From the NCBI GenBank assembly GCA_963835575.1, contig CAWIGG010000005.1, forward strand, positions 32,001 to 96,000: a stretch of 64,000 nt of DNA, given 5' to 3'. This document shows positions 1-64,000 of this stretch, piece by piece. The notes below the pieces were generated by a model. The model had not been told where the DNA came from, searched no databases, and saw only the letters and a list, made by a program, of their open reading frames with translations. Source of the DNA: an uncultured Spirochaetota bacterium. Lineage in GTDB: Bacteria > Spirochaetota > Brevinematia > Brevinematales > JAOACQ01. A program made the position numbers and the translations under genes. The stretch's first letter is position 1. Every line of letters begins with the position of its first letter.

Positions 1-150
1 CGGGATGTCCGGAAAAAAATGGAACAGGAAATTGACGATTATCTTTTTGATTTGAAGGAATCTGAAAGTATTAACCTGAATTTAAATATCATAGACAAAT
101 TGATAGAAGATATTTTACAGACTGCCATAAAGAGGAGCGCCATAGGGTGA
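1..150 (+). CDS. hsdR: C-terminal fragment of a probable type I restriction endonuclease subunit R (5' truncated by window edge)
   Basis: Frame 1 reads RDVRKKMEQEIDDYLFDLKESESINLNLNIIDKLIEDILQTAIKRSAIG*, resembling HsdR C-termini. It directly precedes a YgjP-like gene, the usual type I R-M arrangement. Confidence 0.5.
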   Translation, partial: RDVRKKMEQEIDDYLFDLKESESINLNLNIIDKLIEDILQTAIKRSAIG

Positions 151-860
151 TTCATATGGAACATACGATTAATTACGGTGACAAAGTAATCCGTTTTACT
201 ATTTTCAGATCCAATAGAAAAACTTTGGGAATTGTTGTTTATCATAATAAAACAGTTATTGTGAAAGCGCCATATGATAAAAGTGATAACGAGATTTTAG
301 AAAGAGTAAAAAAACGTTCCCGCTGGATAGTAAAACAACTGAACTATTTCAACAATTTACCTTCAGCCGATAGAGACTTTCAATATGTGAGCGGAGAAAC
401 CCACAGGTATTTAGGAAATCAATACAGGCTGAAGATAAAAAAAGGGGAAAAGAAAAGTATTAAGATGCCGAAGGGTTATTTCGAAATTGTCCACCCGGAC
501 CCGTCTAATAAAAACGATATAGCTTTTATTATGAAAGATTGGTACAGGAAAAATGCTAAAAGGAAATTCACTGAGTACCTCGAGGAATGTTTTATTAGCT
601 TTAAAAAATATGGATTGGAGTTCCCAAAACTGGAAATCAAGGAGATGAAAACCAGGTGGGGCAGCTGCAACTATAATAATAAAATAATTCTTAATCCGAA
701 TCTAGTAAAGAAGTCTCCTCTTTGTATAAAATATGTCATCACTCATGAATTATGCCATTTAAAATATTACCATCATGGTAAAGAATTCTACAAATTACTG
801 TCAAAAATCATGCCGGATTGGAAAGATAGGAAATTGAAACTGGATTACAGTGAAAATTGA
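147..860 (+). CDS. YgjP/DUF45-type (M48/SprT-like) zinc metallo-hydrolase
   Basis: RSNRKTLGI N-terminus, YVSGETHRYLG, MKTRWGSC and HELCH (HExxH). ATG at 156 is a possible start. Confidence 0.9.
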   Translation: MIHMEHTINYGDKVIRFTIFRSNRKTLGIVVYHNKTVIVKAPYDKSDNEILERVKKRSRWIVKQLNYFNNLPSADRDFQYVSGETHRYLGNQYRLKIKKGEKKSIKMPKGYFEIVHPDPSNKNDIAFIMKDWYRKNAKRKFTEYLEECFISFKKYGLEFPKLEIKEMKTRWGSCNYNNKIILNPNLVKKSPLCIKYVITHELCHLKYYHHGKEFYKLLSKIMPDWKDRKLKLDYSEN

Positions 861-1260
861 TTAAATTTGGAGATTTTATGTTTAAAATAATTATGAGAAT
901 TTTATTTAAGCATTATTATAAAAATGTAAGTTTTAGTGCTTTAGTTTATTCAAAAACAAGTAAGAAATATAAGTTTTTGAGTCAATGTAATTTCAGGAAT
1001 TGGGTTAATTTTTTTATTATTGTTATCGTTTTATACATTTATTGTTTATATTATCATTGGATCATTTTCTTCTCAAACTAATTATTCAAAGGAAATAAAA
1101 GATAATTTAAGCATGATTTTGATTAATATGGATAAGAATAAATAGATTTTAGTATCAAATTTCCATTCATTTTTTCCTACTCCACTGTACTATTATTACA
1201 TTGGTTTACAGGCAGCAAGTAACACCAAGTTATAAATCGAGTTAAATGAGTCAGTATTTA

Positions 1261-1600
1261 CCTCCCGTTCCCGAGGCCATTTTCCTCTAAACCATAATCC
1301 GAACATCAAATTACTTGAAAAAAACTCGTGTTATCCGCTAATATAATAATGGAAGAGAAACTCAAGCTTTTGACACGGATGTCAAAACCGACGCCCAGCA
1401 CCACTTTGATTGCCTGTCCTCAAAGTGGTGCTGGGCAGGGACAGCGTAATTAAGGAGACTATTTTAATAAGGGATCGTTTTTTAACAACCGGATAACACA
1501 CCTCCATTCAATCCGGCCTCTTCGTATGAAAATGGACTCGAAAGGCGTTTTCTTTCGGTTCACTTTCTTTGTCGCCGCTTGGACAAAGAAAGTGAACAAT
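1261..1600 (-). repeat. ~340-bp multi-hairpin dispersed repeat, copy 1 (uninterrupted)
   Basis: Reverse complement aligns with 17429-19465 and 54341-58496. Shared blocks: GTTCACTTTCTTTGTC..GACAAAGAAAGTGAAC, CGAGNCCATTTTCATACG, GTGYTATCC, TTATTATA..AGCRGAT..CACGA and GAAAATGGCCTCGGG. Confidence 0.9.
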
Positions 1601-1671
1601 CCCCCGATTGTCAGTCGGGAAAAATATTCTACGTTTCCCGCCCGGATAGCCGGACAAAAAAAGGAGAAAAA

Positions 1672-2550
1672 ATGGATGATTTAAAACTGGTTATCGATTA
1701 TAAAAACAACACCGGTTTCCGTCATAGTTTCAATGAACTGGCTGGAAGCAGTTTCGGGATCGATTTTGAGGCGTGGTACAATTCAGGCTGCTGGGATGAT
1801 ACCTACATCTGCCATTCTTACATTCATAACAATTCAATTGTTTCAAACGTTTCAGTCAGCCTTTTGAATTTAATAATAAACAATAAAAATTATAAAGCTG
1901 TTTTAATCGGAACGGTGATGACCCGCCCCGAATACCGGAACCGGGGCCTTTCAAAAAGCCTTATGAACAGTGTTCTGGGAATATATGAAAAGGAATGCGA
2001 TCTTTTTTATTTATTCGCGAACAAAAGCGCCCTGGGGTTTTATCCAAAATTCGGATTTGAACCGGTAATAGAGCATCAATTCTCCATCGAAGTCGATAAT
2101 CATAATTCTGATGTTCATACTATTCGAAAATTAGATCTGTCTGATAGTAATGACCTGAATTTATTGAAAGATTTTGCCGCAGGACGTCTGCCTGTATCCC
2201 GGGCTTTCGGCGTTTTAAACGGACAGGCCGTTTTATTATGGCATTGCCTTTATGCTTACAAGGATGAAATCTATTATATTACGGAAGAAGATTTGATTAT
2301 TATTTATAAAATCAAGGACAATATTCTGAATATTTATGACATTATCGCTAAAAAAGAATACCGGTTACTCAATATATTAAAGAGGATCACGGCCGGGGGC
2401 GTCAAAGAAGCCTGTTTTCATTTTACCCCGGATGATAAAGATTTAAAATACACTATCAAAGAATATAAGCCGGATGATGCTCTTTTTGTAAAATCAAATT
2501 TAAAGCTCATGCCGGGGATTTTTAAATACCCGGTCACAGCGCAGGCGTAA
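1672..2550 (+). CDS. GNAT family N-acetyltransferase
   Basis: IGTVMTRPEYRNRGLS acetyl-CoA motif and FYPKFGF. AGGAG RBS precedes the ATG at 1672; the longer ORF start lies inside the repeat. Confidence 0.9.
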   Translation: MDDLKLVIDYKNNTGFRHSFNELAGSSFGIDFEAWYNSGCWDDTYICHSYIHNNSIVSNVSVSLLNLIINNKNYKAVLIGTVMTRPEYRNRGLSKSLMNSVLGIYEKECDLFYLFANKSALGFYPKFGFEPVIEHQFSIEVDNHNSDVHTIRKLDLSDSNDLNLLKDFAAGRLPVSRAFGVLNGQAVLLWHCLYAYKDEIYYITEEDLIIIYKIKDNILNIYDIIAKKEYRLLNILKRITAGGVKEACFHFTPDDKDLKYTIKEYKPDDALFVKSNLKLMPGIFKYPVTAQA

Positions 2551-2590
2551 GGATACTTTTCCGTACAAATTTTACTTAAGCGAAAGTTAT

Positions 2591-2628
2591 AAAAAAGGCG
2601 CGGTCCAGAGACCGCGCCCGTTTTATTT
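2591..2628. terminator. Bidirectional rho-independent terminator
   Basis: AAAAAA-GGCGCGGTC-caga-GACCGCGCC-cgTTTT between convergent genes. Confidence 0.8.
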
Positions 2629-2640
2629 TAGACTTGTTTA

Positions 2641-4284
2641 TTATTCCACAAACCATGCCAGGGCATAGACCAGCGCGGCGTTCCAGTTAATGGCGATTTC
2701 GTTGACCCTATAATCTCCCATATTGTCTTCCCAGCTGATCTCCTCCGGCCATCCGCCGCCGACCAGATAACCAGGCCATGCATAACCGGACGCTCCGCTT
2801 CTCCGGTAATGAGGCTGAAGAGGCGGGTTGATGCCGACGCCGGTAACAAAAGAACGGCCGAAGAAATTCCTGCCGAACAGGTAGCCGAGGGCGTCCAGGG
2901 CCGTATTCTTATATTTAACATCGGGGTTAAAGCGGCCGGCCGAATAAAGCATCAAAACCTGCCGGGCAACGCTCCCGTTGCAGCCCCAGTTATAAAAATC
3001 GCCCAGCGGCCGGCGGTAAGGATTATGAGCCGCGGTTTCCACGATGGAATCCGCCGCTGAAATGAGGGAATTGGATATCTTCGCATACAGCGCTTTATTT
3101 TTTCCTTTTCTTTCTGAAAACAGATACGTGATAAAGCCCAGATTCTTGACATCATTCCAGTCGAAAGTGACATCGATCAAATTTGTAAAGGAAACCGCTC
3201 TTTTCTCGAAATCCTTCAGGTACTGCCTGTCTCCCAGGGAATTCCACATCTCAGCCGCAGCCCAGAGCCGGTCATCCGGATCGGCCCACTGGTAAGGGCC
3301 GGTTGAAAAATTGCTGAGGTTCGCGGGTACGTCTTTGGGATGTTTGACAAGAAAGGCGTAGCTTTTCTTTGCCGCCTGGATGCACTTTTCGGCATAGGCC
3401 TTATCATACGGCATGAAAATCCTGTAGGCGATCGCGGCCATGGCGGTAAAATCCGCCGTGGCGGCGCTTCCCCATGGACTGTAATAGCGGGTGGTAGTTT
3501 CCGTTTCCGGCATAATGAACCCGCCGAACGACAGCGTGCTGATTTTATGGCTGACCCTGCCGGAATTGTCCGGATACTGCATCTTTAAGAGCCAGTCCAT
3601 TTCCCATTTCAGCTCGTCCAGGTAATCGGGAATGGCATTATTGGTTTCAGGCACGGCAAAGCTCAATTTTTCAATCTTATCCTTGAAATTGTCCCACGCG
3701 AAAAACATCAAGCCCAGCGTAACCCCGGCGTTCACCGTGTATTTGTTATAATCCCCGGCGTCATGCCAGCCTCCAGTACCGTCCTGGAACTTCCCCTTTT
3801 TCCCTATATAATCCAACGCGGCGTCATTCGTATGGCACGCGTCATGAGTGAATACCTTGCCGTCATAATTATTGGAAACGGCCGTCCCGCAGCGCCAGAG
3901 ATAAAAACCGAGCATCGCGGTCTGCAGGGGTTTATTGTAAATTCCATCGCCTATCTGAAAAAGATATGACTTGCCGATACCCGGCACATCCAGGTAATAA
4001 GAGCCGGGATTGGTCATGGCGCTGAAATCGGCTATGAATAATGATTCATTTGTCGACCGGATGGTAAAAGGCCCTGAAACCGTACCCGTATAAACTGCCT
4101 TTCCTCCGGCATCCATTACCTTGAAGTTCCTGCAGACTCCCGCAATGGTGGCGGATTTTATCTGCCCGGGGAAAAAACCCAGCGAATTCAGGCGTATTTT
4201 CGGACCCGCGGAACTGTTCTGGTCCGCCATGCCCGCCTGCGCCAGGACAAAAAACAATAATAAAATCCAGATTGAATATTTCAT
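2641..4284 (-). CDS. Secreted glycoside hydrolase family 9 (endoglucanase) with N-terminal Ig-like domain
   Basis: Signal peptide; GGWHDAGDYNKY; PHYR; NEIAINWNAALVY. Confidence 0.95.
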   Translation of the reverse strand: MKYSIWILLLFFVLAQAGMADQNSSAGPKIRLNSLGFFPGQIKSATIAGVCRNFKVMDAGGKAVYTGTVSGPFTIRSTNESLFIADFSAMTNPGSYYLDVPGIGKSYLFQIGDGIYNKPLQTAMLGFYLWRCGTAVSNNYDGKVFTHDACHTNDAALDYIGKKGKFQDGTGGWHDAGDYNKYTVNAGVTLGLMFFAWDNFKDKIEKLSFAVPETNNAIPDYLDELKWEMDWLLKMQYPDNSGRVSHKISTLSFGGFIMPETETTTRYYSPWGSAATADFTAMAAIAYRIFMPYDKAYAEKCIQAAKKSYAFLVKHPKDVPANLSNFSTGPYQWADPDDRLWAAAEMWNSLGDRQYLKDFEKRAVSFTNLIDVTFDWNDVKNLGFITYLFSERKGKNKALYAKISNSLISAADSIVETAAHNPYRRPLGDFYNWGCNGSVARQVLMLYSAGRFNPDVKYKNTALDALGYLFGRNFFGRSFVTGVGINPPLQPHYRRSGASGYAWPGYLVGGGWPEEISWEDNMGDYRVNEIAINWNAALVYALAWFVE

Positions 4285-4372
4285 TATTTCCCTCCTGTTT
4301 TGAAATAAAAAATACTATAAAATAACTTTCATAATAAAGCAATTTGCTTTTTAAACCCGGCCTTCTCGCTGA

Positions 4373-5008
4373 TTAAATCTCCTTTAAAACAGCCCGGGCC
4401 GGCGCTCCGTCGCCGTCCATGATTTTCAGGGGAAGACAGGCCAGTTCATATCTGCCCGGCTTTACTCCTAACAGATTCAACCCCTCGATGATCCATATCC
4501 CGGCCTTCAGCAGGGCCTGATGGGTTTCCTTACTTTCAATTTCAAACCCGCCGACGGAAAGATAATCGATTCCGACTGTCATGACCCCGCTTTCAGCCAG
4601 AAAGCCGGCGGCTTCTTTCGAGATATAGACATATTCTTTCAAAAACCGGTTTGTCTTCCAGCCCTTTACGGAATTAAGGGTTTTAAAAAGAATTCTTTCG
4701 CCTTTTTTTATTTTGTGCTGCAAGAGCTCGGAAGACTTGATCGATTTCCCATCCTTGATTTCAATAATCCTTGCAGGTCCCATAACCGCTTCTAAAGGCA
4801 TTTTATCCAGACTCTTACCGTTTTTCAGAAAATGCAGGGGCGGGTCGATATGGGTCCCCGTATGCGTTCCCATTGTTACCACAGACACGTTGCAGGGGGC
4901 CCCTTTTTTTATGTCAACCACCCGCTCCACATGGAACCCATTGTCTCCCGGCCAGCAGACCATGCCGTTATAAAGCGGAACGCTGATATCCATCCAATCC
5001 GTTTTCAT
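4373..5008 (-). CDS. Cyclase family protein (kynurenine formamidase-like)
   Basis: HTGTHIDPPLHF, VGIDYLSV, DGAPARAV. Confidence 0.9.
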   Translation of the reverse strand: MKTDWMDISVPLYNGMVCWPGDNGFHVERVVDIKKGAPCNVSVVTMGTHTGTHIDPPLHFLKNGKSLDKMPLEAVMGPARIIEIKDGKSIKSSELLQHKIKKGERILFKTLNSVKGWKTNRFLKEYVYISKEAAGFLAESGVMTVGIDYLSVGGFEIESKETHQALLKAGIWIIEGLNLLGVKPGRYELACLPLKIMDGDGAPARAVLKEI

Positions 5009-5072
5009 AATATTTACCTGCTCCTATTAAATATTTTCCTGTTAGATTTAAGAGTAAGCTTACGGGAATATT

Positions 5073-5867
5073 TTAATCGACCACTTTAAGCCAACCGCCG
5101 TCCACGTAATACGTTGAGCCGACGCAGTAGCTTGCCCGCGGAGAACAGAGAAACACAAAGAAATGGGCCAGTTCCTCCGGAGAGGCAAAGCGCCCGATGG
5201 GAGCGTTTTCCTTCGCGATCCTTTCCAGGTACTCTTCCGGTGTTATGCCCTGCTCCTTGCCCAGAATACCGGCGGTCTTCCGCCAGTCTGGTGTCAGAAC
5301 CAGCCCCGGATTCACCGTGTTCACGCGGATGTTGTCCCCGATCAGCTCGTTCGCCAGGCATTTTGATAACATGACCAGCGCGGCCTTGGTCGTGTTATAG
5401 ACCGGTTCGTATCCGAGCGGCTGTCTGGCGCAGATGGAAGCGTTGTTGATGATCACCCCTCCGCCCCGCTTTTTCATCTGCGGGACCAGAGCCCGGGAAA
5501 GCCTTATCGCCGCCATGACATGCAGGTCCCAGTACTGCTGCCACTTTTCATCCGGCGCGTCCATGATCTTTTCAGCGCTGCCGGTCCCGGCGTTATTGAT
5601 GAGAATGTCCGCGCCGCCGAATTCCTTCTCCGCCCGCGCGGCCGCTTCCGCTATATCGTCCGGTTTTGTCACATCCGCTTTTACGCCGACAGCTTTCACC
5701 CCGTATTTATTTTTTATCCGGCCGGCGGCCTCCGTCAGTCTTTCCTCATTCCTGGCGCAGAGAAGAAGGTTCACGCCTTCCTGCGCCAACCCCTCGGCCG
5801 CGGCCAAGCCTATCCCGGCGCTCCCGCCGGTGATCACGGCAACTTTACCCTTTAATTCCATATCCAT
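5073..5867 (-). CDS. SDR family oxidoreductase
   Basis: TGGSAGIG, NNAG, YNTTK (YxxxK), VDGG. Confidence 0.95.
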   Translation of the reverse strand: MDMELKGKVAVITGGSAGIGLAAAEGLAQEGVNLLLCARNEERLTEAAGRIKNKYGVKAVGVKADVTKPDDIAEAAARAEKEFGGADILINNAGTGSAEKIMDAPDEKWQQYWDLHVMAAIRLSRALVPQMKKRGGGVIINNASICARQPLGYEPVYNTTKAALVMLSKCLANELIGDNIRVNTVNPGLVLTPDWRKTAGILGKEQGITPEEYLERIAKENAPIGRFASPEELAHFFVFLCSPRASYCVGSTYYVDGGWLKVVD

Positions 5868-5924
5868 AATTTTTACCTCCTAAAGAAAGAAACCACAGAT
5901 TTCACTGATTCCACAGATTTCTTC

Positions 5925-6160
5925 GGACTGTTTATCATTTGTACTTCATCTTTTTTCTTTAGAAAACATTCCACTTTGATTTCTACAATCGCCTCACTAT
6001 TTACAAGAAAATCCAATAATTATTTCTTTAAGCCTATACCTTAACGAAAATATTAAAACGGCCGGATAATATAAGTTAACTTTCTTCATCCAATTCTTTT
6101 TCAAGATATTTCTGATTTGCCGTTTCCAGAAAACCCGATCCAATTTCTTTATATTCTTTT
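5925..6160 (-). pseudogene. Decayed GxxExxY (PD-(D/E)XK-like) gene
   Basis: Minus-strand fragments KEYKEIGSGFLETANQKYLEKEL and LDFLVNSEAIVEIKVECFLKKKDEVQMIN, with stops and frameshifts between them. Confidence 0.7.
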
Positions 6161-6202
6161 CCTATTCATAAATATTTTTTATGATTACACTGATACATCT
6201 AA

Positions 6203-6262
6203 GGGCAGTTCCAAAACCTATGTTGGAAATATCCGATTTATTTTGAGTTTTTGGAACTGCCC
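6203..6262. mobile_element. 60-bp MITE with 14-bp TIRs and CTAA target duplication
   Basis: ctaa-GGGCAGTTCCAAAA...TTTTGGAACTGCCC-ctaa. Confidence 0.75.
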
Positions 6263-6304
6263 CTAATTTAATCTGTGACATCTGTGTAATCTGTGGTTCC
6301 GATT

Positions 6305-7333
6305 CTATTGTTCCATTGTAATCATGACTTTCATAACGCGGTCCCTGGCTTTATCGATATACTGATAAGCATCCTGATAATCCCGGAACGGATAGCGGTC
6401 CGTTATCAGCTGTTCCAGGCGCATTTTACCTGAAGAGGCCATAGCGACAGCCTTTTCATAATCTTCGCGGCGGTACATCAGAGTCCCGATCAGGCTGAGC
6501 TCCCTGTCCTGCACCAGCCCCAGGTCGACGACCGGCTTTTTCCCGAATACGCCCACCACCACGATCGGCGTTCCCTTGCGGGCGCAGTTCACCGCCTGGG
6601 TCATGGCCGCTTCAGACCCTGTGCAATCAAGAATGAGATCGGCGCGGTCCGGGCCGAAGTCCCTGAGGATGGATTTATTAAGGTCTTCCTTTTCGGGATT
6701 GATGGTAAAATCGATCCCGCAGTTACGGGCTTTTTCCAGGCGGAAACCGCTGATATCCGTAATCAAAACAGCCGCGGCGCCGAGGCTTTTCGCGGCCTGA
6801 CCGACGAGGTTGCCGATCGGCCCGGCCCCGAATACGGCGGCCTTTTTCCCGGCGATATCCATCCCCGCCCTGCCCAGGGCATGGAAAGCGACGGCAGCCG
6901 GCTCGATCATGGCGCCCGCTTCGAAAGACAGATTTTCCGGGAGCCGGATCGTCATTGCCTCCGGTAAAGCGAAATATTCCTGCGCCGCTCCCCCGGTCTG
7001 GAACCCCATGACTTTGAGCGAATCGCAGATATGGTACATGCCATGACGGCATGGGTAGCAGACGCCGCATGTGACCTGCGGCATGAATGTCGCCTTATCC
7101 CCCGGAACAAAAGCGCGTACCTCTTTTCCAACCTCGGCAACTTCACCCGATACCTCATGCCCCTGCACCACCGGATAACCCGTATAGGGATGCGTTCCAT
7201 GATAGACATGGATATCCGAGCCGCATACCCCGATGTTTTTTATTCTGATCAGGACATCTTTAACGCCCGGCGCGGGTTTATCGACATTTTTAAACTCTAT
7301 TTTACCCGGCTTGACCATCACGGCCTGCAGCAT
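6305..7333 (-). CDS. Zinc-dependent (sugar/polyol) alcohol dehydrogenase
   Basis: GVCGSDIH, GHEVSG, CGVCYPCRHGMYHIC, GAGPIG. Confidence 0.95.
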   Translation of the reverse strand: MLQAVMVKPGKIEFKNVDKPAPGVKDVLIRIKNIGVCGSDIHVYHGTHPYTGYPVVQGHEVSGEVAEVGKEVRAFVPGDKATFMPQVTCGVCYPCRHGMYHICDSLKVMGFQTGGAAQEYFALPEAMTIRLPENLSFEAGAMIEPAAVAFHALGRAGMDIAGKKAAVFGAGPIGNLVGQAAKSLGAAAVLITDISGFRLEKARNCGIDFTINPEKEDLNKSILRDFGPDRADLILDCTGSEAAMTQAVNCARKGTPIVVVGVFGKKPVVDLGLVQDRELSLIGTLMYRREDYEKAVAMASSGKMRLEQLITDRYPFRDYQDAYQYIDKARDRVMKVMITMEQ

Positions 7334-7555
7334 ATCCCCTCCTTATCGATTAAAAAAGCCTCTTATCTAACAGCCTTAATCAGAATATTATATAAATAAG
7401 GAATAGCCATGTAAAGTTTAATCAAGCTTTAAAAGAATGTTGGGAAAATGAAAAACTGTACTTAAAAAACTTTGGGTTTTTATACCGTTATGGGTGTATA
7501 ATTTAAGTAAATATATTGAGAATAAGTCAGGCGAAATAAGCAATAGGGGTTTATC

Positions 7556-8605
7556 ATGGGTAAATTAATATTATCTCTCATGCTCGTTTTACTAATTTCA
7601 ATCAATTTATTTTCAAAACAGGCTGACATTTATTTTCCGCCGCATACCGGGATGTTGTTTTGCGAAAACAATAACCTTCAATTATTAAAATTTAATATGA
7701 ATTATGTCAGCAATCATTTTATCAATATTTATTCCATAAGTAATTTGTCTCAGACAACGCAGGAAATGATACTCTATTTACCGCTGAAGGGAGAATTTAT
7801 CGATCGGGAAATGCATGGCCCGGAGTTCAGAAACAAAAAAGATGAATTTAATTATCTGATTAATTACTTTGACCCTCATCTATCGGTTTTAAATCAGACA
7901 AACAGCTTTCATTATTCAATAAAAAAGAATGTTTTTGATTATAACTTTGCTTTTAAATGGGATTTGAATATAAATCCCGGCCAGCTAATTGTTCTGTCAA
8001 ATGAATATTACCAATATTTTCCTGAAAGTGAAAATTTTGGCATCGGATTAAGGATAAGAAGTCTATGGTTTATGATTTCCCGCAAATTCTGGAAAAATAA
8101 TATTAAAAATATCGATCTGTATTTTCATACCTATCAATTTCATCCCTATCTTCATCGTACAGGAAATATTTTTGTTACTGTAATGGAATACAGCATATCC
8201 AACAATGTGAAATTAAGTTATCCGGATAATAACAATGTACTGGTCGAGTATCATTTTACCAATGAATTGCCGGCAAATGAGAATTTTTATATAACATCGA
8301 AGCAGAAAAATTTATTCATGGATGAAACGAATTTCATTCAACCCATGAATAATAAAACATATTTCTATGCGGCGGTCACGAATATGTGCGGTGAATTGTA
8401 TTATCATTGTCCAAAACAGGTCTACCGGTTTTTGATAAACTCCATCTATGCCGTTAATAATTATTATTTTAAAGATAAAGATATCTACAATTATTACCGT
8501 CAGTATGACTGGTATTCGCCGGAAACAAATAAAACACTCCTGAATGAACCGGATCAAAGATTAATAGATAAAATCCATCAGATGGAATTAAAGACCAACG
8601 ATTAA
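7556..8605 (+). CDS. Exported protein with C-terminal YARHG-like domain
   Basis: Signal peptide. C-terminal LINSIYAVNNYYFKDKDIYNYYRQYDWYSP resembles the YARHG consensus. Confidence 0.55.
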   Translation: MGKLILSLMLVLLISINLFSKQADIYFPPHTGMLFCENNNLQLLKFNMNYVSNHFINIYSISNLSQTTQEMILYLPLKGEFIDREMHGPEFRNKKDEFNYLINYFDPHLSVLNQTNSFHYSIKKNVFDYNFAFKWDLNINPGQLIVLSNEYYQYFPESENFGIGLRIRSLWFMISRKFWKNNIKNIDLYFHTYQFHPYLHRTGNIFVTVMEYSISNNVKLSYPDNNNVLVEYHFTNELPANENFYITSKQKNLFMDETNFIQPMNNKTYFYAAVTNMCGELYYHCPKQVYRFLINSIYAVNNYYFKDKDIYNYYRQYDWYSPETNKTLLNEPDQRLIDKIHQMELKTND

Positions 8606-8939
8606 ATGATGTTCCGGCTTTCGCCCGGCAAGCGGTGCGGTGAGCTTGCCGGATCGGGCGTAGCTCTAAGGCTTGCGGACTTTGCATACGCCAACCGTCT
8701 GTGTGATATTGCGGAATATAAATAATAAAAAAAAACTGATGATAAGTATTAAAAAATACTGCGCTAAAAAATAAAACATGCAATCAACATTCTTGTCGGC
8801 TGAGAATCATGTAATTAGTATAATTTTTTTTAATATTAGAGTATAATAAGATGCATTATGAATAAAAAATACCGTCCGTAAACGGCGCTTTGATAAACGC
8901 AAGCCAATGTTTATGCCATAAAAAAGAAAGGAATTAGAA

Positions 8940-10157
8940 ATGAACATATTAGTTTTTAACTGCGGGAGTTCTTCGGTATCTTACAAGGTTTTTGGAGTTG
9001 AGGATATAAATAAAATTGAAGTTGTCACCGCGGGTAAGGCGCATAGAGTTGGAGTAAAAGGCAGTGAACTTTCCTTTGTAGAGCATAAGTTTAAAGGAAG
9101 AATCCAAAAGGATGTATTACCGATAACGAATTACAGGCAGGCGGCAAAGCTGATACTAAATTTCATCAAAGAAAATAATATTAAAATAGATTGTATAGGC
9201 AATAGATTTGTTCACGGCGGGACCTATTTCCAAAAATCAGCTTTTGTTAATGAAGAGAACCTGAGAAAACTCAAATTATGCATGCCGCTTGCGCCTCTTC
9301 ATAATCCAATTGCCTTGAGTGTGATTTTTGAATCCAGGAAAGTTTTACCTGATATCCGGCAATACGTTGTTTTTGATTCTGCGTTTCATTCGACTATTCC
9401 TGATTATGCATACACTTATGCGCTGCCGAAGAATATAGCGGAAAAATACAATTATCGAAAATATGGTTTTCATGGTCTTTCTTATTTATATGTTATTAAA
9501 ACTGTATCTGATTTTTTGGGAACACCGGCTGAAAAACTGAAAATCGTTGCATGCCATCTCGGAACGGGCGGTTCAAGCGTGGCGGCTGTTAACAATGGCT
9601 GTTCTGTTGACACTTCCATGGGCTTTTCTCCTTTATCCGGGCTGGTGATGAGTACGCGAAGCGGGGATATTGACCCGATGATTATGATATATCTGATGGT
9701 TATTTATGGATACAGGAATGATGCTTTGCTGAATTTGCTCAATAAAAATAGCGGTCTGCTCGGCGTTTCAGGATTTTCAAGCGATATAAGAGACATCATA
9801 GGCAGAATTCCCGGAGAAAAACAGGCGGGACTTGCTTTCAATATGTATATACAGCGTTTAAAAAAATATATAGGAAGTTATATTATAGCCGCGTTAGGAG
9901 GGCTGGATGTTTTAATATTCACGGATGATATAGGCATAAAAAACCCGTTTGTCAGGGAAAAAGTTTGCGAAGGCATGGAATGGTGCGGGATTGCGCTGAA
10001 CAAAGGAAAGAATAAAAACTACGATATGAAAAAACCGGAACTCCTGAATTCAAGTAATTCAAAAGTGCGTATTGCTGCGATACCGACAGATGAGGAAGTA
10101 GTCATTGCCTGGGAAGGTATTAAATTATTTAAGGAAGAAATAAATGCTGCTTTTTGA
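8940..10157 (+). CDS. ackA: Acetate/propionate kinase family protein
   Basis: NCGSSS, RFVHGG, LAPLHNP, FDSAFH, YGFHG, HLG, DTSMGFSPLSG, TRSGDIDP, PTDEE. Confidence 0.9.
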   Translation: MNILVFNCGSSSVSYKVFGVEDINKIEVVTAGKAHRVGVKGSELSFVEHKFKGRIQKDVLPITNYRQAAKLILNFIKENNIKIDCIGNRFVHGGTYFQKSAFVNEENLRKLKLCMPLAPLHNPIALSVIFESRKVLPDIRQYVVFDSAFHSTIPDYAYTYALPKNIAEKYNYRKYGFHGLSYLYVIKTVSDFLGTPAEKLKIVACHLGTGGSSVAAVNNGCSVDTSMGFSPLSGLVMSTRSGDIDPMIMIYLMVIYGYRNDALLNLLNKNSGLLGVSGFSSDIRDIIGRIPGEKQAGLAFNMYIQRLKKYIGSYIIAALGGLDVLIFTDDIGIKNPFVREKVCEGMEWCGIALNKGKNKNYDMKKPELLNSSNSKVRIAAIPTDEEVVIAWEGIKLFKEEINAAF

Positions 10158-11190
10158 CCCGGAATCGCCCTATTTGAAATGGTACAGGATGAACAAAGGA
10201 AAAACCAAAGAGGGTAAATGCGTTTTGGGAGAAAACTGTCTGGACACTGTAAGTGAAAAACTTGGAGATATCCGGAATGTGAATAAAATAGGTTATATTT
10301 TATATCATGGAGGCGAAGAAATTAAATCGCCTGTAAGCCGTTTAACGGAAAAAAATATTTCTGATTTTGAGAAGTGCGTTAAATACAACCCTGAGCTTAA
10401 TGATATAACCTTCAAAACCGCGAAATACTGGATGAAAAGAATACCCAAAGCGAAGCATTTTTTGTTTTGTGATACTGCGTTTTTTTTGAAGCTCCCTCAG
10501 GAAGTCAGCACTTATGCTATTCCATATGAGCTCAGCAGGAAAGGTGTAAGAAGATATGGAGGATACGGCCTACTCCACCAGTGGGTTTATAAAAAAACCG
10601 AACGGCTGAATAAAAGCGGTATACACAGCTTGATAAGTATTTGCCTGGGAAATAATACCAACATAGCCGCCATAAGAAACAACAGGCCTCTGGATACAAG
10701 CTTAGGTTTTACCCGCATAGAAGGTATAATGTCATCGGGAGGATGCGGCGATATAGACCCTACTATTATATTCAACCTTAATTCCTCGGGTTTGGAATTT
10801 AATGAAATTAACAAGCTGCTGAGTCAAGAATGCGGGTTTTCAGCATTTCTGGGTAAGAATGCCGATTTTTTTGATGTTATTAAAAAGAGGGCCAAAGGAC
10901 CGGCGGCAGATGTAAAAGAAGTTTTCAGCTATAGTATAATAAAATACATTGGGGCTTTTATTGCCGAACTCGGGGGTGTGGATTCTATAGTTTTTTCCAG
11001 CGAAAATCTGCGGGCTGCCGGAAGCTTTATTCTGGAAATAATAGACAAACTTCAGTTTTTAGGGGTAAAATGTAAATTGAAAGAAGGAGGACAGAATGAT
11101 TTTTTTAAAATATCAGGACCAGATTCGAAAATAAAAATCTATTGTTTTAATTACAAAAAGTGGAATATTTTGAATCAAAATTATTTTTAA
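10144..11190 (+). CDS. Degenerate acetate kinase-like paralogue (probable pseudokinase)
   Basis: Retains HGG, DTAF, YAIP, RRYG, DTSLGFT and GDIDP. Lacks NxGSSS, the R of HRxVHGG, the H of GFHG and the C-terminal EE. Confidence 0.8.
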   Translation: MLLFDPESPYLKWYRMNKGKTKEGKCVLGENCLDTVSEKLGDIRNVNKIGYILYHGGEEIKSPVSRLTEKNISDFEKCVKYNPELNDITFKTAKYWMKRIPKAKHFLFCDTAFFLKLPQEVSTYAIPYELSRKGVRRYGGYGLLHQWVYKKTERLNKSGIHSLISICLGNNTNIAAIRNNRPLDTSLGFTRIEGIMSSGGCGDIDPTIIFNLNSSGLEFNEINKLLSQECGFSAFLGKNADFFDVIKKRAKGPAADVKEVFSYSIIKYIGAFIAELGGVDSIVFSSENLRAAGSFILEIIDKLQFLGVKCKLKEGGQNDFFKISGPDSKIKIYCFNYKKWNILNQNYF

Positions 11191-11204
11191 AAGGAGAAAA
11201 TAAA

Positions 11205-11996
11205 ATGACAAAAGAAAAAGCGTTTTTAGAAGACGTCGGAATTAAAGACCTTCCATTTCCGATAAAGGTAATCTCGAAATATAACGAGGATGGACAGCCT
11301 ACGATTGCGAATATTTCCATTAATGCGCGTATCATGCAGGGGTTTGAAGCAGAATGGATAGATAAGTTTATTATGATCCTGCATTCTCACAGGGAAAAAA
11401 TAGGGACTAAAACATTAGCCGCGAATATTCCGGATTATCTTAAAGAATTGAACGCGTCAATGGTTGTTATTGATTTCAATTATCCATTTTTTATTGAAAA
11501 AATAACTCCTGTATCAAAAGAAAAATGTCTTGTCAGATATATGTGTACTTATAGTGCAAAAGCAGTTGCTACCAGGGAAAAACCCACAATAATTTTCAAA
11601 ATATCGGTGCCGGCCCTTACTACATATCCGATTTCAAATGAAGAACAGAAGGGAGGTTTGTTTGCCCAATTAAGTATTGTAAATATTGAGATTGAGCCTA
11701 AAGACCAGATCTTTCCGGAGGATATTGTAAATATGATAGATAAGCATGCATTAGCCCCGGTTTATTCGTTTCTGACAAAAGAAGACCAAAGTTTCATTAT
11801 TAATAAGTTGCATACGGAGAAAAAAACGAGTGTAATTTTAACCGATGAAATAAAGGATGAGCTTGCGCACAATAGAGAAATTGAATGGTATAAGGTCAAC
11901 TGCGCTAACTTAGGAATGCTGCATTCGTACATTACTTTAATCAGCACTGAAAAAAGCATGTGGATCCCGTTCAGCGGCGTTGAAGACGATTTTTAG
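11205..11996 (+). CDS. GTP cyclohydrolase IB (FolE2)-like T-fold protein, active site degenerate
   Basis: LEDVGIKDLPFPI, QPTIA, FNYPFFIEKITPVS and APVYSFL follow the FolE2 layout, but CPCS, HNQRS and ESIH are not conserved. GGAG RBS precedes 11205. Confidence 0.75.
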   Translation: MTKEKAFLEDVGIKDLPFPIKVISKYNEDGQPTIANISINARIMQGFEAEWIDKFIMILHSHREKIGTKTLAANIPDYLKELNASMVVIDFNYPFFIEKITPVSKEKCLVRYMCTYSAKAVATREKPTIIFKISVPALTTYPISNEEQKGGLFAQLSIVNIEIEPKDQIFPEDIVNMIDKHALAPVYSFLTKEDQSFIINKLHTEKKTSVILTDEIKDELAHNREIEWYKVNCANLGMLHSYITLISTEKSMWIPFSGVEDDF

Positions 11997-12164
11997 ATTC
12001 ATCTATTTTTGCAGACTGCCCGGCATTTGTCATCCGGTCTTCAGCGGGCTTATGTCAGGGATCCGATTATTATAATTGCCTCTGCCATCCGTCTTCGGTA
12101 AAAACGCCGCAAATACCCAACGTTGTTCGAAAAATACCGCCCGGCTTTTTGGTAAAGCAGCTGG

Positions 12165-12401
12165 ATGGTAAAAAAATATGAGATTACCGATGGTCCTTAC
12201 TTTAAAATCAGAAATCCGATGTATACTGGAATTATTATCGGCACAATTGGTATGGCTTTAATATTTCGTTCAATAATTGGATCAGTATTAAACATCCCGA
12301 TAATTCTTTTGTTTATATGGCGTATAAGTGAAGAAGAAAAAATTCTAAGAAATGAATTTAAAGAAAAATGGGATGAATATTTTAATTATACCAAGCGATA
12401 A
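12165..12401 (+). pseudogene. 5'-truncated isoprenylcysteine carboxyl methyltransferase/PEMT-family gene
   Basis: ITDGPYFKIRNPMYTG...RISEEEKILRNEFKEKWDEY is only the C-terminal half of the family. Confidence 0.7.
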
Positions 12402-12596
12402 AAATATATAATTGAAAAAAAGGATATTGCAAAAATTCTCACCAATAATAAGGCTTAATATGCGGCCAAAACGGCATCTAACCCGGTGTGAGCGTTGCGC
12501 TTGCTTCAGCAGCGATGCGCTGGAGGCAGCTTCCATCCGCTCAAGCTCGCCTGTGCCGGATGCAGGATAACAGGCGCAAAGTCCGAGGGTAATAAA

Positions 12597-13388
12597 ATGT
12601 TGAATGAAAATCAATACGCGACTTCCGAAAAATTTGACGCGCGGATTTACCTGAACGCGAAATTCAAGACAAACCCGGGATCATGGTTCAAATGGATTTT
12701 CGGGTATTTTCCGAAATACGAAAATTTAAGCGTATTAGAACTGGGCTGCGGAACGGGTTTATTCTGGCTGGTCAACAGGAATGAAATCCCAAAAAGCTGG
12801 GAAATAACGCTTACCGATTATTCAGAAGGAATGCTCGAAGGGACACGGAAAAGCCTTTCCAGGCTGAGCCGCGGTTTCAAGTACGAAGTTGTTAACGCCG
12901 AAGACATCCGTTATCCGGATAAGCATTTTGATATTATCATCGCGAATAATATGCTCTACCATGTTGAAAATAGACCGGCCGCGCTTTCGCATATTTACAG
13001 GACGCTTAAGGACAGCGGGACGTTTTTCGCTTCCACAATGGGAAAAAAAGACATGCTCGAGCTGAATCTTCTCTTTTATAAATTTCTTGATAGCCGGAAC
13101 AGGGCCTTCAGGTTCAGGGAACACCAGTTTTCACTGGAAAACGGAATGGACCAGCTGAAAGCCTTTTTCCCGGATGTGGCAATTTACCGTTATGAAGATA
13201 CGCTGAAAATCAATGAAGCGGAGCCGGTCATTAACTATTATCTGTCATTCAATGATATGCATGAAAATTTAACCGTTCTGCATAAAGAGGATATCGATAA
13301 ATTCAGGGAATATCTTCAGGATATATTAAACACTCAGAGAATTATTTCTGTAACAAAAGATACGGGCATTTTTATCTGTTCAAAATAG
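12597..13388 (+). CDS. Class I SAM-dependent methyltransferase
   Basis: VLELGCGTG, LTDYSEGML, FDIIIANNMLYHV. GAGG RBS precedes the ATG at 12597. Confidence 0.92.
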   Translation: MLNENQYATSEKFDARIYLNAKFKTNPGSWFKWIFGYFPKYENLSVLELGCGTGLFWLVNRNEIPKSWEITLTDYSEGMLEGTRKSLSRLSRGFKYEVVNAEDIRYPDKHFDIIIANNMLYHVENRPAALSHIYRTLKDSGTFFASTMGKKDMLELNLLFYKFLDSRNRAFRFREHQFSLENGMDQLKAFFPDVAIYRYEDTLKINEAEPVINYYLSFNDMHENLTVLHKEDIDKFREYLQDILNTQRIISVTKDTGIFICSK

Positions 13389-13434
13389 ATCATGAAACAT
13401 TCCGGCCTCAGCGGCAAATTCCAGAGGAATTAAA

Positions 13435-14112
13435 ATGAAAAAAATCCTTTTCCTTTCAATATTCATATTTTATCCTTTTTTGCTCTTTTCTTCCGGTCTC
13501 GTTCCGCCGTCCCGTTATTTTGATTTATCTAATTGGATGCTCCAGATCCCCGGTCCGGCTGAAATCAAGAATCTTAATGAATATGCGTCGCTCTATTTCT
13601 TTACGGCCCCCGATCATTCCATTTGTTTTAACCTCGACGCGCAAGATAAAGGCCATACGAAGAACTCGGAATATGTCCGTTCCGAATTACGGCATTTACT
13701 CAACTGGAGCATTGAAGAAAACCATGAGATTTCAGCAACGGTCAAAGTGGCCTGTGATCTGGAAAAATACCAGGTTACGGTAGTTCAAATTCATGGAATT
13801 ACCGGTTCAAATGAAAACGCCCCCCCATTATTGAGAATCGCGGCAGTCAACGGCAATCTGTATGCGTTTCTAAAGACTTATCCCGACGGCAAACATACAG
13901 AAAAAAAACTGCTTAAAACAAAAATCTCCGATTATTTTTCAATTGATATAAAAAATGAAAAAGGCCGATTAACGATATACACCGACGGTCAAACATGTTT
14001 ATATAAAGACTTAAATTTCTGGAAATATAAAAATTACTTCAAGCTCGGGTGCTATCCGCAGGAACACAAAGGCCGTTTCAATGTGTATGTAAAATATTTT
14101 GCTGTACACTAA
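13435..14112 (+). CDS. Polysaccharide lyase family 7 (alginate lyase-like), secreted
   Basis: RSELR, QIH and YFKLGCYPQ motifs; signal peptide. Confidence 0.9.
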   Translation: MKKILFLSIFIFYPFLLFSSGLVPPSRYFDLSNWMLQIPGPAEIKNLNEYASLYFFTAPDHSICFNLDAQDKGHTKNSEYVRSELRHLLNWSIEENHEISATVKVACDLEKYQVTVVQIHGITGSNENAPPLLRIAAVNGNLYAFLKTYPDGKHTEKKLLKTKISDYFSIDIKNEKGRLTIYTDGQTCLYKDLNFWKYKNYFKLGCYPQEHKGRFNVYVKYFAVH

Positions 14113-14119
14113 ATGCGGT

Positions 14120-14290
14120 ACATCTTTCAGGTCAAAAGGATGAAAAATGGGACGATTCTGTGCTGGTGAGTTATCCTTCATTCAGGGCTTTTATGCCGAT
14201 GGGTCCCGTACCGGAAGCATACGAGGGCCCGGCACACCGTAAAACCACTCTTTAAGACGCGCGGACAATAATTATACGGACGCCGAACTG
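14120..14290 (+). pseudogene. Fragment of a DUF1330-like gene
   Basis: EKWDDSVLVSYPSFRAFM...AHRKTTL resembles the DUF1330 C-terminus (WD.v.lVeYPS..AF). No start codon, premature stop. Confidence 0.5.
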
Positions 14291-14428
14291 AAAATTGCTA
14301 AAAGGCGGGTTTATTAACTGAAATTTTGAATTAGACATAGGAGAGTATGGGATAAAATACCTATTGTTCTCTAAAAAATTTGCCGTTAAAATATTTCCTG
14401 TCTGATTGAATATTCAAGGAGGAAATAA

Positions 14429-14821
14429 ATGGAGCTGAAAAAAGTATTATCCATATTATTCATAGCCGCCATAGTTCTCTTAGTGCTGGGATTACTCACG
14501 CTGGTCCCCAGCCCCGGAGCGTCCAAACCGAGCCTGCTGGGATATAAAGCCAAATGCTCCTTCACCCCGGTTTCGACTCTGATCCTTTTCTGGATGGCCC
14601 TGGTCCTCTATACCATACGCGCCCGGCTTATGAATGAAAGCGGAATTCTCGGTTCCTTCGCTCTTCTTATCGTATTATCGATTGTGTTTCTTGCCGGCAT
14701 TATTTTTTATTCCTTCAGATATGCGGCAGTCAATGCCAAAACCGTTAAGATCGGTAGTAACAGAGTTGTTGCTTTGAATACGGGAAAAAGCATGGGAAAA
14801 TCCATGGGGCCAAAAAAATAG
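14429..14821 (+). CDS. Hypothetical membrane protein
   Basis: AGGAGG RBS; three hydrophobic segments; SKPSLLGYKAKCSFTP. Confidence 0.75.
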   Translation: MELKKVLSILFIAAIVLLVLGLLTLVPSPGASKPSLLGYKAKCSFTPVSTLILFWMALVLYTIRARLMNESGILGSFALLIVLSIVFLAGIIFYSFRYAAVNAKTVKIGSNRVVALNTGKSMGKSMGPKK

Positions 14822-14871
14822 TAAGCCGGGACCTGATCAATTCCGGTTTTATAAAACAGGAGAGTTTATTT

Positions 14872-15702
14872 ATGAAAATAATAATACTCATTTCAGGCAT
14901 TATTCTGGTTTTAATTATCGCCGCGGCCGGTTTTTTTGTCTGGGGCTTTATTCAAAAATTCCTGGCCATGGAAATCATACGGGTTGATCCTCAATTGACT
15001 TTATACATCGGCGGAGGGGGAAACTCATTCGTACTGACATCGGAGGACGGCTCTCAAGCTCTGGTTGTCGACACAAAAATGGGAGAAGGCTCAAAAAAGC
15101 TCCGGGAAACCGTCAAGGCCGGTGATATCACTATTGTCAATACGCACTGTCATCCCGATCATATTGGAGGAAATTCCCTCTATCCGGCGGCGAAAATAAT
15201 CGCGGGTTCCTATACAAAGGAACAGTGGGGTATCAATAAAGACAATAGATATCCCTATATTACAATTAAGCCTGGGGAAGAAAAAGTCATTAAAATAGGC
15301 GGCGAGACTGCGCACATACGGAACATGGGGCAGGCCCATTCCTGGGATGATGTTGTCGTCTATTGCGAAAAGCGCAAACTTCTTGCCGCCGGTGATATAG
15401 TCGTCATCAATATGCACCCTGTGATCGTTCCCCAGGGAGGCGCGAATATTTCCGCATGGACCGCCGCTCTCGATAAATTATATAAGACTTATGATATAAA
15501 AACCCTTCTGCCGGGGCACGGCGGCGTTTCGGACAGGACCGCGCTCCTGACCATGAAAGATTACTTCGATTCAATCGGCGCCGCCGCCGGTAATCCGGCC
15601 CAATTGCAGGAGCTGAGAAGGAAATGCAAGGATTATTTATCATTCCCGTTTTTCGCGAACTTTGACAGGACTGTCGAAATAATAAAAAGCGAAAAAAAAT
15701 AA
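14872..15702 (+). CDS. MBL-fold metallo-hydrolase, membrane-anchored
   Basis: THCHPDHIGGN, AHS, GD, PGHG. Confidence 0.9.
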   Translation: MKIIILISGIILVLIIAAAGFFVWGFIQKFLAMEIIRVDPQLTLYIGGGGNSFVLTSEDGSQALVVDTKMGEGSKKLRETVKAGDITIVNTHCHPDHIGGNSLYPAAKIIAGSYTKEQWGINKDNRYPYITIKPGEEKVIKIGGETAHIRNMGQAHSWDDVVVYCEKRKLLAAGDIVVINMHPVIVPQGGANISAWTAALDKLYKTYDIKTLLPGHGGVSDRTALLTMKDYFDSIGAAAGNPAQLQELRRKCKDYLSFPFFANFDRTVEIIKSEKK

Positions 15703-15724
15703 AATTTATAAAAAGGAGCGGAAT

Positions 15725-16048
15725 ATGAATAAGTTTTTATTCGGCATTATTATTGGAATCTTTGCGGGCATCATAGATGTTATCCCCATGATCATGCAGA
15801 AATTATCCCTGGAAGCGGATTTATCGGCATTTTCCATGTGGGTGGTCATCGGGTTTTTTATCGCGGCAAGCTCATTGAAAATCAACGGCATCATCAAAGG
15901 CATACTGATCTCTTTTCTTGTTTTAATGCCGGCCGCGGTCATCATAGGCTGGAAGGAGCCGCAGAACCTTGTCCCGATCGGCATTATGACTCTGATACTC
16001 GGAAGTCTTTCCGGCTTTGTTATCACAAAGTATAAAAATAATCAATGA
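15725..16048 (+). CDS. Hypothetical four-TM membrane protein
   Basis: AGGAG RBS; hydrophobic; GIIDVIPM. Confidence 0.8.
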   Translation: MNKFLFGIIIGIFAGIIDVIPMIMQKLSLEADLSAFSMWVVIGFFIAASSLKINGIIKGILISFLVLMPAAVIIGWKEPQNLVPIGIMTLILGSLSGFVITKYKNNQ

Positions 16049-16120
16049 TCTTTTTTTTCCGCCGGATTTACATCAATAAATTTATCAAATAACTGCATAG
16101 AAATTTCAATCTTATGAGTT

Positions 16121-16575
16121 GAAACCACAGACGCCGTGGTGTGGTTCTGCAGTAGACTGTGTGAAAAGTCGGTGTTTTGCATCGTAATTCTATATTTTTC
16201 GTTCCGTAACTTCAATAAATACGTGGCGAAAAATAGTTTTCACACAGTCTGCAGGCTCACCAACCAAGCTTGTCGAACCATTACACTGATTACACAGAAT
16301 AAAATTTTGAAGTATAGATTTGGAAAGCCTGGTTAGTGACACTCCCCGTCTTACCAGGGATCCAAGCGGATTAAACCTCAATACAAGTCTATGAAATCAT
16401 TTTAAAATTATAAATATTGAAAAAGAAATGAAAAACGATCCGGGAACTAAGAAAATTATTGGTGCGGTAAATAGTTTCAATTTAGTATTTTTAATAAAAA
16501 AATATAATAAAACCATGAAACTGTTGGTGAGCGAAATTGTATCCTTCAGTGAAATCTGTGTAATCTGTGGTCCCC
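16121..16575. repeat. Second decayed GxxExxY-type repeat element
   Basis: Left arms AACCACAGA.. and TTACACTGATTACACAGA; right arm CAGTGAAATCTGTGTAATCTGTGGT. Internal MKNDPGTKKIIGAV (about 16428) resembles GxxExxY N-termini. Confidence 0.55.
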
Positions 16576-16992
16576 TTCCGTTGTACCTTTTCCATTAAAT
16601 AATCAGCATAGTTTTGTTCTTAATAATAATATGCTTTATACTATATTATAGAAGGCCCGATCAGCAAATTTGAGATGGAACGCATACCAATCCCATTCCC
16701 CGCTATAAAACCATTCTTATCCTCTACCTGAAAGAACTGCAGAAACAGGCAAAAAAGCTCGATGAGGAAAATTGTTCTATTTTAACAAATCCTGCCTTTT
16801 GTCTGAAATTAGAAATGGAAAAAGATAAGATCATCCTGGATTACCTCTAATAAATATAACTCTACCTTGACATGTCAACTGAACATGGTTATATTGTATT
16901 AAGGAAATCAATTATATGATGAGATGTTATTCTGAGGGCAAAAATAGCATCTATTATTGTTTTATAAAACATAATTTAATAAGGAGTCTTAT

Positions 16993-17415
16993 ATGCTGAA
17001 AAAGGTTTTATATCTTTTTATGTTATCATTCTCGGTGATATTCCTGTCGCGCTGCATGTTTGAATCAGACATTTCAGTCAGAAGATCGTACACAGTTGTT
17101 TATGTTGAGGACCCGGTGCTGTTCATCATACCCGGCACATATGTTTATTATATCAACAGCAAAGACAGTGATAACTTTTTCTACGACGGGTTCTGTTGGA
17201 AGTCATGGAACGGCATATGGTACAGGGCTGAAGTCTATTCGGGACCATGGACAGAGGTGGATATTGCGTCAGTGCCTTATGATATTATCAATCTGCCGCC
17301 CAGCTGGAGAGATATACCGGACGATACGCCCCGGATCGGATGGGGCGAAGTTAAAGTAAACTGGCAGACCTGGCACAGGGATAGATACTGGGAAACCCGG
17401 CATTGGAGAAGGTAA
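16993..17415 (+). CDS. Hypothetical exported/lipoprotein, Trp-rich C-terminus
   Basis: AAGGAG RBS, signal peptide ending in Cys, IPGTYVYY, YSGPW. Confidence 0.75.
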   Translation: MLKKVLYLFMLSFSVIFLSRCMFESDISVRRSYTVVYVEDPVLFIIPGTYVYYINSKDSDNFFYDGFCWKSWNGIWYRAEVYSGPWTEVDIASVPYDIINLPPSWRDIPDDTPRIGWGEVKVNWQTWHRDRYWETRHWRR

Positions 17416-17454
17416 GGAATTAATTGTTTTGTTCACTTTCTTTTGTTTTAATGC

Positions 17455-19133
17455 TGTTGCCTGTCGGTTTTTATAACATGCTTCATGGACATACGGCAGG
17501 GTTCCCGTTAAAATAAAACGGGAGAAAAAGATGGCAAGATTTGAAAAGAACAGCCTGGAGCAGGGTGAGTTCCTCGCGATCAATATAGGCGAGCAGTTTG
17601 ATGAGAATTCCAGAGAATTTATACTAAAAGAATTCATCAAAAACCGTATTAAACTGGAGGATTTCGCGGCTTACTATAAGAACGACCATAGAGGCAGAGA
17701 GATTAAAAATCCTCGGGATGTGATCTGTGCGGTACTCTACGGTTACATTACGGGAAATCGTATCAGCCGAAAGATAGAAGATTTGCTGAAAAAACACATT
17801 GGGTTTATGTATGTTTCAAACCGGCTGAAAATTGACCATTCGGTAATTTGCGAGTTCAAGGTACTTTTTCAGGAAAAGATCGAGGAGTTGTTCAGCCAGC
17901 TTTTATATATACTCAACGAAATGGGGTCTATAGATTGGGACATGGTAGTGGGTGACGGCACAAAGATCAAGGCCTACGCGAGTAAGAATAAGAATGTGGG
18001 AAAGAAACATACCCGGAAGCTGATGGACACTTACCAGAAGATGGCGGAAAAGATTGTGAAACAAGACCTGGAACTGGAAGAATCTTACCGGGAAGGCAAG
18101 CTGGAGCAGCCTTATTACGAAGCGGAGAAGAAGCGGGTATCAAGGCGGAAAAAGATTTACGATAGTGTTTTGAACCAAATCGATGAATACAAAAAACAGG
18201 TAGAGAGAGGGGAAAAGACAGACGAAGAATTCACCAACCTGACTGATCCCGAAAGCAAGCTGATGTCTGGAAATCCGCATAGTGTGTTTATACAGGGATA
18301 TAATTCGGCGATGATGGTCAGTAATAATGATGTGATTATAGATTTTGAAGCAATCACAACACCGGAAAAACAGCATACGGAAGAAATGGTAAAGAGGGTG
18401 GAACAGAAAAAAGCGGAATTAAAAGTTGATAAGGCTAGCAAATACCTTTTTGATTCGGGTTTTCAGGACATGGAAGAGACAATCCGGATGGTGGAGGAAG
18501 GAAAAGACCTTTATGTGGATACGAAAGAGCGGGATTTCAGTGATAAATCACAGAAGCGAAGAGACTTTAAACTGGAAAAGATTGATGACGAATATATCCT
18601 GGGATGCCGGGGCGGCCGTAAGGAAAATGGGTATTTAGATCGAAATAACCAAAGATATACATTTTTGTATTCACGGAAGGGCTGTGAAAGATGTCCATTT
18701 TTCAGTGAGTGTTATAAAAACATCAAACCGAAAACACAGCAAAAGACAGTAATTTTCAGTGAGTTTGAATTGAATAATCGGTCTAAGATTGATGCTTATT
18801 TAACAAAACTTTACAGCGAAGAAGGGCAAAAGATATACAACCGCAGGATAGGTAAAGAACACGTATTTTCAAACATCAAAACACAGAAGGGTTATGTTCA
18901 GACAGTTTACAGAGGTCAACGGAAAGTGAATTTGGAGCTATGCTGGGTATCCCTTGCGCATAATTTTATGAAATATGCCCAATATTTGAGAAAATAGAGA
19001 GGATTTTGTATAGTCTGAGTATCGATTATTCGAAATTTATTATTAAAATCAGCTAAGCTGACAAAATTTTTATTTGCCCGCTTATTGTAAGGGGCTGGTT
19101 TGACTCCGAAAATGAAATAACCGACAGGCAACA
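17455..19133 (+). mobile_element. IS1182-family insertion sequence
   Basis: 15-bp perfect TIRs TGTTGCCTGTCGGTT / AACCGACAGGCAACA. Target duplication not clearly resolved. Confidence 0.9.
17531..18997 (+). CDS. IS1182-family DDE transposase
   Basis: LYGY..SRKIE, DGTKIKA, TDPESKLM, GYN, DSGF, EHVFSNIK..RG..HN. Confidence 0.92.
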   Translation: MARFEKNSLEQGEFLAINIGEQFDENSREFILKEFIKNRIKLEDFAAYYKNDHRGREIKNPRDVICAVLYGYITGNRISRKIEDLLKKHIGFMYVSNRLKIDHSVICEFKVLFQEKIEELFSQLLYILNEMGSIDWDMVVGDGTKIKAYASKNKNVGKKHTRKLMDTYQKMAEKIVKQDLELEESYREGKLEQPYYEAEKKRVSRRKKIYDSVLNQIDEYKKQVERGEKTDEEFTNLTDPESKLMSGNPHSVFIQGYNSAMMVSNNDVIIDFEAITTPEKQHTEEMVKRVEQKKAELKVDKASKYLFDSGFQDMEETIRMVEEGKDLYVDTKERDFSDKSQKRRDFKLEKIDDEYILGCRGGRKENGYLDRNNQRYTFLYSRKGCERCPFFSECYKNIKPKTQQKTVIFSEFELNNRSKIDAYLTKLYSEEGQKIYNRRIGKEHVFSNIKTQKGYVQTVYRGQRKVNLELCWVSLAHNFMKYAQYLRK

Positions 19134-19750
19134 AGCGGTGACAAAAGAAAGTGAACCGAAAGAAAAATGCCTATTTCGAGGCCATTTTCATACGAAGCAA
19201 TCTGATAGAATGGATGTGTGCTATCCGGATGATGAATTTCGATTCCCGTTTATTATAGCCGCCTTAAAACGCCATTCCTGTCCCTCACCACTTTGTCCGG
19301 CTTAATAATCTAAGTTTATCAAAATGGTGAGAGATTACTCAGGGCAGGCCCTGCCGTAAGTATAAACTTCCTTCCTTCTATTATTATAGCAGATAGCACG
19401 ACTTGATATTGAGTTAGTTTATGTACTGATTTTGGCTAATGGAAAATGGCCTCGGGAACGGGGGAACGAGGACTTGATGGAGTAACAAATAAATTAATTA
19501 CAAAAGAGTTTAAGCAAAGAAGGAAAATATTGCATGGAATGAGATGGAAAGGCGCTGCGTCCGGCAGACAAAAATATTGTATTTAAGAGAATATTTTATT
19601 TTAATTGAGACTATAGCGCTGATCCGATCATGTGGAATTATCCGCACATTTTGCCTTTTCTCTAATTGCCTTTAACTTCAATAATCATTATATTTAGATA
19701 TATGAACAACCTTACGGCTTCTCCGGAAAAAAACCTTTAAGGAGGCGCCT

Positions 19751-19954
19751 ATGATCATAGCACCGGTACAGGGACCTATGGAGATAAAACCCGTCCGAAA
19801 AGAACTCGATGATATCAACTCTGACAATAAAATCAGGGAATACGAAAAAGAAAATGAAAACAATATCAGGGACGAGGATAAGTCAAAAACGGAAAACTCG
19901 AAGCAGGCAGTTAAGGAAAAAGATCTTGGGAAAAATATAGATGTAACGGCATAA
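19751..19954 (+). CDS. Small hypothetical protein (C-terminal GKNIDVTA, YjfB-like tail)
   Basis: AAGGAGG RBS; charged 67-aa ORF. Confidence 0.65.
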   Translation: MIIAPVQGPMEIKPVRKELDDINSDNKIREYEKENENNIRDEDKSKTENSKQAVKEKDLGKNIDVTA

Positions 19955-20100
19955 AGCAGATTTCCGGATCTTTACTCAAATCCCTTCTTTTCTATAATAT
20001 CTGGATATATTCTCTTCAATATTTTATAATAAGGGCAGTTCTAATAACTGACAAAATACATTTATTTTGAGAACAACTATCGATTTAAATTAAAGATTTA

Positions 20101-20151
20101 AGCACTTCCAAAAACTTCTATTTAACAAATATGGTAGTTTTTGGAAGTGCT
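20101..20151. repeat. MITE-like hairpin of the TTCCAAAAAC family
   Basis: AGCACTTCCAAAAACT...AGTTTTTGGAAGTGCT; a further GGGCAGTTCTAA end at 20033. Confidence 0.65.
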
Positions 20152-20192
20152 CTAATCCAATTTATTTCTATTGCGGATTGGGAGGACTTTGT

Positions 20193-21315
20193 ATGAAGAC
20201 TTTAAATATTCTCTCCGGAAAAACGGACATCTCTCCGCGTGATGCGGGCTTTATTCCATCAAAATTGAATGAACTGGACAACCTCTTTCTCGGCTTGATT
20301 GAAAAAAGCAAACTGCAGGGCGCGAGCTACCTGATTTCCAGAAACGGGAAGATCTTCGGCATGGAAATCGATGGGAAAGCTGACCAATAAACCGGATAGC
20401 CCCGCCCTGATGCCGGACTCGATCCGGCATATCGGTTCCGTCAGCAAGCTTTTTACAGCGACCGCGTTCATCCAGCTCGTGGAAAAAGGACTCATTAATA
20501 TCAGTGATCCGGTCATGTCCGTCCTTCCGGAATTTAATAATCCCATGCTGAGCAAAATAACGCCGTTTCATCTGCTGACGCATACCTCCGGACTGACCGC
20601 CGATTCAGGCTACTTTCTGGAACCGTATATGAGAGATATTGACAAAGAGATTCGGAATAAGGACTGGCTTAAAGCCGTCCTGAAAGGCCCACTTCAATCA
20701 AAACCGGGGGAAGTCTGGAGCTACTGCTCCATCGGTTTTATGATATTGGCGAAAGTTGTCAGCCGGTTAAACAAAATATCTTTTGAAGATTATGTGGTGA
20801 AAAATATTCTCCAGCCCCTGGGGATGGAAAGATCATTTTACGATATCCCAAAAAAATACCTGAATGAGGTCTGTTATACCCTTGACTGGGAGGAGAATTT
20901 GTTAAAAAAGTGGTGGCCGGCCGGACCGCCGAGGGGCTGGGCATGGCTTCATACGACGCTTCACGACCTCTGGAAATTCTCGCAGATGATGCTGAATAAG
21001 GGCGAGTTGAACGGCGCGAGGGTCCTTTCCCGTAAAAGCGTCGAGGCGATGACAAGGAACCAGCTTCAGGAAGTCCGTTCCTCCTACTGGGGCACTGATT
21101 TCAAGGCTCTTCCTTACGGCCTCGGCTGGTCGCTTGTCGGAAATGAACTGATGTCGCCCGGCACATATAACCATGAAGGCTGGGGACGATGCGGATTGTA
21201 TATCGACCCGGCGGAACAGCTGATCTTTATTTATTTTGTCCCGACTACCGTGGAAGCATGGTTCCCCGAATCGATCGTCAACCCGCGGAATATTGTCTGG
21301 TCGGGAATACTCTGA
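20193..21315 (+). pseudogene. Serine hydrolase (beta-lactamase class C/PBP-like), one frameshift near 20358
   Basis: SVSK (SxxK), HLLTHTSG, WSYCS. Removing one G at TTCGGCATGG joins GASYLISRNGKIF to AWKSMGKL. Confidence 0.8.
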
Positions 21316-21362
21316 AATATTGATATTGAAGACCCGCTTAAACAAACGGTTTTAAACCTAAA

Positions 21363-21391
21363 TTGACTAAAAATTTCTTTCTTTCTATACT
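21363..21391 (+). promoter_or_regulatory. Sigma-70-type promoter of the MNT-HEPN pair
   Basis: TTGACT-17 bp-TATACT. Confidence 0.6.
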
Positions 21392-21419
21392 GAATATATT
21401 AAATTATGGCAGAGAACTT

Positions 21420-21755
21420 ATGATAAAAAGGAAGATTGCTTCTCCTCAAATTTTTAAATTGAAAAATTTACTTGAAAACATGAAAATTCATTATGATTCA
21501 ATTTATCTTTTTGGAAGCAGGGCTAAAGGAACAAATAACAGGAACAGCGACTATGACTTTTTCATCATACTCAACGGCATTCAAACACCTCAGGAAATAA
21601 GGGATATGAGAATAAAATTGAAAATCAGAATGAAAGAAATGTTTCCCAACAAGTCTTTTGACATTCTTTCACGTAATCTGGACGATTTCAATTTTTATAA
21701 AAATACAGTTAATACAATCGATAATACCGTTTATGAAGAAGGCGTTAAGTTATGA
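21420..21755 (+). CDS. Minimal nucleotidyltransferase (MNT) antitoxin
   Basis: YLFGSRAKG...SDYDF. Confidence 0.88.
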   Translation: MIKRKIASPQIFKLKNLLENMKIHYDSIYLFGSRAKGTNNRNSDYDFFIILNGIQTPQEIRDMRIKLKIRMKEMFPNKSFDILSRNLDDFNFYKNTVNTIDNTVYEEGVKL

Positions 21756-22144
21756 AAACCGATGTTGTGGAAAATTTCTTAATAAAAGCTGACCATGACA
21801 TTGAAGCCGCCTCATTGCTTTTTAAAAACAATCCTCTTTTCACTGATACAATAACATATCACTGCCAGCAGGCTGTGGAAAAATATCTGAAAGCTTTTTT
21901 GACTTTTCATAAAATCAGGATAAAAAGTAATCATGAGCTTGTTGATATCATTAATGAATGCATAAATCTTGATAAAGAATTTGAAAAATTCCTGACAAAA
22001 GAATTTTATCAACTCGACGATATTGGAATGAGCGTGAGATATTCTGATATAATCTGCGATCCGTCTCAGGAAGAAACGTCTTCTTACATCTCATTGACTG
22101 AAAATATGAGAACATTCATTAAATTAAAACTGAATAAGAATTAA
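21752..22144 (+). CDS. HEPN domain protein
   Basis: YHCQQAVEKYLKAFL, HEL, VRY; ATGA overlap with MNT. Confidence 0.9.
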   Translation: MKTDVVENFLIKADHDIEAASLLFKNNPLFTDTITYHCQQAVEKYLKAFLTFHKIRIKSNHELVDIINECINLDKEFEKFLTKEFYQLDDIGMSVRYSDIICDPSQEETSSYISLTENMRTFIKLKLNKN

Positions 22145-22247
22145 ATTTTCATATCTTAATATTACAAAATCATAAGCAATGGCGTATTTTTTAAAAATAT
22201 ATTCTATTCATTGTTTATAAAAATATAGTAAATACAGGTAAAAATTT

Positions 22248-23057
22248 ATGCGCCGGATCATAAACATCCTGAAGGCGACAGCCTTTGTCACATACAAGGA
22301 ATGGGCGGCATACCGCTCCCATATGGTGCTTTCATTATTTATCGGGCCTGTTTTTTTCCTCACGCAGATCTTTATATGGAAGGCTGTTTTCACCGGCAAA
22401 GATGTTGTGAACGGCTTTACATTTAATCAGATGATCGCTTATTGCGGGATCATCGCGCTGATCAATTATGTCATCATGGATTTCGCGGACTGGAACCTGC
22501 AGATGCTCATCCGCACCGGCCGGTTTTTGACATTCATTTTGAGGCCGATTTCGCACCGCTTCTTCGCCTTTTCGCAGAAGGTCGGGCACAGGCTCCTCGG
22601 TTTCTGGCTCGAGTTCCTTCCGGTATATCTCCTGTTCTTTTTCGTCTTTAAAATAAAACTGATTCCGGTTTATCCGGGATGGTTTTTTCTTTCCCTGTTC
22701 CTGAGCTTTATCATGATGTTCCTGGTCAATTACAGCGTCGGGATCCTCGGCTTCTGGCTGACGCGGACGGAAGGCGTCCGCAGGATGTTCCTGATCTTCC
22801 GCGATATTTCGGCCGGTGTTTTTATTCCGCTTACTTTTTTCCCAGCCGCCGTCCAGAATATTCTGTTTTTCCTTCCCTTTCAGTTTATCAGCTATGTGCC
22901 GGTCAGCGTTTTTATCGGAAAGTACGCGATGGGCGGATTGTCTCTTTCCATTCCGGCCGTAGTCGCGGTGCAGGCCCTTGCCGTGCTGATCATGCTGGGC
23001 ATGACCGAAGTCCTCTGGCGGATGGGTATCAAAAGGTTCACGGGGGCCGGCGCATGA
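22248..23057 (+). CDS. ABC-2 family transporter permease (DUF990-like)
   Basis: IRTGRFLTFILRPI, GVFIPLTFFP, LPFQ. Confidence 0.9.
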   Translation: MRRIINILKATAFVTYKEWAAYRSHMVLSLFIGPVFFLTQIFIWKAVFTGKDVVNGFTFNQMIAYCGIIALINYVIMDFADWNLQMLIRTGRFLTFILRPISHRFFAFSQKVGHRLLGFWLEFLPVYLLFFFVFKIKLIPVYPGWFFLSLFLSFIMMFLVNYSVGILGFWLTRTEGVRRMFLIFRDISAGVFIPLTFFPAAVQNILFFLPFQFISYVPVSVFIGKYAMGGLSLSIPAVVAVQALAVLIMLGMTEVLWRMGIKRFTGAGA

Positions 23058-23836
23058 AAAAAGCAATCAAAATTTATTTGATCGGCCTGAGAAACGCCTT
23101 CGCGGAGCGGATGGCATACAGGGGGGACTTTTTTATCAGCATGACCATCATGCTGATCCTTGAGTTTATCGTGCCCCTTGTGACGTATCTCATATACCGC
23201 TCCGGCATGGCTTTTCCCGGATGGAGCCTTTATGAAATGCTCCTTCTGCAGGGAATTTTTATGCTGGCCAAAGGGATCGCTTTTCCGCTGTTTTTCGGCA
23301 TCGTCTGGAATGTCCTGGAAAGGGTGCGGGAAGGCACGTTTGATCTCCTGATCATTAAACCAGGGTCCATACTCTTTATGACAATCATTACGGGAATTGA
23401 CATAGAGGATTTCGGCAAGCTTCTGGGCGGCTTCCTTCTATTCGGGATCGGCTGTTCGCATATTCAGCATATCAGCATCATCCAGTGGCTTCAGTTTATT
23501 CTGCTTCTGATATTATCCGTATTGGTCCTTTTCTCTTTTTCACTCTTTATGGCAGGAAGCGTATTCAAGTGGGTGGGAAATTCCCGCGTTTACGAATTAT
23601 TTAATTCCGTGATGTCATTCGCCACCTACCCCCGCTCTATTTTTTCCAAAGGCCTTCAGACAATCATCAGCTGGGTAATACCCATAGCGATGGTGGCCTA
23701 TTTCCCCGCTTCCGCCCTTTTGACAAAATCGTCGGAAGGCATCCTGTATGCCGCCCTGTCCGCGGCCGTATTTTTTATTTTAAGCCTTTTATTCTGGAAA
23801 TATATGCTCAGGCAGTACACAAGCGCCGGAGGGTAA
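23054..23836 (+). CDS. ABC-2 family transporter permease 2
   Basis: MAYRGDF, GWS, VREGTFDLLIIKP, YPRSIF, YTSAGG. Real start is MKKAIK at the ATGA overlap. Confidence 0.9.
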   Translation: MKKAIKIYLIGLRNAFAERMAYRGDFFISMTIMLILEFIVPLVTYLIYRSGMAFPGWSLYEMLLLQGIFMLAKGIAFPLFFGIVWNVLERVREGTFDLLIIKPGSILFMTIITGIDIEDFGKLLGGFLLFGIGCSHIQHISIIQWLQFILLLILSVLVLFSFSLFMAGSVFKWVGNSRVYELFNSVMSFATYPRSIFSKGLQTIISWVIPIAMVAYFPASALLTKSSEGILYAALSAAVFFILSLLFWKYMLRQYTSAGG

Positions 23837-23892
23837 AAAAAATGAAACAGATATCACAATTTTATCCGAAGTGAATGAACTGAGGACCGGGT

Positions 23893-23976
23893 AATCCGCT
23901 AATGCACGCGAATGCACGCGAAAAGGAATTGGGGAAAATAAAAATTTATTGGCGTGCATTCGCGTGGCTTCGCGGA
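23893..23976. repeat. Periodic (10-bp) inverted-repeat hairpin inside the ABC operon
   Basis: CCGCTAATGCACGCGAATGCACGCGAA ... TTGGCGTGCATTCGCGTGGCTTCGCGG. Confidence 0.75.
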
Positions 23977-24019
23977 AGATTTGAAATCAACCTCTCAAAT
24001 AAACTTTCAGGAGTAAAAA

Positions 24020-24997
24020 ATGATCATTACAGTCAAGAATCTTAAGAAAACATATATGACCTATAAACGCGGCGATAAATTCCTGGAAGTCCTCAAGAGC
24101 CTGATCCTGCCGAAAAAAGAGCTTGTCCACGCCCTGAAGGGCATCAGCTTTTCCATTGAAAAAGGAGAGCTTCTGGGCCTTCTGGGACCGAACGGCGCGG
24201 GCAAGTCCACGACGATCAAGATCCTGACAGGCGTTCTCTATCCCGCTTCCGGCGAGGTCAGCGTTATGGGCTATACGCCCTGGAAACAGCGCCGCAAGTA
24301 TGTACGGAATATCGGGGCTCTCTTCGGCCAGAAGTCGCAGCTGATCTGGGATATTCCCCCGCTCGACGCCTTCCGGCTGAACCAGGCAATTTACGACATT
24401 CCGGAGCAGGTCTTTAAAAAGCGCCTGAATGAAATGACGGAGATGCTTTCGGTAAAAGAGCTCATCACGAAACCGACGCGGAACCTTTCACTCGGCGAAC
24501 GTATGAAATGCGAGTTCATCATGGCCATGCTCCACAGGCCTGAAATTGTATTCCTGGACGAGCCGACGATCGGGCTGGACGTGATAGCCAAAGAAAAAAT
24601 ACGCGAATTCATCCTGGAAATGAACAGCCAGGGTACGACCTTTATTTTAACAACACATGATATGGATGATGTGGAGCGCCTCGCCAGAAGAGTGATCGTC
24701 ATCAATTTCGGGGAGATTGTTTTTGACGATACCATCGGCTCGCTCAAAAAATACCTCGGCACAAAAAAGGTGATCCATCTCGCGACGCATAATCCCCTTC
24801 CGGAGTTGAAGAAACCCGGCATTGAAGTCGTCAACTGGGTATCGGATTATGATGTGGAATTGAAGCTGGACATTTCCCGGATCCGGCTCAATGATTTCAT
24901 TGAGGAAATAAATAAAAAGAGCTCCATTGCCGACATGTCCATCGGTGAACTGCCCATCGAAAGCATTATCAAGGAGCTTTATCTGCATAAGAGGTAG
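24020..24997 (+). CDS. ABC transporter ATP-binding protein
   Basis: GPNGAGKST, LSLGERMK, FLDEPT, TTH. Confidence 0.95.
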   Translation: MIITVKNLKKTYMTYKRGDKFLEVLKSLILPKKELVHALKGISFSIEKGELLGLLGPNGAGKSTTIKILTGVLYPASGEVSVMGYTPWKQRRKYVRNIGALFGQKSQLIWDIPPLDAFRLNQAIYDIPEQVFKKRLNEMTEMLSVKELITKPTRNLSLGERMKCEFIMAMLHRPEIVFLDEPTIGLDVIAKEKIREFILEMNSQGTTFILTTHDMDDVERLARRVIVINFGEIVFDDTIGSLKKYLGTKKVIHLATHNPLPELKKPGIEVVNWVSDYDVELKLDISRIRLNDFIEEINKKSSIADMSIGELPIESIIKELYLHKR

Positions 24998-25029
24998 GGC
25001 GGGCTTTTTTTTAAAAGAATTCTTTTTTG

Positions 25030-25155
25030 TAATATCCGATTGTTCACGCGGATGACACGGATGACGCGGATTTATGAGGATTTAGCTGTTATTTAAGACA
25101 GTTGGTTAGTCAAAGCATTTATTTTACGGCAGAGGCGCAGAGAGCACGGAGAATG
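25030..25155. repeat. Periodic-repeat arms (CACGCGGATGACACGGATGACGCGGAT; GCAGAGGCGCAGAGAGCACGGAGA)
   Basis: About 25015-25080 is the inverted homologue of about 42985-43055. Confidence 0.7.
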
Positions 25156-25179
25156 TGAATATTGCGCTTATACAAAATA

Positions 25180-25255
25180 GAGCCATATATTTCCCGGATC
25201 CGGTTCAATGATTTTATTGAGGAAATAAATAAGAAAAGTTCTATCACCGACATGT
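25180..25255 (+). repeat. Partial duplicate of ABC ATPase 3' end (copy B)
   Basis: ATTTCCCGGATCCGGTTCAATGATTTTATTGAGGAAATAAATAAGAAAAG..CCGACATG matches about 24872-24938. Confidence 0.9.
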
Positions 25256-25602
25256 GAAGCCCATATCTGCGGTAACCTTAAAATAAACAGTTTAAGGGAT
25301 ATATTCGAAATGAAGGACATAAAAAAGTGCCGATTGGGAAAAAGTAGAAGGAACAAAAAAGGAATTTAAGGAATTACTTATCGACATGGCGGATAAGACC
25401 CTGTACTAAGCTAAAAACACAGTCTGCACAAATTGCAATTTCCGCTCTGAAAAATTTGAGTTGTTTATAGATGATAAATACCCGAAATGCGAAAGAACGT
25501 GTGTCCTTATTAGTAATAAATATAACTTGTTCGCAAATTAGTCTGGCTGCAGACTAATCAGTATAGAAAGCAAAGCTAAGGCTGGTGCAGGCAAATACGA
25601 TG

Positions 25603-26331
25603 CTATAAAATTATTTCGCTGAATAAATTATTTTTATGATTCTTTTTAAATAAATCAATTCGATTATTTATCAAATATTTATTTTTCCTAATAATAAAAA
25701 CATATAATCGTGCTGTTCCCTTATGATACCATAATATTCTTATTGATAAATCCCGAATTAAGTTTTTAATATATGGAAATATTTTTTCCTTTGAAAATGA
25801 CACTAAACCTCCTTTATATCTTGGTCCGTGCTGATATAACACAAGATCTGATGATGTTTTTTCTAAATATTCTTTCAGATCATCGCAAGTAACATACTTT
25901 GATAAATCCTTTCTTTTCTCATTAAATGCAATTCCATTATCAGGATCAAGAAAAATAATATCAGATTTTGACAATGTGGTTATCGAATTATTTAACCATA
26001 TAGATCTATTATTTTTATCAACAGGTTTAGAATAATAAGTTGTTGCAGGTAATAGGTCCTTATTTTCAATCTGGTCAATGGCACGTCTGGTACTAATTTC
26101 TTTAAGTAATTTATATATTTTATTACTTAATGGAGGCAATGATTCTATTAGATGATTTTTATCATGTTCAAGATACCCTACCTTGTTTCCATCTGATTTA
26201 TCATCATTAGGTGTTAAATACCAATTAATGCCCAATGATAAAGAATTATTATCATTCTCAGGATGGATAATATAGTGCAATAAAAGATATTTTCCAAAAT
26301 CACCAATATCACAAACGTATTGATTCTTCAT
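25603..26331 (-). CDS. Conserved hypothetical protein, possible SAM-MTase-like fold
   Basis: MKNQYVCDIGDFGKYLLL N-terminus and DIIFLDPDNGI; GAGGAGGAG RBS. Confidence 0.7.
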   Translation of the reverse strand: MKNQYVCDIGDFGKYLLLHYIIHPENDNNSLSLGINWYLTPNDDKSDGNKVGYLEHDKNHLIESLPPLSNKIYKLLKEISTRRAIDQIENKDLLPATTYYSKPVDKNNRSIWLNNSITTLSKSDIIFLDPDNGIAFNEKRKDLSKYVTCDDLKEYLEKTSSDLVLYQHGPRYKGGLVSFSKEKIFPYIKNLIRDLSIRILWYHKGTARLYVFIIRKNKYLINNRIDLFKKNHKNNLFSEIIL

Positions 26332-26362
26332 AAAACTCCTCCTCTATTTAAGAATTTTGTAT

Positions 26363-27679
26363 TTATAACAATTCATATTTATCATAATCATAAAAAACAC
26401 ATGATTCTTTATTGAAAAGCAAAACTACCTCCCCAGAAAAGCCATTCCTATAATGTACAACTTCTAATCTGGTCAAATCTGGTTCAGCCTCCCTTGAAAA
26501 ATATTCTAAGCGATTAATAAACGCTGCTAAATCTGAATATTCAATCAATCCTGGAGGCATTTGCGAGACTAATGCGCTTTCATTTTCTAATTCTAGAGTT
26601 TTTAAACTAGTATTAGTCAAACATGTAACAATTACAGCTATGTTATACTCTTTAGCGATATTTTTTAAAGCAAAAAAAGTTTCTTCCCATAAAATGTTTT
26701 GATGTTCTTCAATTCCAATTTCTAAAATTGACTCTGTTTCATCTTGATAACTACCTTTCCATCTTAATTTATTTGCCCTTAGATATTCAACGCCATCGAT
26801 TATTAATATTTTAATTGGTTTTTGTCTGCGATAATCACGGACTTTGGACAAAGTTAATCCCTTATCGAAGTAAAAATACAGCGGCAGGTCCTGCATTTCC
26901 TTTATGACCTTTTCATAATCCAAAGACTTTGGATCTTTTTCATTCAATGACATACAGGTTTTAATATTTTCTCCTGTAAGAAAAGACAACAACCTGATAG
27001 CCATTGCTGGTTCTGATAAACCCGCCGAAATAAACAGCGTCTCATGACCTTTTTTTACGAATTCAAATATTGCGGGGATTACAAATGCAGTTTTACCAAT
27101 ACTTTTATCACCGCATATAACATAGAGTTCGCCATTATGGAAACCTCCAAATCTTTTGTCAAAATCATTGTAACCACTAAGGAAAGACTTGTTTGCATCT
27201 TTAATTTTATGGTTTAATAACCGGTTAATATTTATTATATCTGATTGATGATAACTTTTGCTTAAAATTGTTATCTGTGTTTCTAAGCATCGAATTAATC
27301 CATATTTTGAATATACTTCGAGTCTATCTTTCTGAATTAAGTCGTTTAAATTGTTTCTAACCTTTCTATTCGCGGAAATTTCTAAAATTTGATGTGCCAT
27401 ATCCAGAAGTTCATTATTGTCGATATAAATTGTTGTCTCACTAAACACACTATAATAAGATGGGGATTCCATGACAGACTCTAACATCGACTGGTCAACA
27501 TGATTTTTCGAACAATATTCTTTCCGCATTAATTCATACGCAAGACAACAATCCTTGTCAAAAAAATCATCTTTAATTAATCGATTTATGAAAATTGGAA
27601 AAATATCCTGATTATGTAGCAGACCATTGATAAATTGCTTTTCTAGATTTTTGTTTTCAAAGACCATAATTTCCCTCAT
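26363..27679 (-). CDS. Divergent DnaB-like helicase paralogue
   Basis: DnaB N-domain-like start; SGYNDFDKRFGGFHNGELYVICGDKSIGKT; LIIDG; LKNIAKEYNI; YRNG. Confidence 0.8.
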   Translation of the reverse strand: MREIMVFENKNLEKQFINGLLHNQDIFPIFINRLIKDDFFDKDCCLAYELMRKEYCSKNHVDQSMLESVMESPSYYSVFSETTIYIDNNELLDMAHQILEISANRKVRNNLNDLIQKDRLEVYSKYGLIRCLETQITILSKSYHQSDIININRLLNHKIKDANKSFLSGYNDFDKRFGGFHNGELYVICGDKSIGKTAFVIPAIFEFVKKGHETLFISAGLSEPAMAIRLLSFLTGENIKTCMSLNEKDPKSLDYEKVIKEMQDLPLYFYFDKGLTLSKVRDYRRQKPIKILIIDGVEYLRANKLRWKGSYQDETESILEIGIEEHQNILWEETFFALKNIAKEYNIAVIVTCLTNTSLKTLELENESALVSQMPPGLIEYSDLAAFINRLEYFSREAEPDLTRLEVVHYRNGFSGEVVLLFNKESCVFYDYDKYELL

Positions 27680-27986
27680 TTCTAAATTTTAAGATATTAA
27701 TCTTTGCATCCAATTGTTTATATCATATTTTATATCCTATTGTCAAGTGAGGGGGGATACCATAGAGCTATTACAAATATAACCATTTCAAAAGTATAAA
27801 AAAGGGGGAGAGTTGTTTTGATATGTACTTTGATTTGATGTATTATTATATTCCAATAATTTGAAATATTTTCAAAAAAAGAATAATAATGATAAAGCTT
27901 AAAGAGAAATATGTGCTATTGTGTTATTGTGTTATCATATCATATACGCCAAAGCGTGAACATATTGCCTGATGTGAATATATTAT

Positions 27987-29270
27987 GGGCGGTTTTAAAA
28001 ACCGCCTAATTTATCAACACTTCCCTGATAATAGAAAATATTTTCAAAATATTTCTGCCAACAGGTTAAAAACTGTTTCTATTACCAAAATTCAGCCAAA
28101 CACGGGCAATATTATCCATATCTTCTGTATTTTAAGCCGCACAAGACGCAATTCGACCTTTTACCACAACATACCGTGCTAAATTATAAACCAGATTCAT
28201 CAGCCCGATTTGGCTCTCTGCCCTTTCTTTTCCTATCGATCGTATTGTACTGCCGTTCATACTATTTTCAACAAAACCAAAAACATGCTCAACACGAACT
28301 CGGATGCGGCTCTTTCTTCTATTTTTTTCTTTCTGCTTCTCCGTCAATGGCTTATTTCTGTATCCTTTTTCGTGAATCCGGTTTTTCATCTCAAATTTTT
28401 CTAATATTCCTGCTACCGTTGGGCCAACATATGCGCTGTCCGCGTAAAACGGCTTCCCTTTGTCTTTCTCATTCAATAGAGGTTCAACTACCTGTGAATC
28501 GTGAACGCTCGCATCTGTCGTGACATAAGAACGAATAAGTTTTGACTTCACATCAACCTTTGTATGGTTTTTGTATCCGTAATGCCTCTCTTTATTCTTG
28601 GTCATCCAGCGCGCATCCGTGTCTTTATGGGAAAGCTTATGCGTATTATCTTTCCAATCTTCCGGAACCTCGCCTTCTTTTATTTTCTTGTTTTCTTCGC
28701 GGCTGTTCCTCTGCCGGGGAACATCCACAAAACTTGCGTCTACCATAACGCCCGCTTTCCCTATCACACCTTTATTCTCAAGATTCTCATCGAATATTTT
28801 AAAAAGTTTCTCTATTGCTTTCGCTTTCATCAGTTTTTCCTTGAATTCCCAGATTTTACTGTAGTCCGGAACTTTGTCCGAAAGTGTTATCCCAAGATAT
28901 CGCTGAACGGATAACCTGTCATTGATCTGAAATTCCGCTTGCTCATCGGAAAGATTGTAATACCTCTGGAATATCAGTATCTTGAACATGAAAACATAGT
29001 CATAATGTGGCGCTCCGCCCGGCGCCTTCTGCTCTTTCGGCGCCAAAATCTCTGTTAACAGCGGCCGGAACATCTCAAAGTCTACAACCCTGTTAAGCTT
29101 ATCCAGCGGTGTTTTTACGCCGCTTAGCTTTTCCATCCGCTCCTGATATTCAAACAAGTTACGGTCTTTCCGCTTAATTTTTGTCATAGCCTTACCTCTG
29201 TTTTCTTTGACTATGATTATATGTTTTTATATACTATTTGTATATGATACGTGGGTTTTTCAAACCGCCC
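27987..29270 (-). mobile_element. IS5-family element, copy 1 (1284 bp)
   Basis: TIRs GGGCGGTTTTAAAAACC / GGTTTTTCAAACCGCCC; TTAT target duplication. Confidence 0.95.
28132..29187 (-). CDS. IS5-family transposase
   Basis: YNLSDEQAE, VPD, VDAS, DTDARW, YGYKNH, ADSAY, RVRVEHVF. Confidence 0.95.
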   Translation of the reverse strand: MTKIKRKDRNLFEYQERMEKLSGVKTPLDKLNRVVDFEMFRPLLTEILAPKEQKAPGGAPHYDYVFMFKILIFQRYYNLSDEQAEFQINDRLSVQRYLGITLSDKVPDYSKIWEFKEKLMKAKAIEKLFKIFDENLENKGVIGKAGVMVDASFVDVPRQRNSREENKKIKEGEVPEDWKDNTHKLSHKDTDARWMTKNKERHYGYKNHTKVDVKSKLIRSYVTTDASVHDSQVVEPLLNEKDKGKPFYADSAYVGPTVAGILEKFEMKNRIHEKGYRNKPLTEKQKEKNRRKSRIRVRVEHVFGFVENSMNGSTIRSIGKERAESQIGLMNLVYNLARYVVVKGRIASCAA

Positions 29271-29323
29271 TTATGTTAATGGTTTGAAAATTTGCCCTTG
29301 TAATTTGGAAAAAGGAGGAAAAT

Positions 29324-29845
29324 ATGAAGACTTATAAAGAAAAGTCGAAAGCACTTTTTATTAATCAACTTAAGACAATAGATAAAGCTTTGAAAGGAAT
29401 TTCGTATTGCTTTATTGGGGCTGTAGCTGTAAAAGAATATGGCTATGAAAGGCAAACAGAAGATGTGGATATTTTGATAAAAAAGAGCCAGGAAAGAGAA
29501 ACAATATTGGCTTTAGAAACAAACTATAAAACCAAGAACATAGATTTTAAAGGCATTAAGGTAGATCTGGTTTTTAGTGGTGAAAGATTCAATGAAAAGG
29601 GTCTTAACTATCCTGACCCAGAAAATGTAACTGTTATACATGATGGCTTACCCTTTGTAAATTTTAAGGAGCTTATTAGACTAAAACTTGATTCTGCGAT
29701 TTATGGTAAAAGATTGCAAGATTCGGCTGATGTGCAGGAATTGATTCAAGTAAATAAACTTGATTTTGATTTTGCAGACGAATTTGATGAAGCAATAAAA
29801 TTAAAGTATCAGGAAATCTGGAAAGATAAATATATATCAAAGTAA
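29324..29845 (+). CDS. Nucleotidyltransferase-family protein (standalone)
   Basis: IGAVAV..YGYERQTEDVDILI ... LIRLKL ... R.QD.AD; AGGAGG RBS. Confidence 0.8.
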   Translation: MKTYKEKSKALFINQLKTIDKALKGISYCFIGAVAVKEYGYERQTEDVDILIKKSQERETILALETNYKTKNIDFKGIKVDLVFSGERFNEKGLNYPDPENVTVIHDGLPFVNFKELIRLKLDSAIYGKRLQDSADVQELIQVNKLDFDFADEFDEAIKLKYQEIWKDKYISK

Positions 29846-29875
29846 AATTTATTTTCTTATGCAAATAATTTTATA

Positions 29876-30060
29876 AGCCAGGAATTGAAGTAGTCAACCG
29901 AATTTCCAATTATGACGTAGAACTGGAGCCGGACATTACCCGGGTCCAGCCCAATGATTTTATTGAGGAAATAAACAAGAAAAACTTCATCGCCGATATG
30001 TCCATCGGCGAACTGCCCATTGAAAGCATTATCAAGGAGCTTTATCTGCATAAAAGGTAA
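29876..30060 (+). repeat. Duplicate of ABC ATPase 3' end (copy C, in frame, no start)
   Basis: Translates KPGIEVVNRISNYDVELEPDITRVQPNDFIEEINKKNFIADMSIGELPIESIIKELYLHKR*. Confidence 0.95.
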
Positions 30061-30130
30061 CACATTTGTTCACTTTCTTTTGTCCCCAACCAGTAACTCA
30101 GAATTCAGGTATTACCTGTATTTCTTTTTT

Positions 30131-31600
30131 TTAATTTCGGACATTTTTTTCTTTTTTTACGATCATTTTTATTATATTCCTTCCCTGGGCCATACACATC
30201 GGAACACCGCCGCCGGGAAAAATCCATTGTCCTGTCATATAAAAACTCCGCAATCCGGGCAGATTTTTAGGAAGTGTTGAGCCGAAAGTTTTTACTGTAG
30301 GCAGCCAGCCCTCATAAGAACCCTGCCAATTGCCTGTGTACCTCTCCCAGGTAACCGGTGAGGCGATATCCGTCACTTCAATATCTTCCTTGATTCCCGG
30401 AAATATTCCGTCCAGGATTTCTATATACGCGGCCAAAACCCTGTCTTTTTCCCGGTTATACGCTTTTCTATCTTTTTCATATAATTCTTTCCAATAGGCA
30501 TAATCCGTTTCGATCTGGGTCTGAACAACACTTTTCCCCCTGGGGGCAAATTGAGAGTCGTGACAATAATGAAAAAAACCGCACCAGAAAACTTCCTTTC
30601 CTCCGACAATAACCGGTTCCTTCAATTTAAAATCGTTTATTTCCACTTTGTTGGAAAAATCCCGTTTTATACCCAGGCTGATGGACATGATAGCCGGCCA
30701 TAATGACGGCTTATTATAAAATTCTTTTATTGTATTGGTAAGATATTTCCCCTCCAGCATTTCATATAGAGTGGTTCGCCCATCACAGGCGGAAATGACA
30801 ATATCCGCCGGAACAATGTTCCCGTTGTTCAGTTCAATCCCTTTTGCCCGGCCATTTTCAACAAGAATTTTTTTCACTTTGCATTCATAGTTTATTTTTC
30901 CGCCTGACTCAAGGTATTTTCTTTCAATCGCCCGGGCAAAATTTAATGAACCGCCTAAAGGGTACCCCCCTTCTTTTCTATGCATAAAAGCCAGCGGCAT
31001 AACCGCCATTAACGCCGGCATACCCCTGACGGGGAATAATCTAAAAAGCATATCCTTAATTTCCTGATTTTTAAACATTTTATTTATAAATTTTTCAACA
31101 GTGACGCTTTTCAATTTAAAAAATGAAGGCATAAATGGAAGCAGCTTGATGAAGTTTATAACGCCAAATCTTCCAAAATCTCCATCCATCGGCGGATCAA
31201 ATTTCGTATATTTTATAACTATACGAATGTACTTATTAATGCCCTTCTTTTCTTCCGGAAACAATCTAATTAATTCAGCTTTAAACTTATTTACATCTGT
31301 GTAAGCGGTCAATATTTTATTATTAAGCGTCACTTCTCTAAATCTGTCTGTATAATAAAATTCCACATTATCCGCGACGCCTAATTCCTTAAAAATCGGA
31401 TATAAGCTGGTCCCTTTATTTGAACCAAGTACCCAGTGAAGACAATGATCAAACAGATAATCCCCGCGCTTCCAGGAAGTGCAGACACCGCCGGGCAGAG
31501 AATGCATCTCAAATATTTCCGATTGAAAACCGTTCATCTGCGCGTAACAGCCGGTCGATAATCCTGAAATCCCGCCGCCGATAATGACTATTTTTTTCAT
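30131..31600 (-). CDS. Phytoene desaturase-family NAD(P)/FAD-dependent oxidoreductase
   Basis: IIGGGISGL, PGG..W.RGDY.FD, SPVTWERYTGN, GQWIFPGGGVP. Confidence 0.92.
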   Translation of the reverse strand: MKKIVIIGGGISGLSTGCYAQMNGFQSEIFEMHSLPGGVCTSWKRGDYLFDHCLHWVLGSNKGTSLYPIFKELGVADNVEFYYTDRFREVTLNNKILTAYTDVNKFKAELIRLFPEEKKGINKYIRIVIKYTKFDPPMDGDFGRFGVINFIKLLPFMPSFFKLKSVTVEKFINKMFKNQEIKDMLFRLFPVRGMPALMAVMPLAFMHRKEGGYPLGGSLNFARAIERKYLESGGKINYECKVKKILVENGRAKGIELNNGNIVPADIVISACDGRTTLYEMLEGKYLTNTIKEFYNKPSLWPAIMSISLGIKRDFSNKVEINDFKLKEPVIVGGKEVFWCGFFHYCHDSQFAPRGKSVVQTQIETDYAYWKELYEKDRKAYNREKDRVLAAYIEILDGIFPGIKEDIEVTDIASPVTWERYTGNWQGSYEGWLPTVKTFGSTLPKNLPGLRSFYMTGQWIFPGGGVPMCMAQGRNIIKMIVKKEKNVRN

Positions 31601-31604
31601 CTGT

Positions 31605-32246
31605 TTATCTCTCCTTCTTCACCAATTCGAGTTTTTCAATATTTTTTGCCGCTTCCGGTCCTTCATACCGTACAAGATATCCGTCTTTAAGACTGTACCA
31701 GTAATAATACGAATAAGGCCAGAATATTCCCGCTATTCCCTGGAGTTTCATTTCAAATTTTCTGCATTGTATCAATGAATTTTGAAACTCAATCTGCTCG
31801 TCTTTCAGGTATTCCAATACGACAGAAAAGGCAATATTACCGTCCGGCGATAACAAATTATAGTTTTTCTTTTCACCAACCCTGCTCGGTCCGGTTTTTT
31901 GGAATACAAAAAATAATGAACCTGTATTAATATAAAAGGTCTCTTTCAGCTCTTTCCTTTTTCCATTAATTAATATTGAATTATTTTCATAATTCCATTC
32001 TGCCGAATAATTTGTCCCGGAACTTAATAAGAAGAACAGCGGCCAATAATTTTCACTTTTAAAAACAGATTTAATAGTAGTCCCTCTCTCTTTATTTACT
32101 ACTATAGCTGTATTCGATGAAAGAGTTATCTCCATAATGGACATTTCTAACTTATCAGAAGATGTTTTTTCATAATAATAAACTTGACAGTGCGCATATA
32201 GTTTATAAATCAATGTCATTAATATTACCAAAACCATGGTCTTCAT
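31605..32246 (-). CDS. Hypothetical exported protein
   Basis: Signal-like N-terminus; CRKFEMKLQG...YYWYS...LVRYEG. Confidence 0.75.
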   Translation of the reverse strand: MKTMVLVILMTLIYKLYAHCQVYYYEKTSSDKLEMSIMEITLSSNTAIVVNKERGTTIKSVFKSENYWPLFFLLSSGTNYSAEWNYENNSILINGKRKELKETFYINTGSLFFVFQKTGPSRVGEKKNYNLLSPDGNIAFSVVLEYLKDEQIEFQNSLIQCRKFEMKLQGIAGIFWPYSYYYWYSLKDGYLVRYEGPEAAKNIEKLELVKKER

Positions 32247-32343
32247 AATCTTTTTCTCATAAATATTTCTCTATTGTTCTAAATTTTTCTATTTAATGCA
32301 TGGTTTTCAATTAACCGTAAATGTAATAAGAACCATACCATAT

Positions 32344-32394
32344 TACCGAACTGACTGATAGGAATTTTTATAATTCCAACTGAGGATAGGATAT
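32344..32394 (-). promoter_or_regulatory. 51-bp duplicated upstream element (copy 1)
   Basis: Two mismatches to 34298-34348; each copy lies about 100 bp upstream of a minus-strand start codon. Confidence 0.6.
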
Positions 32395-32541
32395 AGAAAA
32401 GAAATAAAAATCACAAAAAAACGCCGATTTTTCTTGAAAATAAACAGATACCGTCACCGGCATATCCACTGGCGATCTTACCATCGAACATGCAAATACC
32501 GATGGTTTCTTTTAAGGTCTTTTATGGTGTTTCTCCATAAT

Positions 32542-34194
32542 CTAAAAATTTATAAGCAGGTTTAGTTGAACAAAAAAACAGCTGGTATCCAGCGTAACAG
32601 TGCCGCTGCTGTCGGATAGAATTTCCGCATTTCCATTCGTGTCCATATAGGGGATATTATTAAAAACACAATATTCGTACCCGGCTGATACGGCCAATTG
32701 AATGCCTGGTACCCAGCCCACCGCGCCGCCCAGAGCTATAGCGGAATAGAATCCATTATTATCTCCATTACCATTATTAAGTCCAAAATCAATTCCTTCT
32801 CTGCCGGCTTTGAGATCTACATAAAACATAGTCTCCCCATCAAGGTGGTTCCGGAAAAAAAAGGGAATGATCCGTATCATCCCGCCCCCGATGGGAAAAC
32901 CGATAAGACTGCCATTATTATTATTGTTATTGTTATTATTATTATTTCCGCCAACGCCCCCCTGCATAAAAATCCCGACGGCAAGGAAGTCAAACGCCCT
33001 GTATAATAAATTGCCTTCCAAGTATGGGTTAACATTAGCGTTGGTGTTGTAATAATTGTTATTGTTATTATTAATATTATTATTGTTGCTGCTGATAACA
33101 TTCGCCGCAGCGCTCCAAAATCTGCTGTTGGGGTTAAGAAAGGGAAACTTATAGACAGTGTTAAAACTCAAAGTAAAACGGGCATACCAGGGAAGACTTT
33201 TATCGCCGGTCTGGGATTGTTTTTCTGACAGTGGAATTGAATTATTCTGCAGCGCGGTTTTAAAAACAACCACCTTTAATTCCGCTTCATTGATTACGAT
33301 ATTTGTGGCAGCTATCAAGCCGCTGCCGTTTTTTATCGATATCACGTTCTGTTTTCCGGCCCCTACATTCGTGATTTTCAACTCTCCCGAATTGTCCGTT
33401 TTCCCGATATTGGTCCCGTTCATATAAACATCGATACCGCTTTCTATCGTTTCCAGGATCAAAACGCCGGTAGGATTGTATTCCAGTACATTTGTTTTTC
33501 CGCTTTGTATCTCCAGTTTTCTCTTCAGCACTTCTTTATCGGATTGATCGGCTTTTAAACTGATATCAACTGATTGCCCGGACACAAACTTGTCAATGTA
33601 TCCCTCTTTGCTGTTGATCAATTTGATAAATCCATCGTTAACAAATAGTTGGTAAGACACTCCTTCCTGTTTGATGGCAATTTTAACATATCCCAGCTTA
33701 ATCGGTTTCCCGGCTAACAGACCGGAAACATCCAGTATCATTTTATCAATGGTATCAAAAATATCCGGACCGGCGCTTCCTTTGTAATTTCTCTGAAATA
33801 ATAATTGCCCGTTGATAACGTTATAAACATAAACTTTGATGGATATTGTTTCATTATTATCATTAACAATATAATCGCCGGTAATTACCTGTTCCGTTGA
33901 AAAACGCTGCGCGATATTAATCGCCTGATCACTTTTCAATTCCTTTTTATTCCAGAAATTATCTTCCAGAGCTGCCTTTTCCACCTCGTTATATGGGGTA
34001 ATATTTTTTGATATTTTTGAAAGAAAAGTGGAAAGGGATTTTGTCATAATTGCGTTTATATTGTCCCGGTTTGATTTTCCTTTATTTATGAACCCGGCAA
34101 CCGTCACCGATTTCATTTCCAGCGGCTGCGGCCAGCTTAGGGCCGAAATAACGAATAAAATAAATGAGAACACCAATATTCTTTTAACTGCCAT
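32542..34194 (-). CDS. Exported multidomain protein (TolB-N-like, PEGA-like, Asn tracts, probable C-terminal beta-barrel)
   Basis: Signal peptide; VITGDY; DVYMNGTNIGKT; poly-Asn; C-terminal Phe. Confidence 0.65.
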   Translation of the reverse strand: MAVKRILVFSFILFVISALSWPQPLEMKSVTVAGFINKGKSNRDNINAIMTKSLSTFLSKISKNITPYNEVEKAALEDNFWNKKELKSDQAINIAQRFSTEQVITGDYIVNDNNETISIKVYVYNVINGQLLFQRNYKGSAGPDIFDTIDKMILDVSGLLAGKPIKLGYVKIAIKQEGVSYQLFVNDGFIKLINSKEGYIDKFVSGQSVDISLKADQSDKEVLKRKLEIQSGKTNVLEYNPTGVLILETIESGIDVYMNGTNIGKTDNSGELKITNVGAGKQNVISIKNGSGLIAATNIVINEAELKVVVFKTALQNNSIPLSEKQSQTGDKSLPWYARFTLSFNTVYKFPFLNPNSRFWSAAANVISSNNNNINNNNNNYYNTNANVNPYLEGNLLYRAFDFLAVGIFMQGGVGGNNNNNNNNNNNGSLIGFPIGGGMIRIIPFFFRNHLDGETMFYVDLKAGREGIDFGLNNGNGDNNGFYSAIALGGAVGWVPGIQLAVSAGYEYCVFNNIPYMDTNGNAEILSDSSGTVTLDTSCFFVQLNLLINF

Positions 34195-34297
34195 ATATTC
34201 CCTCCCCCTAATAAAATCTTAAATAGCCGGTTTGATAATTGTAAACCGGCGGCCTGATAAAACAATCAAAAATCAAAGAAATGCATAAAAACAATTG

Positions 34298-34348
34298 TAC
34301 CGAACTGACTGATAGGAATTTCTATAATTCCAACTAAGGATAGGATAT
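34298..34348 (-). promoter_or_regulatory. 51-bp duplicated upstream element (copy 2)
   Basis: TACCGAACTGACTGATAGGAATTTYTATAATTCCAACTRAGGATAGGATAT. Confidence 0.6.
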
Positions 34349-34382
34349 TGGAAAGTCATAAAAAATGCAACCGTATTTTAGT

Positions 34383-34529
34383 TTATGATGTTAAGCTGGA
34401 GCCGGATATTTCCCGGGTCCGGCCCAACGATTTTATTGAGGAAATAAAAAAAGTCCCATAACCGACATGTCCATCGGAGAACTGCCCATCGAAAGCATCA
34501 TCAAGGAGCTTTATCTACACAAGCGGTAA
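34383..34529 (+). repeat. Duplicate of ABC ATPase 3' end (copy D), overlapping the P-type ATPase stop
   Basis: YDVKLEPDISRVRPNDFIEEIK..TDMSIGELPIESIIKELYLHKR* with a small internal deletion. Confidence 0.92.
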
Positions 34530-37070
34530 AGCGGCTTTTTTCCTATTGAGCAGTTTCAACCCCTCAAACCAGAGCACGCTGAAAATCCCGGCTCCCGCTG
34601 CGATCAAAACATCGCCTGCATGCAGAATATCAAAGTGAAAGAGGTTCCGAAGGAACGGAGTATAAAGGACCAGGGCTAAAAATGTCACCGCCCCGCCGAG
34701 CACCCACCAGAGCGCAGCGTTCTTCATTCCAAGCGTTGTTAATATATTCAGGCTCCATGACCGGTTGGACAGGATCAATCCGATATTGGCTATGATCAAT
34801 GTTGTAAAAGTTATGGCCCTGGAATTTTCCTCGCTGCCCCCGATAAATTTTGATGCCCAGTAAACGGCAAGCGTTATGAATAGAACGCTTAAGCCCTGCA
34901 GCAAACTGATGACCACATGCTTTTTTCCGAACATGGGATCATCCAGACGGCGAGGCGGACGGTCCATAATTCCGGGCTCTTCATTCTCCGCCTCAAATAC
35001 GATTGAACATGCCGGATCGATGATCAGCTCCAGGAAGACAATATGGACCGGCAGAAGCACAAGCGGGGCGTTAAATAAGACAGGGATCAGGGCTATCCCG
35101 GCTATGGGCACATGGATCGCGATGATATACGTCATGGCTTTTCTGAGATTATCATAAATCCTCCGGCCCATTTTAACAGCCGACACAATGGAAGAAAAAT
35201 CGTCATCCAGAAGGACAAGATCAGAAGCCTCGCGGGCCACGTCGGTCCCGCGCGCTCCCATCGCAATGCCGATATTGGAAGACTTCAGCGCCGGCGCATC
35301 GTTCACGCCGTCGCCCGTCATTGCCACAACTTCGCCCAGAGCTTTCAGGGCATCTACTATTATAAGCTTCTGTTCGGGAACAACACGCGCAAAAATATTC
35401 GTGTTCTTGATACGCTCTTCCAGTTCTTTTTCCTTCATCTGTAGAAGCTCCGGCCCGGTGATCACGTTTTCCGTGTTTTTCAGGCCGATCTGGCGGCCGA
35501 TGTTCTGCGCCGTTCCCGGATAATCTCCTGTTATCATGATCACGCGGATCCCCGCCTGATAGCATTCCTTAATTGCGCCGGGCACGGCCGGCCGTATCGG
35601 GTCGGAAAGCCCGATCAGCCCCAGAAACTCAAAATCAAAATCATGCTGGATTTCCGGCAGGCTTTTTTCAACAAACTGCGAGTGGGCCACGCCGAGAACA
35701 CGGAGCCCCTCATCCGCCATTTCAACAACACGTTTGAGCAGCTCTTTTTTTGTTTTTTCATCGACATGGCAGAGGTCCAGAATAGCTTCCGGCGCTCCCT
35801 TGGCCGCGATCATGAACTTATGCTCCAGCGGTATCTGCCAGACATTCGACATGGCCAGAAGCTCTTTCGACAGAGGGTATTCCTGAATAAGTTCCCAGTC
35901 TTCATGAATGTGTTCTGTATTCTTCAGCTTGTACTCGCCAAGCTGTTTGATCGCCTTTTCCATCGGATCGAATGGGGATTTCTGGCTGGCCAGGATGCTG
36001 TACTCCACAAGGCGGTGGAAATTCTCCGGCAGAAGCACGGCTCTATTATGGAATTCCGGGTTAAAGAAGCTCCAGTTGGCGAAAATTTTCGTCACCGTCA
36101 TCTGGTTCATCGTCAGCGTTCCCGTTTTGTCGACGCAGAGCACTCCGGCGGCTCCCAGCGACTCTATAGCTGAAGGCTTGCGCGTCAGGACGTTTTTTTT
36201 CGACATCCTCCATGCGCCGAGAGCGAGAAAGACCGTCAGCACGACCGGGAATTCCTCCGGCAGCATCGCCATGGCAAGGGCAATCCCCGCCAGGAGCCCG
36301 TCTATCCATGACTTTGATGGATTGAGAGCCGTATAGCGTGTAATGCCGTAGACAACTACCAGTAAGGTGCAGAGAATAATGCCGATAAAAGCGAAATTCT
36401 TAACAAGTTTGCCCGTTTCCTTCTGGAGCATTGTTTCTTCCGCAGTGATCGACTGAAGCGATTTTCCTATCTTGCCCAGTTCCGTATTTACGCCTGCGGC
36501 ATAGACTTTAGCTATTCCCTGGCCCTGCACGACAAGCGTGCCGGAATAAACGAAGGGCGTTTTTTCATCCATGGCATATTTATGAACTGGTACGGATTCT
36601 CCTGTCAACAGCGATTCATCCACGCTCATGTTCATCGCGTGAAGAATTTCAGCGTCCGCCGGCACCCTGTCCCCTTCGGACAGGATGATGATATCGCCTT
36701 TAACGACTTCCCTCCCCGCTATGCGCTTTGTTTCGCCGCCGCGGATGACAAGGGCGCGGGGGCTGGAAAGGTCTTTTAACGCTTCCAGCGCCCTTTCCGT
36801 TTTTTTCTCCTGGTAAAATGTAATGGCCATTATGACAAACACAAAGCTCAGAAGCATCACCGCTTCCCTCGGTTCGCCCAAGAGGAGATAAAGTACGCCG
36901 CCGGCTATCAATAGTATGAACATCGGTTCTTTTATGACATCCCATGCAATGATAAAAATATTTTTCCTTTTTGATGAAGGCAGTTCATTATATCCTTCGG
37001 TTTTTAATTTCTGCCGGACTTCTTCTTCCGTTAATCCTGTAAAACTGCTTATGTCGACGCTTTTAATCAT
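34515..37070 (-). CDS. Cation-transporting P-type ATPase (type II, Ca2+-ATPase-like)
   Basis: TGES, PEE, DKTGTLT, KGAPE, TGDGVNDAPALK. Confidence 0.96.
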   Translation of the reverse strand: MIKSVDISSFTGLTEEEVRQKLKTEGYNELPSSKRKNIFIIAWDVIKEPMFILLIAGGVLYLLLGEPREAVMLLSFVFVIMAITFYQEKKTERALEALKDLSSPRALVIRGGETKRIAGREVVKGDIIILSEGDRVPADAEILHAMNMSVDESLLTGESVPVHKYAMDEKTPFVYSGTLVVQGQGIAKVYAAGVNTELGKIGKSLQSITAEETMLQKETGKLVKNFAFIGIILCTLLVVVYGITRYTALNPSKSWIDGLLAGIALAMAMLPEEFPVVLTVFLALGAWRMSKKNVLTRKPSAIESLGAAGVLCVDKTGTLTMNQMTVTKIFANWSFFNPEFHNRAVLLPENFHRLVEYSILASQKSPFDPMEKAIKQLGEYKLKNTEHIHEDWELIQEYPLSKELLAMSNVWQIPLEHKFMIAAKGAPEAILDLCHVDEKTKKELLKRVVEMADEGLRVLGVAHSQFVEKSLPEIQHDFDFEFLGLIGLSDPIRPAVPGAIKECYQAGIRVIMITGDYPGTAQNIGRQIGLKNTENVITGPELLQMKEKELEERIKNTNIFARVVPEQKLIIVDALKALGEVVAMTGDGVNDAPALKSSNIGIAMGARGTDVAREASDLVLLDDDFSSIVSAVKMGRRIYDNLRKAMTYIIAIHVPIAGIALIPVLFNAPLVLLPVHIVFLELIIDPACSIVFEAENEEPGIMDRPPRRLDDPMFGKKHVVISLLQGLSVLFITLAVYWASKFIGGSEENSRAITFTTLIIANIGLILSNRSWSLNILTTLGMKNAALWWVLGGAVTFLALVLYTPFLRNLFHFDILHAGDVLIAAGAGIFSVLWFEGLKLLNRKKAALPLV

Positions 37071-37328
37071 GAAAAAACCTCATAATATAAATTTAAGATT
37101 TTTATTTGTCATCCATTATTAATTTTCCAGGAATCATGAATTCCCGTTATTATAAATCTGAGAAAAATAAACCAACCACTTGAAATATGCATTTGCTATC
37201 CTGAGAAAAAAGGGATACTGTTTTCTTTAAGAAATGTTTTATTTTTGAGACGCTTTTTATGATAGCTTTCCGCTGTCATCGGGCCTCCTTTCGATTATCA
37301 TTCTTTGAAATAAACGAGAAGAAGTCCC

Positions 37329-37392
37329 TCCAGCACCACTTTTGCATCAGACAATAAATGAAGACAAATTTTAATGCAAAAGTGGTGCTGGA
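37329..37392. repeat. 64-bp hairpin/mini-MITE with 19-bp perfect inverted repeat
   Basis: TCCAGCACCACTTTTGCAT...ATGCAAAAGTGGTGCTGGA after GTCCC; same arms as 1393-1436. Confidence 0.75.
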
Positions 37393-37570
37393 TGCCAACA
37401 AAAAGCCCGGCCCGAAGCCTGATCTTCCGGAAGTATTATAATAAAATCTGAATATTTTTGTCAAATTTAACATTTCAAATAAAAAAATCCATAATTTAAC
37501 ATATTCCGGTAAAATTATAAATTAGCTCAAAAATAGTATATAATAAATATTAAATGGAGGAATTTAACTT

Positions 37571-39133
37571 ATGATTGAATTTATTGTTAAAAATTTTATT
37601 CCGGTTATCATAATTGTGATTATCAACTACTGCTATCTCTTATGCCATTCAAAAAACTTTTCGGATTCATTAAAATATACTATTCCTCTTTTCTTATTCA
37701 TTCTATATATTATTTTTATATTTATCTTTTTTAATGCTGCCGGTGACCAGGCAGGCGACTATGCCAGAGGATATGCCCCGGTTGCGAGCGTCATGCTGAT
37801 ATTGCCTGTTTTTATGATACTGATTCTGGTTCTTGAGTTTGCCGTTATCAGAAATCTGATCAGGGATATAGGTCAGTTCTTCAGCGCCGGGCGGAAATGG
37901 AACCTGATCTCCATCCTGGCATTTTTATCGATACTGGCCCATGCGGCAGGGATTTTTGCCATTGCTGAAATGAAATCCAATCCTGACAGGACATCAACTT
38001 TTTCAATAAGCGGCAGAAAAGTTTCTTTTAACGGAAGATATGGTATTGAATATCAGGGAAACTTCTGGAATTCAAGCATAAAAGAAGGCGTTCTGCTTAA
38101 TGACGCCATTCTGCCGGTGGGGAATAAAACGCTGTTGTTTTCAGCCGGAGATCCGGTCCGTTTTTTTGGAAACGGGAGCGTGAAGTCCGGCTGTCTGGCA
38201 GAAAATACGGATATTACAGCCGGCAGTAAAACACTTAAATTTCGTAGATATGAAAAGATGGATTTTTATCAAAACGGGAATGTCAGGAAAGGATTGATCG
38301 CTCAGAATGCAGGCTTTGAGTTGAAGAGCCTTAATAAAAATATCAGGCTTTATAAAGATACATTTGTATCATTATATGAAGACGGTGCACTGAAAGAATT
38401 TGAAATAATGGAACCTATGACTTTAAATGCCGGCAATAAGAAAATTCATTTAAAGGGATCGGAGTTCGGAGGAAAAAAATACGGGGGAGATACATCTTTA
38501 TACCATAACGGAAGCTTAAAATCGGGCATTCTGGCTGGTGACATATCCATGGAAATCGGCAATCAGACAATTACCTTTAAAAAAGACAGCCGGATCGATT
38601 TTTATCCGGACGGCAGCGTAAAAAGAGGCGTTATAAAAAATGAAGTGACTTTTATTGTTAATGGAACTGATTATTATACAGCCGAAAAAAACACAGGAGT
38701 CTTATTCAGCGAAGATGGATTAAGTATATGCCTCAGAAACTTATACAGTGTATTTTATCTGAGACCAGATGAACACCTCAATGTCATCTGCCAGAAGGGC
38801 GGGGGATCATACATCTATAAAAATAAAACGATATACATTGGAAATGATGAAACGGTTTTTGTGCATCAAAGCGATCCAACTTCTGCCAAATACATCGATG
38901 AAAACATTAAGATCGATTCCATCGGCTATTTATATCAGGACTGCGCCGAAAGGCTCGAAAATAACGGGATTGAGGTTCTTCCCGAATTTGAAGATCCTGA
39001 AATGGTCATCATGTTCCGCTACTCGGATGTCGGAAGTGAACAGATTGAGGAAATACTTTTTCTGGAGAGGACTGTCATTTCATTCCGGGATAAAATAATT
39101 GAATGCAAGCCGTTTCAATGGGTACATCTTTGA
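37571..39133 (+). CDS. Hypothetical membrane protein with repeated F(Y)xNGxxKxG beta-hairpin units
   Basis: Four TM segments, then FFGNGSVKSG, FYQNGNVRKG, LYEDGALKE, LYHNGSLKSG, FYPDGSVKRG. Confidence 0.75.
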   Translation: MIEFIVKNFIPVIIIVIINYCYLLCHSKNFSDSLKYTIPLFLFILYIIFIFIFFNAAGDQAGDYARGYAPVASVMLILPVFMILILVLEFAVIRNLIRDIGQFFSAGRKWNLISILAFLSILAHAAGIFAIAEMKSNPDRTSTFSISGRKVSFNGRYGIEYQGNFWNSSIKEGVLLNDAILPVGNKTLLFSAGDPVRFFGNGSVKSGCLAENTDITAGSKTLKFRRYEKMDFYQNGNVRKGLIAQNAGFELKSLNKNIRLYKDTFVSLYEDGALKEFEIMEPMTLNAGNKKIHLKGSEFGGKKYGGDTSLYHNGSLKSGILAGDISMEIGNQTITFKKDSRIDFYPDGSVKRGVIKNEVTFIVNGTDYYTAEKNTGVLFSEDGLSICLRNLYSVFYLRPDEHLNVICQKGGGSYIYKNKTIYIGNDETVFVHQSDPTSAKYIDENIKIDSIGYLYQDCAERLENNGIEVLPEFEDPEMVIMFRYSDVGSEQIEEILFLERTVISFRDKIIECKPFQWVHL

Positions 39134-39145
39134 GGATTTAATGAT

Positions 39146-39907
39146 ATGAAAATATTAATATTTATTATGATTTTCCTTTTCACCGGAATTTCATATTCCA
39201 AAACAATATCAAATACAGAGTTTTTATTCGGGGAAAAAATCGACAGAGCTTCTTTAAAAAATGTAAAAAACACAATCACAGGGTTCGAGTTTCCGCTGGA
39301 TATTGATTTCTCAACAAACGATATTTATATAACAGGGAATATTTTCTTCGGTTATACCGTATATATCAATCCGAAATTCAAAAACAAAATCAAACGGATA
39401 GCTCTGACCGATTTGTCAACAAAAAAGAAATACATAAAGGATAAGATAATATCACAAGTCACAATTGATACCGCCAAAGGGTCAATAGATTCCCTGTCTT
39501 TTATATTTTATAATTATGGGAATCTGTCGTCGGGAAAATGGCGATTGGAAATGATATTATCAAACAATAAAATCATTTTCCGAACATTCATTATGCAGGC
39601 CGGTTTCAGTATTACTAAAATCAAGGACCCGGGTCCGTTTTATTATGAGGATGGGATATTTAAAAAAAATTCGATGATTTTTGTATATGGACAATATAAT
39701 AAAAAAACTATCCAACTGGGACTTTACCGCTCCGATGATATAGGTAATATGACTGGAATTACAGGGGCAGTTACGGATGTAAGGAATGGACGCTTTTATA
39801 ATGAAGTAAAATTAGGAACAAACATCGAAAGCGGAGATTATGCAATTCTTACAGAAGAAGAAATGAATGAAAAAAACATACTTTGCCGGGGATTCAGCAT
39901 AAAGTAA
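39146..39907 (+). CDS. Hypothetical exported protein
   Basis: Signal peptide; follows the upstream gene closely. Confidence 0.7.
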   Translation: MKILIFIMIFLFTGISYSKTISNTEFLFGEKIDRASLKNVKNTITGFEFPLDIDFSTNDIYITGNIFFGYTVYINPKFKNKIKRIALTDLSTKKKYIKDKIISQVTIDTAKGSIDSLSFIFYNYGNLSSGKWRLEMILSNNKIIFRTFIMQAGFSITKIKDPGPFYYEDGIFKKNSMIFVYGQYNKKTIQLGLYRSDDIGNMTGITGAVTDVRNGRFYNEVKLGTNIESGDYAILTEEEMNEKNILCRGFSIK

Positions 39908-40021
39908 TGATAACCAGATTAACGGAATACATATAAATAAGCTGTTAATAAAGACAATTGAATAATAGTCAGTCCGAAAAGACATTGAAGCGATTTTGAA
40001 CCAATCACATTTTTGTCTTGA

Positions 40022-40318
40022 TCATGGCATATCATTTTCATATTCCCGGATAATGCTTTTCAAATCTTCATCCGCGTATTCCAGGATTTCGTCCTTCCAT
40101 TCCGGATGGATAACCCATAGCCAGCCCAGAATATCGTCCTTTTGAGGAGGATCATCATCCGGGCAGAATTCCAGAAAATCCATATTCCACCCGAGGATAT
40201 TGATGCGGATGCCGTCCACATCATAAAACCGTTCATCTAGCCTTTCATACTCTTTTATATCTTTTAAGAAATATTTTTTTGGCGTTTTCCCGGGTTCATT
40301 TAACAATTCCAGAACCAT
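40022..40318 (-). CDS. Small acidic hypothetical protein
   Basis: TAATG coupling with the upstream gene. Confidence 0.7.
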   Translation of the reverse strand: MVLELLNEPGKTPKKYFLKDIKEYERLDERFYDVDGIRINILGWNMDFLEFCPDDDPPQKDDILGWLWVIHPEWKDEILEYADEDLKSIIREYENDMP

Positions 40319-40671
40319 TAATCAATATACCATTCCTTGTTTTCCCAATTTTCAATCGCCTGACTTGATTCGGAACTTAAAAGCGGAATATTTCCATCTG
40401 CTATTTTTTTTAATATCGCCAGACACTTTTCCGGATCAAATCTCATACCGTAAACGGCAGCCAGACTTGCAACCTCAGGCAGTTCGGAACCGGTCAATGC
40501 CAATAATGCCTGTATGCCTTCTTCTCCGATTTCTTTGAGCTTATGATATGTTTCATTCATTTTCTTTACCTGCATGTTTCCTTTCCGCCAGTTTCCCTCC
40601 CTGGTGAATTGAAACTGCCTGACAGCCGAATCACTGAAGTCTTTAATCAGCTTCAAGACTTTTTCATCCAT
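40318..40671 (-). CDS. DUF2019-like putative immunity protein
   Basis: F...A..Q......GNWRKGN......Y..LK..G..G..ALL.L......V...AA helical pattern. Confidence 0.6.
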   Translation of the reverse strand: MDEKVLKLIKDFSDSAVRQFQFTREGNWRKGNMQVKKMNETYHKLKEIGEEGIQALLALTGSELPEVASLAAVYGMRFDPEKCLAILKKIADGNIPLLSSESSQAIENWENKEWYID

Positions 40672-40943
40672 TATTTTTTCCTCTCAATAGCGTTTTATTC
40701 AATAATTATTAAATAACCGGAACAGCAGATTATATAATAACTGAACATTAACGTCAAAACCCGTCCTGGTATTTCATTGAAACAAAATTTTCCTTTAATA
40801 CATCTATACTAAGACGCTTTCAAATCCGGTTTAACTTCTTCAACGACTTTCTTTCTTAAATTTTTATTTGAAATAAAATCGGCCTTAATGTAGAATATTC
40901 ATTGCCGGATGCATATTCTTTAATTCCGGCAGCGGAGGTTTGT

Positions 40944-41354
40944 ATGGCTAGAATAGAATGGACGGACCAGCTCAGCGTCGGCATACCCAAAATCGATCAG
41001 CAGCATAAAGGTTTGATCGATTTAATCAATACTCTCGGCGACAGTGCGATGCAGGAAGAAAAAAATAAAAAAATATTAGAGGATTCCATAGAAAAGCTTA
41101 TGGATTATACAAAATTTCACTTTTCGACGGAAGAGTATCTGATGCGCCAGGTAAAATACACCGGATACGCATCCCATGTCAAAGAACATGAGGCATTTGT
41201 CGCAAAGGTTTCTTCCTTTTATAATGATTTTCTGGATAATAAAGCAGAGCTGGACCAGGCCATAGTCGATTATCTCATCAACTGGGTTATCAATCATATA
41301 CAAACAATCGACAAAATGTATATGCCTTATTTGAGTGAAGTTCCAAAAACCTGA
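40944..41354 (+). CDS. Bacteriohemerythrin
   Basis: WTDQLSVGIPKIDQQHK, HFSTEE, H.KEH, W..NHI...D; GGAGG RBS precedes 40944. Confidence 0.95.
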   Translation: MARIEWTDQLSVGIPKIDQQHKGLIDLINTLGDSAMQEEKNKKILEDSIEKLMDYTKFHFSTEEYLMRQVKYTGYASHVKEHEAFVAKVSSFYNDFLDNKAELDQAIVDYLINWVINHIQTIDKMYMPYLSEVPKT

Positions 41355-41369
41355 AGTTTTTGGAACTTC
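41337..41369. repeat. TTCCAAAAAC-family hairpin overlapping the hemerythrin stop
   Basis: GAAGTTCCAAAAAC-ctgaa-GTTTTTGGAACTTC. Confidence 0.7.
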
Positions 41370-41414
41370 CTGCCTCGAAATAACTAAGTATTTAATAATT
41401 ACCGGAGGAAGCTT

Positions 41415-41819
41415 ATGATTATACTCATCCTCTCAAATATCGTTAAAAACACTCTGCTCCGGTATGCTGAAAACGAGCTCCATCAGGGCCATTGGGGAAA
41501 TGGGGAAGTCATAATCCCGGAGCATCAGATCCTTGCCGAAAGAATAAAGAACGCCGGGGAAAAAATCGAGTTTTCATTACTGCAATTGGAAATAATATGC
41601 CAATGGATTTCGGGTACAACAAAGGACGGCCGGGTCCTAACACCGGAAGACAGAATTGCCATTCAAAGCTTAAGAAGTCCCTTAAAGAAATATTATAAAA
41701 AGATAATATCCCGGGATGGGACGGAAGCGCAGAATGTCCTGGAACAGATAAAACTGCTGGATAAAATATATCCGCCGGATCTTGTAAAAAATAATAATAA
41801 AGGAAAGAAAGATGAGTAA
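41415..41819 (+). CDS. Hypothetical protein
   Basis: GGAGG RBS; GHWGNGEVIIPE. Confidence 0.7.
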   Translation: MIILILSNIVKNTLLRYAENELHQGHWGNGEVIIPEHQILAERIKNAGEKIEFSLLQLEIICQWISGTTKDGRVLTPEDRIAIQSLRSPLKKYYKKIISRDGTEAQNVLEQIKLLDKIYPPDLVKNNNKGKKDE

Positions 41820-42573
41820 AAAAATAATCAAAAAAAGTCAAAAAGCTAAAAAACCGTCCCCTGTAAAAAAAACCGTAATTAAGAAAGAAAAGGCCTTTAA
41901 TGCAAAAGCTTTACTGCAATTACTGCTGAAAAGTAAAGGATTCCTGATGGTACGGGAAAAAAGCCGGAAAATAGCTTATTATTTTATCCAATTCATCATC
42001 CGGCCGGCTGAAGCAGTTGATGAGCTGGCTAAAGAAGAAACCGGCCTGTGGACCGGCTTCTGGTGGAACGCCTTTTTTTATTTTGCTTATTCATTGATCG
42101 CTCTGTTATATTGGGCCATCCATCATCCGCCCCAGCAGAATTTATTTTTGACCATTCCAATTGAAAACTGGTATCTGATGCAGGCCTTCACAACCATACC
42201 GGCCGGCTTTGCCGGCATACTCTCATTTTCCGGGATCGCTTATCTGCTTTCTAAGTATTTAGGCGGCAAAGGAAGCTTTGAGAAGACCTTCGCGACGCAG
42301 AGCTTTGCCATGCTGATACCGTCTTTTATTTTCATGCTCATCCCGGAAGGCCTCTTCTTTCCATTCCTGTTTTATATTCATGGGATCCAGACCCTTCCCT
42401 GGCCTAAAATCATTGAGCTGTTCAGAGTGTTCATCCTGCCGGACGCATGGATGATCTTTTTATCAGTGCTTGCCCTGAACAGTGTCCATAAAACAGGCCT
42501 CTTAAAAAGCGCCCTGGTGTTCTTTATTTCCTCCATTCCGACCGTTATCATCATGGCGGTATTTATAAGGTAG
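41812..42573 (+). CDS. Yip1-family membrane protein
   Basis: Lys-rich N-terminus, five TMs, YLLSKYLGGKGSFEKTF. Confidence 0.75.
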   Translation: MSKKIIKKSQKAKKPSPVKKTVIKKEKAFNAKALLQLLLKSKGFLMVREKSRKIAYYFIQFIIRPAEAVDELAKEETGLWTGFWWNAFFYFAYSLIALLYWAIHHPPQQNLFLTIPIENWYLMQAFTTIPAGFAGILSFSGIAYLLSKYLGGKGSFEKTFATQSFAMLIPSFIFMLIPEGLFFPFLFYIHGIQTLPWPKIIELFRVFILPDAWMIFLSVLALNSVHKTGLLKSALVFFISSIPTVIIMAVFIR

Positions 42574-42577
42574 GTGC

Positions 42578-43137
42578 AATTTCACTACAAAGACACTAAA
42601 GGAAAGGACCACAAAGGTTTGCCACGGAGACACTGAGGACACCGAGAACTGGAGTATTTGGGGTGTCTTATGAAATAATGGTTCTCTATTATTAGGCATT
42701 CTATGCTTAATTATAATAGAGAGTTTTGTATTAAACACCAAAAGACCAAGGGCACGAAGAAGCACGAAGGGGAACCACGGAAAACACGGAAGATACGGAA
42801 GACATGGGAAATTAATTGGGTGTCTGGTAAATTAGTGGTTCTCTATAATTAGGTTTTCGATACAAAGGATTTTAAATAGAAATCCTTTTGTATCACCGGC
42901 GTAGCCCACCCCCAAAATCCCCGTCAGTGTTCTATATTATAGTCTGAATCGAGTAAAAAAATACAGGCGTCTATAATTAAAACAAAATCCTATGAATCCG
43001 TTTAATCCGTGTAAATCTGCGTGAACAATCGGATATTATAATAAAGAATCTTTATATAACATCTTTAATCATTAAACAAATACTTCGTAAAACAATCTTT
43101 GTGGTCCTTTGTGCCCTTGGTGTCTTGGTGGTTCAGA
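42578..43137. repeat. Cluster of nested periodic inverted-repeat arms
   Basis: CACCAAAAGACCAAGGGCACGAAG / CTTTGTGCCCTTGGTGTCTTGGTGG; CCACGGAGACACTGAGGACACCGAG; CCACGGAAAACACGGAAGATACGGAA; ATCCGTTTAATCCGTGTAAATCTGCGTG. Confidence 0.75.
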
Positions 43138-43152
43138 CACAGGAATTACTAT

Positions 43153-43836
43153 TTAAAAATTATCCAGAAGCCTATATAAAATAGTATGCAGGGCCGCATA
43201 ATCAACTTTATCATCACTTATCATTTCAGGGCTTTGTATATACTTACCCGCTTTGAGTTCATTCCCGCAGTTCTTTACAAGTTTTGAAACTCCTTCGCGC
43301 TCCGCTTCCAGATGGAACTGTAAGGCTAAAATATGATCGTCATAAATAAAAGCCTGGTTTAAACAGGCTTCGCTTTTCGCGAGGCGTACGGCCCCGGCGG
43401 GGATAGTGAATGCGTCGCCATGCCAGTGAAAAGCTTTAAAGCGCGCGGGAATTCCCTCCATCAAGCGGGTCTTTTTAGCCTCTTCCATCAATCCAACATC
43501 AAACCAGCCTATTTCCTTTTCCCTGTTTTTAATGACTTTTGCCCCCAGGACATCGGCCAGAAGCTGGGCGCCGAGGCAGATTCCAATAACCCTGGTTTTT
43601 CTCCTGACAAGTTCTTTCAGGAACCGTTTTTCATTTTTAAGAAACGGATATTCCATTTCCTCATAGACATTCATCGGCCCGCCCATGACAAAAAGGCAGT
43701 CCGGCGAATCCGGATCCGGAAGGCTTTCACCTTTTTGCAGCATTGTCCTTTTTATTTTATGACCTCTTTCCTGCGCCCATTGTCTGACAGCGCCCTCGTT
43801 CTCAAAATCGACATGCCGAATGATGTGGATATTCAT
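43153..43836 (-). CDS. Type 1 glutamine amidotransferase
   Basis: MGGPM, GICLGAQL, WHGD, QFHLE. Confidence 0.95.
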   Translation of the reverse strand: MNIHIIRHVDFENEGAVRQWAQERGHKIKRTMLQKGESLPDPDSPDCLFVMGGPMNVYEEMEYPFLKNEKRFLKELVRRKTRVIGICLGAQLLADVLGAKVIKNREKEIGWFDVGLMEEAKKTRLMEGIPARFKAFHWHGDAFTIPAGAVRLAKSEACLNQAFIYDDHILALQFHLEAEREGVSKLVKNCGNELKAGKYIQSPEMISDDKVDYAALHTILYRLLDNF

Positions 43837-43928
43837 AAAAGATTCCTCTATAAAGAATGAATTCTGTTTTCGAAGCCATTATTTTGATGATGTTACACCT
43901 AATAAAGATCAAGTACCGGATTAAATAT

Positions 43929-45212
43929 GGGCGGTTTTAAAAACCGCCTAATTTATCAACACTTCCCTGATAATAGAAAATATTTTAAAAATATTTCTGC
44001 CAACAGGTTAAAAACTGTTTCTATTACCAAAATTCAGCCAAACACGGGCAATATTATCCATATCTTCTGTATTTTAAGCCGCACAAGACGCAATTCGACC
44101 TTTTACCACAACATACCGTGCTAAATTATAAACCAGATTCATCAGCCCGATTTGGCTCTCTGCCCTTTCTTTTCCTATCGATCGTATTGTACTGCCGTTC
44201 ATACTATTTTCAACAAAACCAAAAACATGCTCAACACGAACTCGGATGCGGCTCTTTCTTCTATTTTTTTCTTTCTGCTTCTCCGTCAATGGCTTATTTC
44301 TGTATCCTTTTTCGTGAATCCGGTTTTTCATCTCAAATTTTTCTAATATTCCTGCTACCGTTGGGCCAACATATGCGCTGTCCGCGTAAAACGGCTTCCC
44401 TTTGTCTTTCTCATTCAATAGAGGTTCAACTACCTGTGAATCGTGAACGCTCGCATCTGTCGTGACATAAGAACGAATAAGTTTTGACTTCACATCAACC
44501 TTTGTATGGTTTTTGTATCCGTAATGCCTCTCTTTATTCTTGGTCATCCAGCGCGCATCCGTGTCTTTATGGGAAAGCTTATGCGTATTATCTTTCCAAT
44601 CTTCCGGAACCTCGCCTTCTTTTATTTTCTTGTTTTCTTCGCGGCTGTTCCTCTGCCGGGGAACATCCACAAAACTTGCGTCTACCATAACGCCCGCTTT
44701 CCCTATCACACCTTTATTCTCAAGATTCTCATCGAATATTTTAAAAAGTTTCTCTATTGCTTTCGCTTTCGTCAGTTTTTCCTTGAATTCCCAGATTTTA
44801 CTGTAGTCCGGAACTTTGTCCGAAAGTGTTATCCCAAGATATCGCTGAACGGATAACCTGTCATTGATCTGAAATTCCGCTTGCTCATCGGAAAGATTGT
44901 AATACCTCTGGAATATCAGTATCTTGAACATGAAAACATAGTCATAATGTGGCGCTCCGCCCGGCGCCTTCTGCTCTTTCGGCGCCAAAATCTCTGTTAA
45001 CAGCGGCCGGAACATCTCAAAGTCTACAACCCTGTTAAGCTTATCCAGCGGTGTTTTTACGCCGCTTAGCTTTTCCATCCGCTCCTGATATTCAAACAAG
45101 TTACGGTCTTTCCGCTTAATTTTTGTCATAGCCTTACCTCTGTTTTCTTTGACTATGATTATATGTTTTTATATACTATTTGTATATGATACGTGGGTTT
45201 TTCAAACCGCCC
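43929..45212 (-). mobile_element. IS5-family element, copy 2 (1284 bp)
   Basis: Same TIRs as copy 1; ATAT target duplication; only two differences from copy 1 noticed. Confidence 0.95.
44074..45129 (-). CDS. IS5-family transposase
   Basis: Identical to 28132-29187 except KLTK versus KLMK. Confidence 0.95.
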   Translation of the reverse strand: MTKIKRKDRNLFEYQERMEKLSGVKTPLDKLNRVVDFEMFRPLLTEILAPKEQKAPGGAPHYDYVFMFKILIFQRYYNLSDEQAEFQINDRLSVQRYLGITLSDKVPDYSKIWEFKEKLTKAKAIEKLFKIFDENLENKGVIGKAGVMVDASFVDVPRQRNSREENKKIKEGEVPEDWKDNTHKLSHKDTDARWMTKNKERHYGYKNHTKVDVKSKLIRSYVTTDASVHDSQVVEPLLNEKDKGKPFYADSAYVGPTVAGILEKFEMKNRIHEKGYRNKPLTEKQKEKNRRKSRIRVRVEHVFGFVENSMNGSTIRSIGKERAESQIGLMNLVYNLARYVVVKGRIASCAA

Positions 45213-45753
45213 ATATATAACTGCCGCTGCTGTTTGAAAAAGACTTATCGACTTCCATGAGGATTCTGTACTCATGATACCCTTCAGATATGGTAAAAAT
45301 ATGGTTTGAACTGGCTGATGTTAATATACTGATGTTATTGATATTGATTATGCTCCCATTGCTGTAAACCAGGTATGCATCATCAACATACAGTCCGATA
45401 GATGGGTAATCTCCGAGATAGCCGTTCCCTTCATTTCCATCATCCTCTGAAACAAGCGGATTATTGGTTTTATAACTGAACAGATTGTCCACTGTCACAT
45501 TGGAACCGAGCTGTAGTGTGTTGCCGTCATATCCGCTGCGAAGCAATAAAACATCCATATTGATATGAAGTGAAATAAAATTGCTGTTTGTAGTATCGGT
45601 ACATGCAAAAAAATACTTTGAATGGAAATCAAAATAAGGAAGCTTGTTATCAGAACCGGCGCTGGAACCGGCTCCGGACGAACAGGCCTGAAAGGATAAC
45701 ACAGCCGTTCCAAGAATAAAGAGTAATTTGATCTGTTTCAATAGAAAATTCAT
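45202..45753 (-). CDS. Lipoprotein with C-terminus replaced by the IS5 insertion
   Basis: Lipobox-like FQAC. Removing the IS restores ...GSYIFNPVLDLY* (stop at 43899-43901). Confidence 0.75.
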   Translation of the reverse strand: MNFLLKQIKLLFILGTAVLSFQACSSGAGSSAGSDNKLPYFDFHSKYFFACTDTTNSNFISLHINMDVLLLRSGYDGNTLQLGSNVTVDNLFSYKTNNPLVSEDDGNEGNGYLGDYPSIGLYVDDAYLVYSNGSIININNISILTSASSNHIFTISEGYHEYRILMEVDKSFSNSSGSYIWAV

Positions 45754-45976
45754 TAGATCCTCCTCAACAAAATATTTCGCTATCAGTATAACAAATAAAA
45801 ATAAAAAATATATATTTTTGCAATAAATTTTTTCTCATGGCAAAATTGAAGAAGCCAGATAGAATTTTTAATCAGAATTACTGTTTAGGCTTATAGCTTG
45901 TTTTTATAATTCTTTCTTTTCGATCCAAAATATTGATAATTCTTCAAATTTATTATAGAATATTCCCGGTTTACTT

Positions 45977-46060
45977 GCCGGGGTGGCGGAATTGGCAGAC
46001 GCGCTAGATTCAGGTTCTAGTAGGTTCACGCCTGTGTGGGTTCAAGTCCCGTCCCCGGCA
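45977..46060 (+). tRNA. tRNA-Leu(CAG)
   Basis: GCCGGGG/CCCCGGC acceptor stem, D-loop GG, CTAGA-TTCAGGT-TCTAG anticodon arm, long variable arm, GGTTCAAGTCC; CCA not encoded. Confidence 0.97.
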
Positions 46061-46081
46061 ATATTTTTAGGGAGTAATAGG

Positions 46082-46804
46082 ATGCTCAGGAACCGGCTTT
46101 TTTCAGCAGTGTTTTTTGCGCTGTTTATTTTATTTTCAACCGCTTTTTCCGCAAAAAAAATCGCAGTTTTCACGGCTGATAATATCTTACAGCTGATCAA
46201 GGAAAAGATTTCACAGACTAAAACTTTTTCAGGATCGTTTGTTTACGCTTATAATAACAAAGCTTACGGCGGATTGATCAAGTATAAATCACCCAACAGA
46301 TTCCTGATGTCTTTTTACGGCAAGTCCAGCACCGGGGCTGTTGTAGAAACGGGACAGAAATTTATATCCGACGGAAAAAACTTATGGCTTGTTTTTAAAG
46401 ACCAGAATATAGCCATTAACGAAACGCTGGAAAAAAGCAAAAAGACGCCGCTTATCGGATGGAATATTGACAGGCTTCTGAAAGAATATGTCGCCACTCT
46501 GCCTAAAACCGGCTATCTTGTCCGTTATCAGAATACCGACTGTTATAAAATTCTTTTTGTGCCGAAAAGCAATACGGCCGGTTTTAAATCCATCAATATG
46601 ATCGCCGGGATGGAAGGTGAAATATTAAAAGTGGAAGCTCAAAACCAGATGGGCATCACGGTTGAACTGGGAATAAAATATGAGCCGTCCAGCATTAATC
46701 AGCCTATCGGCGACCAGAATTTTGAATTTCAGCCTGATGAAAACACTCAGATATATGAAAACATACTGCTCCCTAAAAATGAAGATACGGATCAAAGCGA
46801 ATAG
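46082..46804 (+). CDS. lolA: Outer-membrane lipoprotein carrier LolA-like protein
   Basis: Signal peptide; KYKSPNRF, FISDGKNLW, FEFQP. The upstream ORF extension overlaps the tRNA. Confidence 0.8.
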   Translation: MLRNRLFSAVFFALFILFSTAFSAKKIAVFTADNILQLIKEKISQTKTFSGSFVYAYNNKAYGGLIKYKSPNRFLMSFYGKSSTGAVVETGQKFISDGKNLWLVFKDQNIAINETLEKSKKTPLIGWNIDRLLKEYVATLPKTGYLVRYQNTDCYKILFVPKSNTAGFKSINMIAGMEGEILKVEAQNQMGITVELGIKYEPSSINQPIGDQNFEFQPDENTQIYENILLPKNEDTDQSE

Positions 46805-46899
46805 AATGCCGGTCAGCGGGTTTTTTCCGGCTGTAATGTACTGATTAATGCGGCATAATCCGCAGCTTTCATATCAATATATAGTAATAGGAGTGTCAC

Positions 46900-47685
46900 A
46901 TGAAAAAAATATTAGCTCTCCTTGTCGTAACGGGCTTATTTCTCGGCTGCTCTGTGACCAGTGAAAAATACAGGTATAAATGGCGGTTTGATAAATTTTA
47001 CAGCCTTTTGAATAATGAGGAAAAAGGCTGTTTCGCATCCAATGATCTGGATAAATTGGGCGCTTCTCTTAAATCACGCCTTGCAGGCGATAAAAAGCTC
47101 AAGGAAAATTGGGACAATGTACAATACTATGAAGCGATAAAGACATTTGACGCTCTTGAAACAGCGCATTTTTTCAGGGCGGTAATTCTGAAAGAGCTGA
47201 ACCGGGATAATTATTATATCTTTATGAATATGCTGGACGGAAAAGCCCAGCAGGAATTCGCGAAAAACAGCAATTTTTCCGCTGAGTTTGAAAAGTATTA
47301 TAAAACCAATTCCCGCTTTAAAAGCCTTATTGATTCTCTTAAAATAGAATACCGGCTGTACGGTTTTTCGAATGAACAGGTAAGCCGTTTTTTAAGGGAT
47401 GTCATATTTCCGGATGTATCGCGGAAAGAATTATTTACACTGCTTAAACTGCTGAAAGACAGCCAGGTATTGGCTGAATTCAAAGCCGGGAATATTCCCG
47501 CAGCCTCCAAAAAAATAACCGCCGATGTTCAGAGTTCGCCGACCCTGGCTTTAAATCTGCAGAAGATAATGCGCAACAGCGGTTTAACACATATATCCGT
47601 GAATGACCTGCTGGATATATATAATCAGGTTATTATGAAAGAAATGGACTCTTATGCTCTATCGCAGACTTTGTCCAAATTTTAA
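46900..47685 (+). CDS. Hypothetical lipoprotein
   Basis: Lipobox FLGC; AGGAG RBS. Confidence 0.8.
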   Translation: MKKILALLVVTGLFLGCSVTSEKYRYKWRFDKFYSLLNNEEKGCFASNDLDKLGASLKSRLAGDKKLKENWDNVQYYEAIKTFDALETAHFFRAVILKELNRDNYYIFMNMLDGKAQQEFAKNSNFSAEFEKYYKTNSRFKSLIDSLKIEYRLYGFSNEQVSRFLRDVIFPDVSRKELFTLLKLLKDSQVLAEFKAGNIPAASKKITADVQSSPTLALNLQKIMRNSGLTHISVNDLLDIYNQVIMKEMDSYALSQTLSKF

Positions 47686-47694
47686 CCGGGGTAA

Positions 47695-48066
47695 TTGATG
47701 GAACTGCTCGATGTAATATTAAAGGAACTGGAACGGTTAAAATTGCGTGATATCAGACAGTTTCATTCCGGCGGAAAATCAATCATTGCCGACCACTTTT
47801 TTGTGGCGACTTCCGACAGCATTATTCAGATGGAAGCGGTCAGGAGTAATCTGGTCGATTTTATGAAAAGCCGTAAAATCGCGCTGAAGAACAACCTTGA
47901 GGAATGGCACGGCGGCTGGCTTCTGCTGGATTTCAACGATATCATCATTCATATTTTTCTTGAAGAGAGGCGGAGCTTCTTTCAAATCGACCGCCTGCTG
48001 GAAAGCTCGGATTTTGATCTTCAGGGAATCAAGGAATACAAAACAAGGCAGAAAAAAGTCACATAG
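47695..48066 (+). CDS. rsfS: Ribosome silencing factor
   Basis: IADHFFVAT, WLLLDFNDIIIHIF..E.R.F. Confidence 0.9.
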   Translation: MMELLDVILKELERLKLRDIRQFHSGGKSIIADHFFVATSDSIIQMEAVRSNLVDFMKSRKIALKNNLEEWHGGWLLLDFNDIIIHIFLEERRSFFQIDRLLESSDFDLQGIKEYKTRQKKVT

Positions 48067-48075
48067 GAAATATTA

Positions 48076-48627
48076 ATGAAATGGCTTTTTTTAATACCTG
48101 CCGTAATACTACTTCTCTTTTCCTGCTCGCCTCCTGTTAAATCTGTCAGGGAAGATCAAAATAGTTCAACCTATCAGTTCAATTATTATCCCTATAACAT
48201 TCTCAATGTCGAAGATAAAGAATTATACAATACCGCTTTTAATATAATACGGAATAAACTTGTCTATCTGATTGATAAAACATTCGCCGGCACGCCCGAC
48301 CTGATCGGCTTGATCTTCGAATTAAGGAAAGAAGGGCGGAAAAAGGAATTCGAAGATATTATGAAGAATAAACACCTCCGGGGATGGAACATATTTGATA
48401 CCGACGCCATTCCTCTTTCTCAGGAAGAAATTGACGAAATAAACTCCGGCCAGGTCGGCGATAAAACGGCACAGCTTCCAAAGGCTTTATTTTTTATTCA
48501 AAAAGATGAAGATAAAGCTGTTGTTTATGTCAGGTACTGGCTCCTCCGGTATAAAAACTATAATTTCATTTATCACATGGAAAAATCCGGCCGCTGGAGC
48601 GTCATCAGCGCCGACGATTTAAATTAA
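48076..48627 (+). CDS. Hypothetical lipoprotein
   Basis: Lipobox LFSC. Confidence 0.75.
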   Translation: MKWLFLIPAVILLLFSCSPPVKSVREDQNSSTYQFNYYPYNILNVEDKELYNTAFNIIRNKLVYLIDKTFAGTPDLIGLIFELRKEGRKKEFEDIMKNKHLRGWNIFDTDAIPLSQEEIDEINSGQVGDKTAQLPKALFFIQKDEDKAVVYVRYWLLRYKNYNFIYHMEKSGRWSVISADDLN

Positions 48628-51272
48628 AACCTGGACTCCAGTATCTTACCGACCGATGCCCTGATTTCCTCCATATTTCCTGTATTAATACGGACAGGGC
48701 TTCTCAGCACAAAAATATCATGGACATACCAGCCCATGGTGTCGATATGGGCGCTCAGTATTTCAAAGCCGCTTTTAGTGAGAAAGCCGGCCGCGTCAAA
48801 AAGAAGGGCGGGCCTGTCCATTCCGGTGATTTCCATTGTATAGAGTAATTCTCTTTTTTCCTCAAAACTGACGGCCGCTTCCCTGTGAAAAACAAGGGGA
48901 GGTTTTTTCATACGCATTTTCATTATTTCAATCGCGTCTTCAAGCTGTTCCCATTGATTCTGATATTTTTTCAGAAGCGCGGCCAGGTCTTCACGCCAGA
49001 GATTCAATTCATCCTTCATGTGGTCCATAAAATCGACGCCGAAAATCCTGGTCACTGTAAATTCATCAACGGCTATACCTTTGTAAGTATTGATTTCCGC
49101 CCTGACAATATCAGCGCCGTTCAGGGCCAGGACCCCGCAGAAAAAGGCAAAAAGCCCTTTCCTGTCCGGTCCGAATATTTTTACTTTAAAATAATCGTTA
49201 TAGCCCCTGACCTTCAGTGAAAATTCATCATACCGTATATTCTGTATGGTCTCATAATCAAAGAGGATCTCCTTCTCCTGGTTCTGAAAGGAATAGGAAG
49301 GCCCCATTTCTTTAATAAATTCAGAAATTTCCTTTTTTCTATTATCAAGGAGCGTTTTGACGATTTCATTCCGCCTGCCTTTCGAACGGACCCGGGCCGC
49401 TTTCCCGCCTAAAAAGGGCAGCGTATTTCTATAAAGCAGTGTCAGCAATTCAGCAGTATAGCTTTTAAAGTTCGATGGTTTTGTGGCGTATATATCGCAG
49501 TATGTCATTAAATAGAGCGAGTCAAAGTATTCCTGAGGGAAAGGGGTCATAATAAAACGCCCTGCCAGGTCCTGAAGAAGAGACGCGTCGGCTATATTGT
49601 TCCTGCGCGTCAGGTTGGCAAACAGCAGGTGATTATCGATCAGGAAAAGGATCAGCCCCCGCGCCATCGGCTTGACAGGAAGAATGGTTAAAAGCTCATC
49701 CGCCATCTCAACGCCGTTTTTTGAATGGTCGCCTTCATAGGCTTTACCGATATCATGGAAGAGTATGGCCAGTTTAATAAGCCAGGTGTTCTTTTTATAA
49801 AAATTGTACACCTGGATAAAATGACGGAATTTCATATTCTTTTTCGGGTCTCTCTCCGTAAAATTCAAGCTTTCCAGGGCCTGAACCGCCTCAATGGCAT
49901 GCTGGTCCACGGTAAACTGATGATACGGATTATAGATGATCAGATGCTTTATCTTTTTAAACGGAGTGAGATACACATAGAGCATTCCGGACAGTTTCAT
50001 AATGCTCAAAGCCAGAGCCGAATTATTAAGAGCTAAAATTTTTCTGAAGTAATTGAACACTTCTTTCGATTTTCTTGTTTCATCATTCATCAGTTTCGCG
50101 CATTCCCTGACATAATGGATCAGGCTGAAAGTAAACATGCATCCGGCCCTGCAGCAGAGATAGACCGCCTGGAACGCATTCTCGACGGATATTCCGGCCC
50201 CTTCCCTGACATATAAACGTTTGTTATAAATGATAAAATGCCTTTCCAGTTTCCGGCCCCAGTTTCCTTTCTTACTTTTAACGCCCCTGATGAAGCGGAG
50301 GTGGAAATCATCAATTATATAAAGCAGGGATAAAAATATATCCAGCGATTTATCATAATACTTTTTCATCAGCCTTTTTGCTTTTTCCTCGCCCGCACCT
50401 CTTATACCCAGCTGTTCCGAGACAAAAAACTGGTCGTCAATCAGGAAATGGTCATTTTTCCTTTCACTTTTAAAATGAAGAATATTTCTGATATAAAGCA
50501 GAAAATCATAAGCGGCATATGTTCTTTTATAATACATGTGAGGAAGACTTTTTTCCAGGCCGGCAAGTCCTGCCTGAAAAGTAAAAGCGTAATTCAGCCA
50601 TTCCATCAGATGAACGCTCCGCAAACCCCCGATGCTGCTTTTTATATCCGGCTCCTTTAAAAGGATTTCATTACCGGAATCACGTATGAGCTTATAGAAC
50701 TCCTCCATCTGCGACCTGAGATAATTCAGACGTATTGATGAAATGATTTTTTTAAGCAGCGATTCCATGCTCTTGTAAAGGTCTTCATCGCCTTTCAAAA
50801 ATCTTGCCTCAAATAAGGATGTCATAAACTCTATATCAACCCTTGCATGCCCGGATAAATTTTCAAGAGTCCGTACGCTTGATCCGATTTTGTAATCGCA
50901 ATCCCAGAGAAGGGTCAGAAACTCATGGGCAAAACTTTCTATCGGCGCGTTCTCCGAGTGGAGGATAAGAAGATCAATATCCGAAAAGGGCGATAATTCG
51001 CCCCTGCCGTATCCTCCGACAGCTATAACAGATATCTGCTCAGGAACGCCCCCGATGAATTCTATTACTTTATTGATCACCTTGTCCCTGAACCGGGATA
51101 ATAAATTTACCGTTTTCAGCCCTAAGCCCGGATGCCACGAAGCGCCGCTTTCCATCTGCATGAATTTATGAAATTCATTTTCAACATCTTTTATATTTTT
51201 TATAAAAGCCGTTCTGTCTTGATTGATAAGAATCTCATTAATTTTTGTAAAGAGGCTTTCAGAACCATTCAT
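48624..51272 (-). CDS. glnD: [Protein-PII] uridylyltransferase/uridylyl-removing enzyme
   Basis: AVGGYGRGELSPFSDIDLL, EPDIK..GGLR, YHQFTVDQH, HDIGK, two ACT domains (DRKGLF, DRPALL). Confidence 0.93.
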   Translation of the reverse strand: MNGSESLFTKINEILINQDRTAFIKNIKDVENEFHKFMQMESGASWHPGLGLKTVNLLSRFRDKVINKVIEFIGGVPEQISVIAVGGYGRGELSPFSDIDLLILHSENAPIESFAHEFLTLLWDCDYKIGSSVRTLENLSGHARVDIEFMTSLFEARFLKGDEDLYKSMESLLKKIISSIRLNYLRSQMEEFYKLIRDSGNEILLKEPDIKSSIGGLRSVHLMEWLNYAFTFQAGLAGLEKSLPHMYYKRTYAAYDFLLYIRNILHFKSERKNDHFLIDDQFFVSEQLGIRGAGEEKAKRLMKKYYDKSLDIFLSLLYIIDDFHLRFIRGVKSKKGNWGRKLERHFIIYNKRLYVREGAGISVENAFQAVYLCCRAGCMFTFSLIHYVRECAKLMNDETRKSKEVFNYFRKILALNNSALALSIMKLSGMLYVYLTPFKKIKHLIIYNPYHQFTVDQHAIEAVQALESLNFTERDPKKNMKFRHFIQVYNFYKKNTWLIKLAILFHDIGKAYEGDHSKNGVEMADELLTILPVKPMARGLILFLIDNHLLFANLTRRNNIADASLLQDLAGRFIMTPFPQEYFDSLYLMTYCDIYATKPSNFKSYTAELLTLLYRNTLPFLGGKAARVRSKGRRNEIVKTLLDNRKKEISEFIKEMGPSYSFQNQEKEILFDYETIQNIRYDEFSLKVRGYNDYFKVKIFGPDRKGLFAFFCGVLALNGADIVRAEINTYKGIAVDEFTVTRIFGVDFMDHMKDELNLWREDLAALLKKYQNQWEQLEDAIEIMKMRMKKPPLVFHREAAVSFEEKRELLYTMEITGMDRPALLFDAAGFLTKSGFEILSAHIDTMGWYVHDIFVLRSPVRINTGNMEEIRASVGKILESRF

Positions 51273-51300
51273 CCAACTTTTCTCTCTTTTTTTATTTATT

Positions 51301-51327
51301 AAAGCGGAGGGATAAACCCTCCGCTTT
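51301..51327. terminator. Terminator-like hairpin between glnK and glnD
   Basis: AAAGCGGAGGG-ataaa-CCCTCCGCTTT. Confidence 0.7.
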
Positions 51328-51334
51328 ATCTTAT

Positions 51335-51673
51335 CTATATGGCTGTTTCACCGCGTTCTTTAGTTCTGACCCTTACGGCATCTTCAACATTGGTAATAAA
51401 TATCTTGCCGTCACCTATCTGTCCGGTACCGGCAATATCCAGAATCGCTTCTATGACCTTTTCAACTTTATCATTATTTGTAACAATCTCAATTTTAATT
51501 TTTGGAATGAATTTTATTTCATACTCGCGTCCCCTGAAAAGCTCTTTCATTCCCTTCTGTCTGCCGTGGCCCTGCACTTCAGTATAATTCAAACCGGAAT
51601 AACCTAGCTCCGAAAGCTTTTCCACAACCGCTTCCAGCTTATCAGGTCTTACGATCGCTTCTATTTTCTTCAT
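51335..51673 (-). CDS. glnK: P-II nitrogen regulator
   Basis: MKKIEAIVRP, GHGRQKG, RGREY (Tyr51), TGQIGDGKIF; adjacent to amtB. Confidence 0.95.
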   Translation of the reverse strand: MKKIEAIVRPDKLEAVVEKLSELGYSGLNYTEVQGHGRQKGMKELFRGREYEIKFIPKIKIEIVTNNDKVEKVIEAILDIAGTGQIGDGKIFITNVEDAVRVRTKERGETAI

Positions 51674-51689
51674 ATATTTCCTCCTCTAT

Positions 51690-53045
51690 TTAATTGGCTG
51701 ACTCTATTTGTTCACCATGCTGGCTGATATCAAGCCCTTCAATCTCCGCTTTTTCTGTCACGCGCATTTTACCGAGAGTGATCAAATTCGTCAGGAACAG
51801 GCAGATCAAAGTCCCGACTACGGCTATGCCGGCAGCTGCGCCGATGGATATAAGCTGTGTTACAACCTGAGCGGGATTGCCGTCGATAAGGCCTTTAGCG
51901 GCCGGATTTATCCGCGATACGGCAAAGATTCCGGTTGCAAGAGCTCCCCACATACCGCCGAGACCATGCACGCTGAACACATCCAGCGCGTCATCATACT
52001 TGAATATTTTGCGGAATACCGACATAAATGTAAAGGAAATGAGGCTGACAACTATTCCTATCACCAGCGCTCCCCCTATGTCCACATAGCCGGACGCCGG
52101 AGTGATCGCAACAAGGCCGGCCACAGCGCCGGTGGAAGCGCCCACAATACTGGGTTTTTTCATAATGATCCATTCCAGTGCCAGCCATGTCAGAGCGGCC
52201 ATAGCCGCTGCTGTATTCGTCACAAGGAACGCGCTGGAAGCCAGGCCGTTGGCAGCGACTGCGCTGCCCGAGTTAAACCCGAACCAGCCGACCCATAAGA
52301 GGGCCGCACCTATAAATATATAGCCTATATTCGCCGGGGGAGAAACAGGATTTTTCCTAAACCCATGGCGAGGCCCAAGCACTAGGACGGCAACAAGAGC
52401 GGATACGCCCGATGAAGTATGTACCACAAGTCCGCCCGCGAAATCCAGCGCTCCTTTATGCCAGAGCCATCCTTCGGGATTCCATACCCAGTGCGCCAGC
52501 GGAGTGTAAACGATGAACGACCAGAGTATGATGAACACGAACCACCCGATAAAGCTCATCCTTTCCGCGATGGCTCCTGAAATTAAAGCCACTGTAATGA
52601 TCGCGAACATCAATTGGAACATCGAATAAGCATATTCCGGAACCGTCGGCGCATTCGGATGGACCGAATTCGGCGTGATCCCGTTCATAAAAAAAGCCTT
52701 TATAGTCCCGAACCATTCATGAAAGCCTGTTACTTTACTGGGATCAGCCGCTGTTGTCGTAAATATCAAACTGTACTGGCCGATGACCCACAAAATACTG
52801 ACAATAATAGCGCAGGCCAGGCTGTAATATATGGTGGAAAGAATATTTTTCTTCCTCACCATTCCTCCGTAGAATAACGCCAGCGCCGGGATTGTCATCA
52901 TGAGCACAAGGGCGGCCGAAGTCAGAACCCAGGCCGTATCTCCCGAATTAATAACTGGAGCGGAAGCAGTTTCGGCAAAAGCTCCAGCGGCAGGAATAAC
53001 CAGAAAAGCGAATCCTGCCCAGAAACTCAAAATTATCCGTTTCAT
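51690..53045 (-). CDS. amtB: Ammonium transporter
   Basis: GDTAW, FYGGMVR, FQLMFA, DFAGGLVVH, WFGFN, DDALDVFSVHG. Confidence 0.97.
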   Translation of the reverse strand: MKRIILSFWAGFAFLVIPAAGAFAETASAPVINSGDTAWVLTSAALVLMMTIPALALFYGGMVRKKNILSTIYYSLACAIIVSILWVIGQYSLIFTTTAADPSKVTGFHEWFGTIKAFFMNGITPNSVHPNAPTVPEYAYSMFQLMFAIITVALISGAIAERMSFIGWFVFIILWSFIVYTPLAHWVWNPEGWLWHKGALDFAGGLVVHTSSGVSALVAVLVLGPRHGFRKNPVSPPANIGYIFIGAALLWVGWFGFNSGSAVAANGLASSAFLVTNTAAAMAALTWLALEWIIMKKPSIVGASTGAVAGLVAITPASGYVDIGGALVIGIVVSLISFTFMSVFRKIFKYDDALDVFSVHGLGGMWGALATGIFAVSRINPAAKGLIDGNPAQVVTQLISIGAAAGIAVVGTLICLFLTNLITLGKMRVTEKAEIEGLDISQHGEQIESAN

Positions 53046-53085
53046 ATATCGAACCTCCTTTCAATATAATCTCTTATGATAATAT

Positions 53086-53102
53086 AGCAACAGGAATGCC
53101 AG
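53086..53102 (-). promoter_or_regulatory. Sigma-54 (-24/-12) promoter of amtB-glnK
   Basis: Minus strand CTGGCATTCCTGTTGCT matches TGGCAY-N5-TTGCW. Confidence 0.85.
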
Positions 53103-53500
53103 ATTGACTATTTATCAGACTAATAATCCATATCTTATTATTATACAATGAATAAATATATTTTATAAATACCTATTATATAATCATTATTATTTATATA
53201 TACGATTAATTATTAAGCATATTATATATTTGGTGTTTATATATTGACCGGATTAATTTTGAATATTTTCAACTCGATTAATATTATTTAGCTTCAAATG
53301 ATTGAAAACAATTTAAAATGCTATATATATATTTGGAAAATATGTATTAATACAATCTTTCAGTTCTTCTTCCGCCGCATGATATGATTTTTTGTTCATA
53401 TCTTTTTGAACCTCCAATTAGAAATAGAATTTTTTAATCCTGAATTTATAAAGTGCTTATTTTTAATTTTTTAAATTTTATAATAAAGAAGGTGAGATGT

Positions 53501-54334
53501 ATGATGAAACTTACAATAATAATTTTCATAACGCTGGTTCTGTCATCCTGTTCTATTAACCCTTCCGGTAATGGGGGTGGCAGTACCGAGAATACAAATA
53601 CAGATTTTACCAATCTGGTCTGGTCGGACGAATTCAATCAAGCGGATGGTTCAGCCCCATCGTCAGCAAACTGGACTTATGATACCGACGCCGGTGGATG
53701 GGGAAACGGCGAACGGGAAAATTACACATCCAGCATTAACAATTCTTTTATATCAAATAATATGCTTATCATTAAGGCCATATATACCGGCCCTTCATTA
53801 GCTTCAGGAAATTTCACATCAGCCAGGCTCAAGACGCAGGGAAAGCAGTTCTGGCAGTATGGAAAAACCGAGGCGCGGATAGCCCTGCCCTACGGCGACG
53901 GTATCTGGCCTGCTTTCTGGATGCTGGGAACAAGCATCAGCTCGGTCGGATGGCCGAAATGCGGAGAAATCGATATACTGGAAATGATCGGCGGAACAAA
54001 CGGCGCCGCAAAAGGCGGCGGGGATAATGAAATTTTCGGCACCATTCATTGGGACAACGGCGGAGTACAATCGAGCGGATCCAGTACTTCGATAACCATC
54101 GGTACAAATTTTCATGTCTATTCAGTCATCTGGAATTCCAGTACCATCAAGATAGGCGTTGACGGTACATATTATTATTCCGGCAACATAACCCCTTCAG
54201 TGATGGATGAATTCCGCGCGCCTTTCTTCATCATACTCAATATCGCCGTCGGCGGCGGTTGGCCCGGCAATCCGGATATCAGCACGGTGTTCCCGCAGTA
54301 TATGTATGTGGATTGGGTGAGGGTGTACCAGTAG
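53501..54334 (+). CDS. Glycoside hydrolase family 16 (laminarinase-like) lipoprotein
   Basis: LSSC lipobox; WSDEF, GWGNGE, WPAFW, GEIDILE, VDWVRVYQ. Confidence 0.95.
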   Translation: MMKLTIIIFITLVLSSCSINPSGNGGGSTENTNTDFTNLVWSDEFNQADGSAPSSANWTYDTDAGGWGNGERENYTSSINNSFISNNMLIIKAIYTGPSLASGNFTSARLKTQGKQFWQYGKTEARIALPYGDGIWPAFWMLGTSISSVGWPKCGEIDILEMIGGTNGAAKGGGDNEIFGTIHWDNGGVQSSGSSTSITIGTNFHVYSVIWNSSTIKIGVDGTYYYSGNITPSVMDEFRAPFFIILNIAVGGGWPGNPDISTVFPQYMYVDWVRVYQ

Positions 54335-54512
54335 GGGTCAGCGTTCTTTTCTTTCTTTTTTTGAAAAAAATGAAAGAAAAGAACGCAGGAAAAGAAAGAA
54401 AAAAACTTCGAGACCATTTTCATACGGAGCTATCTTATAGTATGGATATGTGCTATCCAGCTGATAAATCTTGATTCCAGTTTAATAATAGCCGCCTTAT
54501 TACGCCGTCCCT

Positions 54513-56328
54513 GATACCGCTGAAAAATGGCACCTTTACAAAAACCGATTTCCTTAGATAACTTCAAGATTTAAAAAATTGAACACTTGAAGACACAAAA
54601 ACAAAAATGACGCCAAATCCAAATAAAAGTAGATGATTCTACTTCATAATTCCCTTAATTCATCTCTAAAACTAACTTTTTGACAAATCTCTTTAAATTT
54701 AAAGCACAGGCTGCCATGTAATATTGCTGAGAACGGCCTGATTCTCCTTTATATTTCATCATTCTTAAACCATGAAATCGAACCAGTGCGCTTATCGTCG
54801 ATTCAACTTGTGCCCGAACTTTCATTTCTTCTTTAAATTTATCGGTCTTTTGTTCTTCTCTCCGCTTGCACAAAGTTGTGTATTCTTTTGTGATACATAA
54901 TTTTCGCCCCCCGCACTTTTTACTTGTTCTTCTGACACATAACCCATAATTTATACAATTTCCGCATGTTTCATGTGAAAGGACACTTGATACGAATTAC
55001 TTTTCTCACTAAAATTCCAGGAATCATTCGTCTTTCCTGCCGGACAGACAGCTTTCCGGTTTTGAATATCTATTGAAAATTTATCCAATCTGAATTCTGC
55101 CGGAACTTCGTTTGAAGTTTTTTGTATATATCCCATCAGTACCTGGTCTTTATCTTCATATTCTTTAATCGCGCTGCTGCTGATATAATTGCTATCCGCA
55201 AAGATTTTCTTCGGATTTAATTTTGAATTTTCATTCCTTCTATCCAATTCCGGTAATATTTTATTGTCATTTTCCTTGTTTGATTGTGGTATCATATCAA
55301 CTATGAAATTCACCTCGCCTTTGTTTGCTGTTTCAACGATATGGCATTTCTCGCCTGACCAGCTTGTTTTTCCTTTCTTTCCTAATTGAATGGTTGTATC
55401 CCGCGGGTCAATTACGCTCTGCATCGGCTTTTCTATTTCATCCACTTCTATAAACACTTTTTCACCTACTTCTTTTTCTCGAATGATCACATTTTCCTGA
55501 AATACGGTTTTCATTATTTTTAGCTGTTTCAAGACTTCTTCATTTTCTATCTTAGAACCCTCAATCATCCGCGTTATTCGATAGCCATCTTCCACAATCT
55601 CCGCCTGCTTGTCCGATCTCTTCCCCTTTGACATCCCGAATGAACTGAATTTCTTTGAGTAGCGTTCAATCAAATCCGCTGGAATATTTTCTTCATACCA
55701 CACGGGATTATTTCTTTCTAATACTTCCAGTAATACTCGCACAGTTCTGAAGAGTAGTTCTGTCGTTGATATCCGGTTTAAATGTTTTACAATATGAGTC
55801 GCGTCAATACGCTGGTGTGAATTACTTTTAATCAAACCTTTTTCCCGGCAAAACTCCACCATTTTCTTAAAGGCGTTATTTTCTTCTCCATTATTCCGAA
55901 AACGCTTTCTGAAATTACAGAGTGTGCTAGAGTCAAAAATGAAAACTTTCTCGATCGGCAAATGTAATGCGTATTTCCAATCCAGCCGCAAATACACAGC
56001 TTCCGCTGCTTCTGAGTCTGACAGAGAATCAAAATATTGCAGAATGGTAACCATTGATAGAAATGCCGGTGATATTCCATTGCGTCCTTTCCTGGAGTAT
56101 AAATGTTTAAAATCCCCATCATGAAATATGGGATATATTTCCCTGGAAAATATCTTTAATGGGTTTGTTTCTTCAAGTAAATCCGACATCAAATTAGTTA
56201 CCGAATATAGTTCATCCTGGCTATGTCTTTTTAAACTCATTTTATTACCCTGCAATTAATTATGTTAAATATTATGACACATTAATATAATTACAGCAAT
56301 GTATGTTAATGCATTTTTCAGCGGTATC
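54513..56328 (-). mobile_element. IS1182-family insertion sequence (second type)
   Basis: 17-bp perfect TIRs GATACCGCTGAAAAATG / CATTTTTCAGCGGTATC; flanks GTCCCT and GTCCAT (6-bp duplication, 1 mismatch). Confidence 0.9.
54655..56255 (-). pseudogene. IS1182-family transposase, frameshifted near 54978
   Basis: LSDSEAAE, DWKYALHL, RIDATH, ADSNY, CPAGK. Continues in another frame as HETCGNC...RAQVESTIS...HGLR..KYKG...NLKR. Confidence 0.85.
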
Positions 56329-56349
56329 GTCCATAGCTTTAGGCGGCGG

Positions 56350-58388
<2,039 letters not shown>

Positions 58389-58569
58389 CCGCAAACATGT
58401 GTCTTCTCTCTTCTATTATTATAGCGGATGACACGACTATATATTGAGATATTTGGTGTTCAGATTATGGTTAATGGAAAATGGCCTCGGGTACGGACAA
58501 TTTGTTGAGAGGCTTTTTGATTATCATTCTTTTCATGGAAAAATATTCTTTAACAGAAATTTAAACTAC

Positions 58570-61188
58570 TTATACATATTCTTTTTCTAATCTCTTAATT
58601 TCATCAAGAATTTCTTCCACAGTCTGTTTAAGTTCGGAACCCATTTTGATAAATTCATCCCGATACTCTGCACCCATAAGCGAAAGGAGCGCAAAATAGA
58701 CCGGTTTATATTTATCCTTCAGATCAAATCTATTCTTTGAAAATAGTTGGTAAACAAAATGATATTGCTTCTTAGCTATAAACATCCGAATTATTAAGGA
58801 AACATCCGTACTGACTTCTTTTTGAATTTCCTCATTATCATAATATTGTTTATACATTTTAACAGCTTCTTCAATGTCATTGTTCCATAATAGAACAATT
58901 ATATAACCATAAACATATTTTATATCTTTACTAAAAGCCTCTTTTTGAAGTCTCCATGCATCTTCCTTATTCGTTTTCAATTCGTAATAGAGGCATGCTA
59001 AATTATTCATAGCAGCAATATCATCATTCTTGATGGCCATTAAGTAATACTCTTTTGCCTTTTCATAATCTTTAAATTCAGTTTCATAAAGAAAAGCTAA
59101 ATATTTCATCGCCTCTACATTCCCTTTCTCTATTGCCATTAAGTAATACTCTTTTGCCTTTTCATAATCTTTAAATTCAGTTTCATAAAGAAAAGCTAAA
59201 TATTTCATCGCCTCTACATTCCCTTTCTCTATTGCCATTAAATAATATTCCTTTGCCTTTTCATAATCTTTAAATTCAGTTTCATAAAGAAAAGCTAAAT
59301 ATTTCATCGCCTCTACATTCCCTTTCTCTATTGCCATTAAATAATATTCCTTTGCCTTTTCATAATCTTTAAATTCAGTTTCATAAAGAAAAGCTAAATA
59401 TTTCATCGCCTCTACATTCCCTTTCTCTATTGCCATTAAATAATATTCCTTTGCCTTTTCATAATCTTTAAATTCAGTTTCATACAGCATGGCTAAGTTA
59501 AACATTGCCTTAACATTACCTTTGTCAACAGCTATCAGATAATATTCTTTTGTTTTTTTATAGTCTTTAAATTCAGTTTCATACAGCATGGCTAAATTAT
59601 TTATTACATCAATATTTCCTTCTCTAACAACTTCATAATAAAACTCATCTGCTATTTTTAAATCTATTTTTTCTTTATATAGTATATAACTTATAATAAT
59701 ATGTACCTGTATAAAATCCATCCCGTCTTCAAGCAACTTTTTTTTTGCTGAAGAAAAAGCCCCTTGTTTAATATCTTCATAAACCTCCCCCATTACCTCT
59801 ATATGTAATTTATCCAATTCCCGCACAAGATCCTTATGCTTTCCGGAAAGGTATTCCCTAGTTTTGCTGATCAATTCATGCTGAAGGTCAAGAGGAATTT
59901 TCGTGCGAGATAACGCCTGGGCAACGCAGAACGCATGCGAATAATATAATTTTCCTTCCTTCATAGCTTTGATATGTTTCCGGACTCTGTCGATCAGCTC
60001 CTGCTCCCCACACCATAATTCAAAAAAACGCACCAACCAAAGTACCCGGTTCCTGTTCTTTCTTTTTCCAAGCCGCATGAGAAAATAAATATTGAAGAAC
60101 CGCTCTTTCAGCCTGTATAATTGATTCTTTGTTGAAGTCATCTGCTTCTCAATGATCTGGCTCTTCTCCAGTTGATTCAGTTGAGCAGAAACAGCCTTGC
60201 CCGACATTCTTGTTTTTTTTGCTATACTTTTTGTGCTGATTGCGTCCCAATTTTGGGCGACTGCATCTACTATAATTTGCTGTTGTGTTGAAAGGTTGTC
60301 CAGCCTGTGTTTATAAAGAGGGGTTACCATATCCAAGACCGCTTCCAGATCCTTGAAAGAATTACCGTCGGCATCGTCTGTAAATATTTCAAACAGGAGA
60401 ACAACAGTTCTCGGCACACTACCGGTCAACCTCCTAAGGGCCTCAATCCTTTCAGGTTGTTTTTGAATGATCTGTTCTATTTCTTCTTTTTTTTGATAGG
60501 TTTCGCTGAGCTTTCTCAGCAGCATGATGGTTTCACTTCCTGTTAGTTCATCCAATGTAATAACCTTAAAAAAATCGTACAACGGCTCTTTATAGCTATA
60601 ATAGAATTCTAACACCGCCGAAGAAGCCCCAATGACCCTGATAGAGCTGCATGTAATAAGAACTTCTCTCAACCTCTGATTTTCTTTTTTTGAAAATTTT
60701 CCGATCATTTCCCCGAAATTGTCAATCAGGAGAACTGCTTTTTTGTTTCGTTTTTTTAAAGAATCAATTAAAAGATTAAAGATTTCCTCTTCAGGGGATT
60801 CCAAGTCATATAAATGATCAACCTGCTCTATGAGCCCGTTAAAAAATTCATATTTATCTTCAAGAATATCAATCACTTCTTCCCATAGTTTTGCCAGGGT
60901 ATTAACCCTGTATTGTTCTTCATCGAATATAACCGGTAAAAGCCATTCAGAAAGTTCTTTATCATTAAGAATTTCATAATTCAAACGCAGCAGAAGCGTT
61001 GTTTTTCCATACCCTCTCTGCCCCTGTATTATAAAATGTTGGGTTGGTTTTTCCATTTTATCATTTTTTACCGCTGTAAATAATTCATCAAACTCTTGAA
61101 GACGTATAACAAAGTTTGAAACTATATCTTCAGGGGTTTGAGATGCCGGATTATAAACAAAAGGGTATTTAATATCAGTTTGCAACAT
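58570..61188 (-). CDS. STAND-like ATPase + winged helix + SEL1/TPR repeat protein
   Basis: GQRGYGKTT, LLIDNF, GSVPR, VSAQLNQL wHTH, 33-aa SEL1-like repeats; GGAGG RBS precedes the ATG at 61188. Confidence 0.88.
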   Translation of the reverse strand: MLQTDIKYPFVYNPASQTPEDIVSNFVIRLQEFDELFTAVKNDKMEKPTQHFIIQGQRGYGKTTLLLRLNYEILNDKELSEWLLPVIFDEEQYRVNTLAKLWEEVIDILEDKYEFFNGLIEQVDHLYDLESPEEEIFNLLIDSLKKRNKKAVLLIDNFGEMIGKFSKKENQRLREVLITCSSIRVIGASSAVLEFYYSYKEPLYDFFKVITLDELTGSETIMLLRKLSETYQKKEEIEQIIQKQPERIEALRRLTGSVPRTVVLLFEIFTDDADGNSFKDLEAVLDMVTPLYKHRLDNLSTQQQIIVDAVAQNWDAISTKSIAKKTRMSGKAVSAQLNQLEKSQIIEKQMTSTKNQLYRLKERFFNIYFLMRLGKRKNRNRVLWLVRFFELWCGEQELIDRVRKHIKAMKEGKLYYSHAFCVAQALSRTKIPLDLQHELISKTREYLSGKHKDLVRELDKLHIEVMGEVYEDIKQGAFSSAKKKLLEDGMDFIQVHIIISYILYKEKIDLKIADEFYYEVVREGNIDVINNLAMLYETEFKDYKKTKEYYLIAVDKGNVKAMFNLAMLYETEFKDYEKAKEYYLMAIEKGNVEAMKYLAFLYETEFKDYEKAKEYYLMAIEKGNVEAMKYLAFLYETEFKDYEKAKEYYLMAIEKGNVEAMKYLAFLYETEFKDYEKAKEYYLMAIEKGNVEAMKYLAFLYETEFKDYEKAKEYYLMAIKNDDIAAMNNLACLYYELKTNKEDAWRLQKEAFSKDIKYVYGYIIVLLWNNDIEEAVKMYKQYYDNEEIQKEVSTDVSLIIRMFIAKKQYHFVYQLFSKNRFDLKDKYKPVYFALLSLMGAEYRDEFIKMGSELKQTVEEILDEIKRLEKEYV
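59036..59600 (-). repeat. 99-bp coding tandem repeat (four near-identical plus about two diverged units)
   Basis: GCCAT recurs at 59036, 59135, 59234, 59333 and 59432; encodes AMKYLAFLYETEFKDYEKAKEYYLMAIEKGNVE. Confidence 0.95.
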
Positions 61189-62347
61189 TACACCTCCACC
61201 ATTCTCTGAGTAAATATGAATTAAACCTGTAAATCGAGGGATCATCATGATTATTGATGTAGCCATCATATTTCAAGGCATTTATTAGATTCTTATATCC
61301 ACTTTCTATTCCATATTTAATTGCAAGGTCATGGATTTCCAAAGATGTTATCTTCTTTTTTTCGGAGATAAAATTGAGTAGTTCTTTTAAAAATGAAAAC
61401 TCGTCCCTTTGGTAGGCTTTTCTTAATCGAGTAAACCATTGCTCAAAATATATTTTATGTTCCAAAGCATTCTTTACTGATATATCTACTATATCAACAG
61501 TTATTCTTTTTATGTTTTCTTCTGTCAGAATCTTATTCACCTCGTCAAAGATTATCTGGAAATAAAATGGAATCCACCATTCCACAATATCCAGAAGGTG
61601 AAGATAAGCCTCTTTAGCAAAAACATATTCGGAACTGTCAAGAATATTCTCAATCAGCTTTTCAACTTCCTTTTCTTTAAGAGGCTTAATCCGGATTGAA
61701 ACCAAGTCATTGATTAAATTGCTATAATTCATACGGCTTACTATATTTTCAAGACCAATGGAACCGGCATAAATGAATTGGAGTTTTTTATGAATTTCCG
61801 GAGCCTGACGGATAACCCTGTTCGTTTCCAGAAAATGAACTGCAGCTTTTTCATCTTCATCCCTTGAAATATTCTCCACTGTTTGAGCAAATTCATCAAT
61901 AAGAACGACAATACTTTCTTCGCCGAAATCAATAGTCCTGACAAGGCTATTCAATTCATCAAAATAAGAGATTTTACAAGCACCAAAATTAATTCCTTTA
62001 TCCATGCTTATTGAATCAATGCGGGAAATTAAATCCTTCAATAATATCCCTGTCATTTTCCTATATTTCTGAATTCCAGAAAGCTTATCCATAATATGAT
62101 GATAAAGCTTTTTATAAAATTCATTTTCGTTATTCACCGATTCGCTGGTATAGTAAATTACAATTCTGTTATCACACGGCTCATCCAGTAAATTAAAAAG
62201 GATGGAAGATTTACCGACTCGCCGAGGAGCAACCAATAGGAGGTTACTTCCCGTTTTTATTTTTTCCCAGATATCATTAATAATCTCAGGTCTTGGGAAA
62301 AAAGCCTCCCCTCTGGCCGCCTGTCCGATAATCGTGTGTATTGCCAT
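61175..62347 (-). CDS. ATP-binding protein (archaeal-ATPase/STAND-like) with C-terminal wHTH
   Basis: FFPR, APRRVGKSS, VLIDEF, AGSIGL, YRFNSYLLREWW. Confidence 0.88.
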   Translation of the reverse strand: MAIHTIIGQAARGEAFFPRPEIINDIWEKIKTGSNLLLVAPRRVGKSSILFNLLDEPCDNRIVIYYTSESVNNENEFYKKLYHHIMDKLSGIQKYRKMTGILLKDLISRIDSISMDKGINFGACKISYFDELNSLVRTIDFGEESIVVLIDEFAQTVENISRDEDEKAAVHFLETNRVIRQAPEIHKKLQFIYAGSIGLENIVSRMNYSNLINDLVSIRIKPLKEKEVEKLIENILDSSEYVFAKEAYLHLLDIVEWWIPFYFQIIFDEVNKILTEENIKRITVDIVDISVKNALEHKIYFEQWFTRLRKAYQRDEFSFLKELLNFISEKKKITSLEIHDLAIKYGIESGYKNLINALKYDGYINNHDDPSIYRFNSYLLREWWRCNVAN

Positions 62348-62524
62348 TATTTTCTCCTATTAAATTATAAATGAGTTTACTTGACAAAATATATTTTGTC
62401 AAGTATTTTAACAAAAATAATTTTGCCATCAATCAAATTCCTACTTATAAATCATGGAATAAAATAATTCAATACATCTTTCTGAAAACAATGAAAGGTG
62501 CCTTATTCCTAATTAACTCATATC

Positions 62525-62760
62525 TTCCTAATCTGTGCTAATAAGTTTCATCTTTGAGAATCAGTATGAAAAATCGGATATTACAAACCAATGAATCAAT
62601 AATAACTTTCGTTCTCTTAATGTCCCTCGTTTTCATGTCTTTGTGTAAAAAAACCCATCATACCTTATATCAATTCCAATCTGGTTTAAATACATAAAAA
62701 GTGAAGAAAACTAACCAACTCTCCGTGCGCTCCGATTCCCTCCGTGATCTCCGTGTTTAA
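62525..62760. repeat. Decayed periodic-repeat arms
   Basis: AATCTGTG..AATCAGT..AATCGGATATTAC; CTCCGTGCGCTCCGATTCCCTCCGTGATCTCCGTG. Confidence 0.55.
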
Positions 62761-62814
62761 ACCCCGATGGAAACTCATTTTACAAAATATTGAAGAAATT
62801 ATTAAAGCTTCTCC

Positions 62815-63141
62815 CTACCCTTCCATCACCACCGCTGTCCCATAGCACAACACCTCGGTCACGCCCTGCATCACGTCATTCGCGTCATAGCGGATGCCGA
62901 TGATGCCGTTAGCGCCGAGCTGTTCGGCATGGCTGATCATGATATCATATGCTTCCTGCCTTGTTTTTTCACAGAGGCTGGTAAAAATAGTTATATTACC
63001 GCCGAAAATTGTCTGCAGTGAACCTCCGATCTGCCCCAGGATCGATCTCGACCTGACGGTGATTCCTCTCACAAGGCCTAAATTCTTTACGATCGATTTT
63101 CCCTCTATGGTGAAAGCCGTCGTTGTGTTTTCAGGTTTCAT
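62815..63141 (-). CDS. YbjQ/UPF0145 family protein
   Basis: LGLVRGITVRSR, AEQLGANGIIGIRYD, YGTAV; GGAGG RBS. Confidence 0.92.
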   Translation of the reverse strand: MKPENTTTAFTIEGKSIVKNLGLVRGITVRSRSILGQIGGSLQTIFGGNITIFTSLCEKTRQEAYDIMISHAEQLGANGIIGIRYDANDVMQGVTEVLCYGTAVVMEG

Positions 63142-63269
63142 TTTATCCTCCCGATTGCTATTTTCTACCACTCAGAATTTTAAGGAGACCATTTAATTAA
63201 TGCAAATACCTTAAATTAAGTTGAAAGACATGATTAATATAAAATTAAACTCTATCTGGTATTTTTCTG

Positions 63270-64000
63270 AGTTTTTGTCAAATGTTGTGTATGACATACC
63301 CTCTCATTTTTTTATGCTGCCTTTTTTACAAGCTCTCCGTTCTCAAAAACAGCGCCTTCCAATACAAGGCTAATCTTTTCATAACCTCTTAATTTTCTCC
63401 ATCGCCTGGATGCCTTATCCAGTAATTTATAGACCATTATTAGAATCGTTTCCCTGGTTCCGCAGCCTCTCATCTTTTTAGTTCTTAATCGAACTGTAGA
63501 GAAGGTAGATTCTATTACGTTTGTCGTACGGATATGTACCCAATGTTCCGCCGGACAGTTATAAAATTCGATCATAAGCTCCCAATCCTTTTCTAAACAT
63601 TCGACAGCTGCTGGATATTTAGGATTAAAAACCGCCTGGAATAATTCAAAAGCTTTGATAGCATTATCCTTATCAGGAGCATTGCATATCTCATGAAGCA
63701 TCTCTTTTGCCTTTGACTGTAATACTTTGGGCAGCTTGTTTAGAATGTTCTTTATCTTATGAACCCAGCATCTCTGCCATCTGGATTCAGGATATACTTC
63801 TTTGGCTGCTTTCCAGAATCCAAGGCTTCCGTCTCCGATAAAAAGAATAGGACCTTTCAAACCTTTTTCTTTTAGGTTTCTTAATATCCCTAACCAAGTC
63901 TCGGAATTCTCTCTGTAACCTTCTTCAACAAGAATAATCTCCTTTTCACCATTCTCATTGGCTCCGATCATTACAAGAGTGCATAAACGGTCTTCGCTGC
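63270..64000 (-). mobile_element. IS256-family element (partial, runs off the window)
   Basis: Transposase ORF plus probable end TTTGTCAAATGTTGTGTA near 63270-63292 (boundary approximate). Confidence 0.8.
63312..64000 (-). CDS. IS256-family transposase (5' truncated by window)
   Basis: GEKEII...GYRE..E.W, IGDGSLGFW, QRCWVHK, IRTTNVIES. Confidence 0.93.
   Translation of the reverse strand, partial: SEDRLCTLVMIGANENGEKEIILVEEGYRENSETWLGILRNLKEKGLKGPILFIGDGSLGFWKAAKEVYPESRWQRCWVHKIKNILNKLPKVLQSKAKEMLHEICNAPDKDNAIKAFELFQAVFNPKYPAAVECLEKDWELMIEFYNCPAEHWVHIRTTNVIESTFSTVRLRTKKMRGCGTRETILIMVYKLLDKASRRWRKLRGYEKISLVLEGAVFENGELVKKAA

Follow-up and report, generated by a model that had tools for sequence, protein, structure and literature searches.

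Copies of the repeat in the window

The window, that is the whole stretch of 64,000 nucleotides analysed here (G000:C5:32001-96000, G000 being the 4.39-Mb, 94% complete source genome), contains three copies of a dispersed repeat and a stub, all of which were located again at the places given by an earlier note made from the letters of the window (Table 1). The motifs quoted in that note and the co-varying arms of its 'leading hairpin' are present in the sequence, and both IS1182-like elements and the group II intron of the window lie inside copies 2 and 3 (Table 1). The position given for copy 1 was correct but its length was not, the element running about 20 nt further because the terminal hairpin is part of it. 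The strand also had to be reversed, as the GGA hairpins and the core are read on the opposite strand, on which copy 1 has the plus orientation and the 'leading hairpin' is a 3' module. A start close to a stop codon had been remarked on and is indeed found for copy 2 (a gap of 15 nt), copy 3 (6 nt) and the stub (7 nt), but it is no rule of the family; among 34 copies the gene adjoining that same side occurs in either orientation, 16 versus 18. All copies of the element are intergenic.

Table 1. The repeat, its parts and its passengers, in positions of the window unless a contig is named
Feature	Position	Strand	Remarks
Copy 1, whole element	1265..1619	+	RNA-like strand; own model 114 bits at 1325-1502
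Outer stem P1, 5' arm	1272..1284	+	partner 1528-1540
Basal stem P2, 5' arm	1328..1337	+	partner 1490-1499
Conserved TATAAT word	1342..1347	+	possible -10 box, no recognisable -35
GGA hairpin 1	1368..1387	+	AYGGAY loop at 1375-1380; intron target in other copies
REP-like hairpin	1393..1436	not assigned	inserted in GGA loop 2
GGA loop 2, remainder	1437..1442	+
Basal stem P2, 3' arm	1490..1499	+
Outer stem P1, 3' arm	1528..1540	+
Predicted triple-helix module	1548..1597	+	'leading hairpin' of the earlier note; pyrimidine strand 1548-1556, hairpin 1558-1573 with 1582-1597
Terminal small hairpin	1601..1619	+	followed by A run
YgjP-like gene	147..860	+	final gene in the type I restriction-modification cluster between copy 1 and an inverted copy
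Inverted partner of copy 1	G000:C5:22655-22907		10.4 kb upstream, outside the window
Copy 2	17431..19461	-	nested REP-like hairpins replace both GGA loops
IS-A, IS1182-like	17456..19131	+	488-aa transposase at 17531-18997; sits in the hairpin loop of the triple-helix module in copy 2
Stub	30068..30086	-	single arm of the triple-helix hairpin, just past a stop codon
Copy 3	54341..58496	-
IS-B, IS1182-like	54514..56327	-	434-aa transposase at 54951-56255; in GGA loop 2 of copy 3
Group II intron	56364..58388	+	RT/maturase at 56835-58202; at GGA hairpin 1 of copy 3

Other features of the window include a frame that stops just before the stub (29900-30060), for which no start was identified and which resembles a detached 3' gene end, and two IS5-family elements (28132-29187 and 44074-45129), with about 22 copies in the genome, that lie at AT-rich sites outside the repeat. 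A family of hairpins of about 50 bp starting CCCTCACCA has dozens of copies genome-wide, nested inside other repeats (e.g. window 19282-19335).

Structure and covariation of the element

A profile search of the genome gave 43 matches, which reduce to 34 type-1 loci as defined by the right-end word, and with three type-2 copies in addition the copy-number check proposed in the earlier note was borne out. The type-2 copies are a second subfamily, with different stem sequences and an unchanged layout. The suggestion of a non-coding, multi-copy, structured element is supported. Copy 1 has a better fold than every one of 100 dinucleotide shuffles (z -5.8 as RNA, -7.2 as DNA).

Read from 5' to 3' on the RNA-like strand, the element consists of a short 5' word, P1, P2, the word TATAAT, two apical hairpins with GGA loops and the 3' arms of P2 and P1, followed in the 3' part by a pyrimidine tract, the 'leading hairpin' and a small terminal hairpin with a run of A. 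The commonest terminal hairpin in G000 (e.g. window 1601-1619) has a 9-base word in common with the inverted repeat of IS-A, and the terminal hairpins of relatives differ from it.

In the copies without inserts (12 of 34), 97.9% of core cells are paired. When these 12 copies are aligned without fitting to a model, both sides change in 5 of 24 pairs; 97 of 500 shuffles equal that count, and none of 500 reaches the covariation score. A covariance model was built from the 12 uninterrupted copies and, in an alignment of 28 sequences that is fitted to this model and leans towards it, 22 of 24 core pairs change on both sides. The covariation that the earlier note proposed to look for is therefore found in the core stems but not in the outer closing stem P1, which is almost invariant within this subfamily and has no compensatory change, 11 of its 13 pairs never varying. 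Between subfamilies the sequence of P1 differs, with pairing retained.

The near invariance of P1 within the subfamily is like that of protein-bound ends and the genome is rich in IS elements, thus the repeat might be seen as an ordinary MITE, with the 13-bp inverted repeat P1 as its ends and a DDE transposase to move it. This is very improbable. A MITE would end in its terminal inverted repeats and have a target-site duplication, whereas conserved sequence continues past P1 on both sides and no target duplication is seen; P1 also bears no resemblance to the ends of four IS types with which it was compared, and its sequence shifts between subfamilies whilst its pairing is kept.

GGA is present in both loops of all 28 aligned copies and the strict AYGGAY in nine copies in loop 1 and nine in loop 2, the others being mostly ANGGAY or ±1 base. 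Tandem GA/GA pairs occur in 14 of the 28 copies, and Watson-Crick pairs are found instead in 10.

Two relatives carry homologues, 8 in G006 and 16 in G009 (24 in all), both of which belong to another genus of the same family. Searches with the covariance model found the element to be absent from the other 38 of 40 relatives, including four genomes of the same genus as G000, and, under stricter filters, from a sample of 150 genomes of the phylum. Within the element the two halves have uncorrelated histories (Mantel r 0.02 over 29 copies, against 0.58 and 0.41 for the odd/even control within each half), therefore the copies recombine. At a further locus (G000:C2:1014290-1014345, L051) a tail hairpin is flanked on both sides by halves of the terminal hairpin, 1.3 kb from a copy that is missing its tail hairpin, an arrangement that suggests a rearrangement between two copies.

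Relation to TwoAYGGAY

The earlier note could not assign the repeat to a named family, a statement that no longer holds, as the core read on the opposite strand shows two hairpins with GGA loops, arranged as in the TwoAYGGAY RNA motif (Rfam RF01731; Weinberg et al. 2010, PMC2864571), and gives a weak full-length match to the Rfam model. Of the Rfam check that had been proposed, a full-length alignment to RF01731 was obtained, but with scores of 24-37 bits that lie under the gathering threshold of 43 bits. Two of the six uninterrupted G000 loci tested align over the full length with both loops in register (25.4 and 23.7 bits), and loci in the relatives score 37.2, 35.3 and 30.7 bits, all below the cut-off. 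Rfam gave no match to the repeat in the window at gathering level or in copy 1 at E<=5, its silence on copy 1 being due to the insertion in loop 2, and a genome-wide search with RF01731 found nothing.

Among 120 loci drawn by loop pattern from a viral collection, three are Pseudomonas-type members of RF01731 above the cut-off (58.9 bits), with the same order of parts downstream and a shorter tail; searched with our own covariance model, Pseudomonas-type RF01731 loci gave no match at E<=1. For Pseudomonas repeats there is also the name R200, which was not found in PMC3116915.

Pseudomonadota are described as having an extended form of TwoAYGGAY, in which the basal stem is long, a '3' pseudoknot' is present and REP arrays stand at a fixed position (Li et al., bioRxiv 10.64898/2026.09.22.753630). 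It is present in up to 202 copies and forms divergent doublets, and its function and mode of spread are left unresolved by the preprint, as far as its main text goes. The element in G000 has in common with TwoAYGGAY and this extended form the two GGA-loop hairpins on a basal stem, the tandem GA pairs described for the motif (PMC4333381) and the order of parts, in which an elongated basal stem is followed by a paired 3' module and then by the terminal hairpin. The basal stem covaries in both alignments, the second of which was fitted to our own model. It also resembles the extended form in its many copies per genome, its patchy distribution among relatives, its REP-like repeats at fixed positions and its divergent pairs.

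The differences are that the element scores below the Rfam cut-off and lies in a lineage other than those that the cited text names, that its loops are targeted by IS and intron passengers, and that in its 3' module, described in the main text of the preprint as a pseudoknot (10.64898/2026.09.22.753630), 8-12 triples are matched and the covariation is that of a parallel third strand. Furthermore, pairs of copies can here enclose defence operons of 10 kb, whereas in the doublets of the extended form the distance is about 250 bp. Close divergent doublets of that size are absent among the 37 copies, in which neighbours less than 30 kb apart form four inward-facing, two outward-facing and six tandem pairs, and G009 has one divergent pair at 1.25 kb. 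Given full-length alignments, albeit sub-threshold, and the same order of parts, the element probably works like extended TwoAYGGAY and is probably homologous to it, although it fails the formal Rfam threshold. It likely belongs, in diverged form, to the extended class, and is a variant within an orphan class already known, not an element of a new kind.

It may be that the predicted fold forms in the cell and that the GGA loops bind CsrA, as has been proposed for TwoAYGGAY (PMC4333381). Taken further, the copies could be small RNAs kept by the host as CsrA sponges, which do not transpose and which multiply and collect cargo only as portable homology for recombination with incoming DNA. The CsrA word CANGGANG has 11 full loop matches on the RNA-like strand and none on the other in 24 uninterrupted copies, csrA is present in G000 and G006, the TATAAT ahead of hairpin 1 is conserved and the halves are mosaic, all of which would fit. 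This explanation is nevertheless unlikely, as csrA is also carried by three same-genus genomes that do not have the element, one or both loops are broken by insertions in many copies and arrival at new sites calls for more than recombination. As to the binding of CsrA itself, the distance between the GGA motifs is about 29 nt, more than the 18 nt cited as the optimum for a CsrA dimer (PMC4894983).

A predicted triple helix in the tail

The tail is predicted from its sequence to form a triple helix. The tract beside the tail hairpin is the mirror image of the purine arm of that hairpin, thus the module has the hairpin with a homopurine arm and the mirror third strand that characterise an intrastrand triplex repeat. 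Among 55 loci from three genomes the hairpin is intact in 38, which give 23 distinct tract/arm types, and the parallel match that a triple helix uses is longer than the antiparallel match in 16 of these types, equal in seven and shorter in none. The mean parallel match is 9.9 nt, a value reached by none of 5000 partner shuffles (shuffle mean 7.7), although the copies are related and the 23 types are thus not 23 independent events. Changes in the U-rich flank keep register with those in the stem, which a triple helix would require.

A hairpin with a mirror-image third segment, within a dispersed intergenic repeat, is likewise found in BoxC, PIT and TM-ECO (Holder et al. 2015, PMC4666352). BoxC is a stand-alone, G/C-rich sequence of 34-37 nt with a 3-nt turn (PMC4666352), whereas the module here is A/T-rich, has an extra 5-bp covarying stem below the triples and forms the tail of a 350-bp element. 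A literature search found no paper on a triplex tail, and the main text of the preprint on extended TwoAYGGAY makes no mention of a triplex, though its supplement may bear on the point (10.64898/2026.09.22.753630).

The pyrimidine tract is on the same strand as the GGA loops, and triplexes of the pyrimidine type are possible in RNA, those of the purine type not (PMC4666352). The element could on these grounds be a SINE-like retroelement, its RNA copied in trans by a reverse transcriptase such as the enzyme of the resident group II intron, with the triple helix protecting or presenting the 3' end. The A run after the terminal hairpin and the intact RT gene in four intron copies are consistent with this, but no target duplication is found, no excess of 5'-truncated copies was noted and the cargo on the 5' side is left unexplained. 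Such a route is unlikely, rather more so than host-kept small RNAs.

The tail module is also found at the end of unrelated cores, namely in genomes of the same genus, in an element of Oscillospiraceae and on a contig of Bacteroidota. In G002, G004 and G009 (L002, L003, L007, L008, L009) it closes other long fold-back cores that do not have the two GGA loops. The Oscillospiraceae contigs (L031-L046) carry an element of 320-380 bp, with 13-bp terminal inverted repeats and 26 and 23 end matches in one genome, in which the triple-helix module sits within a different core. Oscillospiraceae and Bacteroidota loci with the tail word were rejected as the same element, as their cores fail our own model. 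Scans for the exact pattern found only 2 chance matches, both coding, in metagenomes and only 9 weak chance matches in plasmids, and the tail word was absent from viral contigs. A small peptide encoded by the tail was considered on inspection and dropped, there being no conserved start or ribosome site.

Passengers in the loops

The earlier note regarded the repeat as a shared landing pad for mobile elements. This holds for IS-B, for the intron and for the REP-like hairpins, but only in part overall since IS-A, although enriched in the repeat, is mostly elsewhere (20 of 24 copies). Whether these passengers insert independently of the repeat, which had been put forward as a check, therefore has a different answer for each. 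IS-A has 24 full copies, four of which, with one remnant, are in the tail hairpin, the others being at T-run/A-run sites elsewhere; in G006 and G009 the loop of the tail hairpin holds relatives of IS-A, about 50% identical, at 3 of 24 loci. Five of the six copies of IS-B are in GGA loops (four in loop 2, one in loop 1 of a type-2 copy) and one is outside, whilst the group II intron has three of its four copies at GGA hairpin 1, one elsewhere, and an intact RT gene in all four. The final six bases of the 5' exon have their complement in a candidate EBS1 loop of the intron, and the three unfilled full target sites in the genome are all inside elements. REP-like hairpins are found in loop 2 of 11 of the 34 copies and in loop 1 of seven. 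A further element, which from its ends we take to be IS1380-like, has one of 11 copies inside the repeat, as chance allows.

Measured against the non-coding footprint, the binomial p values for passengers are 9e-4, 1e-8 and 2e-5. These overstate the case, because no more than two of the five in-element IS-B insertions have matching duplications and identical halves recur among the occupied copies, some of which arose through recombination of one copy with another and not by fresh insertion. IS-A mostly has duplications of 3-4 bp, and those of IS-B are 7-8 bp at GGA-loop words. Another member of the IS1182 family, IS1272, targets inverted repeats (PMC5678879), and the landing of IS1182-family elements in stem-loops is thus similar here, but IS-A prefers T-run/A-run sites genome-wide and IS-B prefers GGA-loop words. 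The landing pad is then probably a by-product, in which the loop words match the target words of IS-B and the intron and the tail hairpin suits the T-run/A-run preference of IS-A, with occupied copies subsequently spreading through recombination.

Polarity towards defence genes

The two ends of the element differ in their neighbours. The gene next to the 5' end is of restriction-modification, toxin-antitoxin or other defence type at 13 of 33 loci, compared with 1 of 29 at the tail end (p 0.0007), where defence type was assigned by eye from Pfam names and the tail-end count omits three loci with an IS-A neighbour and two short doubtful frames, two duplicate rows also being ignored. The 5' count becomes 14 of 33 if an IS66 transposase is included, and p is 0.007 with a strict list of 10 and 0.012 with transposases counted on both sides. 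In G006 and G009 the same polarity is seen (6 of 23 versus 0 of 21, p 0.02, with three IS1182 neighbours omitted), which with a strict list of four is not significant (4 of 23 versus 0 of 21, p 0.11).

Comparison with same-genus genomes places some copies at the edges of inserted DNA. An insertion of 6.7 kb after ksgA and one of 9.6 kb before asd each begin with a copy at the edge of the core gene; the far edges of both islands, the two short ones that were mapped by synteny, have no copy. A 44-kb variable region beside lpxD takes in the left half of the window. Two inverted pairs with 5' ends inward, about 10 kb apart, enclose complete systems. One lies exactly to either side of a type I-E CRISPR-Cas locus (G000:C2:809102-819921, L271), the array of which has one duplicated spacer, and the other, with copy 1 of the window as one end, encloses a type I restriction system that also has PDC-M04 genes. 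Two of the four inward-facing pairs of less than 30 kb span core genes, as recognised from sequence, hence pairing around cargo is not general. A separate locus (G000:C5:410121-410348, L241) has a type IIG restriction-modification protein of 1207 aa with an in-frame segment like a Y1 transposase, with a REP-like palindrome before it.

As one end tends to face anti-phage genes, it is likely that the element marks acquired defence DNA or helps to carry it. A stronger version is that elements of the TwoAYGGAY type are the directional ends of an as yet undescribed cargo-carrying mobile unit, with the tail outermost and the 5' end facing the cargo, such that whole defence systems, a complete CRISPR-Cas locus among them, travel with a single end or with an inverted pair by means of an enzyme provided in trans. 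This we put forward as a tentative idea that is rather more doubtful than not.

Mode of spread

The earlier note proposed a non-autonomous mobile element or a structured ncRNA. The structured and non-coding nature of the repeat stands, and its mobility is deduced from copy number and patchy distribution. A linked transposase, which had been suggested as something to look for, was not found, and no enzyme gene of any kind recurs beside 58 copies apart from the transposases of passengers. Across 55 loci there is no direct repeat of at least 12 nt flanking the element, and no direct or inverted repeat of the flanks, nor target or hairpin duplication, above mismatched controls. DNA searches at genus distance obtained no empty site at the level of single bases. 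Counts of G-U (10) and A-C (8) cells favour neither strand.

Several enzymes were considered as mobiliser and rejected. RAYT-like genes occur in three genomes that do not have the element and were not found in G009, which is 57% complete and has 16 copies; one of four such genes has a copy 41 bp away, and their presence does not track the element in 12 genomes. GIY-YIG genes have no link to it; at one place (G000:C4:1026600-1027500) an extended array of related palindromic repeats comes after such a gene. An HNH gene between the G009 pair has a broken start, was found in no other genome among 35 and has 11 viral relatives that are without the element nearby.

Like REPINs (Bertels and Rainey 2011, PMC3116915; Di Nocera et al. 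2013, PMC3733652), the element is a non-autonomous structured repeat that is extragenic, forms inverted doublets and is a target for other elements. In comparison with REPINs as these papers describe them, it is not defined by a GTAG or CGTC tag and is far longer, and a cognate RAYT that is flanked by the repeat and co-occurs with it, which would place it among REPINs, is not seen.

With moderate confidence, the best overall explanation is a multi-copy non-coding TwoAYGGAY-like repeat with a tail predicted to form a triple helix, which likely moves non-autonomously as a single strand and tends to have its 5' end against defence genes. The element would spread in single-stranded form with the help of an enzyme encoded elsewhere, and cargo would be gained at the 5' end, partly through recombination between copies. 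Folded ends, the lack of duplications and the occurrence of inverted pairs lead us to prefer single-strand cutting and joining of the HUH/REPIN kind as the likeliest single route, if somewhat short of an even chance.

Significance for the family

TwoAYGGAY is an orphan RNA family, and its spread and function become testable in G000 by way of the three-way covariation of the tail, from which a triple helix is predicted, the polarity and the targeting of GGA loops by two unrelated mobile elements. What this genome adds is the loop-specific targeting by intron and IS, tail covariation and polarity that have been quantified, and a pair of copies with an entire CRISPR-Cas system between them. Should the polarity be due to transport, the element would offer a route for the exchange of defence systems without a linked integrase. 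If it is due to recombination hot spots alone, it would still explain why repeats of this type gather insertions.
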